Shown here one piece after another: positions 1-64,000 of a stretch of 64,000 nucleotides of DNA (positions are counted from its first letter, which is position 1; each line of letters begins with the position of its first letter). The DNA comes from Epiperipatus broadwayi (Eukaryota > Animalia > Onychophora), in NCBI GenBank assembly GCA_028023455.1, contig JAQFVV010000008.1, positions 930,001 to 994,000 on the forward strand, read 5' to 3'. Below the pieces are notes generated by a model. The model was given only the letters and a program-made list of their open reading frames with translations. It was not told the DNA's origin and ran no database searches. A program made the translations under genes and the position numbers.

Positions 1-354
1 CCAATTATCATTGCATAAATATGAGTAAAAGTGATGATTAAGCTTAATTTATGCCTTTGTCACTATGGACTACAAATGTTTCAGTAATTGCTAATAATAA
101 ATATCCATTCACTATTTAATATTTAAGCTAATAAATTTTTTTTAAAATCTTAATAATTTACTATAGGTTAATAACTTTCAAAAACAAAAATAAATAAATA
201 AATGATATGTTATCAAATACAAAATGCCATTTTTTAATTAAAAGCACTAAAATAATTTGATAAGCAACATGATGAGTTTTTAATAAAGAGATTTCTTTTG
301 TTTCAAAACAAGATTTGAACATTTTTCTAAAGAACTGTAGAAATTAATTATTTT

Positions 355-941
355 GAAATAAATATATAGGGGTAAGATTTATGTTTTCCAGCTTAATATG
401 CATCTGCAATAATTTAATCAAACAAAACATTAACTAAAGTAATAACAACAAGTTCAATCACTTACTAATAATGAAAAGAATAATAAAATAAAATGAGTGA
501 AACCACTTTAGCTTCTTTAAGCAATTCCAAACTATTTATATGCGAAAACATTATATACAAGTCCAATTATCTGTGTGTATCCATTTCTTAGGCTTTAACA
601 CACAAACATTCTAATCTTATTTCGAATATCAGTCTAATCATTTCATTGATTCTACAATGATTAGTGCACACACTGCGTTTTTCTGCTCACATGATTGTCT
701 AATGCTGCTCTGCACCGCTAAAATGTATCCAGTTATATTTATGCAGTTTGTATTACATAGTAGGCTCATTTAAATATATTGATCTTGCTACTATATCAAA
801 TCCAGATTTTCAGCTTTACGTTAATTTTCTAGAGAACATTTATGCCAATAATAATTTTAATGGACCATTTGTATATATAATAAAAGATTTTATTAAACTT
901 TAGTTACACTAAATATACATATATATACACAGAACAATCCA
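355..941 (-). repeat. 3' LTR of gypsy element 1
   Basis: 361-430 matches 4811-4880 and 655-910 matches 4900-5180. A PPT-like GGGAGGAA (minus; 942-949) directly precedes the TG start. Confidence 0.85.
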
Positions 942-1433
942 TTCCTCCCAGACTCCAAAAAACAGTTCTTCCCAGTTACAAAAAATAATCTTGCAATCTT
1001 GTTGGTTGTCAATGAAATCTGATGAGTCTGGAGGCAGGTAAAGCTCTTTCTTCCTCCTGATTTTCCATTCCATTCACTGGATCTGGTTGTATTTATTCCT
1101 GTAGATCTGGTTGATAAGCTTGATTAGCTATGAGCATTCCTTTGTTTTGTAATTCTGAAGAGATGACAGCATGCTCCTCTTCTTCATTAGAAGTCAGCAG
1201 TTCATTGGGTAATGTAATTTGGGTTTTATCCGCATCTATTATTTCACTCTGCCGAAATCACAAATAATTGATGTGTTTCGTCAAAATTTTTCCATTATTC
1301 AGTTTAACTACTCAAATAGAGAGAACTTCCACGTCAACAGCAGGAAATTATTTCATTTTTAAAATACTATGACTCCACACTAGTTTGCCTAGGTCAAACT
1401 TTTCAATATTAAAATTATTATTCACAATAATTT

Positions 1434-1929
1434 TTACACCTTCATTAAGTGATACAGCAACAGTTCAACTGGTATTTTCATTGTTGACACCCTAGAAGTG
1501 AAATGTTGATAAAACATCACATCAACCAAAGCTTCATGTATGTTTTTGTGAGATGTTTTATTCAGTGTCACTTTCAAATGTTGCACTGCTTTTTCAGCTA
1601 AACCATTTGATTCCAGATGATAATGAGCAGTGACTATGTGTTTTATCCCTTTATTGGATAAAAACTCCTGGAACTCTTGCAATAAAAAATCCTGTCCCAT
1701 TGTCTGATACTATTGTTTCCAGAAAATGTTGACCTCCAAAGATCACTTTTAAGGCCCATATAGTACACTCTGCACTTATATTTTTAATAATATTATAATC
1801 TACCCATTTTGAATAAGAATCAATTGCAACTATGAAGATATATCCATTCATTGGAACCATGTGATCTAAATGTAAGCGTTGCCATTGTGATGTTGCTTTT
1901 GCCCATAAATCAAAAGACCTGGGAGGCAA
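1434..1929 (-). pseudogene. Gypsy integrase (rve) remnant, frameshifted
   Basis: Track ORFs give WQRLHLDH...IVAIDSYSKW, TIVSDNG and GIKHIVTAHYHLESNGLAEKAVQHLK, i.e. the D,D(35)E core. Confidence 0.9.
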
Positions 1930-2199
1930 ATCAGCAGCAGGCTGGTACTTAACACAGATGTTAACTGTTCTCTTAATGTCCTAATTCAAATTAGGCCATC
2001 AAACATGAACAAGCTAAGGCTTTCATTAGCACTATGCCTGGATGACCTTGGTGTAGCAAACTGAGTACTTGCTTCCGACTTTCTGACGGTATGAGCACTC
2101 AATCCATCATTAGAATATAGCCACTGCATGTGGATAGGCTTTCCTGAGGATTCCAGATAAATCATGCAACGTAATTCGGTCAACTTTTAGGCCATCCAA

Positions 2200-4671
2200 A
2201 TCGAATCCAATTTCTCAAGCTTTTATATTTAGGATCATTATTAGTCCACTTTTCAACTTTGGAGCTATTTACAGATTTTTGCTTCCAAATATCAATGTAA
2301 TTTATTTCTATACATTTTTACTGGAATTCACAAGCATCCAGAAAATGTGATAAAGCATCAGCATGAGTAATTTCTTTTTTTGGATTTGTAAAGTAATATG
2401 TAATCATATGCTGCTAACAAATTAATCCAATGAATCAAACGGCTGGTATGTTTAGAAGTTCTCTTATCATGTCGAAAAATTCCCAGTAATGGATGATAAT
2501 CCATATAATAAAGAATTTACATCCATACATGTATTGATGATACTTTTTAACAGAAAATATTACAGCCAGCTCTTACTTGTCAAGTTGACTATAATTTTTT
2601 TCAACAGCTGTTAGTCCTCTCTGCATACACAATATGGTGCTCTCCTCCATAACAGGAATGCGAAATGAGAGCTCCAACTCCAAAATCTGAAGCATTGGTT
2701 GTAAGAATCACTTCCTGGTCATTGTTATAATGTACAAGAACCTGCTTAAATGTTGGTAAATCTTTTGCTTTCTGGAAAGCTAGATCATACTCTTCAGGTC
2801 ATTTCCAGTGCTGTCCTTCATGCAGTAGCTCATACAATGATGTATAGAAGTGTGACTTCTCCTTCCAGGAAACTCAAAAAAAGTTAAGCAATCCTAGAAA
2901 AACCTGCAAATCTTTTAGGTTCCTAGGTTTTGGAGCATTTTTGACAGCTCTAACTTTTTCTGGGTTAGGGTATTTTCCTTTCCAGTTTATAACATGGCCC
3001 AGAAATTTAATTTCACACTAGCCCATATACATTTAAAAGCATTAATTGTAGCTCCAATTTCTGACCAATTATTAAAATGTCATCTAAATAAGGAATAACT
3101 CCTTCCATGCATTGAGATAAACCACTCATTTTTGTTTGAACATGTTTCCGAGTAACTATAATCCTATAAGGAAACTTTTGCACTTATAAAGCCCCAGATG
3201 AATACTGATCATTAGCAATTCAACAGTTCTATCCATAATGGGTATTTGATGAAACACCACCGTCTGAAGCAATGCTAAAATTTTGCGTACACTTGAGACT
3301 GGATATGCTTTTTATTTATGAATTTATTTAAGTGTAACATGATAATCTCTGCACAATCAAATGTTCTCATCCTGTTTCATAGCTGCAACAACTGGTGTAG
3401 CCCATGATGAATCTTCAACTGTAGACAAACACCTTTATCGACCATATCATTAACAGTCTGTTCAACTTTGGGATTTTAAGGCAAAGGAACCTTACATGAA
3501 TTGCATACTATAGGCTGAGCATCACTTACAATTTCAATATCCATCAGCCATGCTTTTAATTCAGCTAATCCTGGTTTAAATAAATGGGGAAACATTTTTC
3601 TAACTAAACTTTCTACATTATTTTAAGACGAATTCCCAATGGATGAAATCAATTTCTTCCTAGTAGAGGACTTATATTACTCTTTACAATGTGTAATGGT
3701 AAAATAATAGCTTTAGCATTAATATTAAACTTTCTCACTTAAATCAATTCTGTTGCCATTCATATCTGTAGCTAATACTTGTGTATTTTCTTTTACTGCT
3801 GCCATTAACTTTTATCCAGAAAGGCTAGCACCACTGTCCACTTCTATTGTAATTTTACTTTCACAAATTTTTTGCCACTTAATCTGTCTCCCCAGATTTA
3901 AAGTCCAGACTTAACTGTGTTTCACTTTCTGCAGCCATGAACTAAATGTCATTTTACAAACATTATATTTTTAAATGTCATTTTACAAACATTATATTTC
4001 TCCATTTTAAATTTACAAAATTTCTTAACATGACTTTTTCACTGCAGCAATAACAGATTAAACTTTTCTTTGACATCTTCAAACTCATAACTAAAGCTTG
4101 TGCTTTATTTACAGGAATCAAATTATTTTGCATTCTGACTAAAGTCTTAAATTCTGATGTTTCTTCTAACATTAACTTTTTGTGCCAAACATTTTCTAAG
4201 GGCTATCTTATAATTCAGATTTGACTCACTTAACTAAGTTTTTCTTAGGCTATGATCAGAGATTCCAAACAATAATTGGTCAAACAATATGTCTTCTAAC
4301 TCTGAGGCAAATTGTCAATTTTCCAAGCATACAAAATATTCTATCACAGTTTATATAATGCTACTGAGGTAATTGCCTTATCCTAAATTGCAGACAGGAT
4401 ACCCGTTTCGAAATTGCCAGCTGGAAATATACATTTAACTTCTCTTTTAACTTTTCATATGCAATGTCCCCAGGAGTTTTTGGGTCACACAATTGTTTTG
4501 AAGATTTGTAAAACACCTTTGCCAGCAAATAATTAAAAGCATAGCTATTTTGAGTCTATTTTCATAAATTTTATTTATTAGCATAGAACACTTGATGTGC
4601 TCAACATATATTTTCCATGCCAACATGTTGTTAATATCAAATATGTGAATACTACTGTTCAACATTGCCAT
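2200..4671 (-). pseudogene. Gypsy gag-protease-RT/RNase H remnants with many stops
   Basis: Gag-like WKIYVEH and EDILFDQLLFGISD; protease EVDSGAS at about 3820-3845. The RT/RNase H assignment rests mainly on position between protease and integrase. Confidence 0.75.
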
Positions 4672-4785
4672 TATTTATCAACTATAACTTAAACTAGTTC
4701 CTACATCATAAACGAATGACTACAGTCATTCAATTTCCGATTCACATCATTCTACTGTCAATTTGACTCATTCTATATCTGCTCC

Positions 4786-4803
4786 ATCCTGACAACTATG
4801 CCA
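4786..4803 (-). promoter_or_regulatory. Primer-binding site, tRNA-Ser type
   Basis: TGGCATAGTTGTCAGGAT lies just inside the 5' LTR. It matches 15/18 the complement of a tRNA-Ser 3' end (TGGCGTAGTCGGCAGGAT, recalled from the vertebrate sequence), and the mismatches fall at or next to CpGs. Confidence 0.75.
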
Positions 4804-7800
4804 TTCTGCTATATATAGGGGTAAGATTTCTGTTTACCAACTGTATATGCATCTGCAATAATTTAATCAAACAAAACATTTTAACCATTTAACTAACTTC
4901 TACAACGATTAGAACACACCTTGCATTTTTCTGCTCACAAGGTTGTACAATTTCTGCTCACACAATTGTACAACGCTACTCTGCACTGCTAGAACATATC
5001 TGGTTATATTTATGCAGTTCAGAATACATAGTAGGGTTCATTTAAATATATTGACTTGTTCAATATCAAATCCAAATTTTCAGCTTTATGCTAATTTTCT
5101 ACAGTACATTTATAATGATAATAATTTTAATAGACCATTTATATGTACAATACAAGATTTTATTAAACTTTAGTTACACTAAATATATATATTGTAACCT
5201 CCCTCATATGATTCCCAACAAATCATATACATAAATTAAATGTTAAGACAAAGATATTGATTTTCTGAAAATTGAACTGGTTAGCATGAAACCACAAATC
5301 TAAAGAAGATTACAAAGTGATCATGAAGATAATAACTTCTGGTCAAACCAGCTTTAAAATCCCCAAACAAAATATTATGAGATAAACATAATATTAGTCA
5401 AACTCATAAATAATTAATCCGGTCTATGAAATGAATATGAGATTGGAATTATAAATTAAGTAGTTAATAAATTAGAATGTAGATAATTAAATAGATGATG
5501 AAAATAAATAAGAATCAAATAAAAACTTAAACGAGCCTAAGAACGTAGAGAAGACAAAGCTGTGTTAGAATACTGAAAGATTAAGATAATGATAGATTAA
5601 GAGCTAATGACTGATTAAGATGGTAAGATGAAATAAGAATGAAGAAATAAAAGAAAGATCAAGATGAAATCGTAGAACAATGTTGATGATGGAGATCTTG
5701 AACTGTAAACTAAGATTGTATTAAATGATAATAAGATAAACTAAATAAAATAGGGATTCCAAGTTTGACAAAACCAAAATATTCACCATAAAGTCCAAAC
5801 AACCTATACGTTTTAAAACAGAAGCAAATTACACCTTAAAGTTTTGTTGACTTTAATAAAAACTATGAAAATAACATAACTCGAATCTAAGTACAATAAA
5901 TAACTGTAGATATAAAATCTATCACAAATTCAAATTCTATCACAAATTCAAATTTTACACTGCAAATTAATAACTTATTCTTATCAGGGTTCCAACAACT
6001 TAAATATTATTATACAAGATATACTTGGGTCAGTGAGAGGGATTTTGCCACTACCCAAATATAGCAAAAAAACAGCTCTTATTACAAAATAGAATTAACA
6101 AACAATATCTGGCAATTCCAGCTAAACTTTATAAACTCCATAATATTATGAACTTTAAGCTTCAAGAAATACGAATACTTTTAATAACTAAACACAATAA
6201 CTAAACACAATAACTTACCAACTTCCTTTTATCAAATAACTATGAGCAATGTGATCAAAATTGGTGAATGATATATCTGCGGTTCAAATAAACTGATTAA
6301 ATGCAAATTAAGTGTTTTATCTTTTAATATACTATTTAAAATAATATGCAACCTAGGTTAACAATATTTTGATTATTAAGTGATGATGCCTTAGATGTAC
6401 TCTTAAACCATAGGGCTTAACAAAATTATTATGATATACTAACATATAGTTAAATATACTATATTGATTGATGATGGCTTCAAAATAATAAGATAATGTG
6501 TTGACAGCAATAACAATAATAGGGTCTATGGTGATTAGCAATAAGACTACAGACAACTAAATAAACTTTTAAAACAACAATATTTATTTACATTTATTTA
6601 CAAATTTATTTCAGAAACATTATCTGATTTAAGTCAGAAACATTATACAAAATCAGGTATAGAAATTAATGTATATCCCATTAAATACACGCATAGTATA
6701 TAAAATAGTATAGTATAGTGATACCTTCATTATCACTATCATTACCAGCTATGTTTCTTCTATTTTATATTATAGAACAGGAAGGTTAAACTTTATTTAA
6801 CATAAATTAACATTCGAATTATAAAATAAAAGTGTATTCAAATCTTTGGGATAAGTGAAAATTTTATAGCTATTTTAATTATGCAAGAATATGATAAGGG
6901 CAATTATCATATGTAGCACAAATAATAATTATTATCACTTGATATGAAGAAACTTATTATATTAATGTGGGGACAGACATCAGAAGTCAAATGTATATAT
7001 GACACCAAAACCTTGCCTATGTCTTCAACATAATCATTCTAATCATTAACCTGTCTTACCAATCCATCGGTGAATTACTGCTTGATGAAAATGAAGCAAC
7101 ATCGTACATATATATGCTTGCTATGCCAGACAGAATTTCCATAATTACTAGTAAGTTATGGTTGGTTTGCTTGTAAACTGATGAAGATACTACAACATCA
7201 TATGTACACTATTCACAATTAGGCAAACCCTATAGATAAACCAGTGTCCCTGAATCTAACTTTATCCTATCATTGCTATATAATTTTAGAATACTAAGAA
7301 CTTCACCATACATGGTGGAAAACTAACTACATAACCTCATGAGGGTTCAAACAATAAAGTGAGGCTCTACAAAACAACATTATAGTTGTACAATAATATA
7401 GCTGATTCCAATACCTTTTTCCTAGATACAAAATGTGTGGACATTGTCTCGTCACAGGGAAACAGAATATGGGCTATGAATACAATCCTCTCTAGGGATT
7501 AACTGTGCTAACTAAGCATTAACTATTTATCAGCCTCAACAATGTAATCCTCTCATGGGATAAGCAATGGGAGGGTGCTCTATCTACCCATGCACAATAA
7601 CAATGATACTATATTTAATGCCACTATACGCTACATATACTTATCAGATAAAAATGATCACAAATTCTTGTCAATACAATAGCAAGATAAAATTAATTCT
7701 AACAATAAAAGTTAAAAGATAGATATCTCATTTCACAATGCATAAACTAATAGTGTATTAAACAAACTAACACTGTAAGTTAACCAACATTAATTATTTT

Positions 7801-8352
7801 AAAAAAATAATGATAATGTTTTGTTATAACAAGAAACACACATGTAGACAATGAAGAATAGCCTACATTCTATAATTAGAGTGGACATGCTAATTCATAG
7901 GCAAAATTTAATAAATGTAAAATGTTTATATAAAATATTCCATATAATAAAACGATTGTGTTATTATACTATACCTTTGACATATTATTGCCTGTTTACC
8001 CATCAATACAATATCAGAAGCTAGTTTAAAAGTGCGAGAGATGAATATCTCTTTCTCTCTGTCTAGATAAACTAGATTTAATATTATATTTTCAACCAAC
8101 TGGGAAAATATTTATCTGTCCTTAAAGTAAATATATATTCTTACCAAAAAAATATATATATTCCTCAATAACATATTACAAAGAGTATATTATAATACTA
8201 AACATGAGTAATAAACAAAAAACGAACATTTTATCCCACTTTATTTTATTGCAAAGTTTATTCCATTCTTATGAGCTGACTGATAAGGGAAACTGATACC
8301 ATGGGCAAAACATTTTATGAGTAACGCATCTATATATTTTTATTATTATTAT

Positions 8353-10600
8353 TGTAACAGTCAGAAAACGTGTGACTCGTTAACATAGTGCAGAATTCGA
8401 CCACCACATAGAACTGCAGCACCATCTAGGTAGCGAAGCCACCCGTAGTACTAAGTTCGAACATAGTTTATCGGTTCCACAATACAATCTATGAAACAAC
8501 GCATCTGATGCGACATTAGTAAACATTTCTTTAGGCACGGTGGTCAGGGATATGCAAGAGATTCATGATTTTATTTTCGAGTTAGCCAATAATCAAACTA
8601 ATATTAATTAAACATTCATATTTACATAATCGAGGAAATATTATATAGAATGGGTATCGAATAAATAAAACGTAACTGCAGACGTATAGTTTAAAATTAT
8701 TTATTGAAACATTTTAATAAAAAAAATCATTTACTAATAATATTTTATAGATTTAAAGTTTCAGTAGCGGGATTTGCGATACTATTATATATTAAAGAAT
8801 ACATTTATTTATTTAGACATATTTTATATTTAAGACCTCAGTAGCGGTATTTCCGATACTGTAATGTTTACAAAAGAAAGACATTTATTTGAAGGCGTAA
8901 TCTAGCTACCTAAAATTCTCGAGCAAGTATTTCTAAGGCATGCCTTGAGGGATTTATACCTTTGCAATGCAAGAGTCTAAAGTAAAATTTATAAGAGTAG
9001 CGGCGGACATATATTTATTTAATTAAAATATTTACTAACAACTAGGGGCAAACATTTATTTGAGAGTGAATTATGAAGATAATGCAGGGGCAGAGTGATA
9101 CATAGAATAATAAAGTTAGTTAAAGAAACACGTGGTACGTTTTAGAAAGGCGATATGGAATGGCAGTATATTGAAACTGCAAAGCCGTGAATGAGTTTAT
9201 AAGAATGATGGGCTGGCGTTTGCCATTGGCCCAAAGAAGTAAGGTGTCACATAAGCATAACCAGGGACAAGCGGTTCGTGCCGCGATTTGCCTGCTGGCT
9301 GCATGACGGTCGTCAAGTCCTACGGGACATTCATTTGTCAGCTTGTGTAGGACGACTGGGGTTAATTTCAACCCTATAGAATCCGGAATATTCACGGCTT
9401 GTAATGGGTCATCGCGTCTCTAAAACATAGCACATGTATAATGTACAGACAATCCTGTCAAGACTTAAATATATTTCTAACTCGGCCCTACATTATCAAC
9501 ATTTAATAAAGAACGTTGGCGACTCTCAAAGAAATGTAATTTTATGGAATTATTAATTAAGATTTAATAAATATAAAACATATATAAACTAGGTGATTAT
9601 TACAACTAATACGCCAGCCATTTGCTAAGTAGTAGACCCCTGCATTACAATAAATGAAGCATTGAATGCGTGTCGATTTATATGAAAATTAAGTTATTTA
9701 TGAAAGTAAATATTAATGAAAATTTGACACGCATTCACTGTTTCAAGCGATCATAGATTTAAACTTAGAAAATTATGAGCATGCGATAATTATATGATAA
9801 AATGTAGATTTTAGAAATACGTACCCAAGAAAGATAGAGTGAGGTAAGCTAGATTATTAGAAAAATTTTACACAATAAATTAATTATTAAATTTTAGTTT
9901 TACAAATGATAATTTTACATTTTATAAGTTATATAAGTAGTATGAAGAATGAGCTATAGCATATTAGTAGAGTACTCTAGAGAATTTGGACACAGGTACC
10001 TGTTTTATGAGAAGTTTTCCGATTCCATTGGTTAGTAGCAAATTGTTCATGATTAGCAGTTCTTTCCTGTATTTAGGTGGTTCATTTAATTTAACAGCAG
10101 CAGCAGCTTTCTCATTATTTTAGGCAGCAGATCTTCGTGGTTGAATTTATGAAGGGCAATGGAAGGTTTGGCATCCGATAGGCCATCTCCCGGGCGGAGA
10201 ATAGTCTGGGCGCTTTTACTCGGTCATACCGTGGCAGGAACAATTTATTTAATATTTTGGAGACTCTCAACTGATCGAGAGCAGAGCTAAAGTTAAAGTG
10301 CCTGTTTCTAGCAAGTCTAAGATGGCCTCTCTTCTTAGATCTTATCTTTCACATTTTTGTTAGTGTATTTTTAGATTCCACTTAATCTGCCCTGAGGATA
10401 ATCAATGCATTTTTGTTAATTCTAATTAGAGAAAACTGCCGTTCTATTGTTTATGTTTAGATTTTACATTTAGTTTTTGCAATTAGATTTTAGGGAATTT
10501 TTCTTTTTAATTAATCTATTATCTCTCACCGACCGATTCTTTTTAAAATTTCAAAGACAAAAAGGGAACATACGATTACTTTTACTTTTAATTAAATATT
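8353..10600 (-). mobile_element. Nested long-LTR-like segment (left end TGTAACAG; right end uncertain)
   Basis: CpG-retaining block. Shares CATTATTT..AGGCAG..GATCTT (10113-10135) with 51266-51296 and an AGCGG motif with related elements; donor-like site near 10000. Confidence 0.45.
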
Positions 10601-11725
10601 ACATCTGATTTCTAAAATTATTATTAAATGAAATTTAAACACAGCAATAAATTACGAATTTTACAATTCCAAATAAATGATTAAAAATACATATTTTTAT
10701 ATAACTAAAAGAAGAAATCTAAATTATATTACTTATCTTTATTTATTGCCTTAAATTTGAGATCAAAACGTGTGCGTGTTTATGTTGAATTTTATATATA
10801 TCTATACATTTTTAATATTGCTACACACACAATTCGATACCAAAAAGTTTAAATTTGGGTAGAATAGAGCGATGAGTGAGAGACGATAGAAAAAAAGGTG
10901 AAACTTAAGATTCGAATACGAATCTTACTGTTTCATTATATTTGATCCTGATACAATGAAACGAAATCAAACACTTCCAAAACTGTGTAGCACAAAGTAA
11001 GAATACCATGTTTATTCACATTTTCTGTAGACAATTTTCCTTAAAATGAAGCTATAATTTTAGTCAGGCCAACAAGATAAATTTTTCAAAATCATTTCCA
11101 TCCACGGTAATATCTGGAATAATTTTAAAATGATCTTGGCATTTTTAAAACTAAGAAGTAGATATTTATTTATTGATTTTTATCAGTAAATTTTAATATG
11201 TTCTTTAATGATACTAGGAAGAATTTATTCAATTGTTAGCAATTATAAATACGATATCCTTGCATTGAGAAAATACTGTAACGTTTTCCATTTTCAAGAA
11301 CAAAACCAAAATTGCACTGAAAAAAATTTATCAGATGATTTTTCTTCTTTAATAAGAATAGGAAATAAGTTCACATATTTGTTTTTTTTTTTTTAAATTG
11401 ATCAAACTTCCCTCTCTTTCAAGATAATTTTATTTGACCTATAAGTGATTACAAAAAATAAAAATATAAAATAAAAAGATAACAAGAAATAACTAGACGA
11501 GGTTACAGGGTGGTATATACAAAGAAGAAATGATCCAAAAGTCAGTAGAATATAAAATGAATGATAGTGAAGAACTTAGCCTGTGGATGCAAGGTGAATA
11601 TTATTCATCTAGTCTATAACGAAATACCTTTGTTAGTAAACCCTGTTTTGGCAAGTTATGGTTGGAGGGTTTTATTAAATCATAATAAGATATTAAATCA
11701 TAATAGATATTTTCATATAAATTAT

Positions 11726-14700
11726 TTAGGGGTTGGTTGGAGAGGTGCTGTTTAGACCAGTTGTGAATTCCCAGGTTAGTATGGCCAGGTATGGATCGGC
11801 CTCTCTCTTGTCTGTTTCTTGGATATTTTTAATTATGCTGAGGAAGCAGTTATTGATTTCGTTAAGCGGTAATTTTTGAAAAATCACCTTGCATCTGGTC
11901 AACCAGATGGCAAAGTTTATGTAGGTGGCAAGCCTGATTTCAGCGAAAATGCCTCTATTTAAAACCCCTTCAAGAGATGTTAGATCTGGACCATTATTAT
12001 CAATGTGTTTCTGGAAGTTTTGTCTTAGTCCTTGCCAGACCGGACAAAGGCGAAGGATATGGTCCATATCTTCTGGGCTGGAAAGACAGAGACAACATAT
12101 GGGATCTATGCGGAAGCCTCTTCTATTAAGAAATATAGCAGTGGAGAGGCTACCAAGGTTAATTTTGAGAAGGAAGTCTGTGTGTTTAGGTGCTAGTTTC
12201 AATCTACGGGCTAGTTTGCGCAGTTTGTTTATGTCGATGGGGAGGTAAGTGTGTGCCTTCTGGGTATTTGAGTTGGATAGGTTGAAGGCTTCCCAATAGG
12301 TTATTTTTGAATTGAACATGGACGCGGAAGGTGCTATGTGCGTAAAAATGTATGAGATCTGTATTTGAAGCCAGATGGGAGTGAACCTCTGAGGGGGCGG
12401 TCTATCAGTGGGAAGCACTTGCTCTTTGGGAAGCGGACATTGGAAGGTCCTGCAATCAGAATAAAGTTTATGGATCATATTGTAAGTTCTCTGTATTGCG
12501 AATACCTTTATTGAATGCAGTCCCAGTCCATTCATGTCTCTTGGCTTTTGAAGGGTGCGCAGACTGATAAATGATCTGCGCCCACCTCTACAGAGTCGCA
12601 GACAGTGGGATTCTACTTTTTTAATGAAAGCTTCTGTTGGTTTAAAACCCGCAAGATAATATATAATCTTGGGAAGTATGAGGGAGTTTAAGAGTGAAAC
12701 CTTTCCAAATGTGGATATATATATTCTTGAGAGGCATGTTATGGTGATGTCTATTTTGTTTAGTAGTCTTCGTTGTGTTTCCATCCTCATTGCTGTAGGG
12801 GATAGTGACATATTGAATCCCAAGAAAGGCTGAGGCATAGCTTGTAATGAACCTGTTATCCTGTTAGCTGTTTTGATATTCCAAATTGCCGATTTGTTCC
12901 TGTTAATGGTAAGCCCATGCGTCTGAGCATAGTGCTGTAATAGGCTTTCAAGAATGTTTATTTCTTCATGTGATTTAAGAAACACCACTACATCATCCAT
13001 GTAGGAGATGTGGGAGATGTTTTCATTAAGAAGAGGGATGGAGATCCCAGGGAGTGCATCCTCAATGCTCAAAAGCAAGGGATTTATATAGATCATGAAG
13101 AGGAGAGCACTTAATGGGGAGCCCTGGGGAATGGAGATGCAGGGTTTGAACCCAGGGGCAATTCTCCCATTTAGAGAAAAAAAATCTCTCGATTTGCTAG
13201 GAGATTCTCTATGATCTGAATGTATGCCAAAGGAACCTGAAGAGCCTCTAGTTCACCAAGTAGTACATCTATTCGGACAGAGTCAAAAGCCCCGGCAAAG
13301 TCTAGTTGGACTGCGACTGGCCGGGATTGTTTTGTTCTACGGATATGATCAACGAGGAGTCGAAATCGGCTTACAGCATCACCAGTCGATGAACCCCTCT
13401 TAGCATATTGATGCCTGGAAAGTTTTGATATGATTTTCTCTTGAATTTTATCTTTTATAATGCTTTCGATAATTTTGATTAGGAGAGGAACCATGGATAT
13501 TGGCCTAATGTTATTTAAGTCTACAGGTAGATCTTTCTTTTTTATGAAAGGGACCACTGATATAGGATAGATCCCTGGAAGATGTAGGCTATCAGTGGCT
13601 AAGAGATCAATGATTCCCCTTGTAACATGTATGGTAAATTTTTCCAAGTGTAACAGAAGAAATCTAGGAATTCCGTGCATGCCGGGATGAGTGTGTTCAG
13701 GCAGGCTTTTAATTTTGGAGATGATATCAGCTTCAGTAATGCTGTGAGAGTTATTTGAGTCTTTCACAAATTTGTGTCGTCTGGTAACAGTTCCAATGGG
13801 CTGCAGTTTGGTGGAATAATAATCCCTAATTTTGTTAAGCATACTGATGCCAGAGTAAGTAATACCGTCAAGGCACAAAGAGGAGGGTGTGTGATTTCTT
13901 TTTCCTGACCCGAGGGCCCATCTGATATAACCTGGAGTCCAACAATCTTGTTGTTCCAGATAATTGCGTGCTCGCTTAATACGAATATATTCCACAAGAG
14001 TCATTCTGGTTTGTTTATATGTATGTTTTAGGAGTAGAATTTGTGGGATGTTGTGTTCTGTAACTTGGATGCTTTTCAGTTCAGATGTAATCCGATCAAG
14101 TTCTGAGAGTAATCTTAATGGCCCTTTCTGGTATCTATTGTATTGGTTAATAAACTTTTGTGTTGTGGTTATAAATGTATTCCATCCTTGTAATGCTGGT
14201 AGATTCCATATCTTCTGTTCTTGAAAGGTGATGTATATATCTGAGATTAATTGGGGGGGGGCACATTGTGCCTGTTGAGTAATCTCATCGTCCGGGGGAG
14301 GTTGGTTGATGTATGAAGTTGTGGTTGCAATTTGATGGTAGCTTGAACAGCGAGATGATCTGAAAAGGCAATAGGCCAGAGCTGTGTATCTATGAACGAG
14401 ATCATTTCAGGAGAGTAGAATATGAGGTCTATGAGCGAGTGAGTACTTCTGGTATAGAAAGAGAAGGCTCCTTCATGAAAGAGTGCTTTCCCACTGTGTA
14501 TGTTTCTAGCAACCATCTTTAAATATTTTTTCTCAAAATGGTCAAAAGTGTGGTTGAAATCACCAAGCCAGATAACTGGGCTAGGGTTCGATCTAATTGC
14601 TATGTTTATATTATGTATAACTTTGTGTACTATTTGTTCATCTTTAACCAGATACACATTGATAAGAGTGAACAGAAAACCCCGGATTTGTATAGTAGCA

Positions 14701-14984
14701 ATAATGCAATTGGTATCTATGTGCAGGATTTTGAAGAAGTCAATAATTGAATTTCTATTGATGATAAGAGCAACCCCAGCGGTAGCTGAGATGGAGAATG
14801 AGTATATAAAGTAACCAAAGCTCTCAATTGTTTTTATTATCGTGGGGTCTGTGTGAAGGTGAAGCTTAGTTTCTGATAAGCAAAGTATATCTGGTTTTTG
14901 GAGTTTGAACCAATGTGAGATAGCAAACGCCCTGTCTTTGGAGTTAAGCCCCCTGACGTTGAGTGACGTTATTGTGAATGACAT
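11726..14984 (-). pseudogene. LINE ORF2 (APE endonuclease, RT, CCHC) broken by two homopolymer frameshifts
   Basis: APE motifs SLNVRGL, LSETK, GDFN, SDH; RT motifs NIRPIS, LDFAGAFD, PQGSPLS, YMDD; C-terminal CCLC...H...C. Breaks are at G9 (14253-14261) and A8 (13177-13184). Confidence 0.92.
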
Positions 14985-17371
14985 TTTGAAGTAGGTTGCT
15001 TGGTTTCTTGTTCATTAGCTAGAATACTTGCAGTGAGCTGGTTGTCTTTTTGCATTAGGCAGACTTCAGGATCAGTTGATGGGATCCATAATGTTAAATC
15101 TTGGGGGGCTATTTGCCCAGAGGTATTAGCTTCAGGTTGGGTATGATATGAGTTTGATGTATTGTCATTATCTGATTTTAGGGATTCATCTTTCCATTTT
15201 TTATAGTTGGGACTGGCATTGCACTGTATGTCATCAGAGGTTGAGGTGGTCTCATTTGAATCGATATTTCCGCTATTGTTATTGTTGTGAACAAAGGTGG
15301 TGGATTGTGTGTTTCTGTTGCGGCGCTTTTTCCTTTTGCGTGGTGTGGTGAAGGGTTTAGGGACATGGTCAGGCCCAGACTCTGTGAGGCTTGCAGTTTC
15401 TTCTTGCCTAGTTTCAGGATCCATTTCTTCTTGCTCAAAGTCAGAACAAGTGTCTGTTGAAGAGAAATAAGTTTTGCTTGTCTTGTTTTGACATGTTTGG
15501 TGGCATCCCAGTGGGTTGGTGTCTTGGCATTGGTTTTGATCTTTTATGTTGTTTTGATGAGAATCATTTGTTGAATGATTATATGTTTTCAGCTTGATAG
15601 AAGTCTCATGCTCTAAATTTATATCTCGATTATGTTCTATTTCAGGTTTTGTTTGTTGCATGTTTTGTTGTTCTTGTATATGCTCTTCTTTTGAACCACA
15701 CCGATGTGACCGACCCGCAAAGGTACCGCAAGAGGTGCATTGTCTGGATGGGCAGTTGCGCAGCAGGTGTTCCGTCTTCCTGCATTCGAAACATTGCGAT
15801 TCTACTCCCCAGAATGAGATGAAAAGAGGCACTCTTCCAATACGGATTGTGGGGGGGATATCTAATGGCACTATTCCTTTTTTTAATGTAATTCGAAAGT
15901 TTAATGTAATTCGAAAGAGTGCTATGTTTTGCGGAACTTCTTCTTGTATTCCAGGGACCCTAAGATATTTAAAAGAAGTGATTTGCCCATAAGGCATTAG
16001 AAGGTTTTGTAAGTCAGAAATATTGAATCCCAGACCACAATTTTTTACCCTGCCACTTATTGAAGTGTCACGGACTATGTTTGGATTGATGGTAATTAGG
16101 TATCTGTTATCAAGTATCCTATATTTATTTTTAAAAGCTTGTTTTGCCATGATGTTTGTAAATTGGAGGATTATATAACGAGGGTTGGGGTGATATGATA
16201 CCCTTTGAATAACTTTCCAGAGATCTTGGGCTTTTAGCAGGTCGAAGAGTTTACTGGTTGGAAAAGGGAATAATCTTAGTAAGTGGTCTGTAGTGGACAG
16301 AATGAGTGAGGCTTCATCATTGAAGATAGCAAAAGATTTTAGTAATCCTTGTGGCATGGCTTCATTGAATTTGGTAACTGTTTCAGTATAAAGCTGATGA
16401 TTATTGAGTTGGTCATGAGAACTGTTTGATGGCTCATGTATAAACATTCCTGTGTCTGATGCCTCATCCAACTCCCCCATCAACTCAATCAATTGTTGTG
16501 TGGCTTCATTATTGTCTTGCAGATTATTTGAATTGTGTTTTATGTTTCCTGTTACTGATTTGTCATTATTGTTGGATTTTACAATGTTTGCATAAGTGTT
16601 GGCTGTTATATTATCTTTTTGTGTATAATCTGGTTTAGTTATATATCTTTGTGATTGCTTAAATTGTTCATTTGTTGTTTTATTGGAATCGTGATTATCA
16701 TCTTGATGTTTGAAATATCCAATGTTTTGCTTTATTTCAGAGGAAGAGCTGATGTCTGTAGACTCTTCACTACTAGTGTGATCTGGGTTTTTTGTTTTGT
16801 TTTCAGGCACAAGCGTTGATGTGAAACTGGGTTCATAATTTTTTCTCTTGTTCGCGGAAAGATTAATTTGCTTGATAGAACTCTTCATGGTATTGTATTC
16901 TATAACATTCGCATGATTGACGTTAACTGATCGCGTTGTTCTAATTTGAGTTGCTTTTTGCGTATTTTCGCCGCTGCAGATTTTATGTTTGGCTAAAAAA
17001 AATTTTTGTTTTTCATTTAAAGTTGATTTAACAATGTGGTGAGGAGTTAATTCTCCATCAGAAGGGTCTTGTAAAGGGTTTCCTTCTGTTTTAAGTGTTT
17101 TCTCTTTGGTATGAAGAAACTTATCCTTGTCGTTTTCCCTTCGTGTTTGTTTGCCAAGTTTTAACGTTTTATCGTTCAATGCGCTGGTGTTTATTTTAGA
17201 AACACAGCATTTTGCTTTTGATAAATTATCTGATTTGTTTTGCTTTGTTATTGGGAAATTTAAATGTTTATATATTTTTTTCCCCTGACTATCCACTATA
17301 GATTTTTGAAGTAATTCACCCCCCTCTTCCATGTTAGTTGTTGAAGGCTTGGAGCCTTGTAGGCCAGCCAT
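14969..17371 (-). CDS. LINE ORF1, 800 aa: low-complexity N-terminus, probable RRM-like region, zinc knuckle CFECRKTEHLLRNC
   Basis: Intact ORF with CX2CX4HX4C plus a second degenerate knuckle. It overlaps the ORF2 start by 16 nt. Confidence 0.9.
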   Translation of the reverse strand: MAGLQGSKPSTTNMEEGGELLQKSIVDSQGKKIYKHLNFPITKQNKSDNLSKAKCCVSKINTSALNDKTLKLGKQTRRENDKDKFLHTKEKTLKTEGNPLQDPSDGELTPHHIVKSTLNEKQKFFLAKHKICSGENTQKATQIRTTRSVNVNHANVIEYNTMKSSIKQINLSANKRKNYEPSFTSTLVPENKTKNPDHTSSEESTDISSSSEIKQNIGYFKHQDDNHDSNKTTNEQFKQSQRYITKPDYTQKDNITANTYANIVKSNNNDKSVTGNIKHNSNNLQDNNEATQQLIELMGELDEASDTGMFIHEPSNSSHDQLNNHQLYTETVTKFNEAMPQGLLKSFAIFNDEASLILSTTDHLLRLFPFPTSKLFDLLKAQDLWKVIQRVSYHPNPRYIILQFTNIMAKQAFKNKYRILDNRYLITINPNIVRDTSISGRVKNCGLGFNISDLQNLLMPYGQITSFKYLRVPGIQEEVPQNIALFRITLNFRITLKKGIVPLDIPPTIRIGRVPLFISFWGVESQCFECRKTEHLLRNCPSRQCTSCGTFAGRSHRCGSKEEHIQEQQNMQQTKPEIEHNRDINLEHETSIKLKTYNHSTNDSHQNNIKDQNQCQDTNPLGCHQTCQNKTSKTYFSSTDTCSDFEQEEMDPETRQEETASLTESGPDHVPKPFTTPRKRKKRRNRNTQSTTFVHNNNNSGNIDSNETTSTSDDIQCNASPNYKKWKDESLKSDNDNTSNSYHTQPEANTSGQIAPQDLTLWIPSTDPEVCLMQKDNQLTASILANEQETKQPTSKCHSQ

Positions 17372-19139
17372 GAACGTTAGGAGATGACGTTATTCAACTC
17401 AATCAAGGTGGGATCTAAATCAAGCTTAATGTGAACGTAAATTTTTAAAAAACAAATGTAAAAGTGCAGATTAATAAAATTAGTACTTACAGTCTGTTTA
17501 AAATCATTTTGAGGCGAAATTCCAGATTAAAAGTGAATATTTTATTGTTTCAAAGGTGATATGATTTGAGCAACGACTGGTGTAACTTAATTCTTAAAAG
17601 TTTTGTTCAAAATTATTTCTGGATTATATTTTTATTAAGATTATAATTTACCAGCAAACTTATTTTTCTTCGTTATTTATAAAGAGTGCGAAAAACATTT
17701 GTTTCTTTTTCTTGCCTCTCTAAATAATTCACGTGTCATTTTTAAATATAAAAACTGACTAACATAAATAAAATAAAAGTCCATGCTTACACTTTCTTGT
17801 TTAGTCTTGAGTTTGAAGTCGTATTTGTTCAGACAATTAATTCTCAATATGGTTCTCATTTTCTTTTCTCCTGTAATATGAATTCCAGGAATTTTAGATC
17901 AATGGAAAAATAGTGAAGAAATATATACAAGGAGTAAAATTTCTTATTCCATGTTTTTAAATACATACCTCCCTGTAATCTTCTTCAATTAAATTCCAAT
18001 GTTACAAATTTTTCAGCTCTTTCTTTCTTCTTTAATTTTATAGGTGTTACATATTGAAGTCCTTTTTATTCTGACTTTGTTTCTTGATACCCCTCCCCCC
18101 CACAAACTATGTTAAGTTATTTATACCTTGTATTACATTGGATTGTGGTATAATTAAAATCAACCAATAACATGATAATGTGCATATAATTAATATTACT
18201 CCATCTACCTTCATTTTTGACAACTACCCAGAATATTCAATACTGTTTTAATTCAGTATAAAAATATGCTTAAAGAATTGACTACAATTATTCATTTACA
18301 AGATTTATAAATTTAATCTTTCCAATTACTATTCAATAATAATAAAATAGCAAGCATATTTATACCCTCAAATTATTACTACTACTGTTAAATTATCATT
18401 TTATCACTATTGACAGCTGACAATGGATAGGAAATCTCTTCTACACTCAAGCAGATTTTCTAGTGTATCTGGAACAGTCTCTATTTAAAGTTATTTATTA
18501 AGCTATTAATGCCAGATATATCTTTAAGATTCAAAATTTTGGACTATTTAATACAGTGGCCTAAATAAAAGGTCACAATATATATGCATAGAACAATCCA
18601 TAATTAAAAAAATTATTTTTAAAATAATTAAATAAAAGTATTAAATACATTAACTATGAATAGAAGTAAATATATTTTGCAACATTATAAAATATTTAGC
18701 ATAATTCTTAAAATGAAAATGTTTTATCTATTTTCACAATTAAAATAAATAAATAAATAAAAATATTAAAATTTACGCATCTGACATTCTACAAGTTAAA
18801 AGATTTATTAATACTGTGATGAGATCATAACATTTCAATGTAAATATACACTAAATAAAAATTAAATTTTATTTGAAAATAGATTTTTATTTTAGAATAT
18901 ATAAACTACTTCTTAAACTATATGAAGACACATATACTATCTTCAATGTATTTTTTCAATAGTACCAAAATACTGTTCAATACTATTTTGAAAATATAGT
19001 AAGAATGAATATAATATATATTTTTAATGGACAGTAGGTATATTTTGTTTTCTATTCAACAATGAAAAACCATCAAAAAATAAATTTAAAACTTATAGTC
19101 AAATAAAAAAATAGAGTCATAGATCACAAGACCCCATTC

Positions 19140-19520
19140 TTTTAAGCTTGTAAGATATAAACAATGAGCATTGCCAATTACTCAACAAGTTTTGTGATAA
19201 ATGCTTAGCCAGAGAAAGCATTTAAAATATTTCTGTCAGGAACCCCTACCCCAAACCTCTGACCAATGGTTTCATGCTTTGGCACTCCTCAGAGGTGGTA
19301 GGATAGCTTCAGACACTAGATCTAAAAATACCAACACAAAGCCAGCATTTATCTAAAAGTTATCTATTGAGTGAAAAATCTGAAAATTTCAGACACCTAC
19401 ATGTCTTCAAACCCAGCTATCCAACTCAAATAGCTATATGGGGCTGAGAGATCTTCAGCCAACCATATATTAGTAGACTTAGCAATACAACATCGCATAA
19501 GACTTAAAGCAGAGACTATA
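19140..19520 (-). mobile_element. Dispersed copy related to the 375-bp hammerhead-containing repeat (family A)
   Basis: Colinear similarity to 45356-45690 (e.g. CCAGCATTTATCTAA, AAAATCTGAAA.TTTC). Confidence 0.75.
19245..19302 (-). ncRNA. Type I hammerhead ribozyme motif
   Basis: Minus strand reads CCTACCACCT-CTGAGGA-GTGC(CAAA)GCAT-GAAA-CC(ATT)GG-TC/AGAGG...GGTAGG. All core nucleotides and the GUC site are present. Confidence 0.8.
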
Positions 19521-19603
19521 AATAGTCAAATAATCTAACAACTATTGTATATATAAATAAATATTTATATATTAAAAATACTGAATTCAGTTTTGTTACT
19601 TAC

Positions 19604-19734
19604 TTTTGCTTTTTTGATAAAATAGCATTGGTTTCTGAAATTCTAGAAGTTTTTTGATGATGTATCATTATCATTAAATCTACCAGTGATACATTTGATT
19701 CTGCAGCACATTTCTTTAAGTGAACTTTTCTCAT
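19604..19734 (-). CDS. SLX4: SLX4 exon completing UBZ4-2 (MRKVHLKKCAAESNVSLVDLMIMIHHQKTSRISETNAILSKKQ)
   Basis: Acceptor ATTTAG| and donor AA|GTAAGT. HLKKCA matches human SHLKQCA. The next exon was not found in the window. Confidence 0.88.
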
Positions 19735-21619
19735 CTAAATTATATATATATATATGTAAACAAATTAATTACATAAATAAAAATTCATCTAAACAAAAGC
19801 AATTCATGCAACTACATTAAAAAATAGTTTGCTAAGACAATAAATTAATAATACAAATTATGTTCCATAAGTAAAAAAAAATTTAACATTTTTGGAAACT
19901 TTAAATTATCAAAGAGCTTTTTCTTTAAAAAAAAACTATTTCCATATGTAATAATCATTACATTGCTGGTTCTGATAAAATATCTACTACAACATTAATA
20001 TAATGATATCTAATAATATGTGAATAGCACTGTATAAAAATTTACTTGTACTCACCAGAGGTTTTTTTTTTTTTTTTGAGTAAATAGAAAAATCTTACGT
20101 TGACACATTCTTGCTTAATTCTGATGAACTTAACATTCTATAAAATATAATTTCTATAATATTTTGAAAGTATTTCTTTAATATATTTGCTTTTTTTAAA
20201 ATTTCATTCAACAACTGAAAGTTTTAAAGAGTACAAAAATTTAATCCTAATCTTCTACAGGAATCTCTTACTATTATCTTGAATTTATCATAAGTTTGAA
20301 CTCAAAGAAAATCAGTTGTGGTAATTAAATACTGATTATTTTTGAGCAGACTACTTATAAGGAATAAGTCAACAAAATTTATTTATTTTCTGGTTTGAAT
20401 AGCCATAAGCACATTAAATTAAGTTAGTAAATCTTATAAAATTGGACTTAAATCAGATATGTTGCCCTTATAATTGACTTTTTTTTTTTATTGTTCTTCG
20501 TAGCTTTTAATCAATAATATCATCTAAATTAATCATTATTTCAATTGCAATTTCTCATGAAGGAATAAAAGCATATGCGGTTTGAGATTACTTAATTGGT
20601 AAATCTTTATATTTATCTAATTAGCAACTACAAATAATATAGAGAATTTTCCACATTCTAAATATTTGAATGCTTATTCTTTAAGACAAACAAAAAAAAA
20701 AAAGTGTATAAAAAATGGGATGACCTTAACTGTTATATGTAAAGGTGAAACAAAAAAAGTCCACAAATTTGATGTCAAGAGGGTTTTCACAATGTTGACA
20801 AAATAAATAATAAAAGATAATTACAGAATAAAAAGTGTTGAAAATTATTTTCTTTTGATGATGAGTAAATTTTTTTATTTCAGAAAGTTCTCGGCTTACT
20901 CTGTAAGCATTGTCAATCCACTTTTGACGAATCATGAGAAAGTCTCTTAAAAAAAATACATTTAATAGTATTTTATTTGAAACAGTTTTTAAGATGAATT
21001 GTATACAAGGGTTAGAAATTAGTTCTTTAGCACTATAACCATTATAAAAATTCTCACAATAAATTTTTAACATTGTTGTGTGTATTAAATAGCAATGATG
21101 TTGGAAGATAAATTTGAAATAAAACATTACAGTTGACATACAAGCAGTAAATTCATTATGATCAATTTGTTTCACAATTTCTAAAAGAATTGCCTCTTAT
21201 AAAGTTTCCAGTATAAATGATTTATATGTTTGAAAGAACCATATTTCCTTTCATTTAAATGAAAGATACAACAATTAAGTAAATTTTTAATTTCTGAAGT
21301 CATGAGCAAAAAATTATCTTCATATTGACGCACCCCAAAACTTTTTCAAAGGTAGAGAAGATATATTAATAAAGATTCATAAACTGCTAATGTTTTTAGT
21401 AACTTCATTTTTCTATTAATTTTTTCATGACATGTTTCTTCTTACTAATTAGATTGTTGCTAAGTATTAACTTTAACAATATTAATAAAATTTAAAAAGT
21501 CTATGAGTTCCCTCACTAATATCATTTTTGTCTACTTACTGAATTAAACAAGAATCAAGGAACCAAATTTCATCAATTTCTATATAATTCATCCATAAAT
21601 AATTTCCACACATAAATTA

Positions 21620-23030
21620 AATGCCAAAAACAGAATTTAAATACAATATATATTTTTTTATTTAATAGAATTGAGCCAATTATACTTTTGAAACTTTTGC
21701 ATCATATTCATGGCTATTCTCCTGGGAAGACTCACGCTAAATTGAATACTGTTCAATCTTTGGTTCATTACATATTCATCTTGTGCCTCCTTAATCTTGC
21801 ACTGCCTGCCATTTCTTTCCTCACACAATAATTGGATCAAAGTTGTGGTCTGTGTTCTCTTTCATAGTTGTAAAAAACTTATGTGTTGGTATAATTGGAC
21901 TTCGCTTTTGACTTTTTATACATTAAAGCATGTTGTGTGACTTGCTTTTATATTAGCTTTGGTTTCATTGCAGTATGTATATGGACAACTCTTTTGGCTC
22001 TATCTAATGGCATAAATGACATTAGGCTTATCCAGTTTATGAATTTGGTCCTTCATATTGTTGAAGAGTTTGTTTAGATTGGGTATTCTGAAACCTACAT
22101 TAAATTTGTCGGAGCATAACTTTGCAATTTTATTTGCTGTTTGTGGTAACTGTGGTAGAACAATCCAGCTTTTACTGTTTATATTTACTATTTTGTGGGA
22201 GATATTTCTTTTGAATTGTTTTATGTATGTCTGTTATAATGTATCCAGCTTTCATCAAATCAGCAATGTAAGTCTCTAAATTTTTTGTCAGACTCAAATT
22301 GACATAAGTAATTATTGCAGTACAATATGTCTGTTATAATGTATCCAGCTTTCATCAAATCAGCAATGTAAGTCTCTATATTTTTTGTCAGACTCAAATT
22401 GACATAAGTAATTGTTGCAGTACAATGCCACTGGATCCAGCCAAAAGAGCTGTCCATGTATATACTATGGTGAAATGAAGACTAACCTAAAAGCAAGAAT
22501 CACAAAACACCCTGCAATGTATAAAAACGTAAAAGCAAAGTCCAATTATACCAACACATCGTACTTTAAAATCATGAAGAGGAAATGGACACAGGTTTGA
22601 TCCAAATATTATTAAAATAACATGTGAGGAAAGAAAGAAGAATAAAATTAAGGAGACATGATCCATTGCACAAATTAAATATGTAATAAACCAAAGATCG
22701 AACACTATAATGCATATTTTTAATGGCGCAGTTCTATTCAGAACTATGGTTCTGGCAGCAATCTGCCAAAAGTGCATTTAAGACTTTATTAGCTTTATTT
22801 TACCTTTTCATATTAACTTGAACAGTACAAGTTAGGTAAAATTATATAATTGTATAAAAAATGTATATACTATTAAAAAGTATTCAAATAAGCAAGACAT
22901 GATCTTGCCGGCAGAATAACCATGAATATGATGCAAAAACTGCAAAAATATACTCAGCTCATATAATTCTTTTAAATAAAAAAATATATATTTAAGCTCT
23001 GTTTTCAGCACTTTATATTAGTATTAACAA
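21620..23030. mobile_element. Penelope-like element 3' region (GIY-YIG) in head-to-head inverted arrangement
   Basis: Minus frame gives WIVLPQ...KDQIHKLDKPNVIYAI...CPYTY..ETKANIKA and EERNGRQCKIKEA; plus frame gives CPCIYYGEMKTNLKARITKH. 21875-22010 and 21630-21730 recur inverted at 22435-22560 and 22915-23000. Confidence 0.8.
22227..22426 (+). repeat. 100-bp tandem duplication at the PLE inversion junction
   Basis: Two near-identical units starting ATGTCTGTTATAATGTATCCAGC at 22227 and 22327. Confidence 0.95.
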
Positions 23031-23059
23031 TGGCAGAGTACTAAGATATGTATATATAT

Positions 23060-25713
23060 TGTAACCAGTTGACTACATGGCTGACCTAAAAAAAAAAATT
23101 AGATAGTTGGCAGCATGTTCCTCAGGTTTAGGTATAGAATTATTTAATTAATAGGAAAAATATTTAATTTTCCTATACATATGTAATGGATCTTTATTTA
23201 ACAAAATATTTTAAGTCCCAATATAATAGTATGAGAATTTTCAAACATTAAATTTGTTAAATAATAATATGATTTTAATTTGAGAATATTTTAATAAAGA
23301 GTTATAAATGATTGTGGAGGGGAGAGAGAATTGTGAAAGAGTGTAATCAAGTTGTTTTTTTTACTCTTTCTCTCACAATTAATTGTTTTAATTTAAACTT
23401 TGAAAATGTACTAAGAGAAAACAAAACAAAAAAATAATAATTTCCTTTTTTTTTGTAACTTATTTAATAAATATTAATTTTAACCTTTTTAGAAAGATAA
23501 ATTTTAATGTTTAAGAGTATTTTAAAAGAGAAAAGAAAAAAAAAAAACAAATTAAGATTTTAATACTTTAGTAAATTTTATTTTTAATCAGTTATTTTTC
23601 AATGTCTATGATTAAGAAAGGAATAACTGAACAATTATATTTATAAAAATGTATCAATTGGTTGTTATGAAAATTATCATGTAAGAGACAGATTATAATC
23701 GGCTTGGGGGTAAGACTGTTCTAGAAAAAAACAAATAATGCAAGTGTAAATAAATCATAAGACCCAAGTATCTGGGGAGAAGAGAATTCCTAATTTGGCT
23801 GTTGAAGTGAATGGTCAAGTTTTAATTCAGCTGATAAAGAACAAAGAAGGAAAGATCTTCACCAAACTGTTGCCAGCAGAAATTTTTTGACTAAGCTACT
23901 ATATAGTATAACAGAAATTTTAAACTTTTAGCATCCTATGAGTTTAGGCATAAAAATGGTTTGTACAATGAAAATCATGTGCTAAATTCAGCTAAAAGTT
24001 AGACATCATTCTTCCTCCATGTGATCTACCTTCACTAGAATAAAAATGTAGAGGAAGGTACCCCCCCCCCCAAGTGATCTGTAACCTTGCCTTCAATCAA
24101 AAGAATGAGTCTTAGACTGTGTCAGACTCACCTGGAAATTCAAGAAGAAAACCCCAATGGACAAAATTTGCTATTTTTGTTTAACCTGGAATTACTGCAG
24201 ACCAAGAAAAGGACAAATTAACCATGCACATGTCTAGAAGCTTTCAAGGAGAAAACTAAATTGGAAAAAAAAACAACTAGAAATTACAACTGGAAAGGAT
24301 TCCATAAACAATAAAGCCATGATTATAGGTATTGTGTGTGAATTGTATTTTTATTAATAGAATAACTTTTTGTTTCATAAAATTAATATTTTTTTATGTT
24401 TATTAATAATTTTAAATACTTTCATTAAATGTTTTCAAATTGTGAAACATCTTTTTCCTAAAACCCAGACAATTTTCTCTTCCAAATTATGAAATAGTGT
24501 TTTAAAAAAATCTGTTGGAAATTTAATTTTATTGAAACCTGTTTTTACCCTTTTCATTCATTTTCCCTCTTTAAAAAAAAGAAGGGGGGGGGGGGGTAGT
24601 TAAGCTGAATCAAAGATTGTTTATCTTTGATTTTGGAAAATATTGTTTACCAAACTCTTAATCATTTAAAAAAAAAAACTTTAAATCAATTTAAAGTTAA
24701 CCAATGAATAAAAACTCAATTGATTGGTTAATATAATTTTTGTGAAAATATATTTTTTTGATGAAATGGGCATTTGAAATTGCATACTATCATGTCATTT
24801 TTTATTACTATTAATCGATTAGATATTAAATAATTGTTTTTAAAAAACATTTTTGTCTTAATTTCTTTATTCTATCCAATTTCTGTTTCATAAATTGCAG
24901 TATGTGTGATCTTATTTCATGACAGCTTAATGTTCTAGGATTTTTTTTATGATCCCAATAAAACTACTTATAATAGAGTAAGCCTATGAATTATTTAAGG
25001 TTATTTATAATAAGCTGTTTTATTCATTTATTTCTCTTGCTCACAGTAATAATTTATAATGTTCTTGCTTCCTGAGCTAAATTTGTGCATGACAGCTATA
25101 ATGGGGTAGGGATATATTTAGTGTTATGGGATATCCACATGGTGATGATCTTGGATTAGCATAAAGGGAATATCCTTTAAAGTCCATGCATTACATTTTA
25201 TTTAGTTTGGTATTGGCCAGTACCTTAAAGGTACTAAGTGGCCAGAATATTGATGATGATCAGCATGTTTTAGTATTCCAGCATTATTTGTTTTACTGTT
25301 GTTATTCTTATGGATTAGCACTTACATTTGTGTATCCAAATTACGGTTTAAATAATCTGCTCCAAGCTAGCAAGGGCTAAATAATTATCCTGGTCTATAG
25401 CAGATCCATTTTAAATCCAGTTACCAGATCGACTGTTGATTTATTTTTATTCTTAATCACTCATGATGATGAATGGTTGTTACTTTTGTGTAATGATGGT
25501 GAATTTATAGTTAGCTGTGCATATTTCTCAGAGTGATCTCTCATGCTCATTCCTTTTATATATAATTTTATATTTTGTTTATTTGGGGATAATGGGTTCC
25601 CATCTCATAATTATCTCCTAATGTAGTGTACTGTTACAAATAATTACCCAATTATGGGACATTGTAACCACAGCTTCTTTTTTTATTAACCCCCTATTTT
25701 CCATAGCGTTACA
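23060..25713 (+). mobile_element. 2.65-kb TGTAAC...GTTACA element in a (TA)n tract, solo-LTR-like
   Basis: Terminal inverted hexamer with ATATATAT on both flanks; no ORF; donor-like AG|GTATTG at 24329. Confidence 0.7.
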
Positions 25714-26948
25714 ATATATATATATTATAACTTTTGCTTTGGCAGAAACTAAAAGATGAAGTCAAATTTTTGTGCCAAGACACCTAAAAAAGATTATATA
25801 GTTTAATTTTGTTGTGAATAAATTGTTGCTAATACACTGTAAGGCCATAATTTTATATACAAGGGTTGCTATATCAGTACTTTATCTGTTATATAACTGT
25901 AAAATAATTTTATACAGCTTTAATAGTGAATTTTAACTTAAATAGCTGGTAAGGCCAATGATAAACAGTGCAATTTTAAGTTAATAATGCTAATTTAGTT
26001 TTAATTTAAGTTTTAAAATATTTCAAAATGCCTGTAGTAACTTTTAAAGTTAAGAAACCAGATTCAAGCACTATTTTTGATTTGCTGGTACCTAAAACTA
26101 AAGCTGTAATATTTTAATTCATTTTAATGTTAGCATATAATATTCTAATTAAATATTTTAGGCCAATTTAATTAGAAAAGAATTTAATAAAGTTAGTTTA
26201 AGTAATGAATAAATAAATATTGTATGAATGAATAAATATTATATTCATTTAATATTATTTTTAAAATATTCTTAAAAACAATTTAAGACTTATTATGAGA
26301 ATTATCTAAATTTAAAACAGTAAAAAAATAAAGGTAGTAAATTGAATTAATATTTGTTTTATTAAAGATGTAATATAAATTTTAATAATGTAATATTTTA
26401 CTTATATGCTGGTATAGTTCTTAATTGGTTATTTTTATTTGCAACCAGGAAGTGTTTCAATTAATTTCAAGTGTCTAAAAAAATTGATTTATTGTAAAAT
26501 TGAATATTAATTTGATCATTTTTGATTAACAACTTTCCTTAGTGATAAATAAGTCAAGGATTCAAATTAATCAGGGAAGAAGTTGTAGATTAAAGGGTTA
26601 ATAAAGTCTGGTAATATGGTCATATGACCAATAGTATAAATAAGGTGAGACCGACATCTGATACCATTCTTCACTCTTTTATTTTCTCATTCTCTTTTCA
26701 TCACACATTTGTCTCACTTTGTTTAATTTTAACACTGGCATTTTAAATTTTAAGTGTAATTTTCTTTAAATTTATTTATTTTCTAAAGCTCAGTATGATA
26801 GTGTAATTTATCTTGACACAATTAGCTAGACTGAAACACCAAAGGAACTGAAGTCTCTATATCTGCCAGCTTAATGGTAATATATTTCATTGTTACAATG
26901 TTTAATATATTTTTAAAGTTTACTGCACTAGTTAGGGTTTTTAGGACC

Positions 26949-27019
26949 AAGCCTTCCTGTATCTAATATTACTCTGGCTTGCACTGAGTGGTGCTATTGT
27001 ATGGAGAGTTTTGCCTCTG
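26949..27019 (+). repeat. 3'-end fragment of hammerhead repeat family B
   Basis: CCTTCCTG.ATC.A..ATTACTCTGGCTTGCACT...GAGA.TTTTGCCTCTG matches 40829-40896. Confidence 0.75.
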
Positions 27020-28240
27020 TGTTAAACAGTTTGTGTAGACATAAAGAATGGTGATCATATGATATTTAATGATTTAATATATATTTAAGACATAAATACT
27101 AGAGTTTTACTTTCATAGAGATGTGTGTATCTCCTTAGGATATTGTATTTAGTATTATTATCAGTAGATCAGAGCTTACTAGATTGCAACTTATATAGTG
27201 TTTGAATTTAAAATGAATTTAATAAATTCTTTTAGCAGAACTTAGATTAATATTTTTTCTAGGTTCTCTTCATATTTAAAATATTCTATGTTTGAACTAC
27301 TCAGAATGGGCATTTCATATTTGGATTTATTATGCTCTTAATTGTGATGGCAAAGCAAAACTTTGAAATCCACTGCATAATTTGATAGGAATGTTTTGCT
27401 TGTATGATTAGTTAATCATAATATCCAGAATATTTAAAAATACAATCTCATTTAAAAGTTATGTAACTTTATTTTTTTTCACACTATTATCACTATATCC
27501 AAAAACACATACATTCTGTTCACATACACATGCATGCACATATACAATCATAAAATATTGGGAAAATCATAAATTTGAAAGATATGAAGGTTACACATTA
27601 TGATATATTTCCATATAACAAATATTGTCAATATAATATTTGTCACTATTAATTCTATCAATGTATCAATGTTTTGTTAATCACACTTATGGTAACAAGT
27701 GTTTTAATTTAATTATATTTCTGAAAAGCTAAAATTCTATTTTACAATTATTTTTTTGATGCAATTTTTATTTGATTCACAATCAATATGCATTTTTTAC
27801 TTTTTAAAATAATTAATTCTAAATCATATATTTCTTTCAATTTGTTAAGTTTAATTATATCTTATTTTGTACTTGCTGAATTTATCTATATGATATTATT
27901 CCCTAGATATTATAGTATTTAATTATTTATATGATAGCATAATAATTGGATGGTTCAAATTTGGTTTGGACTCCTCTTACTAATATATTTTAATGAATGC
28001 TATCCACTCTGCATTATATTGTTAAGCAGTCAGTATATTGTTAAACTACTCAAAGATTTTCCCTTCAAGTTAATAATTATTTTAAATGTTTAAAATTTAT
28101 TCTAATAATTATCAAAGATTTGTTAATTATCTTTGTAAAATACACTTAATATTATGCAACAAATTTATAATTATGTGTTGGACTACTTATATCATCTAGA
28201 AATAATTGTTAAATGTCTATAAAAAAAATTCAAACTTTAC

Positions 28241-28292
28241 TATACAACAATATTTTGAGAGGTATTATTCTCCTCTTTTCTTCAGGTGTTAC
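28241..28292 (-). ncRNA. CpG-decayed PLE-type minimal hammerhead
   Basis: CAC-CTGAAGA-AAAGAGG(AGAATAATA)CCTCTC-AAAA-TATTGTTG. The inferred ancestor is ...CTC-GAAA-CG-TT/GTG; CGAAA is intact in the 40911-40945 copy. Confidence 0.6.
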
Positions 28293-28314
28293 TGGGGTCT
28301 GATTATTGATAGTA

Positions 28315-28399
28315 CTAGTATGTGAATCAAATTTAGGACCTTTAGATTTTGTGGATATTGAATTTTAAGTAATGCTCTAACCAATTAGGCTATTTGGAC
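28315..28399 (-). pseudogene. tRNA-derived segment (most like tRNA-Phe) with about 15 extra nt after the anticodon position
   Basis: AAATAGCCTAATTGGTTAGAGC (A box-like) and ATCTAAAGGTCC...TTTGATTC (B box-like); compare tRNA-Phe AAATAGCTCAGTTGGGAGAGC and ATCTAAAGGTCCCTGGTTCGATCC. Confidence 0.65.
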
Positions 28400-29226
28400 A
28401 AAGACAACAGTCAATAGAATTTTGATATATTTATCTATGACAGTTCTCCAAATTTCTCTATTTTTTTCTTAAGGTCAATCTTAATGAATGGTTTTCAAAC
28501 ATTATGGAGTTATCTGCCAATATAATAAGAGCAATTTTTCTTTTCTTTTATTTTTTTGTTCAATATTCTTGTCTTTTCCCAATCAAACAAATCATGCATG
28601 ATTTACTATTTTAAATGTGTGTTCTTTTCTCTTTAATCATTACTTTAAAGTGTTTTAATCATTTTTCAGGGAATCAACTGATTTCACACATATATGTCCT
28701 TCCACATCCTTGTTATTTCATAGGTGCAGTTTGTTATTCAGCATTTCCAATTTGGGTTTTGTATAAGTTAGAATTATTTGTAGTATTTTTGAAATACAAG
28801 CATAATTCATATACTTGGGAGTTTAAATCCCCTATAATTCTTTGCAGTGTAATATAGTTTTGGAAAGCAATCCTAATATTATACTGATTGCATACTTTCT
28901 TTAGTTTATCTATTATCGCTGGGATATATGGAAGCACAGCAATGTCTATAATTGTTTTTTTTGTAAGAAGTTTCTTTCTGTCTATTTAACATTTTCTTAC
29001 TGATAGCTAGTGAAGATTTTTTTTTTTTTGCAAATCATTAGATCTGAAAAACTTCTATGGCTCTGCTCCAGTTACAGAATGTTGGCATTTTGAGCAAATG
29101 ATTTTTAGAGATGTTGTCCTTGGCATTTTGGCTATCAATATAAATTCTGTCCACAACGCATTTAAATATATGTATGTATAATCACACAAATTACACGCAC
29201 AAATATACATTTTAAACACATATTAC

Positions 29227-29341
29227 CTTCAATGATAAAAAAGATTTTCCACATATAGGACAATTTAAAATATTTTCTTGAACATTCTCCTGCCCAGAAC
29301 TAGTTTCCTGGGCAGAGCTGCTTTCTTGAAAATCTAAACAT
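29227..29341 (-). CDS. SLX4: SLX4 exon, end of UBZ4-1 and start of UBZ4-2 (CLDFQESSSAQETSSGQENVQENILNCPICGKSFLSLK)
   Basis: Acceptor TTTTTGTTAG| and donor AAG|GTAATA; 115 nt, phase-compatible on both sides. CPICGKxFLxLK matches human SLX4 CPICGKPFLTLK. Confidence 0.92.
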
Positions 29342-29590
29342 CTAACAAAAATTCATAAATTAATTAAAATCACTTTAGTTATTATACAATAATAAATCAA
29401 AATTGATTTAAAAAAAACACAATATTATAAATAGATTTAGCAATCTCTCACAAAACATATATACAAGTTGGATGAGCACATAAATCATTAGATGGAAATT
29501 TCCAGTTATAATAGTCATTATCCTTGTTATATTATCAGTAGAGAAAGTGTGTGTGTGTGCACGATTTTACCTATAGGCATATACATATGA

Positions 29591-29940
29591 AAAACAGGCA
29601 AAACTCTCTATATGTATTGTACTCAGTGCAAGCTTGAGTAATCAATGGATGCCAGAAGGCTTGTGCATAAAATCCCCATCTAGTGCCTACTCATCCAATA
29701 TCCCCACACTAGTTTCTGGCTTGAGGCATTCATCAGTGAGGAGCCTTGGATGCACCTAGATCTTAGGATGTAATGCAATCCTCGAGCAGCCACCTTTTAT
29801 CTCTACTTAACTACAAAACTATGAGACTTAAATTGAAAACAATATAATATTTTCAATCCAAGATCATTAGCTTATATAGTCATATAGGTCTGAACTTGCT
29901 TGCACACAGTGGCAATATATAGAGAGAGTTTTCCTGTTTT
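29591..29940 (-). mobile_element. Hammerhead-containing repeat (family B) with about 45-bp inverted ends
   Basis: CAGGCAAAACTCTCTATA...TATAGAGAGAGTTTTCCTG. Internal motif CATCCAA..CCTCA-CTGATGA-ATGCC(TCAA)GCCA-GAAA-CTAGTG/TGGGG-ATA-TTGGATG at 29692-29752. Confidence 0.8.
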
Positions 29941-30068
29941 AATAACGGTTATGAGCAAGCATAAGAAATAATGATCATGTGACATATATATAACTTTTTT
30001 TTTTAAAAAAAAATATTTTAAAAAAATATATACATAATTTTTTTATATTAAAAAAAGACTAATAATAT

Positions 30069-32300
30069 TGTACCAGTCGAAAACCCACCACCTGAACGCA
30101 AGTCGGATCCAAACTCAGCTGAATCAAACTGAATTCAAACCCAACTCACCAGCTCAGATTAGTAGAAATCTAAGTTGACGGCACAGTGCTATGCACCAAG
30201 ATACTAGCTCAATGGTTGGTGAGGATCAGAGACCCCTGAACTGACATTAATATCGGATAATAAACTCACTAAAATAATTTTAAATTGAATCATATGTATA
30301 TGTTCGGGTTTCCAACACAGACAGCGAGTATTAACATTAAAATAATTATAAAAGAATTAAAAACTAAGAAACCAAGTGTGTTTAGAAAATATTTAATAAT
30401 AATAATTTGTTTTGTTTGAATTTTAAATAATGATTATATTAATCATCTCTAGCCTTTAACATAGTTTATAATTATGATAAGAGTGGTGGTCCTTATTATA
30501 TGCCAATGAATATTACGCAATATTTGAAAGTCTATGTCTATGCCCTCAACAAAAAATAAAAAGCAGATAAAGGTATTCATTAGTAAAGGAAATTATTACT
30601 CTAATTTTAATACGAAAGAATGTGATATTTATTTTCACATTCGCAAATCCATTCATAAAGAGCAAGATACGTATTTTAGGGCATAACTTTAATCTTTATT
30701 GGAAAACTTATTTACTTCGAAATAACTGAGAATTTGTTTGACTTTAATTGAAATCACTTCATCACGAATTATGAGCATCAGAGCGGGCTTTACCAGAAGA
30801 GAGGCAACAGTACTGACGAATTATGAGCTATAAAATGAAATTGAAAGACGATAGCTGGTCGATAATCTAAGTCCTATGGTGGCTTGCATATGACAAGTCT
30901 TATGCCCTTTGACTAATATGAACAGGAGAGGCAGTGCTTTCTTCCTCGATAATTTAAAATAACAGAAATATTATCACCGACCAGCCTGACGGAGCGGAAG
31001 ATTGCCCTATGTCAGCAACGTTCGAAGATGATGATTTGATAGTCATCGTTTGAAAAATAAAACCCAATTATAGAATGCTCTACGTGATGACTTGATCAAT
31101 TTAATCAAAGTCAAACAAGCTTTTAACTAAAATTATTTAAAGTATTTGTAAATCATATTAATTATGCCCCAATCATCATGCCCTTCCTGAATCTTAATAG
31201 AAAATAAAAAAGTCTTTATCGATCCTTTTGCAAAAAAAAACATATTAAAATTATATATAAATAAATATTAGTGAAACGAGAAAATAGCGGTGGCATAGCT
31301 TAGAAACGGTGCTAATAATTTATTATTAGCTAATGATAAAAATAACAATCATTTAATAATTTCTTTCGACTCGATGATTGATAGAACTGTATAAATCTAG
31401 TTCTAATGGGTGAAAATTAACTATCAGAATTAAGATTATATTTTATAGAAGGCAAATGGAACAAAGGAACTCATCGAGTCGAAGAATTATTGGCATATAA
31501 TTAAAAATAAACAACATTAATAAATTACACAAAATATATATATATAATATAGTAAATGAACTGCCATCGTGAAAAAGGGAAGTTAAATTTAAAGACTAGA
31601 AGTTGAGAGAATTAAGATATATTAGCATAAATAAAAGTAAGTTTACACAGAGATTATTACACAGAGATTATTACATTTATAGAATGAAAAGAGCTCTTAA
31701 AGGGAGTGTAAAGTAAAGTTCGGAACTGGCCAGAAAGTTTAAGGTTCATTATGGAAATATATTACCCATTTCTTCCAGGCTGGATCCTAGTTTACACGTC
31801 TGGGTTGGTAAAAACATAGACATGCATTTAGTCGATTACTTGAACAGCATTTTAGTGGCTTTTCATAATTTTAGCAGCATGATTGGTCCGGAAAAGATTC
31901 AGCAGCTCCATTGAAGATTTTCAGGGAATTTCAGGAGCCGATAGCCAGATTCCTGACATTTAGCCCCTTACCATGATCGAAACACTATTTAAGACGCACC
32001 GAGTTTACTGTACTTCTCTACAACAAAGATGGCTTTTTTTTTTTCCAAACTTTTCAGAGCTATATATACTGTCCTTTGATGCCTTCAGGCTAGCGCTCCT
32101 TTCATTATCAATGTTTTTAGATTTACTGATTGTTTTTAGATACATTCCTTCGATAAGGCTTTCAAACTCATTAACTTGAATTCATTTTCTAATTAGAAAA
32201 TGAATTCTTAAAATCAAAAAATGATTTTAATTAGGAAATCCTTATCTTTTTTCTAATTAATAAAACTTTAACTGTTGTTTTTTGGAAAGGGAAAATCTGA
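30069..32300 (-). mobile_element. Long-LTR-like element (left end TGTACCAG; right end uncertain)
   Basis: CpG-rich terminal block resembling 8353 and 50286; ATAGCGGTGGC at 31284; donor-like sites at about 31765 and 31970; no long ORF. Confidence 0.45.
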
Positions 32301-35300
32301 AAGCATATCGAAAGAATGTAGCTTTTAATCAATAAAACTTTAACAAATTATTTAAAATAAAATCAAACATTCCCGATGCAATGAAACTTTTACACAATTA
32401 TATATATTTAAATATTTACAAATATATACACACAATCCACGCATTTATAATATATAAATTCATGAATAATTCTATCATGAATTTATTAATAGAATTGATC
32501 AATTTAAATCTGAAACTAATTAATTTTAATACGCATTTATGAAATAAGTTATTCTTTATGGAAATTAGCGTGGATTGAACGTATAAAGTCCCACTGCATC
32601 GGAAATTTAAGGTTAGTACTAGGGTTTGAAGTGGGCTTATGGCTAGATGTCATGAAGCTAGGATCGAACTCAGATCCAACTGCTTCAATATGAATATATT
32701 TAGCATATAATATAAAATTGCCATATCATTTAATTATTATTACAGAATTAGACAAATTACTAAGAAAATTTATGAATAAAAAATATACTTAAAATATAAT
32801 GACTATAGAATTTTATATAAAATAAAAATAAATTTCATTCAGTGATTAGAGAATAGTAATTAAAAACTTATGATTTTTTTAACATTTCTTGTACTTCTTA
32901 TTCTTATATCCATTAATTTTTTGCTTCTAGTGCATTTTTTATATGGTTGATTTTAGAGTTAATTATAAATCAAATCTTCATTTCCAGAAATTTATTAAAC
33001 ATGATCTTAATGCAGATTACTGAAGAAAAGGAAATGTATTAAATTGAAATATTTATTAATTAATTATATATCAATTAGTGGGAAATCATATCTAATGTTT
33101 AAATAATAAAAAAACACCAGTAATGGACTTTTCATGGACCACAAATGCCAAATCTAGCTCCATATCTATATTGCAGATGATGATTTTGTTTTCTGTTATT
33201 TTACTGCTGTAGTCTTTGGTAAGATTTTTCATTTCTTGTTTTACATTATTTTGATCTTTTGTGTTATGGCTTTCCCTTGGTTTAATCATTAATGACTTTT
33301 GTTATTGCCCCCTTTTTAAAAAAAAATAAAAGTTGCTTGCTTTATCTGTCCAATTTTATAACAAAATAAGCAGGATTCCTTTATAGTAATGGATGCCATT
33401 ACAATGGAAATATTTTCCACCAAAGAATTCTATGGAGGTCTTCTCTTGATTTTTACTTTTAATGTTTAAGTTGTCTTCTACTAATAGCAGGGTCTTATAA
33501 GTATTATTTCAATCATATTTACATGATTAATTGCAGGTTTAAATGTTGTGTCACGTAAATCTATTATGTAAAGGTTCATTCAGAAACACACAAACTAGCA
33601 TGTGTTCACCAGTTTTTGCAATTCAGCTGCGAATTTCATTATATTTTCATAATCATTTTAACTTTTGATTGAATCTGCATATTTGAAGAATGGCTAGCAG
33701 TTTGGAGCAAAAATATACCAATAATGGAGCTATTGCTTTATCTAACAATATGTCCATCAGGTGCTTTCAGCTGAAACACTTAGATCTATTTCACCTATTA
33801 TCTTCGATAATAGTATATTTCGTTGCACTCAGATGGCGTGTATTTCTTTAACTTTAAAACTTTGAGTGTGCTTATAATATTACGAGTATGTGCATATATA
33901 ATCGTCCTATTAATTAGAAATATGAAAATAGTCTTAAATATTTATATACGCGCATATTCATTTACGTTTGTTAAAACTGAAGTAAACATAACTGTGTAGT
34001 TTAAAATTATATATAACAGAATAATAAGTTTAAATTCATAAAATTACTTATTTTTCAATATTCATTCTAAATAACTATTTATTTAAGTTTCAAGATTCAT
34101 TTTAAATAATTTTCAAGTTAGATAATTTTCAATTCTTTGTTTGTTTAAAATTACACAGGCAGTAAGTTGTTTATTAGTTTTAACACTTTGTTCCAAAAAT
34201 AAATCTTTAGCTAAAAACTTGACCCATTTAAAAATATAACTTCAGATCAATTATAAAATTCAGCCAGGCATAAATTGCTTTGCAAACTATAACTATGATG
34301 CAAATGGAATACTCTTGGGAATATATTTTTTATCCCTGGATATAGCTGTGACATCAGTTGGAAGAATAGAGCCTTTCTAAGCCCACATTTAGCTATATTA
34401 AATATTTTACTAACTGGATATTTGGTTAAAGGCTAGTTCGAACCAGTCATCAGGTGATGTGGCATGACTAAAAGTAGGACGGAACTATGTCAAAAATATT
34501 AGTATAAAAAAGGGCCTAATTAGCCATCAAGGTCCTCTTCCATCCATCCATCATTATCATCTTAATTTTTGCTGTTGCTGTGAAAATTGTGTTATTGCTG
34601 CTGAAATTATTTCTGAATAACACAGCTGAAAGGTTAAATAAGAAAACTGTTCCTGCCATTTTGCAAAGCTGAATCTTAGAAAGCCACCATCCAAGCTGCT
34701 CCAAAAATGACCGTTGGCTAAAGACAAAGAGACAGCCATTTGCTCTTCCACGAGCGACTACTGATGAGAGAAAACCTCAACCATGCCCAGCACAGTAAAA
34801 AAGATGTACCTGAGAGACCAGAGAGTTCCTGACCAGAGTAAGGGGAAAAGCTGCCACAGAAATAAATTTACAAAGCTGCATCCAGATTAAAACCCAGGGA
34901 AGCCCAGCCTGATTTAATAGAGAGAAGCACATTAAAGAATGTCTTAGAGACTTTACCGGTAAATCATTCTGCCAAATATTTAATTTCATAACTAAACTTA
35001 TTCTAAAAGGAAGTTAGTTAACTAATAAATCCCATAATTAATTATATCCTCTAAATGTTCAACTAAAATGTTTATCTTAAATTTATTTAAATCTTAGAGC
35101 ACTCTCAAAATTCTTGCTTGATCATTAATATTTTAAATAATTATAAACATCTAGTTTCTATAAAACCATACAACAAATTTTTATTTCTAAATTATCATTT
35201 TATTGATCGTTTCATGCAATTTATTCTTATGCCATCTATCTTTTTTAGTTTTAAGTTCATGTTTATTAATTTATGCTGTATTTCATCAGAATGGAGTCTT

Positions 35301-35454
35301 GTATGTTAATAAATTATCGGGGAGAGGGGAGTGAGTAATCACTTTTCGGTTACATTAGATTATTGTAATATAAAGAATATAGTCAAAACTCCTTTCTGAA
35401 ATAAACTATTATTTACGCTAGAGTGAATCAGTTTACTTAAAATGCCTTAACAAG

Positions 35455-35880
35455 TTCTTTATAACACATCTTTGCTCAGTTATTTAAAATGAAAATATTT
35501 TCCTAAAGTTATTTAAAAGGTATATTTTACGTATGTTATTTAAAATGCAGTTTTGCGTATGTATTTAAACGCATCTTTGCTCAGTTATTTAAAATGAAAT
35601 ATTTTGCTAAAGTTATTTAAAATGTATATTTTGCGTGTATTTAAAAATGCAGATTTGCGTACGTTATTTAAGATGTATATTTGTGTAAGTTATTTAAAAT
35701 ATGTATTTTGCCAGTTATTTAAAAAGTATATTTTACGTAAGCTATTTAAAAGGTATATTTTGCATATGTTATTTAAAACACATTTTGTTATTAGTAAGGC
35801 TTATTCTGATGAATTATTTAAGATTAATATTTGAGAAGTTTATTTAAAAATCAATATTTTGCGTGAGCTATTTAATAATC
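35455..35880 (+). repeat. About 26-bp minisatellite (GTTATTTAAAATGTATATTTTGCGTAA-like), roughly 15 units
   Basis: Repeated TATTTAAAA core; a 105-bp higher-order repeat starts at 35467 and 35572. Confidence 0.9.
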
Positions 35881-36792
35881 CATATTTTAGAATCAGTTCG
35901 TTTGATCTTAGATAGAAATTATAATATATATAATGTTCAAGTTCTAGTAAATCTAAACTTTTGCTATAACTCCATTTAATTAAAGATTAAGATGCTATGC
36001 AGAAAATCTTAAATCAGATTCTCATTAATTGCCTTTATCATGTCACTTAATAATCTCTTTTATGAACTGACCAATGGTTGTAGTACTGAAAGAAGCTAAG
36101 ATTTAGCGTATTTAATTTATAAAATATTAATTTAGCATTGTGAATGTATTGCTAGTTTGTATAAATATGCATATCTTCTTGCTATACCTATAATGGCCTA
36201 CATCAGGATCATTTACACGTCAAGTCACGCCTCAAAAGTTTAGGCAACTGTGACATTTATTCGTACTTAACGGAACCAAAGCGTTCCAAAGGGTTCATAA
36301 GCCAATCTTCTGTTCCCTTAATAAAAAGGCCTCTTCCATTATAGCAAGCAGATCAGTTAGGGAACTGTTTACTAGGTAATAAACCTCAATTAAGAATACA
36401 TTTGAGGTGCATTTCTTCTGATATTATAGTTTATAACGCACTAGAATCTGACATTCGATTGCCACACTTCAGTTCAGCTTCCCTAGAAAGTAACTTCAGC
36501 TTTGATCCGATTCGGAATCTGAGTTAATGCATTTATCTGTATGGCGATTATATATATCACGCAAATATGGTTAAGTTTGGACTTAATAATGGTGATATAA
36601 TCTGTAGCGACTATATAACACCCAAATATCTTTATGGTTAGATTTAAACTTAGTAATAATAATATAATCTTTATCAGTTAAAAATAAAATGATCACTCTA
36701 ACTGTTACTTATTATCACTATATAAAACATAGCGTAAGTTAGGACATGGATGGCATAAGCTTATTAAAAAGTCATAGACTAATTAAATCATT

Positions 36793-37070
36793 TGTAACCC
36801 TGAGCATCCACTCACCTGTGTGCGAGTTCTATATAAATTGCTGTATGATACTATTTTTATGACCCTGATCCACTCACCTGCATGTGAGCACTATAAATTA
36901 CTTTGTGATATTATTTTATAACTCTGAGAAACTCACCTAAGTGTGAGCACTAGAAATGTTTTGCGAAATAATCCTGAACCAGTCACCTGCATGTGAGCAC
37001 ACTATAAACTATAAATCACTGTAATGTATTCTTCATAACCCTGAATATCCACTCACCTGCGTGTGAGCCA
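36793..37070 (+). repeat. Five 50-70 bp repeats with palindromic core CTCAC-N6-GTGAG
   Basis: Cores at about 36809, 36871, 36930, 36980 and 37050. Confidence 0.9.
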
Positions 37071-38914
37071 GCTATACACAATTTGCTTTATTGTCTATTT
37101 GTTATATATTAAATTTATGAAATATAAATTTGTCTCAGTCTCATTACTTGCTCATTACCTTATGAATCACTAGTTAAGTTATATAATCTGTAATGGAGGG
37201 GGGGGGATGTCTCATGTTTCACTGCTTTGCTATTGCTGGAACGTGAATAAAAAGATAGCGAGTGTAACCTCAGGCATGTCATTCATGATGGGTTGACTTG
37301 GAAGCACGAGTGGGAGAGTTGAGGTATGATCAGAGGTAGAATATTACTATCTTGACTTGGTCAGCCTTTGGTTCTCTGACTCGGACTCTCAGTCTGTTGA
37401 GGACTCTCTGTCTGTTGAGGAAATGTACAAACCTGACCGTTACACAGCTACCTATAAAATTTCACAAGTGGCTGATCTATATATACTAAAAATGTAGCCA
37501 ATTTTAGTTGTGGCCTGATTTTACTATTAGCATTAGGAAAAAGATTAACATGTTCTCTGATATGTTTCTTTCAAATTCTCTAATAAGCCTACCTTAGCCC
37601 TTTTTTATTTCAATCTTATTTATAATATTAAATGTGTAATGAAGAGCAAATCTTTCTTTGAAACAAAATTTCATCTCGCTTCTAGTTGCAGTTGTGTTCA
37701 ACTCAGTGAGGAAGTGAATGAAATAACAATTTATTTATTTATTCACAGAAATAGATGTACAACAGGTTAAATTGTCTTTATGGCTATTATATATTTTTGA
37801 CTAACTGATTTAGTTGAGTTTATGTAGCAGTCAGATGTGCTCAGACCTTCTACGGTCAATAAATACATTAGACTCTACATAGATGTCACTGATTAAATAT
37901 ATATGAGCTATTAAGGCAAGTTACATATTATATTAGTTAAATATATATAGTAGTTTAGAAAATAGGAGAGTTACTATGTAAGAATTAGACCTTTTTATAA
38001 GTCTAGAGAGAATGTGTTACCTGCCAAGCATTGAAAATATGATGAAAGAAATAGACTTCAGGTTTAATTTATAGGCAAGCAAGAGAAATGATGCAAGCAC
38101 AAGCCAGAATGGAAGCCTTACAGCCGCCAATGACATTGATGTGCATCTTTTTCACATTGTTTAGATGATAGCTAAGTCTATTAACCAGTATATCACAGTA
38201 AAGGACTTAATTTTTAACTTAAAAATAATATTTTAAAAATTTTATAGACTTGATAAATAACACAGTTTATATCTAAGTAGAAGCAGCCTTGGAAGAGTTA
38301 AATGGTAAAATCTGTTATATAAAAATCATTATCGTTTTTATTATTTTATTTTCTAAAAAAAATTGTTCTTCATTGCAGCTAAGTTCCTGTTATGATTAAA
38401 ACCATTACCAGCTATTTGTGTGAAACTTCTATAAGTTAATATAATTTAATGAAATTTTTTTTTTTTTAAATTGGTCCATTAATTACAATATATTAATTAT
38501 TCTCTCACTCTCATATTCAATATCCTTTTTTTAATATTGTTTATTTAATAATCTAATATATATTGAAACTATATATATGCACACATATATATATTTCATG
38601 TTCCAGAGTTAAAAATTATGATCAAAATTTAAGTTTAAAAGTTTTTATAAATTTTTATAACTAAAAATTAAATATCTATTATAAATGCACAGATAAATGT
38701 ATACTGTATGATTAAATATAAAGTTATTTTATGTTAAATGCAAAATATTTTCTAAAAAGAAAAAGATAATACATTCTAAAAGTAGTTTTAAAAAAAAACG
38801 ATGTTAAAGGTGGAAATAACATTCTAGAAAAAGTAATTAAAATGCTTGTAAACAGACTACTTACTAGATTAAGTTTAAGGAGATAAATAATTAAAATAAT
38901 TTAATTAAAAAGGC

Positions 38915-39690
38915 TGTTATTCCCATTCAAAAATAAGGACTTGCAAATAGGGTATTGGAGAAATAAACTCAGACCTCAGTAACCAATAAATCAAAGGATC
39001 CAATGGACAAAATATCGATCTGAATTTTATTGATAGCTTCAAATTATATAAATAGTGCTGGAAATTACATTTATAAGTATTTCTATCTTGATCCTGTCTT
39101 CTATCTTTATTCTGCCAATAGTTATCTTTCTGCCATTATTCATTAATTATTATTATTCTGCTTTAATTAATTAGTATTTGCTAGTTCCAGCAAGTCTTCC
39201 AAGCAAGCAAGAGCAGAGAAGCTGTTATTTGCTTGCTCTGTCAAGCTATTAGAAGGCAGGCCAAAAACCTATCACTGAATCATGTCAAAGAAACCATCAA
39301 CAACAGAAGAAACCATCTGAATGTGTGTCCACTATGTTTCCACCTTAGAAGAGGAAAAGGCTGATGTCCAGTGCTACAGAAAGAACCAACTGCTAAACCA
39401 AGACTTAATTGATATCTATACATCCAAAATGAATGTGAAATAGTGATTTAAACCTTCATCCATCATAGCTATGGTTTTAAGAATCAACTCTATCAATACC
39501 TAAAGACTGAACCTGAACTTTTGAAACAATAAGTATAAACTTTAAATTAAATTTTAGTTAATCATTGTCTCTTATCTAATGATATATATATTAATGAGTA
39601 GTTATTTACTTAATCTGTTTACAAGCAGATATAGCAAGATATTGTAGTTTGTTCTATTTAAATATCAATCTACAATTTAGTTGGTGCTGA
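38915..39690 (+). mobile_element. Probable LTR followed by a PBS-like TGGTGCTG
   Basis: TGTTATT start, TATAAATAG near 39047, ...CTACA end at 39674, then TTGGTGCTGA. No partner LTR was seen. Confidence 0.35.
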
Positions 39691-40724
39691 TTGTACTAAA
39701 TAAGTTTATAAAATGCAATTAACTTGTAATTGCCATCTCTTGTCATATTATTAAAAGGTGTATATTAATTAAACCATTATTCCCACTTTATTTAAAAGAT
39801 AAATATGTTAAAGCAATAAATTCGAGTTCAATTATGCTGCATAGCCAAGCTAGATTAAAATTATATTGATAGACATTGGTTAGAGCTAACTGTTCTTGTG
39901 TTTTGAGATATTATTATTGATAAAAGTGAACAGCTGATATCCTTCAATACAGGTTATGCTAGTTACATCTGATTCTCATTTTTATGTAATGCATCAGTAT
40001 TAGATGATAGAAACTTTCATTATATAAAATCATGTGAAATACTATTTGATATCAATTTAATTTCATAAATGTACATTCAACATATGATATAAAAATCCAA
40101 TAAAATACAAAACAAAAAAAAAAGAGTGGCAAGCAAAGAAATGAGACTATTAAAATATACAAATATTGATCTAGTGTCAGATCTATACAATTATGCAAGC
40201 ATCATGATTTATGTTCAAATTTAAAAATTTGTTGAATTTTAAGAGTGTTAAAAGTGGTTTTAGTTTTGAATCCCCAAGTTTTCATTGATAAAGACAAAAA
40301 CCTGATGACCAATGAAAATTTAAGCTTACTATAATTAGTGCTAAGGTACAGATAGGTGAAATATCTTTGTTAATATAATAAACTTTGAGAGATAAGTGAT
40401 ATTGAGCTGATATGCATTTAAATTAATTATGAGAAAAACCAGAAATTTGTGACCAGTGAGAACTCAAACTTGCAGAAATTGGTTCTAGAATATAAAAAGG
40501 TAAATGATCTTGTAAACACAATAAGCATTAAGTGGTAAGTGATGTTGCGCAGATATATGTCTAAAGAAATTACACAAATTCCTTCAAATTCTTGATGTGA
40601 TATGTTGGACTATTTCCAAAATCTATCATTAAATGTTAAATGTCTAAAAAATTTAAAATTTTTTCAAATACAAATAACAGTTAGTAATAACACCCAAAGA
40701 CAATACAGATTTGTATATTACACA

Positions 40725-40895
40725 AGGCAAAACTCTCCATACAGTAACACCACTTATTGATGAAAGCCACAAGCTAGAAATTGGGGATATTGGATGAATA
40801 GGCACTAGATAGGAATTTTATGCACAAACCTTCCTGCATCCATTGATTACTCTGGCTTGCACTAAATGGAGCTACTGTATGGAGAATTTTGCCTC
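40725..40895 (+). mobile_element. Truncated family-B hammerhead repeat with 21-bp inverted ends
   Basis: GGCAAAACTCTCCATACAGTA...TACTGTATGGAGAATTTTGCC. Internal TGATGA-AAGC(CACA)AGCTA-GAAA with stem III deleted. Confidence 0.75.
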
Positions 40896-40910
40896 TGGAT
40901 GTACATTATA

Positions 40911-41120
40911 CATTTCGAGTGGTATTATTCTCTGCTGTTCTTCATGTATTGCTAGCCTGCCCAGTGACAATGCTAGCATAATAGCTCAGTTGGTTAGAAA
41001 GTTGCTTTAAAATTTGATATTCAAGAATCTAAAGGTGTCAGTTTGATTCTTGTGCTAACAATGCTACTGGACAGGCCAGTAACATCTAAAGAAGAGCAGA
41101 GAATAATACCATTCAAAATG
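40911..41120 (+). mobile_element. tRNA-like segment + hammerhead tail preceded by an inverted copy of the tail
   Basis: TAGCTCAGTTGGTTAGA at 40982; arms 40911-40978 and 41053-41120 are inverted copies; homologous to 28241-28399. Confidence 0.75.
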
Positions 41121-43563
41121 TTGTGCAATCTACTAATCTTGTTGTCTTAGTGTATTATTACTAACAGTTATTTGTATTTGAAAAACATTAAATAAAGTTT
41201 AAAATTTTCTAGACATTCAACATTAATCATAATGATAAAAATACTCCAACATATTATCACATTTAAAATACCATCATCACAACCTTCAAGAAAATTCCTA
41301 CATATAATTAATGCAAGGTAAAAAAAAACCGTTGCATTTAAAACTTATTTTAAAATATTCAATTTAAATGAAGAGATAGATTCAAACTTATGATTTTACT
41401 CAGAAAATAAGTGCAATTAAATATTTGAAATACTGGATTAATTGTATATTTTTCAGTGATTAAAAAACAAAATCGAAATTGTAAAAAAATTGAAGGAGTT
41501 TGTGCAATTTATTTATTCATTTATTTAAATATATAGGCCCAAGTAATATATGAAGAAGAGATTCCTATTGCATATTTTTTTTATACAGTATACTGATAAT
41601 TAATATACATCTGCTGAATGAAATGTTAAATTCAAAAATGAGAAATAAAAAAATATGGTAGAAAATATATTTGAAACAAAAAATGAAGTAGAACAATTAA
41701 TTAGTTTCAGTGAACCCAATGAACTTTCTCATTATGAACCTACTTCACCATTTAAAAAAAGATAATAAAGCTATGTGACAGAAAAATAGACATTTATACA
41801 TAGAAACTTCTAAACTTTAAAAAAAGCAATTTTATATTATATCAAAAGAGTGCAATAGTAAAAATAAGACTTGGAGAGGACTACAATTACTCATGTGCAA
41901 ACTCTGAAAAAACTTGATAAGATCTGCAAAACCTAAATACATTTTTAAAAAAAACATATCAATTAATACTTATAAAATCCTGGGGCTTAATGATAGAGAA
42001 TATGGAAAACTATTTTAAAAAATCATTTAAAAGACAACCTAGTAAATTTTAAAAAAAAACACAAGATCTTTCATTTATAGTTATATGTTAGACTATTTAC
42101 ATCATCTTGAATTGGTAAACATTTTTAGAAAAACTTAAGACTTTATTAAATACATTCAATTATTAGTAATAATACAAAGTTTAGTAAGGAACACAATATT
42201 TTGAACAGTATTATTTTCTCTTCAAATGTTCCTGGCAGAAAGAAAAAAAAGTAAAGAAATGGCTAATTTCATTAGCCAAGTTGGTGTAATAATTCATGGT
42301 TGAAAAACACATTCAATCTCTGCCTTAAAAAGAAAAAATGGAGAATTCAGAAGTACCTTCATAAATAAATTATATAAAATTTCAATTGCCTATTGCTGTT
42401 GACAGAATAGCTTACTGGTTAAAGTATCACCTTAAATTCAGTATTCAAAAATATAAAGGAATAAGTTCAATTCCTATGCTACTTAACAATGATCAGGCCA
42501 GCAATATCTTTAATTGAGGGAGAATAAACCATGAGATATGTATTCCACACTAACTGTGAGTTATTATTAATAGTAGAATGTACTTAGAAAAGTATAAATA
42601 AAGTTTGAATTTCTCTAAAATCATTTACTATTCAACTAGATAATGAAAATAATCCAATTTATAACTATAAGTAAAATACTATCATCACAAATCTTAAGAT
42701 AATAATAAAGATTTTTTTTTTATCGACATGAAATGAAAATTCCAAAGAACTTCTTAAATAAATGTGCAGTAACATTGCAGCAAGATTGAAAAAAAAATAA
42801 AAATAAATTTAAAAAAATAAAACAAGGACTATCTTTCAAAAGATCATGAAATCCAAAAAATGTTCTAATTTTGTATAAGAAATTACTTAAAGATGCCAAA
42901 TGATAGATTTTAATATATGAATCACAAAGTTCATAAAGTTTTACTACAAAGACAATAACAAGACAAATAATTTAAGAAATTAAATTTTTGAGAAAAACAT
43001 GAATAATAGAAGATACTTTTGACATAACTATAAAAAAATGAAGGGCAATAGAAATGACAATACAATATCAGAAGTGTACTAGTGACTAAATAAGTTTCAA
43101 AATATTATGTGGAAGATATACATTATCAGCTATAATTAATCCACTGCATAATATATTGTTTTAATACTTTTCCACAAGTTTCTATTATAAGTCTCCCCAT
43201 TCCAACACACATCACCACTATCACTACCACTAACACAAAGATCTAGCAAACTATTTGTTTTCCTAAGTCACATTATTTACTGCAGTATTTTTAATCCCTT
43301 GGGATACAATCTAAAACAGTTTTCATCTATCAAACATTTTTCTTCTAGAAATTTTCAATTCTTCTATTTATCTAAATCAGTTTAATTATTGTTTTTTTCT
43401 TTTTATGTTATTTCATTAGTCTCAATAATACTTTATATTCCATGCGTCATAATCATATATTAGAATGAGTAAAACACTAATTAAAAACTTTTATATGAAT
43501 GTGCAAATATATATATATATATATATAAATTGAATAACAAATATTTCAATAAAAAAAAAATAC

Positions 43564-43675
43564 CTGTTGATATGAATTTCTTGTTGCTCAGTACTCAAAT
43601 GAGATATTTTTTTGTTACATATGTAACAATATACTGCACTTTTATCTTCAGAAGAACAAAGTTTTTCCAAAGTTT
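43564..43675 (-). CDS. SLX4: SLX4 exon, UBZ4-1 (ETLEKLCSSEDKSAVYCYICNKKISHLSTEQQEIHINR)
   Basis: Acceptor TTTTTTTAATAG| and donor AG|GTATTT flank an open 112-nt exon. CxxC...H-x-N-R matches the first UBZ of SLX4 (human: CQICQKNL...QHVNRC). Confidence 0.9.
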
Positions 43676-45397
43676 CTATTAAAAAAATAATAATTTAACT
43701 GTATTTTATGTATATATGCATGTGAATATATATATATGAATAAAGAAAAAGAGAGAAAGGGATGGAAATGCAATAAAAATAATATAGGTTATAACCAAAC
43801 TATGAGAACGAAAACTGAAAGAAAACTGTCAGTAAATAATAAACCAACTGAACAACTACTTACATAAAATTATATATAGAAAAGCATTAGTGTCAAAATA
43901 TTAATTAGTCAATTTATAATAAAATCAACAAAAAAGGTTAGAATTTATTATTCTATATTAAAATATAATTTAAAGAAAAGAAAATCTGTAAAAAAAAAAA
44001 AAAAATATTATTATTAATATTTTATTCTGCAAAAAAACAACAACAAACAATTGTTATCAACTAAAAATGGTGCTTAGATTCCTCATATGATTTTAAAAAA
44101 TTGAGCAAGGAAAATTCCTAATGTGGTCCATAATTTTACTGCAAACAAAAATGCAAAGACCAATGTAATAATTTTACTAACTTTCATCTCTAACTGGAAT
44201 TAAAACCCATTAAAGTCTTCCCATTTTCTTAGAAGCCTGATTGTATTTTATTGATGACAGATTAAATGTACTTATTTATATTGACTTCTTTTCTTATGAC
44301 AATAAAAAATTCTGGTCATTCATTCCCCAAATATTGTAAAATTGTCAGCCAAAGAAGCAATTTGCAATTAAAGGCAAAGTGTCAAGACATTTCAGATCTA
44401 ATCTGCAATTTAATAATTTTATATCTGATCACTATAACTAATTATAATTTTGAAATAAAAAGTGATTACAAAAACTGGAATACGAACTCTCATACAATAA
44501 ACGAGACATTATTACAAAAAAAGAAGGTAATTTTAAAAATGAACACATAATTTATTACAAAGACACAAATATTAAAAATACAAGTGAAATGAGATTTATT
44601 ATAAATAAAACACAAAAAACAACAATTTGAAGATTGACAATATATCAGATAGAAGCTAGGTTTGTTTTCAACTTAATGGAGATATCAAATACAAATAACT
44701 GCAATTTATACCTTAACAAATTATCATTGTGATAAAAAAGTGGAAGAGTTTTATAAAAATGAATTAAAAAAATTTGAAAAACCATTTTAAAAGTGCCACA
44801 GAAATTTTAATATAAAATTGAAAGAAAAAATCTGCAAGAGTAGTGCACAAATTTGGGAATAGAAAAAGAAAAGAAAGAAGACACAGATTTGTGATATATG
44901 CAGAAAAAACAAATAAAGCAAGAATTAAGTTGGCTTTTTTTAAAAAAAAAAAAAACTATAAAGGAAAAAATATGAAATAATGTGCCTAATAAATGCAACA
45001 CATAAATTATTTCGAGAAATATGTATTAATGCAAAACTGTAAACAAAATATTGTTTAGAAAAAACAAGAGCAATTAATATTTCCAACTTTCAAAAATCAG
45101 AATTTATTTAAAATATTAAGATTTTGACCGAGATCATTATTTAAAATAAAGAAATAATAATAAAAATCTTTTGGCAAATTATTACAAAATATTTAAATAA
45201 GGATATAATAACTAACTGAAAGAATACATAGTGATTTACAAAAGATGAAACAATATATCAGAAATTACAGATTTTTAAAATTTCTGACATTTACATATAA
45301 GAAGATATTAGAAATTATAAACATCATTTTTTTCATAGTTATCCAAATTTAGCATATTATATAATGAGCATGCTAATAGCTCTTAACAAGCTTTTTT

Positions 45398-45460
45398 GAA
45401 TATCCTTATCTCAGACCGGTTTCTAGCTCTGGCTGTCATCAGTGAGGCACTAGGACATTC
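45398..45460 (-). ncRNA. Type I hammerhead ribozyme motif, best-preserved family-A copy
   Basis: GAATGTCCT-AGTGC-CTCA-CTGATGA-CAGC(CAGA)GCTA-GAAA-C(CG)G-TC/TGAG-ATA-AGGATATTC. Confidence 0.88.
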
Positions 45461-45776
45461 AGATATTAGATTTAAAATACCAGGTCAAGCCCCAGCATTT
45501 ATCTAATAGTTACCTATTAAGTAGAAAATCTGAAATTTTCACACATCCATCCAACTATCTAACTTAAATAGCCATATGGGACTGAACTAAGTTCACCCAC
45601 ACTGTATATTAATAGCTTTAGCAATATCAAATCATCAAAGCACCAAGAGCAAAACAATAACTGCAAGGCAATAAAGTCATATAGCACATGACATATGGAT
45701 ATCCGAAAATTTTAGATTTTGTACTGAAACTATTAGATAAATGCTGGGGCTTGACTTGCTATTTTAAATCTAATAT

Positions 45777-45839
45777 GAATGTCCTAGTGCACCCTGATGT
45801 CAGCCAGAGCTAGAAATGGGTCTGATGATAGGAATTTTC
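45777..45839 (+). ncRNA. Hammerhead motif, decayed (CTGATGT core)
   Basis: GAATGTCCTAGTGCACC-CTGATGT-CAGCCAGAGCTA-GAAA-TGGGTC-TGATGATAGGAATTTTC. Confidence 0.7.
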
Positions 45840-46149
45840 AGAAAAGCTTGTTAAGAGCTACTAGCAAGCTCATTATATAACATTTGTAGTACAAGCTTAT
45901 TAAATCAAGTCATATGATATATGATTTGATTTTCTTGCAACTATTATTTTGTTCTTGAGGCTTTGGTGATTTTATATTGCTAAACTATTAATATATGGTG
46001 TACTTGAACTTAGTTCAGTCCCATATGGATATTTAAGTTAGATAGCTGGATTTGAAGACATATGGATGTCTGAAAATTTCAGATTTTCTATTTAATAGGT
46101 AACTATTAGATAAATGTTGGGATTTGACCTGGTATTTTAAATCTAATAC

Positions 46150-46217
46150 CTGAATGTCCTTTAGCCTCAATGATGACAGCCAGAGCTAGAAACTGGTTTG
46201 AGGATAGGGATATTCAG
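46150..46217 (+). ncRNA. Hammerhead motif, decayed (ATGATGA core, GTT site)
   Basis: CTGAATGTCCT-TTAG-CCTCA-ATGATGA-CAGCCAGAGCTA-GAAA-CTGGTT-TGAGG-ATA-GGGATATTCAG. Confidence 0.75.
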
Positions 46218-46479
46218 AAAATCTTGTTAAGAGCTATTAGCATGCTCATTATATAACATTTGTAATACAAGCTTATTAAGTTAAGCCAAGTGATATGACT
46301 TCATTTCCTTGCAAAAATAAGCATAGTAGGCCAATACAATTATTATAAGATGATAATTATCTAATTATTATTATTATTATTATTATTTATCAAATTTGTT
46401 TATATAACAATACTTTCTGGAAGTAAAAATGAGCTTAACAAAACAATAAAAAGATTTGATAAAATTTGTTAAAAAGTTT

Positions 46480-46800
46480 AAAATAAAAATAAGTACAATT
46501 AAAATTAAAGCAGTAAACATAAGTGGAAATAATAAAATAATAATAATGGTAGTTAATAGAAATTTATTTATAGAACAGATTAAATCTTTGAAATATTTAG
46601 GAAATTAATTTATGATGGAAACGGTTACAAAAAAAAATCAGAATAAAAATTGCAATGGTTAAATAGGCCATTAATTGTGGCAAAAATTATTTTATAGACC
46701 TAACATAAAATCTTATTAAATGTTAAAGTGAAGCACAATACAAATCAAAAATTAAAATAGGAAAAAAGATGAAGATATAAAGGTTTGGAGTAAAATGCAT
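46480..46800 (+). pseudogene. RTE/CR1-type LINE RT C-terminal remnant
   Basis: EQIKSLKYLG followed by a decayed RIKIAM segment. Confidence 0.5.
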
Positions 46801-47429
46801 AAAATAGTATTTCCATATGTTATGAACTCTATTAATTTGGAATGTTAATCTGGAAAAAAATCATTTATTTTTGAAAATGAAGCAAACATAATATAAAACT
46901 GAACTGTTGGCTATTAAAATGACATGAAAAAATTTAGTTAAAATTAAATAATCAATTCAAAAAGTTATGATCCAATTAATGAAAACTAGTAATTCATGAT
47001 TTAAAAATAAAAATTAATGCTAGTGGTTTGAGCTTTGAAAAATCTAAACCACAAAATAAAGAAAGAAAGAAATTCATCTCAGAAAATAAAATTCAATTAA
47101 GAGAAAGTAACAAATATGAGGGGGAGGGAAAGAGTAAAATAAAATATCAAAGCTGTTCATAACTAATTTGTAAGTACTAGTATTATTTATTATATGAAAA
47201 GCAATTTTCTTCATAAAAATAAAAAAAAATAAAAACTGAATATGTAATACATAGATAAAATAAAATTTTGCATTAATTAGAAAATAGCTTAATATACAAA
47301 ATAATAATAACTTTTATTAATTAGAAAATGACTTAGTTGAAAAAATCAGCAAAATTTAGAAAAGAAAAAAAATTAATTCCAAAGGAAAAAAATAAGACAT
47401 CAAAATTGAAAATAAAGCCATGAGTATTC

Positions 47430-47800
47430 AATCTTTTCAAGTAATTTTAATTTCAAACAATATCAAAAACTTTTTCAACCAAATCAAAATCCTTGATCAA
47501 ATCAATATAACAATATACAAATCAAGTTTTTGCTTTTAACACTTTTCTTGTGTTTTCTTCCAAATAATTTTCTAACAATTCACCTGTAATTGAAAGCAAC
47601 ATATTCAATAAAATACATGAAATTTTTTTTACTGTAATGGATAAAAATGATATTCCATTATAATTACTACAGTCTCCTGTATTTTTTAATTTCTATAAAT
47701 TCATATACGAATAAAAAATTCCAATCATTTTGAAGCTAATATATGATCATCAAATTTTAACATTTCTTCAGATATTTTATCACAATTTAGATTTTCCATT
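47430..47800 (-). pseudogene. RTE/CR1-type LINE RT N-terminal remnant
   Basis: GDCSNYNGISFLSIT...ILLN and YIDLIKDFDLV, decayed forms of NYRGISLL and FIDLxKAFDxV. Confidence 0.6.
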
Positions 47801-50285
47801 TTTAATATTATTAAATACTACTTTAACTTTAACAAATGGATATCTCTGTCCAAATCTAATTGACTCAGTAAGATGATACATCATTTGAATTCTTATATAA
47901 TTATTCAAAAGATGAACTAAGTATTTCATTAGTTCAGATTATGCTATCATTTATCAGATCCAATTCATTTACAATATATCAAAAAAAAGAATAAGATTTA
48001 CAGTGATTATGATCAACAAATATGTTTCCTTTGCAATTTTAATCCACTGATCATTCTTAAGATTTCCTTTTATTGTGTATGAATTTCCAATTTGATTTTA
48101 TTATTCAGCCAAACAAAAAAAAAAAAAGCTACATTTTCTTTAAATCAACTCATTAATAATACATTAAGTCAAAAAAGCAATTAGGAATCCTTTTTAAGAG
48201 ATTCCAAAAAGGAATTTATTTATATTCAAAACATAACTTAAAATTCCAGGCCACATAACAAGAATGAAAATACAAAGTGACAATTTTAAAATTAGCGGTT
48301 AAAAACTGCTGAAATTTACAACTAGCAGCAGTTACTTCAAAAGAACATACAAATCTTGTCTTTATATGTTTAAGAGAAGATCTATTTTTTATTGCAACTA
48401 TTGGTTTTAATTTTGAACATGCTAATTGTGTGATCAGTCCACAATCTGCCATCACTAATGCTCACGTAATATTAACTTCTTATATATGGTAATTTCTAAG
48501 TATAATGTAATTTTTGAGATTTCTGTTTTGCATCCACATTTCTATAAATAAAATTTTTTGCCTAAATTACGTGTTTGTAAAAATCAATTAATTTGTTCTG
48601 TGGCTATTGTTTCCAATAATTTTAGTCATATTTTATTGACTTCACCACATTAAAAGATTGAAAAAAAAAAATCATTCTTTTAAAAATATTAATCACACCA
48701 CACTATACAATAAAGAATAAATATTTTCTTTCTCTGAACTGTCTGAATCTAATATTGGAGGACGCAAATCAATTTTTAATATTATTAATTTTTCAATGAT
48801 ATATTTAGAAAGTTCAAAAATAGAAAATGTGAAACTAGACTTCACAAACCCAAGGTCACACAAGCTCCTTTCAGTCAAGGAAGAACTCTTCCAAAAAATA
48901 TTTATAACTATATGGCTATTCAGTTAAATATCCGTCATCTAATTTTATTAAAAGTAGCTATCAAATATATCAAATTTAAATATTTTAAGCATAATTTGCA
49001 TTTTCCATGTTCCTATATGCGGGGGAAAAAAATTGAAATGTTTTGCCCAAACATAAGCAAACAATCATTTGTTTAAACTCCTAACTCAAATCAATTTCAG
49101 AGCAAGTCATTTTTGACTGTATAATGTTATGCATAATCATAATAAGAAACTCCCAGTCTATTAAAACTATCCCAATAATTGCTTTCTCAACACCAATGGC
49201 TTTATATAAATTCATTCTTATACATATTTGTCTTCAAAAAAACAATTGCTTTGTTTGAGATTAAAGAATAAAAAATATGGTTACACAAATTCACTACCCC
49301 AATGCCAGAATTAGTGCACCTCTTTATAATAATTGTAATAATGGATATGAGAAGCTAATGACAATCACATACTATATTAATTGATCTTAGGTCAGTTAAA
49401 AAAAGAGAGAGAGAGAGGACAAAATAACATTGAAAATAGATTGCAGAATATACTCTTAATCAGCATTTATTAATAATATGCCCTATGAGAAAATTATTCC
49501 ATTATCCGTCACCTGTGAAAACCACTTGTAAACTAAATTCACACTTGAGTAAGTATATAATATCAGTTAATTTTATATTTATTAATAATTACAATTTTAT
49601 ATTTTAGAAATTTTTTGATTTAAAAGACATATATTGTGTAAGATAAAGAATTTATTTATTACAAAATTCTTCAAAAATTAAAATATTATCTTTAAAAGAC
49701 TAGTAGCCAAGGAAAACTAAAAAGATAATATAAAGATATTAATTTTTTCAAAAATCTGGTTGTCTTTTAACAATTTATTTAAATTGATTTTATATTATTT
49801 ATAAATATGGAAATTCCAACTCATGATAAAAAAGAGATAAAGGGCAAAAAAGTCATAAATATGTTCTCATATCACAGATTCGTTCTTTAATCTATTTGTT
49901 GTCTATTCTGTATTTTATCTTAAATAATATTCTCTGAATAAAAATGCTGCATCTCACATCAAAGTTCATTTCTGGTTAGAAAAACTACCAAATTATTTAA
50001 ATTGATCACGTCCTCAAGCTAATAATTATCAGAACTAAAAAAATTTTTTCTGTTTTTTTATCACTAGCTTATAAAGCACCTGGGTATCTCTCAATCACAA
50101 CAGTCCATTAACATTAAATATGATAACAATTTCACAGCAAAATATTTGTAAATAGGTTATCTTGTTTAAAGAAAAAAATTCACACATCTCTTAATGCATT
50201 TTTGTTAAGACTAATATAATAATCCATTTTCATAAAATCATTTTTAATGTTCTTCCTCTATCTCTTTTCCTTACAATCATCATAA

Positions 50286-51610
50286 TACCGGGTCGAACCG
50301 CTGAAACCACCTACTTATACGTATATAAGTTTTGGCCGGTTTCAAACTCCTTCATAATACATTTATATTCTTATAAAGGTTACGTGAACGAACCGGCACG
50401 TTCGAGCAAAATGGGAGATCTTATTGATAGCTTTAACTATCAACAATGGCCTATCTCGGCTGCTAGATTCAAACCCCTACTATCCAAATACTTTATTTGT
50501 TTCGGGGTAAACCCCTGGGGCGCCAGCTAGTCTGAAGACTAATGTATTCGGGCAGTAGGCTCATAATCCAGCGCTCGAAATATTCCCTATAACTAGCTCA
50601 GTCTAATTTTAATTCAATAACAAAATTATACAAAATTAGTGGTGGAAAGAGTTAATAAAAGGTTGGTAAAAAGAATTGACCGACAAATAAAAGTTTAAGT
50701 TTGAAGACATTTTATTTTAATTAACATTAATTGAGTTTAAAGATAATTTATTACCAAACATTAATTGACTAAATTTAAACATCTTTATAAATCTGATTTA
50801 ACACATGCACATTTTTAAAGTAACATTTCTAAACTAGTTTAAATATTCTTGTAGATTTTAATAGTAGAACACTGGTATTTATCTAATTTAACTAATAACA
50901 CTGATATAATGATCACGCACATATTAACTAATATAGCATTCACAAATATAATAATAAAGCGTTAATAGCATTTGAAACTTAAACACACATATCAATAGTT
51001 CATTTTATGTATGATAGAATTCATATAATTTGAATCTTGAATATTTACGAATTACAGCGGTGGCTACTACGTATAAATGATAATAAATAAATGTTTACCT
51101 AGGATTTTTGAAACGTGGATATTGCTTGTTGTTGGCTGCTTCTGATGGATTATATCTAACCGGTTAGATTTGAACATTTCTTGAAGAGATTTTGTGCGAA
51201 TCCATTGGTCTTATTCTTGAAGACAGTTGAACGTTTGACGGAGGATTTCCGAGTTGTTAAGCAGACATTATTTCTCAGGCAGGCTTTGATGATCTTGTTG
51301 GACTAAAAAGGCTGAAGTACGAGCGTATATTTCCAAAGGCTGCTCAACAATGCATTTTTGTTTCTTGATACATAATAGAAATTGCACAAGACTGTCACTG
51401 CAAACTAGACTGAATAAAACTGAACTCCGATAAAAATCTAGCTATTTATATCTGTAAAGTCTTTTTTGTTTTAATATCCTCTGGCAAATGAGTGTTGTCG
51501 AAATTTCAGTGATAACTAATCCTATGACGTGTTTTTTGATTGTTTAATTAATAGTAGCTATTTCAAAACGTATTGTTTTCATATCTTTAATTAGTAGCGC
51601 ACCGCTGTGT
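50286..51610 (-). mobile_element. Long-LTR-like element with TATA/Inr and a splice donor; boundaries approximate
   Basis: TATAAATAG (51442-51450), TTCAGTTTTATTCAGT (51409-51424) and AG|GTAAAC (near 51098). Motifs are shared with 8353-10600 and 30069-32300. Confidence 0.5.
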
Positions 51611-52523
51611 TTTTTTTTTTTTTAAATATATTTTTCATTTATTTATAATATTTAATACTGATACATTTATTTTACATTCGCACGCACATATATAATTTTA
51701 CTCTACCCATCAAAACTAGTTTTAATACTTTTTTTTTTTTATTCAATTCGAATGAAAAGAGATTTGTATTTTGAAGCTTTTAATTTATAATAATAACACT
51801 CTTTAACTTTTATGAACTCTTAGTTTTATCTTTTCTAAACAAAACTCCCCCTCTCCCCTTTTAATCAATTAATTTCTATTTTTTTTTTCAAACTCTTTTA
51901 CGAAAGATTTTAATAATAAATAATTTTTTTTTTTATTTTAATAATTTTTTTACACAAAATTATTTTATATAAATGTGCCAAATTGGCCTTGGCACAAATA
52001 TATCATTTTTGGCTTTAAAATATATATAAATCAACTTTTTCTCAATTTTATAATTTATGTTTTTAACTCTCTCTTTTTTTTTTGTGCCAGCTTAACATCT
52101 GATAATGCCATTTCTAGATCCACTGCAAACTTTTTTATGGTATCCTTGGGCAGGTCCTAAAATGTGTACATAAGTCCAAATAAATTTTAATGTTTTTACA
52201 ACTGTGTTTGCAGTGCTTTATCTACTCACTGAAGGTTGTTTTTACATCTACCAAGAATTCTGTGCAATTATTTTATTTTCATTAGTATTTACTTGAATAC
52301 ATGATCAATATCTAAAGTCTTTGGTAAGTTCAATGACAGAAATCAACAACTTTATCAAAATATTTTCCCTGTATGCCTTTAAACAGTTACAAAGCTTTTG
52401 AAATGAAGAAAGCTCTGTAGCAACAATTACTCTGAAATTCCTTACTCAGAAAATTTACTTAAAAAAAATAATGTGCCAGAAAAATAGTGAGACCCAAAAC
52501 TAGTAATTTATTCGACTAATGAT

Positions 52524-52558
52524 TCATCACTGTTTCTGGCTTGAGTATCATCACTGCT
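52524..52558 (-). ncRNA. Decayed family-B hammerhead fragment
   Basis: GTGATGA-TAC(TCAA)GCCA-GAAAC-AGTGATG, similar to 29707-29736. Confidence 0.45.
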
Positions 52559-52703
52559 TTCTGCCAAGATTTGATGTATGTTTTGTTTTTTGTTTTTTAA
52601 AAAAAAAAAAACAGACCATCTTTTAGTAAATGATGCAAAAAGAGAATCTTTTTGCTGTAGAGTTCGCCCCCCCCCCCCCAAAAAAAAAAATTAAAATGCT
52701 TAG

Positions 52704-52779
52704 ATATGTTTTGCACATTCTTCCAAAAGTAAATTGCAATAATATGTTTTGCACATTCTTCCAAAAGTAAATTGCAATA
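52704..52779 (+). repeat. Perfect 38-bp tandem duplication
   Basis: ATATGTTTTGCACATTCTTCCAAAAGTAAATTGCAATA x2. Confidence 0.95.
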
Positions 52780-52893
52780 ATATGCATGTGGTATAAGAAA
52801 AGTTATTTCTTTTCTAAAAGCTATATAGTATAATTAAAGTAATCTTCATCATACATATACTTTTTAGCACCCAGCCTAGTATTTCAAGTTTAC

Positions 52894-53524
52894 ATGGAAG
52901 AATCTATTACATTTAAATATCAGCCTTTCAAAGCTAGTTGTGCATACGCTTTTGCGAGTGTTAATAATAATAAATTAATATTTTCTCTCCAATACAAGAT
53001 ATAGTATTTATGCAGGAATAAAATGAATCCACTTATTCCTACGACTCAAATGCTTATATATGAGCAAATCTGAAGTACTGGCAAGGAAAGCGTGAGATGG
53101 AACAGTCACTTTAAATTACTATATACGATGTCTGAATGAATGACGTCGATGAAATTGTCTAGAATTTACTAAACGTCATTCTAACTGAAACTTAATCATA
53201 TGTAAATAAGCATTTATTTTATATAGCGTATGTTTACAATTGTATTACATTCAAATATCAGCCTTTCAAAGCTAATTGTGCATACACTTTTGCGAGTGTT
53301 AATAATAATAAATGAATACTCTCTCCAATACGAGATATAGTATTTATGCAGGAATAAAATGAATCCACTTATTCCTTAGATTCAAATGCTTATATATGAG
53401 CAAATCTGAAGTACTCGCAAAAGCATAGGCACAATTAGCTTTGAAAGGCTGATATTTTAATGTAATACAATTGTAAACATACGCTATATAAAATAAATGC
53501 TTATTTACATATGGAAGAATCTAT
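52894..53524. mobile_element. Young non-coding insertion with 338-bp direct repeat, 100-bp inverted end and 14-bp TSD
   Basis: ATGGAAGAATCTAT at 52894-52907 and 53511-53524. 52908-53085 repeats at 53246-53415; 53198-53297 is inverted at 53413-53512. Confidence 0.85.
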
Positions 53525-54358
53525 GTAAAGTTTCATCGGTCCTAATTTACATCATGAAATATATTCATATATTCCTAGCAATAAATTTGATTGTATAACA
53601 TGAACTACATATCTAATTGCTATTGATATTTTCTCTTGATGACTGGATATCATGCAGTCTCAATTCACAAAATAATTTTCTTTTAAAATAGTTCCACTTA
53701 TTATATTAACAATTCATTCTTCTAAATAATAATCAAATATTTTATTTCTATATTTCTTGCAAATATTGATCTTGCATTATTGGATCAAATATCCTAAGTA
53801 ATTCAAAATTACTAAGGAAACTTCTATTAGGTGAAATACCTAAATATTTCTCAGATCAATGGAAGGGCAAGTTTTTTTTTCTGATATGAGCTGCACAATT
53901 ACCAATCACTAGATGAAAATTGATGCAATGTTTGTATTTACCAGTCTATCAAACACAAAACTATATTTAAATCCGCTGAATAAAAAAATGAAAAGGTAAA
54001 TTTTTTTTTATTATATTCTTTTATTATTTCCATTCTCAATTTGTTACTTTTTTTTTTTTTACATTACTTCAATAATTTGATTATCTTTCTGAATTTGAAA
54101 AAAGCTTGCAATTCCGGATGATTTCCTCCTCTCTAAAGTTGTATAGGAACTTTTTAGATGAGCCCAGGTCAAACTGGCCTAAATCTGGCTCTTACACAAC
54201 TCATATCTATTATTAATACCATAAAAAAAAATATATCATCATTGTTATCTTAAATTTCAATATCCTTATATATGCTATTTTTATTTCAATTAATTTTATA
54301 TCCACCATGTTTATTTAAATAGAATCTTAAAATAAATTTGCATATGTGTGTATATTAC

Positions 54359-54683
54359 CTTTATCTTCCATATAATTAGAATCAATCTTCTGCTGACATA
54401 TGGATGAATTTGAGCTCTCACCATCACTTTTATTTATTAAATTATTAATCATTTTAAAATTTTTGATTTTAAAACTTTTTTTTCTGAAACGAACTACATC
54501 TTCTCGAAAGTCATTACTTACATGTAATAAATCTTCAGATACATTTATTTCATTAGTCTTAACTTTTTTAAATGAAGGATCATTTGATGTTGATTTCAAA
54601 GATAGTTTTCTTTTGATGTTAAAACTGTCACAGGTTTGATTTTCATGAAAGTCACTTTTATTTACAACTATTTTTGTTTCCAT
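54359..54683 (-). CDS. SLX4: SLX4 first coding exon (METKIVVNKS...MEDK), 108 codons + 1 nt; the exon probably extends upstream to an acceptor at 54906
   Basis: Lys/Ser/Asn-rich ORF from the track, with an in-frame TAA directly before the ATG. A phase-1 donor (AAAG|GTAATA) at 54359 matches the phase of the 43675 exon. Assigned to SLX4 only through this splice compatibility. Confidence 0.65.
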
Positions 54684-57600
54684 TTAATAATATTGCTTAC
54701 ATAAATTATTTAAATGATCTCAGTAATGTACGAAACAATAAATTTTTAATGCTTGAGAATTACGTTATTTTTACTGACTCTTCTTATCTTCAGTTCCGAA
54801 TCCTGTGATAACCCTCCAGTATTTTATAGATTTTTTATTTCTTTTTTCCTGTTCTTCCTTTGTAAAGTTTTCCAATCTTTCAGAATATTTGCTATTCAAA
54901 TAGTAACTGCAAAGAGAAAAGAAAAAAAATTTAAAATTGAATATATACCAAACTATTTATAGTTATATATAAAATAATTATAAATAAAGTAGCATATTAA
55001 TAGTTACCTATTACATAATATTAACATACAAATTCGTGAAAACCACATTTTAAAACATAATACATAAAAATAAAAAAAGATATAATACCTAACCAAAAAG
55101 CATTGTTATAGAAACTCTAAAAGAACGGAAAATAAGGACCAAATGAACCATTTTCTGATATCAGATCATTGCTTCAAATCGAAAGCCAGAGATTTCACCA
55201 AAGCATCCAATACTATCCAGTGACCGAATAGAATCATAATTAAGAAATTCTGCAGTGCTTCTGCAAATAGCTACAGCTCATGACACTATAGGATCTAGCC
55301 ATCTGCAATGGGAATTGTAATTAGTTTATATATATGAGCATATATTATATATGACTTGTAAAAAATCACTCTTATGAATAAGATCATGCTATCTTTTGTA
55401 ACATTCACAAAGAAAGATATGAATGCCATAAAAGAATATGATAGATATTTATGAATGTTTTTTTTTTTTTTTTTGTGAAACATCAGGTATAGACATATTA
55501 TGTTTGCACAATTTCATATAAGTTTTATAACTTTTGTTGTATGAAAATTTACAATGGAATGGAATTAAAACAAAAAATTTAAACAAATTAAAATAATTAT
55601 TCATATAGTTTTTCATTAAAAAATGTCATTACCTATCCCATGAATAAATACAAAATCCATCAAAAAACATTAAATACTTTTTCTATATATTCTAGATCAT
55701 ATCCTAATGAAATAATACTGTGTATTGCAAATTAAGTTGTATTTCTCAGTATGTTTGTCATGAAGTATCTAGCTATATTCAAATAGAATATATTGTTGTA
55801 AAATAATCAAAATTAACCTTATAGGATTTTTTGTTACTTTTGACATATTCAAATCTCTTTATGTGAAAATATGAAAGAATAAAATTAAATACGTTCAAAT
55901 TATTTACGTTATATGTTATTCTTTTTTTTAACCTACTAATTAATCAAGATTTATTGTATATATTTGTAGCCAAACTCTGATTATAATCTTAATATTTCTT
56001 ACAATTAGAATGAAGAAGTATTTTAGTTATTTATGTTGCTTTTATTTTTTTTATTTGATTTGGAGTTTGCTCTGGTAGCAAATCAAAAAGGTTGTATTTA
56101 AAACATTCCTTTTTTTAAAAAAATGCTTTTATGGAAGTTGAAAAATTAGTTTGTTTATATGTTTGGGGGTTTTTTTTTGTTAAGTTTTGACCTTTTTCAA
56201 ATTAGAATAAAATTTTAATATTGAGGTTTAATATATTTAAATTTAATAGAATTGCTTGAAATCTGGTATATAACCAAGTAATACCAGCCTAATCCATGTA
56301 AGACACTCGTCTTTTCAGTAAGTAATCTTAGATATGAAGCAGAAAGTGGGAAAATATTAAATATATTCAATAATTTCATGTATCTCGGTTAAAAATTATT
56401 CTTAGAACTTTCATACTGCTTTAAATCAAAATCACAAGAGTATTTTTTTTCTTTCAATTTAATATCATTTTTATAACATTTTAAAATCAATATTTAATAT
56501 ATTTAATTCCAATATAACTTGTTGAAATTTTGTATATTTGTTTAAAATGTCTATGAAAATGATAGAACACATTAATTTTTTATATAAGTCACTTAGCTTC
56601 TTAAATAGAAAGAGTGAGAGAATGAATGTTTCAAATAATGATTGCTAACAATTTTATTTGTTATAATAGCAAGCTTTATTTAAGTGAAGAAATTGTTTAT
56701 AATATAGTTTTGTTATATCATAAAGAGTATACATATTAACTTACTGCAGAAATATCTAGTAATATATATATAAATTATATATGTCAAATTGATTTAAAAT
56801 AAAATTATATGTATTAAGTGAAGTTCATTTACAATATAATTTTAATAAGCATTTTTTTTTTAAATAAAAAATTTCCAATCAAAATTAATATGTTAAACAT
56901 TTTTCACTCACATTTTCATTTACTGTGCCAATACTAAGAACTTAAAAAATATTAGAGATAAAAATTCTTTTTTATATTAAATGCTTTTATTGATCGTCAC
57001 TAAAAAGTAAAAAAAATAATTTTGTCCAATTACAGATTTAACTTGAATAAAAGCAAGGGTGTGTCTAGAAATTAATTAAGTCAATCCCTAATGCTTTTAT
57101 TTTAACTTAAATCTAAAAACCCCAACTGTGGTTAAACAATTACTTTTTGTTTTATTTTTAGTGCACGGTCAGTAAAAAGCATTTAATATTAAAAAAATTT
57201 ATATGTCTATTAATTTTAATTTCAAGCAGAAGCTTGATAATAAAAAAAAAGTTAAAATGCAACTACATAAATAAGTGCATTGGTTACAGCTTTGAATCCT
57301 AAATCCTTAATGATAAACACAAAGATCAAAAACCATTCTAGGAATAGGAATTAAATCTGGTAACCTTTGACAACTCAAACTTTCAATAGATAACAAAAGT
57401 TAGAAAAAGGAGAAATGCTTTTGAGAATATATATAATAAGCTATGAAAGTTAAATGATCTGTAGGTATTTTGTAAAATCTATTAATTTTGATGGCATGTC
57501 TACCCTTTTAAATATATGTAAAATTTGATCAATTACTAAGCTAGTTAAAAGAAATTAGTAATGATATTAACAAATTTGTATTCACTTAAAGAGACTTTAT

Positions 57601-59175
57601 TTGACATTTCTTTGTTAACCTATTAAATTAGAATTTTAGTCTTATTAAAATTTAATGTGATGTAAAATGATTACTCATTAGACAATGTCAGAAGTTTCTG
57701 TATGTACGCCATATACCAGAGATTTTTCCAATTTAAGATAAAGTGAAATTGAGATAAAAAGTTGACTTGTATATACTCTTTCCATTTAAACTAAATCCAA
57801 AGTTTCTGAACGAACAAACACTGAATGTTTTCATTAACTAAATTTATATGAAGTTTGGAGGAATCCACAAGATGTTATCAAAGTGTGGTTTATTTAAATC
57901 AATGACTTTTTTGTTCCATTTGGTCAAATGCATATAAATTTATAAAATTGTCACATAAAAAATTGTTTTATATAACATGAATTTGAAGAAAAGTATTTAA
58001 AAATTTTTTTTCTTTCTCTTGAATTTTAATTATACCTTAATAACTATATCAATAAATTATTAACTAGTAACATGACTTCAACTAACATATTGCTATTGTA
58101 GCAGCATAATTTTTCACTTTCTCTATCCACTTACTAGAAGCTTTATTTGTAGTAGTGATAGGTGTCAAACAGAGATTTATTAAGCACTGTCACTTGGCAT
58201 GTATCATTACTTACTAAAGCTTACAGTAATTCATTGAGAAGTTGAAAAAGCATAATTATATAAAGGAAGAAATATTAACAAAAACTGAGAAAAAGGATAT
58301 TAAGACTTGAAATGATAGAGGTAAACACTTTCTAAGTCATCTAATGATTGAAAACTGTGTTCATACTTTAACATAGTATAACCCTTAGAGCAACATAAGC
58401 AAGGCAATTATCCCAGCCCTTCATTTGAAAAGGCCCAAAGTAATAATAATACTAAAAAAATTATTAAACAAAAATATCAATTCACAAGAACTAGCCAGCT
58501 GTTTTAATTTAAAACAATGCAACAAAAATAATTTATTTATTAAAATTTCATATGCTAATAAATACGTCTCTTTGGTTCTTATCACCAAAAACCTAATTAA
58601 AAGAAGCAAAGCTATTAATATTGCAACAACGTAAAAAGCACAAACTTTTTATTTTACCATCGAGATTAATTGATGCTACATTAAAAAGCTTCAAATGAAT
58701 ATAAAATAAATTCTGAATGTCACCCTTGTAAGATTAATTCTTTGCTTAAAAAAGATTCAATTACTAATCTGAACAATGAAAACTATTTTCATTAAATTCT
58801 CAAATTAATCAAATCAGTTTGAATCCCTAAATCTTAAAATTAGTCACTAAATGATAATTTTATTATGTATCAAAATGATAATAAAAAAACTGAAGCAACA
58901 AATGTATCTCTGATGTGTCCATTAGATATTGAAAAAAAATTACATTCAAGAAATTAACAAAGTAAACCAGACAGAAGAAATGTACTAAGATGCTTATGTT
59001 TAATGGAAGTCTAAAATTTCTTAGATTTTATTGCATCTTTACAAAATAAAAAATGGATATATCTCAAAATGAATTTTACATATTGCTTTATTTAATACAC
59101 ATAACAGTTTCAATATTCACATACATGTTCTGAACATTCATACAGAGAAGGTAATCTATGTAATTAAATTTAGCT

Positions 59176-59750
59176 TTTATTAATGCTTAGCATGCTTTTG
59201 ATATATATAGCATATCATAAGCAAACCAATCTCACGTCTTTATATATATACTTGATAAATATTTTAATATATTTAAATTTATTTAATATTCAAAAATATT
59301 TAATTCCTTCAAAAAAAGCCCATTTCTTTGAGAGGGGGGTGCTTATGTCCTTTTTGTTTATCGAGTATCGGACTTTTGCTATTGCCCAAGCCTCTTTAAT
59401 TTTTCGTTTTCTGTCTTCTCTTTCAGTGCATACAATTGCATCTCTAGACAAATCGAATTTACGGCCAGAATTTTGTTCATGGTCTATAAATATTGAAGAA
59501 TGTTCACTTCTTTTATGTGTTCTACTGTACTGGTATTTATGCTGGGCTAGTCTCATTGAGAGATTAGCTCTCGATTTCTTATAATATGCAAGCATCCTCC
59601 TCTCAAAGAAATAGGCTCTTGGAAGGAATTTAAATATTTTTGATTAAATAAATAAAATTAAATATATTAAAATATTTATCAACTATACATATAAGCTTGG
59701 AACAATAAAGAAGTGAGATTGCTATGATTATGATGCTAAGCATTAATAAA
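59176..59750 (-). mobile_element. 5'-truncated Penelope-like element (GIY-YIG C-terminus) with an inverted copy of its 3' end
   Basis: RLAQHK...DHEQNSGRKFD...ERED RKRKIKEAWAI...INK...LSKKW; arms 59176-59309 and 59621-59750 are inverted copies. Confidence 0.85.
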
Positions 59751-60830
59751 AAATTAAATTAAATTATATAGACTAACTTTTCTTAGAAATATCCAGAACA
59801 TTTTATATTACAATTACCCAGAAAAAAAAAAACAATCTTTGGAATTGATTTACATAAGACTTTCAACTAATTAGCAGTCTTTTTCAGGTATTTGACTCAT
59901 CTTATTTCTACTTTGGAATAAGATGCATCAGTTATCTGAAAAAGATTGTTAGTTATATGAAACTGACTAGTACATTAAATAAACCATTGTAAAAATTGCA
60001 TTTTGAAAAATCTGTTGTTTTTTTTTAATTTGTAAATGTTTAATGAATAATGACACTGAAAAATAATTACATCCTTCCTCAAACAAACAAAAATTCTATC
60101 AAATTAATGATTACAATTTTTTGATTCAATGAAGATTGCAGATAATTTGATATTTTCTTTGACATAATGTTTTTTATAAATGGATAAAAAAAAAAAATCT
60201 GCTGGAAATAATGCTATACTGTATAAATTTAAATTAGCATATTTTGTTATTGTTTCTATATATTTACCCATCCACAAATACAGCCATTCTAATCTCAGGT
60301 GTGAGGGGAATGAGAATGAGCAAATAGTTAAAAATGAGATTTGCAATGTCTATATTAACTTATTTATGAACCCACAAATTTGAATCAGATTGGTTACTTG
60401 GACATCTCATAATAATGTAATTAAACCTCTTCTGCAGCAAACTTTTTTTCCTCAAAATTTAATCATATTCTAATTGTAACTTTCCCAAGAAGAAAATAAT
60501 TTTGCATCAGTTTAATTTTAATATTTATAGACTTACATAACCACATTCCAAAGTTAAAAATCTATCTAATGGTCACATGATCTTGATATTATTTTTTCAT
60601 ATTATAAAGTACTCTTAAATAAAAAAATTTAATATCTTTCTTTAATATAGATAACAAGTCAATATTTCATTTTCATGCAACAAATTTAGCAAAATAATAA
60701 CCTCATGTAAAATTAATTTATATTAAATAATTATATCTCTGTGATAAAATATCTATTCTTTAAATTACTAAATACAGCAGCATACTAAAGAGTTTGCTGT
60801 ATTTAACATCTTAAGTCAACCCTTTCTATC

Positions 60831-63800
60831 TGTTATATTTCAACTTACCTTCAACTAATGGACTATGTCCAGATTTCCATCTTATCTCGATCAGAATGCG
60901 CATTCATCGCCAAAGACCAATAGATATATGAATAGATAACACATATCCAATAAAAGAAATGTATGACGATGCTCAGTAAATCAGATTGTTTTCATTATGG
61001 ATGGGGATTTGGTTATAAATAGTCAAACCAATTGGAGGTATAGTGAGACAACAATTTACTATCAAAGCTGAATAGCAAGCCATATCTTATCCACTGTATG
61101 GCTGAAGCAATGATGCAAGTTCTGTAAGAACTGGAAGCTGCTAGAACCTAAATCAGACATGAGGCAAGCTGTCATGGTAAAGTTGCAAATGTCATGGTAT
61201 CTACTCACAAGCCAAGCTGTCACAGTCGATAGAACTGGTGGAAGTAATAGGTAAATCCAGAAGAGTACCTGAAGTCCCTTACATTATTAATTGCATGGCA
61301 ACTAAATGCTGTACCAAGCCAATGGTATCAAGTGAATGTATGACAGTTATATATATTGTAAATACGTATTTGTATATTTCTTTTAATTAATAAATATTTA
61401 ACTAATTCTAAGGCAGTATTTCCTTTGATTATTCTGAATGTTTCCTATATATGTAATTAGAGGGATTTGAACTCAGAATTTTTCAGTCTAATCATCCTCC
61501 ATTCTATCTCAAGCAACCAACATACATGACAACACACACAATTCAGCATGAAATACCTAAATTGGGGATAATGTATCTTCTTCGCATGTGTATGGGTTGC
61601 TTGGTATAGAATGGAGGATGTCAAATCGAGTTAAATATTTAATTGTATTTTTATGAATTTGTGTTTATCATAACCACACAATAATCAACAGTTTGGAGCA
61701 GTCATCAACATTATTAAAATGTCAATAAAAATTTTAAAAAATCAAATTTGAGTGGTTACTCATTAACTATAAAGACACAATCTTCCTCCCATGGGTTGTT
61801 TAGATCTATGTTATTAAAAATTGATAGCTAGCACATTAATAGAAATTTAGAGAAAAAAAAAATCAAATGCGAGTCGTTACTTGTTAACTATATAATCAAA
61901 AATTTTTTTTTCTCACAGCAGAAAAAAAAATCAATGGCTAAGATTGGCTCATTAGAAAAGTTCAATTCAGCTATCATGAAAATTACCCATCCCACATGGA
62001 TTGAGTAAATGCAGGCTAATCAAATCAAAAAGCCTGACTTAAAATTATCCACATTTGTGTTTATATGTGGATCTCAGATCTATGATGTAGTACCTGTACA
62101 AGCGGCCCCAGGCTGTTAGCTGAGCTTGAGTTTGATAAAGCATTATCTCTATTGTCCAACTTTTTCTGTCCAAAATCCTTAACGATAGTGCACAGATACT
62201 ACTTAAATCTCTATACAAGGATGGGGAAAAAAAGTCACAAATTGTGCTGTTAAATTCTTAGAAACTTGGCTCTTAATAGCATCTTTAAATACTTCTTCAA
62301 TGAAACCTTGAGAGATTATTTCATGGAATAAAAAAGGTACTATCTTAGGGTCAAGCTGTTGACGGACGCTGATATCATGTTTGATTCAACTGGTTCTTAA
62401 GCAATTCTAGCAAAATCAACAGCAAGACAGACTGCTCCATTAAACAGAAGTAGTCCCAGCATTAAAGCTGTGGATTGGAGAGTCAGAAAAAGATTTTCCC
62501 AATCAGAACAAGCTTATGGGATTTAAATTGATAATAAAATTGTTAAACTTTGTTATAACTGTGACACAGCAAATGATGCACATACCAAATGTTCACACCA
62601 GGATACAGTGTGTAGACATTGGAAGTGTTTCAGTCATATGGAAACTGCTTGTTTTAATTAAAAAGTAAAAAATCAAGTGGCTCAGACAAGAATGAAAGAA
62701 TCCACTCCAAAAAGCCAAAAAAAAGCAATTTAAAATCAAATAAAATCAACAATGCCTGTGTAAAATGTGAGATGCATTAATTCAATTTCAAACAAAAAAT
62801 TATATTAATGATACACCAATAACAATGGAACTGGACACCGGATATGCAGTGTCCGTCATGTCAAAAAGAAGTGGGCTATCATAAATAGAAAAAATAATCA
62901 TTTGCATCCTTGCAGGAGAAGATTACTGATTATCAAGGCAATCAAAATCACTTTTGGGGCAAGTGAGAGTTAAAGATACTATACCTAGTAAAACAATCTA
63001 CTTGCCTCTTGTTGTGTCTGCTAATAAATATAGCAATTTATTAGGCTGTGATTGGTTCAATCACTTAAGCTTTACAGTGACTAAAGTGAAACAGCTCACA
63101 AAAGTAAAATTATAAAAGGTCTACCTAGATATGGATGAAAGCAATCTAACTTTGATCCTTAAGACAAAAAGAAGTGCTGAAATGAGGATAGATGCTCAAG
63201 TTCTATGTTATATGTTCAAAGAATTACTGAAGGGATTCCGGTAGTTGTAATCAAATTAAAGATTGCAAACAATAGTTGTTCAAAAAGCTGATGGACAGCA
63301 ACACCACAGGCACAGAAATCAGCTAAAATTGAATTTTATATCATCAACCATCAGTAAAGAATCACCAACCAATAGCGAAGATTCACAGAGGCTATAAAGG
63401 CAAAGTTTCCAGAACTACAAATGAAGACATGGATCTGTTGTTGAAGTCACAGAATCTGATGAAATCAGAAAACAATGAAGACATTCACCAAAGATCTGAA
63501 TGGCTTCATTCTCCAAGGCTAATTTTAATCAAGGAGAGTGAACGTTGCATCTCAACTTACCTTCAACATATGGATTAGTCCAGATTTCCTTATCTTAATC
63601 GGATTGAACAATCAGCACCACAGGCCACTAGATATATGAATAAATAACATATATTCAATAGAAAAAACAGGCCAAAGATGATGATGCCCAATAAATTAGT
63701 TTGCTTTCATTATAGATGGGGATATGGTTATAATCAGTTCCAGTTAGAGGTATAGTGAGACAACAACAATTTACTGTCAGAGCTGAACGAAATACATACA

Positions 63801-64000
63801 GCATCCATTATATGTTTAAAGCAGTGAAACAAATTCATGTTCAAGCAACTAGAACCTAATTCAGATATGAGGCAAGTTACCACAGAACAGTCAGAAGTGT
63901 CACTATATTTACACATGAGGAAAGCTATCACTCAGCTGCAGTCAACAGACTTATCAAATGGAATAAATCTTTACTTAGCTAATGTTCAAAATGTTTAAGC
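60831..64000 (+). mobile_element. Internally deleted Ty3/gypsy element 2; the 3' LTR runs off the window
   Basis: 60831-61300 repeats from 63543; PPT-like AAGGAGAG before the second LTR; protease MELDTGYAVSV (about 62825) and LPLVV...LLGCDWF (about 63003-63060). Confidence 0.85.
61493..61620. mobile_element. 128-bp MITE-like foldback with about 36-bp inverted arms
   Basis: CATCCTCCATTCTAT.. AAGCAACC ... GGTTGCTT..ATAGAATGGAGGATG. Confidence 0.7.

What the first reader, a model, noticed from the sequence alone, without database searches (positions are those of the whole stretch)
45356..46320. Retrozyme-like system: 375-bp tandem repeat with one type I hammerhead per unit and a PLE-style inversion
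Seen: three hammerhead motifs, one per unit, with no ORF. The best copy reads CUCA-CUGAUGA-stem II-GAAACCGGUC/UGAG, with stem I extended past an internal loop by GAAUGUCCU/AGGAUAUUC. Established: a tiny stem III with palindromic ACCGGU is the dimer-cleaving design known from newt satellite 2 and metazoan non-LTR retrozymes, where tandem units are cut to monomers that can circularise. Inference: unit-length RNA or circRNA is reverse-transcribed by Penelope RT. The head-to-head inverted copy matches the geometry of the coding PLE insertions in this window (21620-23030, 59176-59750), which is local evidence for the mobilising partner. One unusual feature is position 11.1: A rather than C in most copies.
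Basis: partly seen in the sequence, partly recalled or inferred. Interest (0 to 1): 0.9.

Follow-up and report, generated by a model that had tools for sequence, protein, structure and literature searches.

The report
Hammerhead retrozyme inserted Penelope-style
This is one old, decayed insertion of a very abundant 376-bp non-coding mobile repeat that carries a hammerhead-ribozyme motif and was pasted in by Penelope-like retrotransposon machinery: a clean example of a known kind of element, not a new one.

Summary
Window 45357-46314 is a single 958-bp insertion flanked by an imperfect 11-12 bp target duplication. It has a minus-strand arm of 0.9 unit and a plus-strand arm of 0.5 + 1 unit plus a 59-nt "tail". 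Each arm segment carries one type I hammerhead motif. Only the minus-arm motif keeps the full catalytic core.

The family has thousands of copies in this 5.6-Gb animal genome, all about 87.5% alike. Across 29 loci the architecture repeats:
- head-to-head arms in 18 of 29 loci;
- two fixed 3' ends, about 57 and 118 nt past the ribozyme cut site;
- a tail on exactly one arm in 12 of 12 clean cases;
- 8-14 bp target duplications and frequent (TA)n targets.

This is the published Penelope-like element footprint (PMC8557442, PMC11167929). The hammerhead fold is supported by compensatory changes across four sister families, all with a palindromic helix III. The 10.1/11.1 pair is C·A. Rfam does not detect any of these motifs.

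The class is already described as non-LTR retrozymes, non-autonomous PLE derivatives. The scan has reported sister families in this genome before. Self-cleavage, transcription and circular RNA remain untested. The insertion ends argue against a unit-length cleaved RNA as template.

The parts
45345..45356 (.). Left copy of the target-site duplication (aaatttagcata)
   Evidence: Read. It matches aaataagcata at 46315-46325 with one indel.
45357..45692 (-). Inverted, 5'-truncated arm. It covers reference unit positions about 30-376 and ends at the canonical 'no-tail' 3' terminus ...CUCAUUAUAUAA.
45397..45462 (-). Hammerhead motif A. The full core is intact, helix I is 4 bp plus a distal extension, and helix III is ACCGGU. 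The predicted cut is between 45414 and 45413.
45690..45884 (+). 5'-truncated partial unit of the plus arm (reference positions 178-381). It joins the minus arm with a 3-nt overlap (GAC).
45776..45841 (+). Hammerhead motif B, decayed: A9>U, helix III is AAUGGGU, and the proximal helix I is weakened. The nominal cut is 45822|45823.
45880..46255 (+). Full 376-nt unit of the plus arm. It was used as the reference unit in this report.
   Evidence: The RNA fold has z = -5.5.
46150..46217 (+). Hammerhead motif C, decayed: C3>A, C17>U, and CCGG>CUGG. The nominal cut is 46198|46199.
46256..46314 (+). The 'tail': the first ~59 nt of the unit repeated after the canonical 3' end, ending ...UUCCUUGCAA. It is present on this arm only.
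46315..46325 (.). Right copy of the target-site duplication (aaataagcata)

Best explanation
Window 45357-46314 is a single, old insertion of a non-autonomous Penelope-like-element derivative, an animal 'non-LTR retrozyme'.

The unit. The 376-nt unit carries three things:
- a type I hammerhead with a tiny palindromic helix III (the dimer design);
- just downstream, the sites where a PLE reverse transcriptase starts copying;
- a highly self-paired body.

Inferred mechanism.
1. Genomic copies are transcribed into longer-than-unit RNA.
2. A PLE RT/GIY-YIG protein supplied in trans nicks both strands of an AT-rich or (TA)n target about 10-14 bp apart.
3. It starts reverse transcription internally at one of two sites, one about 57 nt and one about 118 nt 3' of the ribozyme cut.
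4. The two 5'-truncated cDNAs are joined head to head, often through 2-7 nt of microhomology.
The result is an inverted arm, a partial-tandem arm, a tail on one end only, and a target duplication.

Role of the hammerhead. It probably processes multimeric transcripts as a dimer or with protein help, and could yield circles. It does not define the insertion ends.

What is shown: the anatomy, its recurrence across loci, the TSDs and the covariation. What is inferred: the helper protein, the nature of the template and catalysis.

The copies in the window are fossils. Two of the three ribozyme cores are mutated.
For: Abundance and age:
- The family is dispersed, with 4948-7330 first-look candidates in the 5.6-Gb assembly.
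- Copies are about 87.5% alike, both within and between loci. This indicates one old burst.

Insertion footprint:
- 18 of 29 loci are head to head.
- The 3' ends cluster at ...UUAUAUAA and at ...CUUGCAA, 61 nt further on.
- Exactly one tail is present in 12 of 12 clean two-armed loci.
- 12 of 27 loci have exact TSDs of 8 nt or more, against 10.7% of mismatched flank pairs.
- 8 of 21 tail ends abut (TA)n.
- Junction overlaps are 2-7 nt.

Match to published PLE hallmarks:
- Inverted 5'-truncated copy, a tail at one end, and microsatellite bias (PMC8557442).
- Two internal RT start sites that define the tail, both strands nicked and extended, and AT-rich targets (PMC11167929).

PLE background in this genome:
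- GIY-YIG-like endonuclease fragments are extremely abundant, with 96,904 first-look candidates. The top Atlas cluster for the query carries PF01541.
- Such fragments lie head to head in this window.

Hammerhead fold:
- 89.9% of cells pair against 79.9% when shuffled (0 of 500 shuffles reach it) and 27-36% when the partners are slid.
- Four pairs show compensatory changes across four sister families.
- Helix III is always palindromic: ACCGGU, ACCAUGGU, ACUAGU, AUCAUGAU.

Other features:
- The unit RNA folds far better than shuffles on the ribozyme strand, z = -5.5 against -2.9 on the opposite strand.
- There is no ORF above 45 aa, and GC is 32%.
- The class is described in PMC7229834 and in bioRxiv 10.64898/2026.07.22.740005.
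Against: - No autonomous PLE sharing this unit's ends was found. The sampled PLE fragments are all degenerate. None of the 150 best hits to the 27-codon peptide that starts at the AUG of CUGAUGA sits in a long ORF.
- Pfam itself does not call the endonuclease fragments GIY-YIG.
- There is no usable RNA evidence. The runs found are contigs of uncertain kind, so they show no transcript ends and no circular joints.
- The 10.1/11.1 pair is C·A rather than the 'highly conserved' G-C (PMC4209133). Rfam hammerhead models give no hit. Catalytic competence is therefore unproven.
- The tail is about 59-61 nt, against the published 30-40 nt.
Confidence: 0.85

Rival explanations
1. The hammerhead cuts tandem transcripts to unit length, a ligase circularises them, and the PLE RT copies the circle by rolling-circle reverse transcription. 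This would give arrays longer than one unit.
For: - Arms with more than one unit exist, up to 2.5 units.
- Three of about 47 arms begin within 0-3 nt of the predicted cut, where about 0.5 is expected.
- The unit RNA is highly self-paired, like known retrozyme circles (PMC7229834).
- The rolling-circle idea was proposed for PLEs in PMC4209133.
- Fixed internal RT start sites are compatible with a circular template.
Against: - No insertion end lies at the cut site on the 3' side.
- In the only PLE studied in vitro, ribozyme-dead templates insert equally well, and unprocessed RNA is the main substrate (PMC11167929).
- Units within one arm are no more alike than units from different loci: 87.7% against 87.5%. 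This is uninformative because the family is a single burst.
- No circular RNA evidence is available here.
Confidence: 0.2
2. The 376-bp unit is not a separate non-autonomous family. It is only the terminal (pLTR/UTR) part of a coding PLE, seen here as extremely 5'-truncated copies.
For: - PLE insertions are heavily 5'-truncated, and their pLTRs carry hammerheads (PMC8557442, PMC4209133).
- The AUG inside CUGAUGA opens a 27-codon frame. This mirrors the ORF start inside the hammerhead of the Anolis PLE (PMC11167929).
Against: - Nearly all loci contain the complete unit-to-unit junction (position 376 followed by position 1) with no coding sequence between units.
- None of the 150 best peptide hits lies in a long ORF.
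- No unit match lies next to an endonuclease fragment in a way that suggests continuity, in 30 PLE loci.
Confidence: 0.07
3. An ordinary satellite or segmental duplication whose hammerhead-like motif is a chance or dead relic with no role.
For: - Rfam gives no hammerhead hit.
- Two of the three local motifs are mutated.
- The 10.1/11.1 pair is non-canonical.
Against: - Copies are dispersed with different flanks, TSDs and fixed termini.
- Compensatory changes and conserved palindromic helix III across four families.
- 13 strict motif hits against 0 in shuffles.
Confidence: 0.02

Closest known systems
Metazoan non-LTR retrozymes (Cervera & de la Pena 2020, PMC7229834; Li, Clavereau & Pollet 2026, bioRxiv 10.64898/2026.07.22.740005)
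   Same: - ORF-less repeats of about 170-450 bp, here 376 bp.
- One type I hammerhead per unit.
- Low GC.
- TSDs longer than 4 bp.
- Thousands of copies.
- Coexistence with PLEs.
- A highly self-paired unit RNA.
- A non-Watson-Crick pair at the base of helix II has a precedent: U·U in axolotl HHR_Amex2.
   Different: - Expression, circularity and cleavage are untested here.
- Most copies are short two-armed or partial-tandem insertions with defined termini, not long arrays.
- The 10.1/11.1 pair is C·A.
Penelope-like element insertion footprint (Craig et al. 2021, PMC8557442; Frangieh et al. 2024, PMC11167929)
   Same: - 5' truncation and partial tandem structure.
- An adjacent inverted 5'-truncated copy.
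- An extension ('tail') at one end only.
- AT-rich or (TA)n targets.
- Two internal RT start sites downstream of the hammerhead.
- An AUG of a reading frame inside the CUGAUGA box.
   Different: - No RT/GIY-YIG ORF, so the element is non-autonomous.
- The tail is about 59-61 nt rather than 30-40 nt.
- The RT start sites are not in an obviously AC-rich stem-loop.
Newt satellite 2 / axolotl HHR_Amex1 and PLE minimal hammerheads (PMC7229834, PMC4209133)
   Same: A very short helix III with a palindromic sequence. This predicts activity as a dimer of neighbouring motifs.
   Different: [quoted passage not shown]
- This family has a 4-position helix II with a C·A base, and a long helix I interrupted by an internal loop.
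Sister families in the same genome (earlier scan notes, e.g. 453-nt, 348-bp and 410-425-nt units)
   Same: The same fold-back + tail + TSD architecture with outward-pointing hammerheads. Follow-ups reached the same verdict of a known kind.
   Different: This is a different family: a 376-nt unit with its own helix sequences. Its body is 70-75% similar to at least three other families seen here.

Membership tests
Type I hammerhead ribozyme | Eleven invariant core nucleotides (C3 U4 G5 A6 G8 A9 G12 A13 A14 A15.1 U16.1) and a non-G at position 17 | tested here: met
   Met in window copy A and in 28 of 53 family copies. Window copies B (A9>U) and C (C3>A) fail.
Type I hammerhead ribozyme | Three helices around the core with helix I open, supported by covariation | tested here: met
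   Across 14 copies of four families, 89.9% of cells pair against 79.9% when shuffled (0 of 500) and 27-36% when slid. Four pairs show compensatory changes.
Type I hammerhead ribozyme | G10.1-C11.1 pair at the base of helix II | tested here: not met
   C·A in 49 of 53 copies. Sister families have G-C decaying to G·U, A·A, or U·U. A U·U precedent still cleaves (PMC7229834).
Type I hammerhead ribozyme | Recognised by the curated Rfam hammerhead covariance models | tested here: not met
   No hit at the gathering threshold or at E<=10. Sister copies, including one with G10.1-C11.1, also give none. The miss therefore looks like a model limit.
Type I hammerhead ribozyme | Site-specific self-cleavage 3' of position 17 | not testable with these tools
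   Only indirect evidence: 3 of about 47 arm starts lie within 0-3 nt of the predicted cut.
Non-LTR retrozyme | Short (150-450 bp) ORF-less repeat units, each with a type I hammerhead, and no LTR, PBS or PPT | tested here: met
   376-nt period. No ORF above 45 aa. One motif per unit.
Non-LTR retrozyme | Dispersed multicopy family with TSDs longer than 4 bp and low GC | tested here: met
   4948-7330 candidates. TSDs of 8-14 bp. 32% GC.
Non-LTR retrozyme | Expressed as unit-length linear and circular RNA | tested here: inconclusive
   Only contigs of runs guessed to be RNA were available. They cover the repeat but not the flanks, and they show no ends or reliable circular joints.
PLE-mobilised insertion (Penelope-like footprint) | Inverted 5'-truncated copy next to a partial-tandem copy | tested here: met
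   Present in the window locus and in 18 of 29 loci.
PLE-mobilised insertion (Penelope-like footprint) | Two alternative 3' termini, with a 'tail' present at one end only | tested here: met
   Termini lie at unit positions about 376 and about 61 of the next unit. Exactly one tail is present in 12 of 12 clean two-armed loci. The tail is longer (about 60 nt) than the published 30-40 nt.
PLE-mobilised insertion (Penelope-like footprint) | AT-rich or microsatellite target preference with a target duplication | tested here: met
   8 of 21 tail ends abut (TA)n. TSD enrichment is shown.
Autonomous Penelope-like element | Encodes RT plus a GIY-YIG endonuclease | tested here: not met
   There is no ORF in the element. 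No long ORF continues from the hammerhead AUG in 150 genomic hits.

The most novel reading that the evidence does not exclude
In this lineage the hammerhead may be a deliberately weakened, protein- or dimer-gated module, not a simple transcript cutter.
- Three of four sister families keep a non-Watson-Crick 10.1/11.1 pair: C·A, A·A and U·U.
- At least a fifth of arm 5' ends stop in the 9 nt from C3 to position 10.2, not at the scissile bond.
This hot spot could mark a bound PLE protein, the folded ribozyme core acting as a roadblock to reverse transcription, or a transcription start. Any of these would give the hammerhead a structural role in defining element ends.
Probability: 0.1. Interest if true: 0.55.

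Novelty: new member of a known kind. Interest (0 to 1): 0.28.

Why it matters
The finding adds one well-resolved family to the known retrozyme/PLE system. It shows in genomic fossils the same two-start-site, two-strand insertion logic that was demonstrated in vitro for a single lizard PLE.

Its practical value is for annotation. These foldback insertions can be mistaken for tandem satellites, microRNA-like hairpins or gene features. Curated Rfam models miss their ribozymes.

It does not open a new question by itself. The unusual C·A pair and the 5'-end hot spot are modest leads for ribozyme and PLE biochemists.

Tried and rejected
- Tandem Repeats Finder on 43000-49000 found no array.
- Rfam gave no hammerhead hit at the gathering threshold or at E<=10, on the window and on four sister loci. 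Only chance snoRNA or miRNA-like matches appeared.
- Sequencing runs: 22 runs hold parts of the stretch, but all are kept as contigs and their 'RNA' label is a guess. Laying four of them showed family-wide coverage in at least four coded organisms and no coverage of the flanks. It showed no molecule ends and only single-contig joints, so it says nothing reliable about transcription or circles.
- Search for the autonomous partner. A DNA search with the window's PLE fragment and a protein search with a GIY-YIG-like piece returned only degenerate copies, with no long ORFs. Unit matches near them are independent neighbours. A peptide search from the hammerhead AUG found no long open frame.
- Pfam did not recognise the endonuclease fragments. 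Only the ESM Atlas look-alike search pointed to GIY-YIG.
- Circle versus linear multimer. Comparing unit identity within arms against identity between loci was uninformative, because the whole family is a single burst.
- The organism could not be named, because ids are coded.

Full report
**What is there**

Reading 44800-47000 and the repeat search show a composite element.
- A minus-strand copy lies at about 45354-45692.
- It abuts plus-strand copies that run from 45690 to about 46314.
- The plus-strand direct-repeat spacing is 376 nt (126 nt at 87% identity).
- The minus copy pairs with the plus units over 57-141-nt blocks at 82-93%.

Tandem Repeats Finder reports nothing, as expected for about 1.5 diverged units. 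No ORF exceeds 45 aa. GC is about 32%, against about 21% in the flanks.

**The hammerhead motifs**

Each unit carries one type I hammerhead-like motif.

- helix I is CUCA/UGAG, extended past an internal loop by GAAUGUCCU/AGGAUAUUC;
- the core is CUGAUGA ... GAAA;
- helix II is CAGC-CAGA-GCUA;
- helix III is the palindrome ACCGGU, followed by C17;
- the predicted cut is 45414|45413.

Motif B (45776-45841) has A9>U and a decayed helix III. Motif C (46150-46217) has C3>A and C17>U.

In 53 family copies:
- 10.1 is C and 11.1 is A in 49;
- 28 keep all invariant core positions;
- CpG decay is visible, with CCGG becoming CUGG or CCAG.

Rfam hammerhead models give no hit at the gathering threshold or at E<=10. 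They also miss sister-family copies, including one with a canonical G10.1-C11.1 pair. I therefore read the miss as a limit of the models for motifs with a 2-4-nt helix III and an interrupted helix I. It is not evidence against the fold.

**Is the fold real?**

The window and the fetched loci contain three further families. Their bodies are 70-75% similar to this unit, but their ribozyme helices differ.

In an alignment of 14 copies from the four families:
- 89.9% of pair cells form standard pairs, against 79.9% in shuffles (0 of 500 reach it) and 27-36% when the partners are slid;
- four pairs change on both sides (CG/UA, AU/UA, AU/UA/GC, CG/UA);
- helix III is palindromic in every family, with different sequences (ACCGGU, ACCAUGGU, ACUAGU, AUCAUGAU). 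This is the double-hammerhead design described for newt, axolotl and PLE motifs (PMC4209133, PMC7229834).

A strict descriptor gave 13 hits in the loci and 0 in shuffles.

Only the 10.1/11.1 position fails to pair: C·A here, A·A and U·U in two sisters, and G-C decaying to G·U through its CpG in the third. A U·U at that position is known in an axolotl retrozyme that still cleaves, better as a dimer (PMC7229834).

**Family and architecture**

The window's assembly is 5.6 Gb. The unit has 4948-7330 first-look candidates.

I mapped the reference unit (window 45880-46260) on 29 distinct loci and inspected the ends base by base. The results were:

a. 18 of 29 loci are head to head, like the window.

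b. The 3' ends fall at two places only. One is ...CUCAUUAUAUAA (unit position 376, about 57 nt 3' of the cut). The other is ...UUCCUUGCAA, about 61 nt into a further unit (about 118 nt 3' of the cut).

c. In all 12 cleanly bounded two-armed loci, exactly one arm has this roughly 60-nt tail.

d. 8 of 21 tail ends run straight into (TA)n.

e. 12 of 27 loci have exact flank duplications of 8 nt or more (up to 14), against 10.7% of mismatched flank pairs.

f. Arm-to-arm junctions often overlap by 2-7 nt.

In the window:
- the minus arm (45357-45692) ends at the no-tail terminus;
- the plus arm has a partial unit (45690-45884), a full unit (45880-46255) and the tail (46256-46314);
- the flanks carry an imperfect duplication, aaatttagcata and aaataagcata.

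The finding is therefore one insertion event, not a locally expanded array.

**Comparison with the literature**

These are the published hallmarks of Penelope-like elements:
- 5' truncation, partial tandems, an adjacent inverted 5'-truncated copy, a short extension at one end only, and microsatellite bias (PMC8557442);
- biochemically, nicking and extension of both target strands, AT-rich cleavage, and reverse transcription starting at two adjacent internal RNA sites whose spacing is the tail (PMC11167929).

That study also places the PLE start codon inside the hammerhead. Here the AUG of CUGAUGA opens a 27-codon frame that stops at the UAA of the canonical 3' terminus.

ORF-less hammerhead repeats of this size are the 'non-LTR retrozymes' of PMC7229834. 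A 2026 preprint derives them from PLE pLTRs (10.64898/2026.07.22.740005).

PLE remnants are extremely abundant in this genome. An endonuclease-like 114-aa piece has 96,904 first-look candidates. Its closest Atlas cluster carries PF01541 GIY-YIG, although Pfam itself does not call it.

**Mechanism and its limits**

The insertion ends do not coincide with the ribozyme cut on the 3' side. Only 3 of about 47 arms start within 0-3 nt of it, where about 0.5 is expected. Arms reach 2.5 units.

This argues against a unit-length cleaved linear RNA as template. It fits internal initiation on longer-than-unit RNA. A circular template cannot be excluded.

Units within one arm are no more alike (87.7%) than units from different loci (87.5%, n=1572). 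This shows a single old burst and makes that test uninformative.

The unit RNA folds much better than shuffles on the ribozyme strand (-100.4 kcal/mol, z = -5.5) than on the opposite strand (z = -2.9). This is in line with retrozyme RNAs.

No usable RNA evidence was obtained. The runs are contigs of uncertain kind. They show only that the family occurs in several coded organisms.

No autonomous partner with matching ends was found.

**Verdict**

The retrozyme/PLE reading is supported as to class and insertion machinery. The template inference is not supported.

The element is a new member of a known kind. The scan had already reported sister families in this genome with the same footprint.

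I used the window copy as the coordinate reference. I built no full-length consensus of the element.

Noticed in passing
Unit positions about 292-300 (C3 to 10.2 of the hammerhead), e.g. L004:1419, L021:1416, L009:1423, and the minus arms of L005, L006, L019, L024 and L028: At least 9 of about 47 arm 5' ends fall in this 9-nt window, not at the scissile bond. Several more hits in the table start at position 295-298 of the query. The cause is unknown. It could be an RT roadblock, a transcription start, or the edge of a protein footprint.
   Followed up: partly
window 19231-19320 (-) and 29677-29764 (-): Two further hammerhead motifs from sister families. One has helix III ACCAUUGGU, with G·U at 10.1/11.1 through CpG decay. 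The other has helix III ACUAGU, with A·A. The 19-kb copy shares 74% identity with the unit body over 260 nt.
   Followed up: partly
window 45442-45357 (-) and equivalent positions in family copies: The AUG inside CUGAUGA opens a 27-codon frame (MTARARNRSEDRDIQKSLLRAISMLII in better-preserved family copies, e.g. L018; the window's own minus-arm copy carries an indel and stops after 18 codons). In intact copies the frame ends at the UAA of the canonical 3' terminus. This is reminiscent of the Anolis PLE ORF that starts inside its hammerhead. It may be a relic of the parental PLE N-terminus.
   Followed up: partly
window 21650-22960, with a 100-bp tandem duplication at 22226-22425: Degenerate GIY-YIG-like endonuclease fragments lie on both strands, head to head. 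The centre holds two 100-bp direct repeats that are 98% identical.
   Followed up: partly
window 11726-17371 (-): A broken LINE. Adjacent ORFs carry Exo_endo_phos, RVT_1 and zf-RVT domains, together with an 800-aa ORF that has no Pfam hit.
   Followed up: partly
L010:2566-2803 (-): A head-to-head foldback of a sister hammerhead family scores 100 bits (E = 7.6e-20) against Rfam MIR7533, below that family's gathering score of 230. Such foldbacks can mimic long miRNA-precursor hairpins.
   Followed up: no
window 45508-45609 and 46018-46119 (unit positions about 139-240): In contigs of four low-depth runs from four coded organisms, this body segment has 10-100 times the word depth of the hammerhead segment. 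It is also the part shared with sister families. It is therefore the most conserved and most abundant module of the superfamily.
   Followed up: no
L078:616-1099: Another related family with a 418-nt period and a 66-nt tail. It lies beside, but is not continuous with, a head-to-head pair of endonuclease fragments.
   Followed up: no
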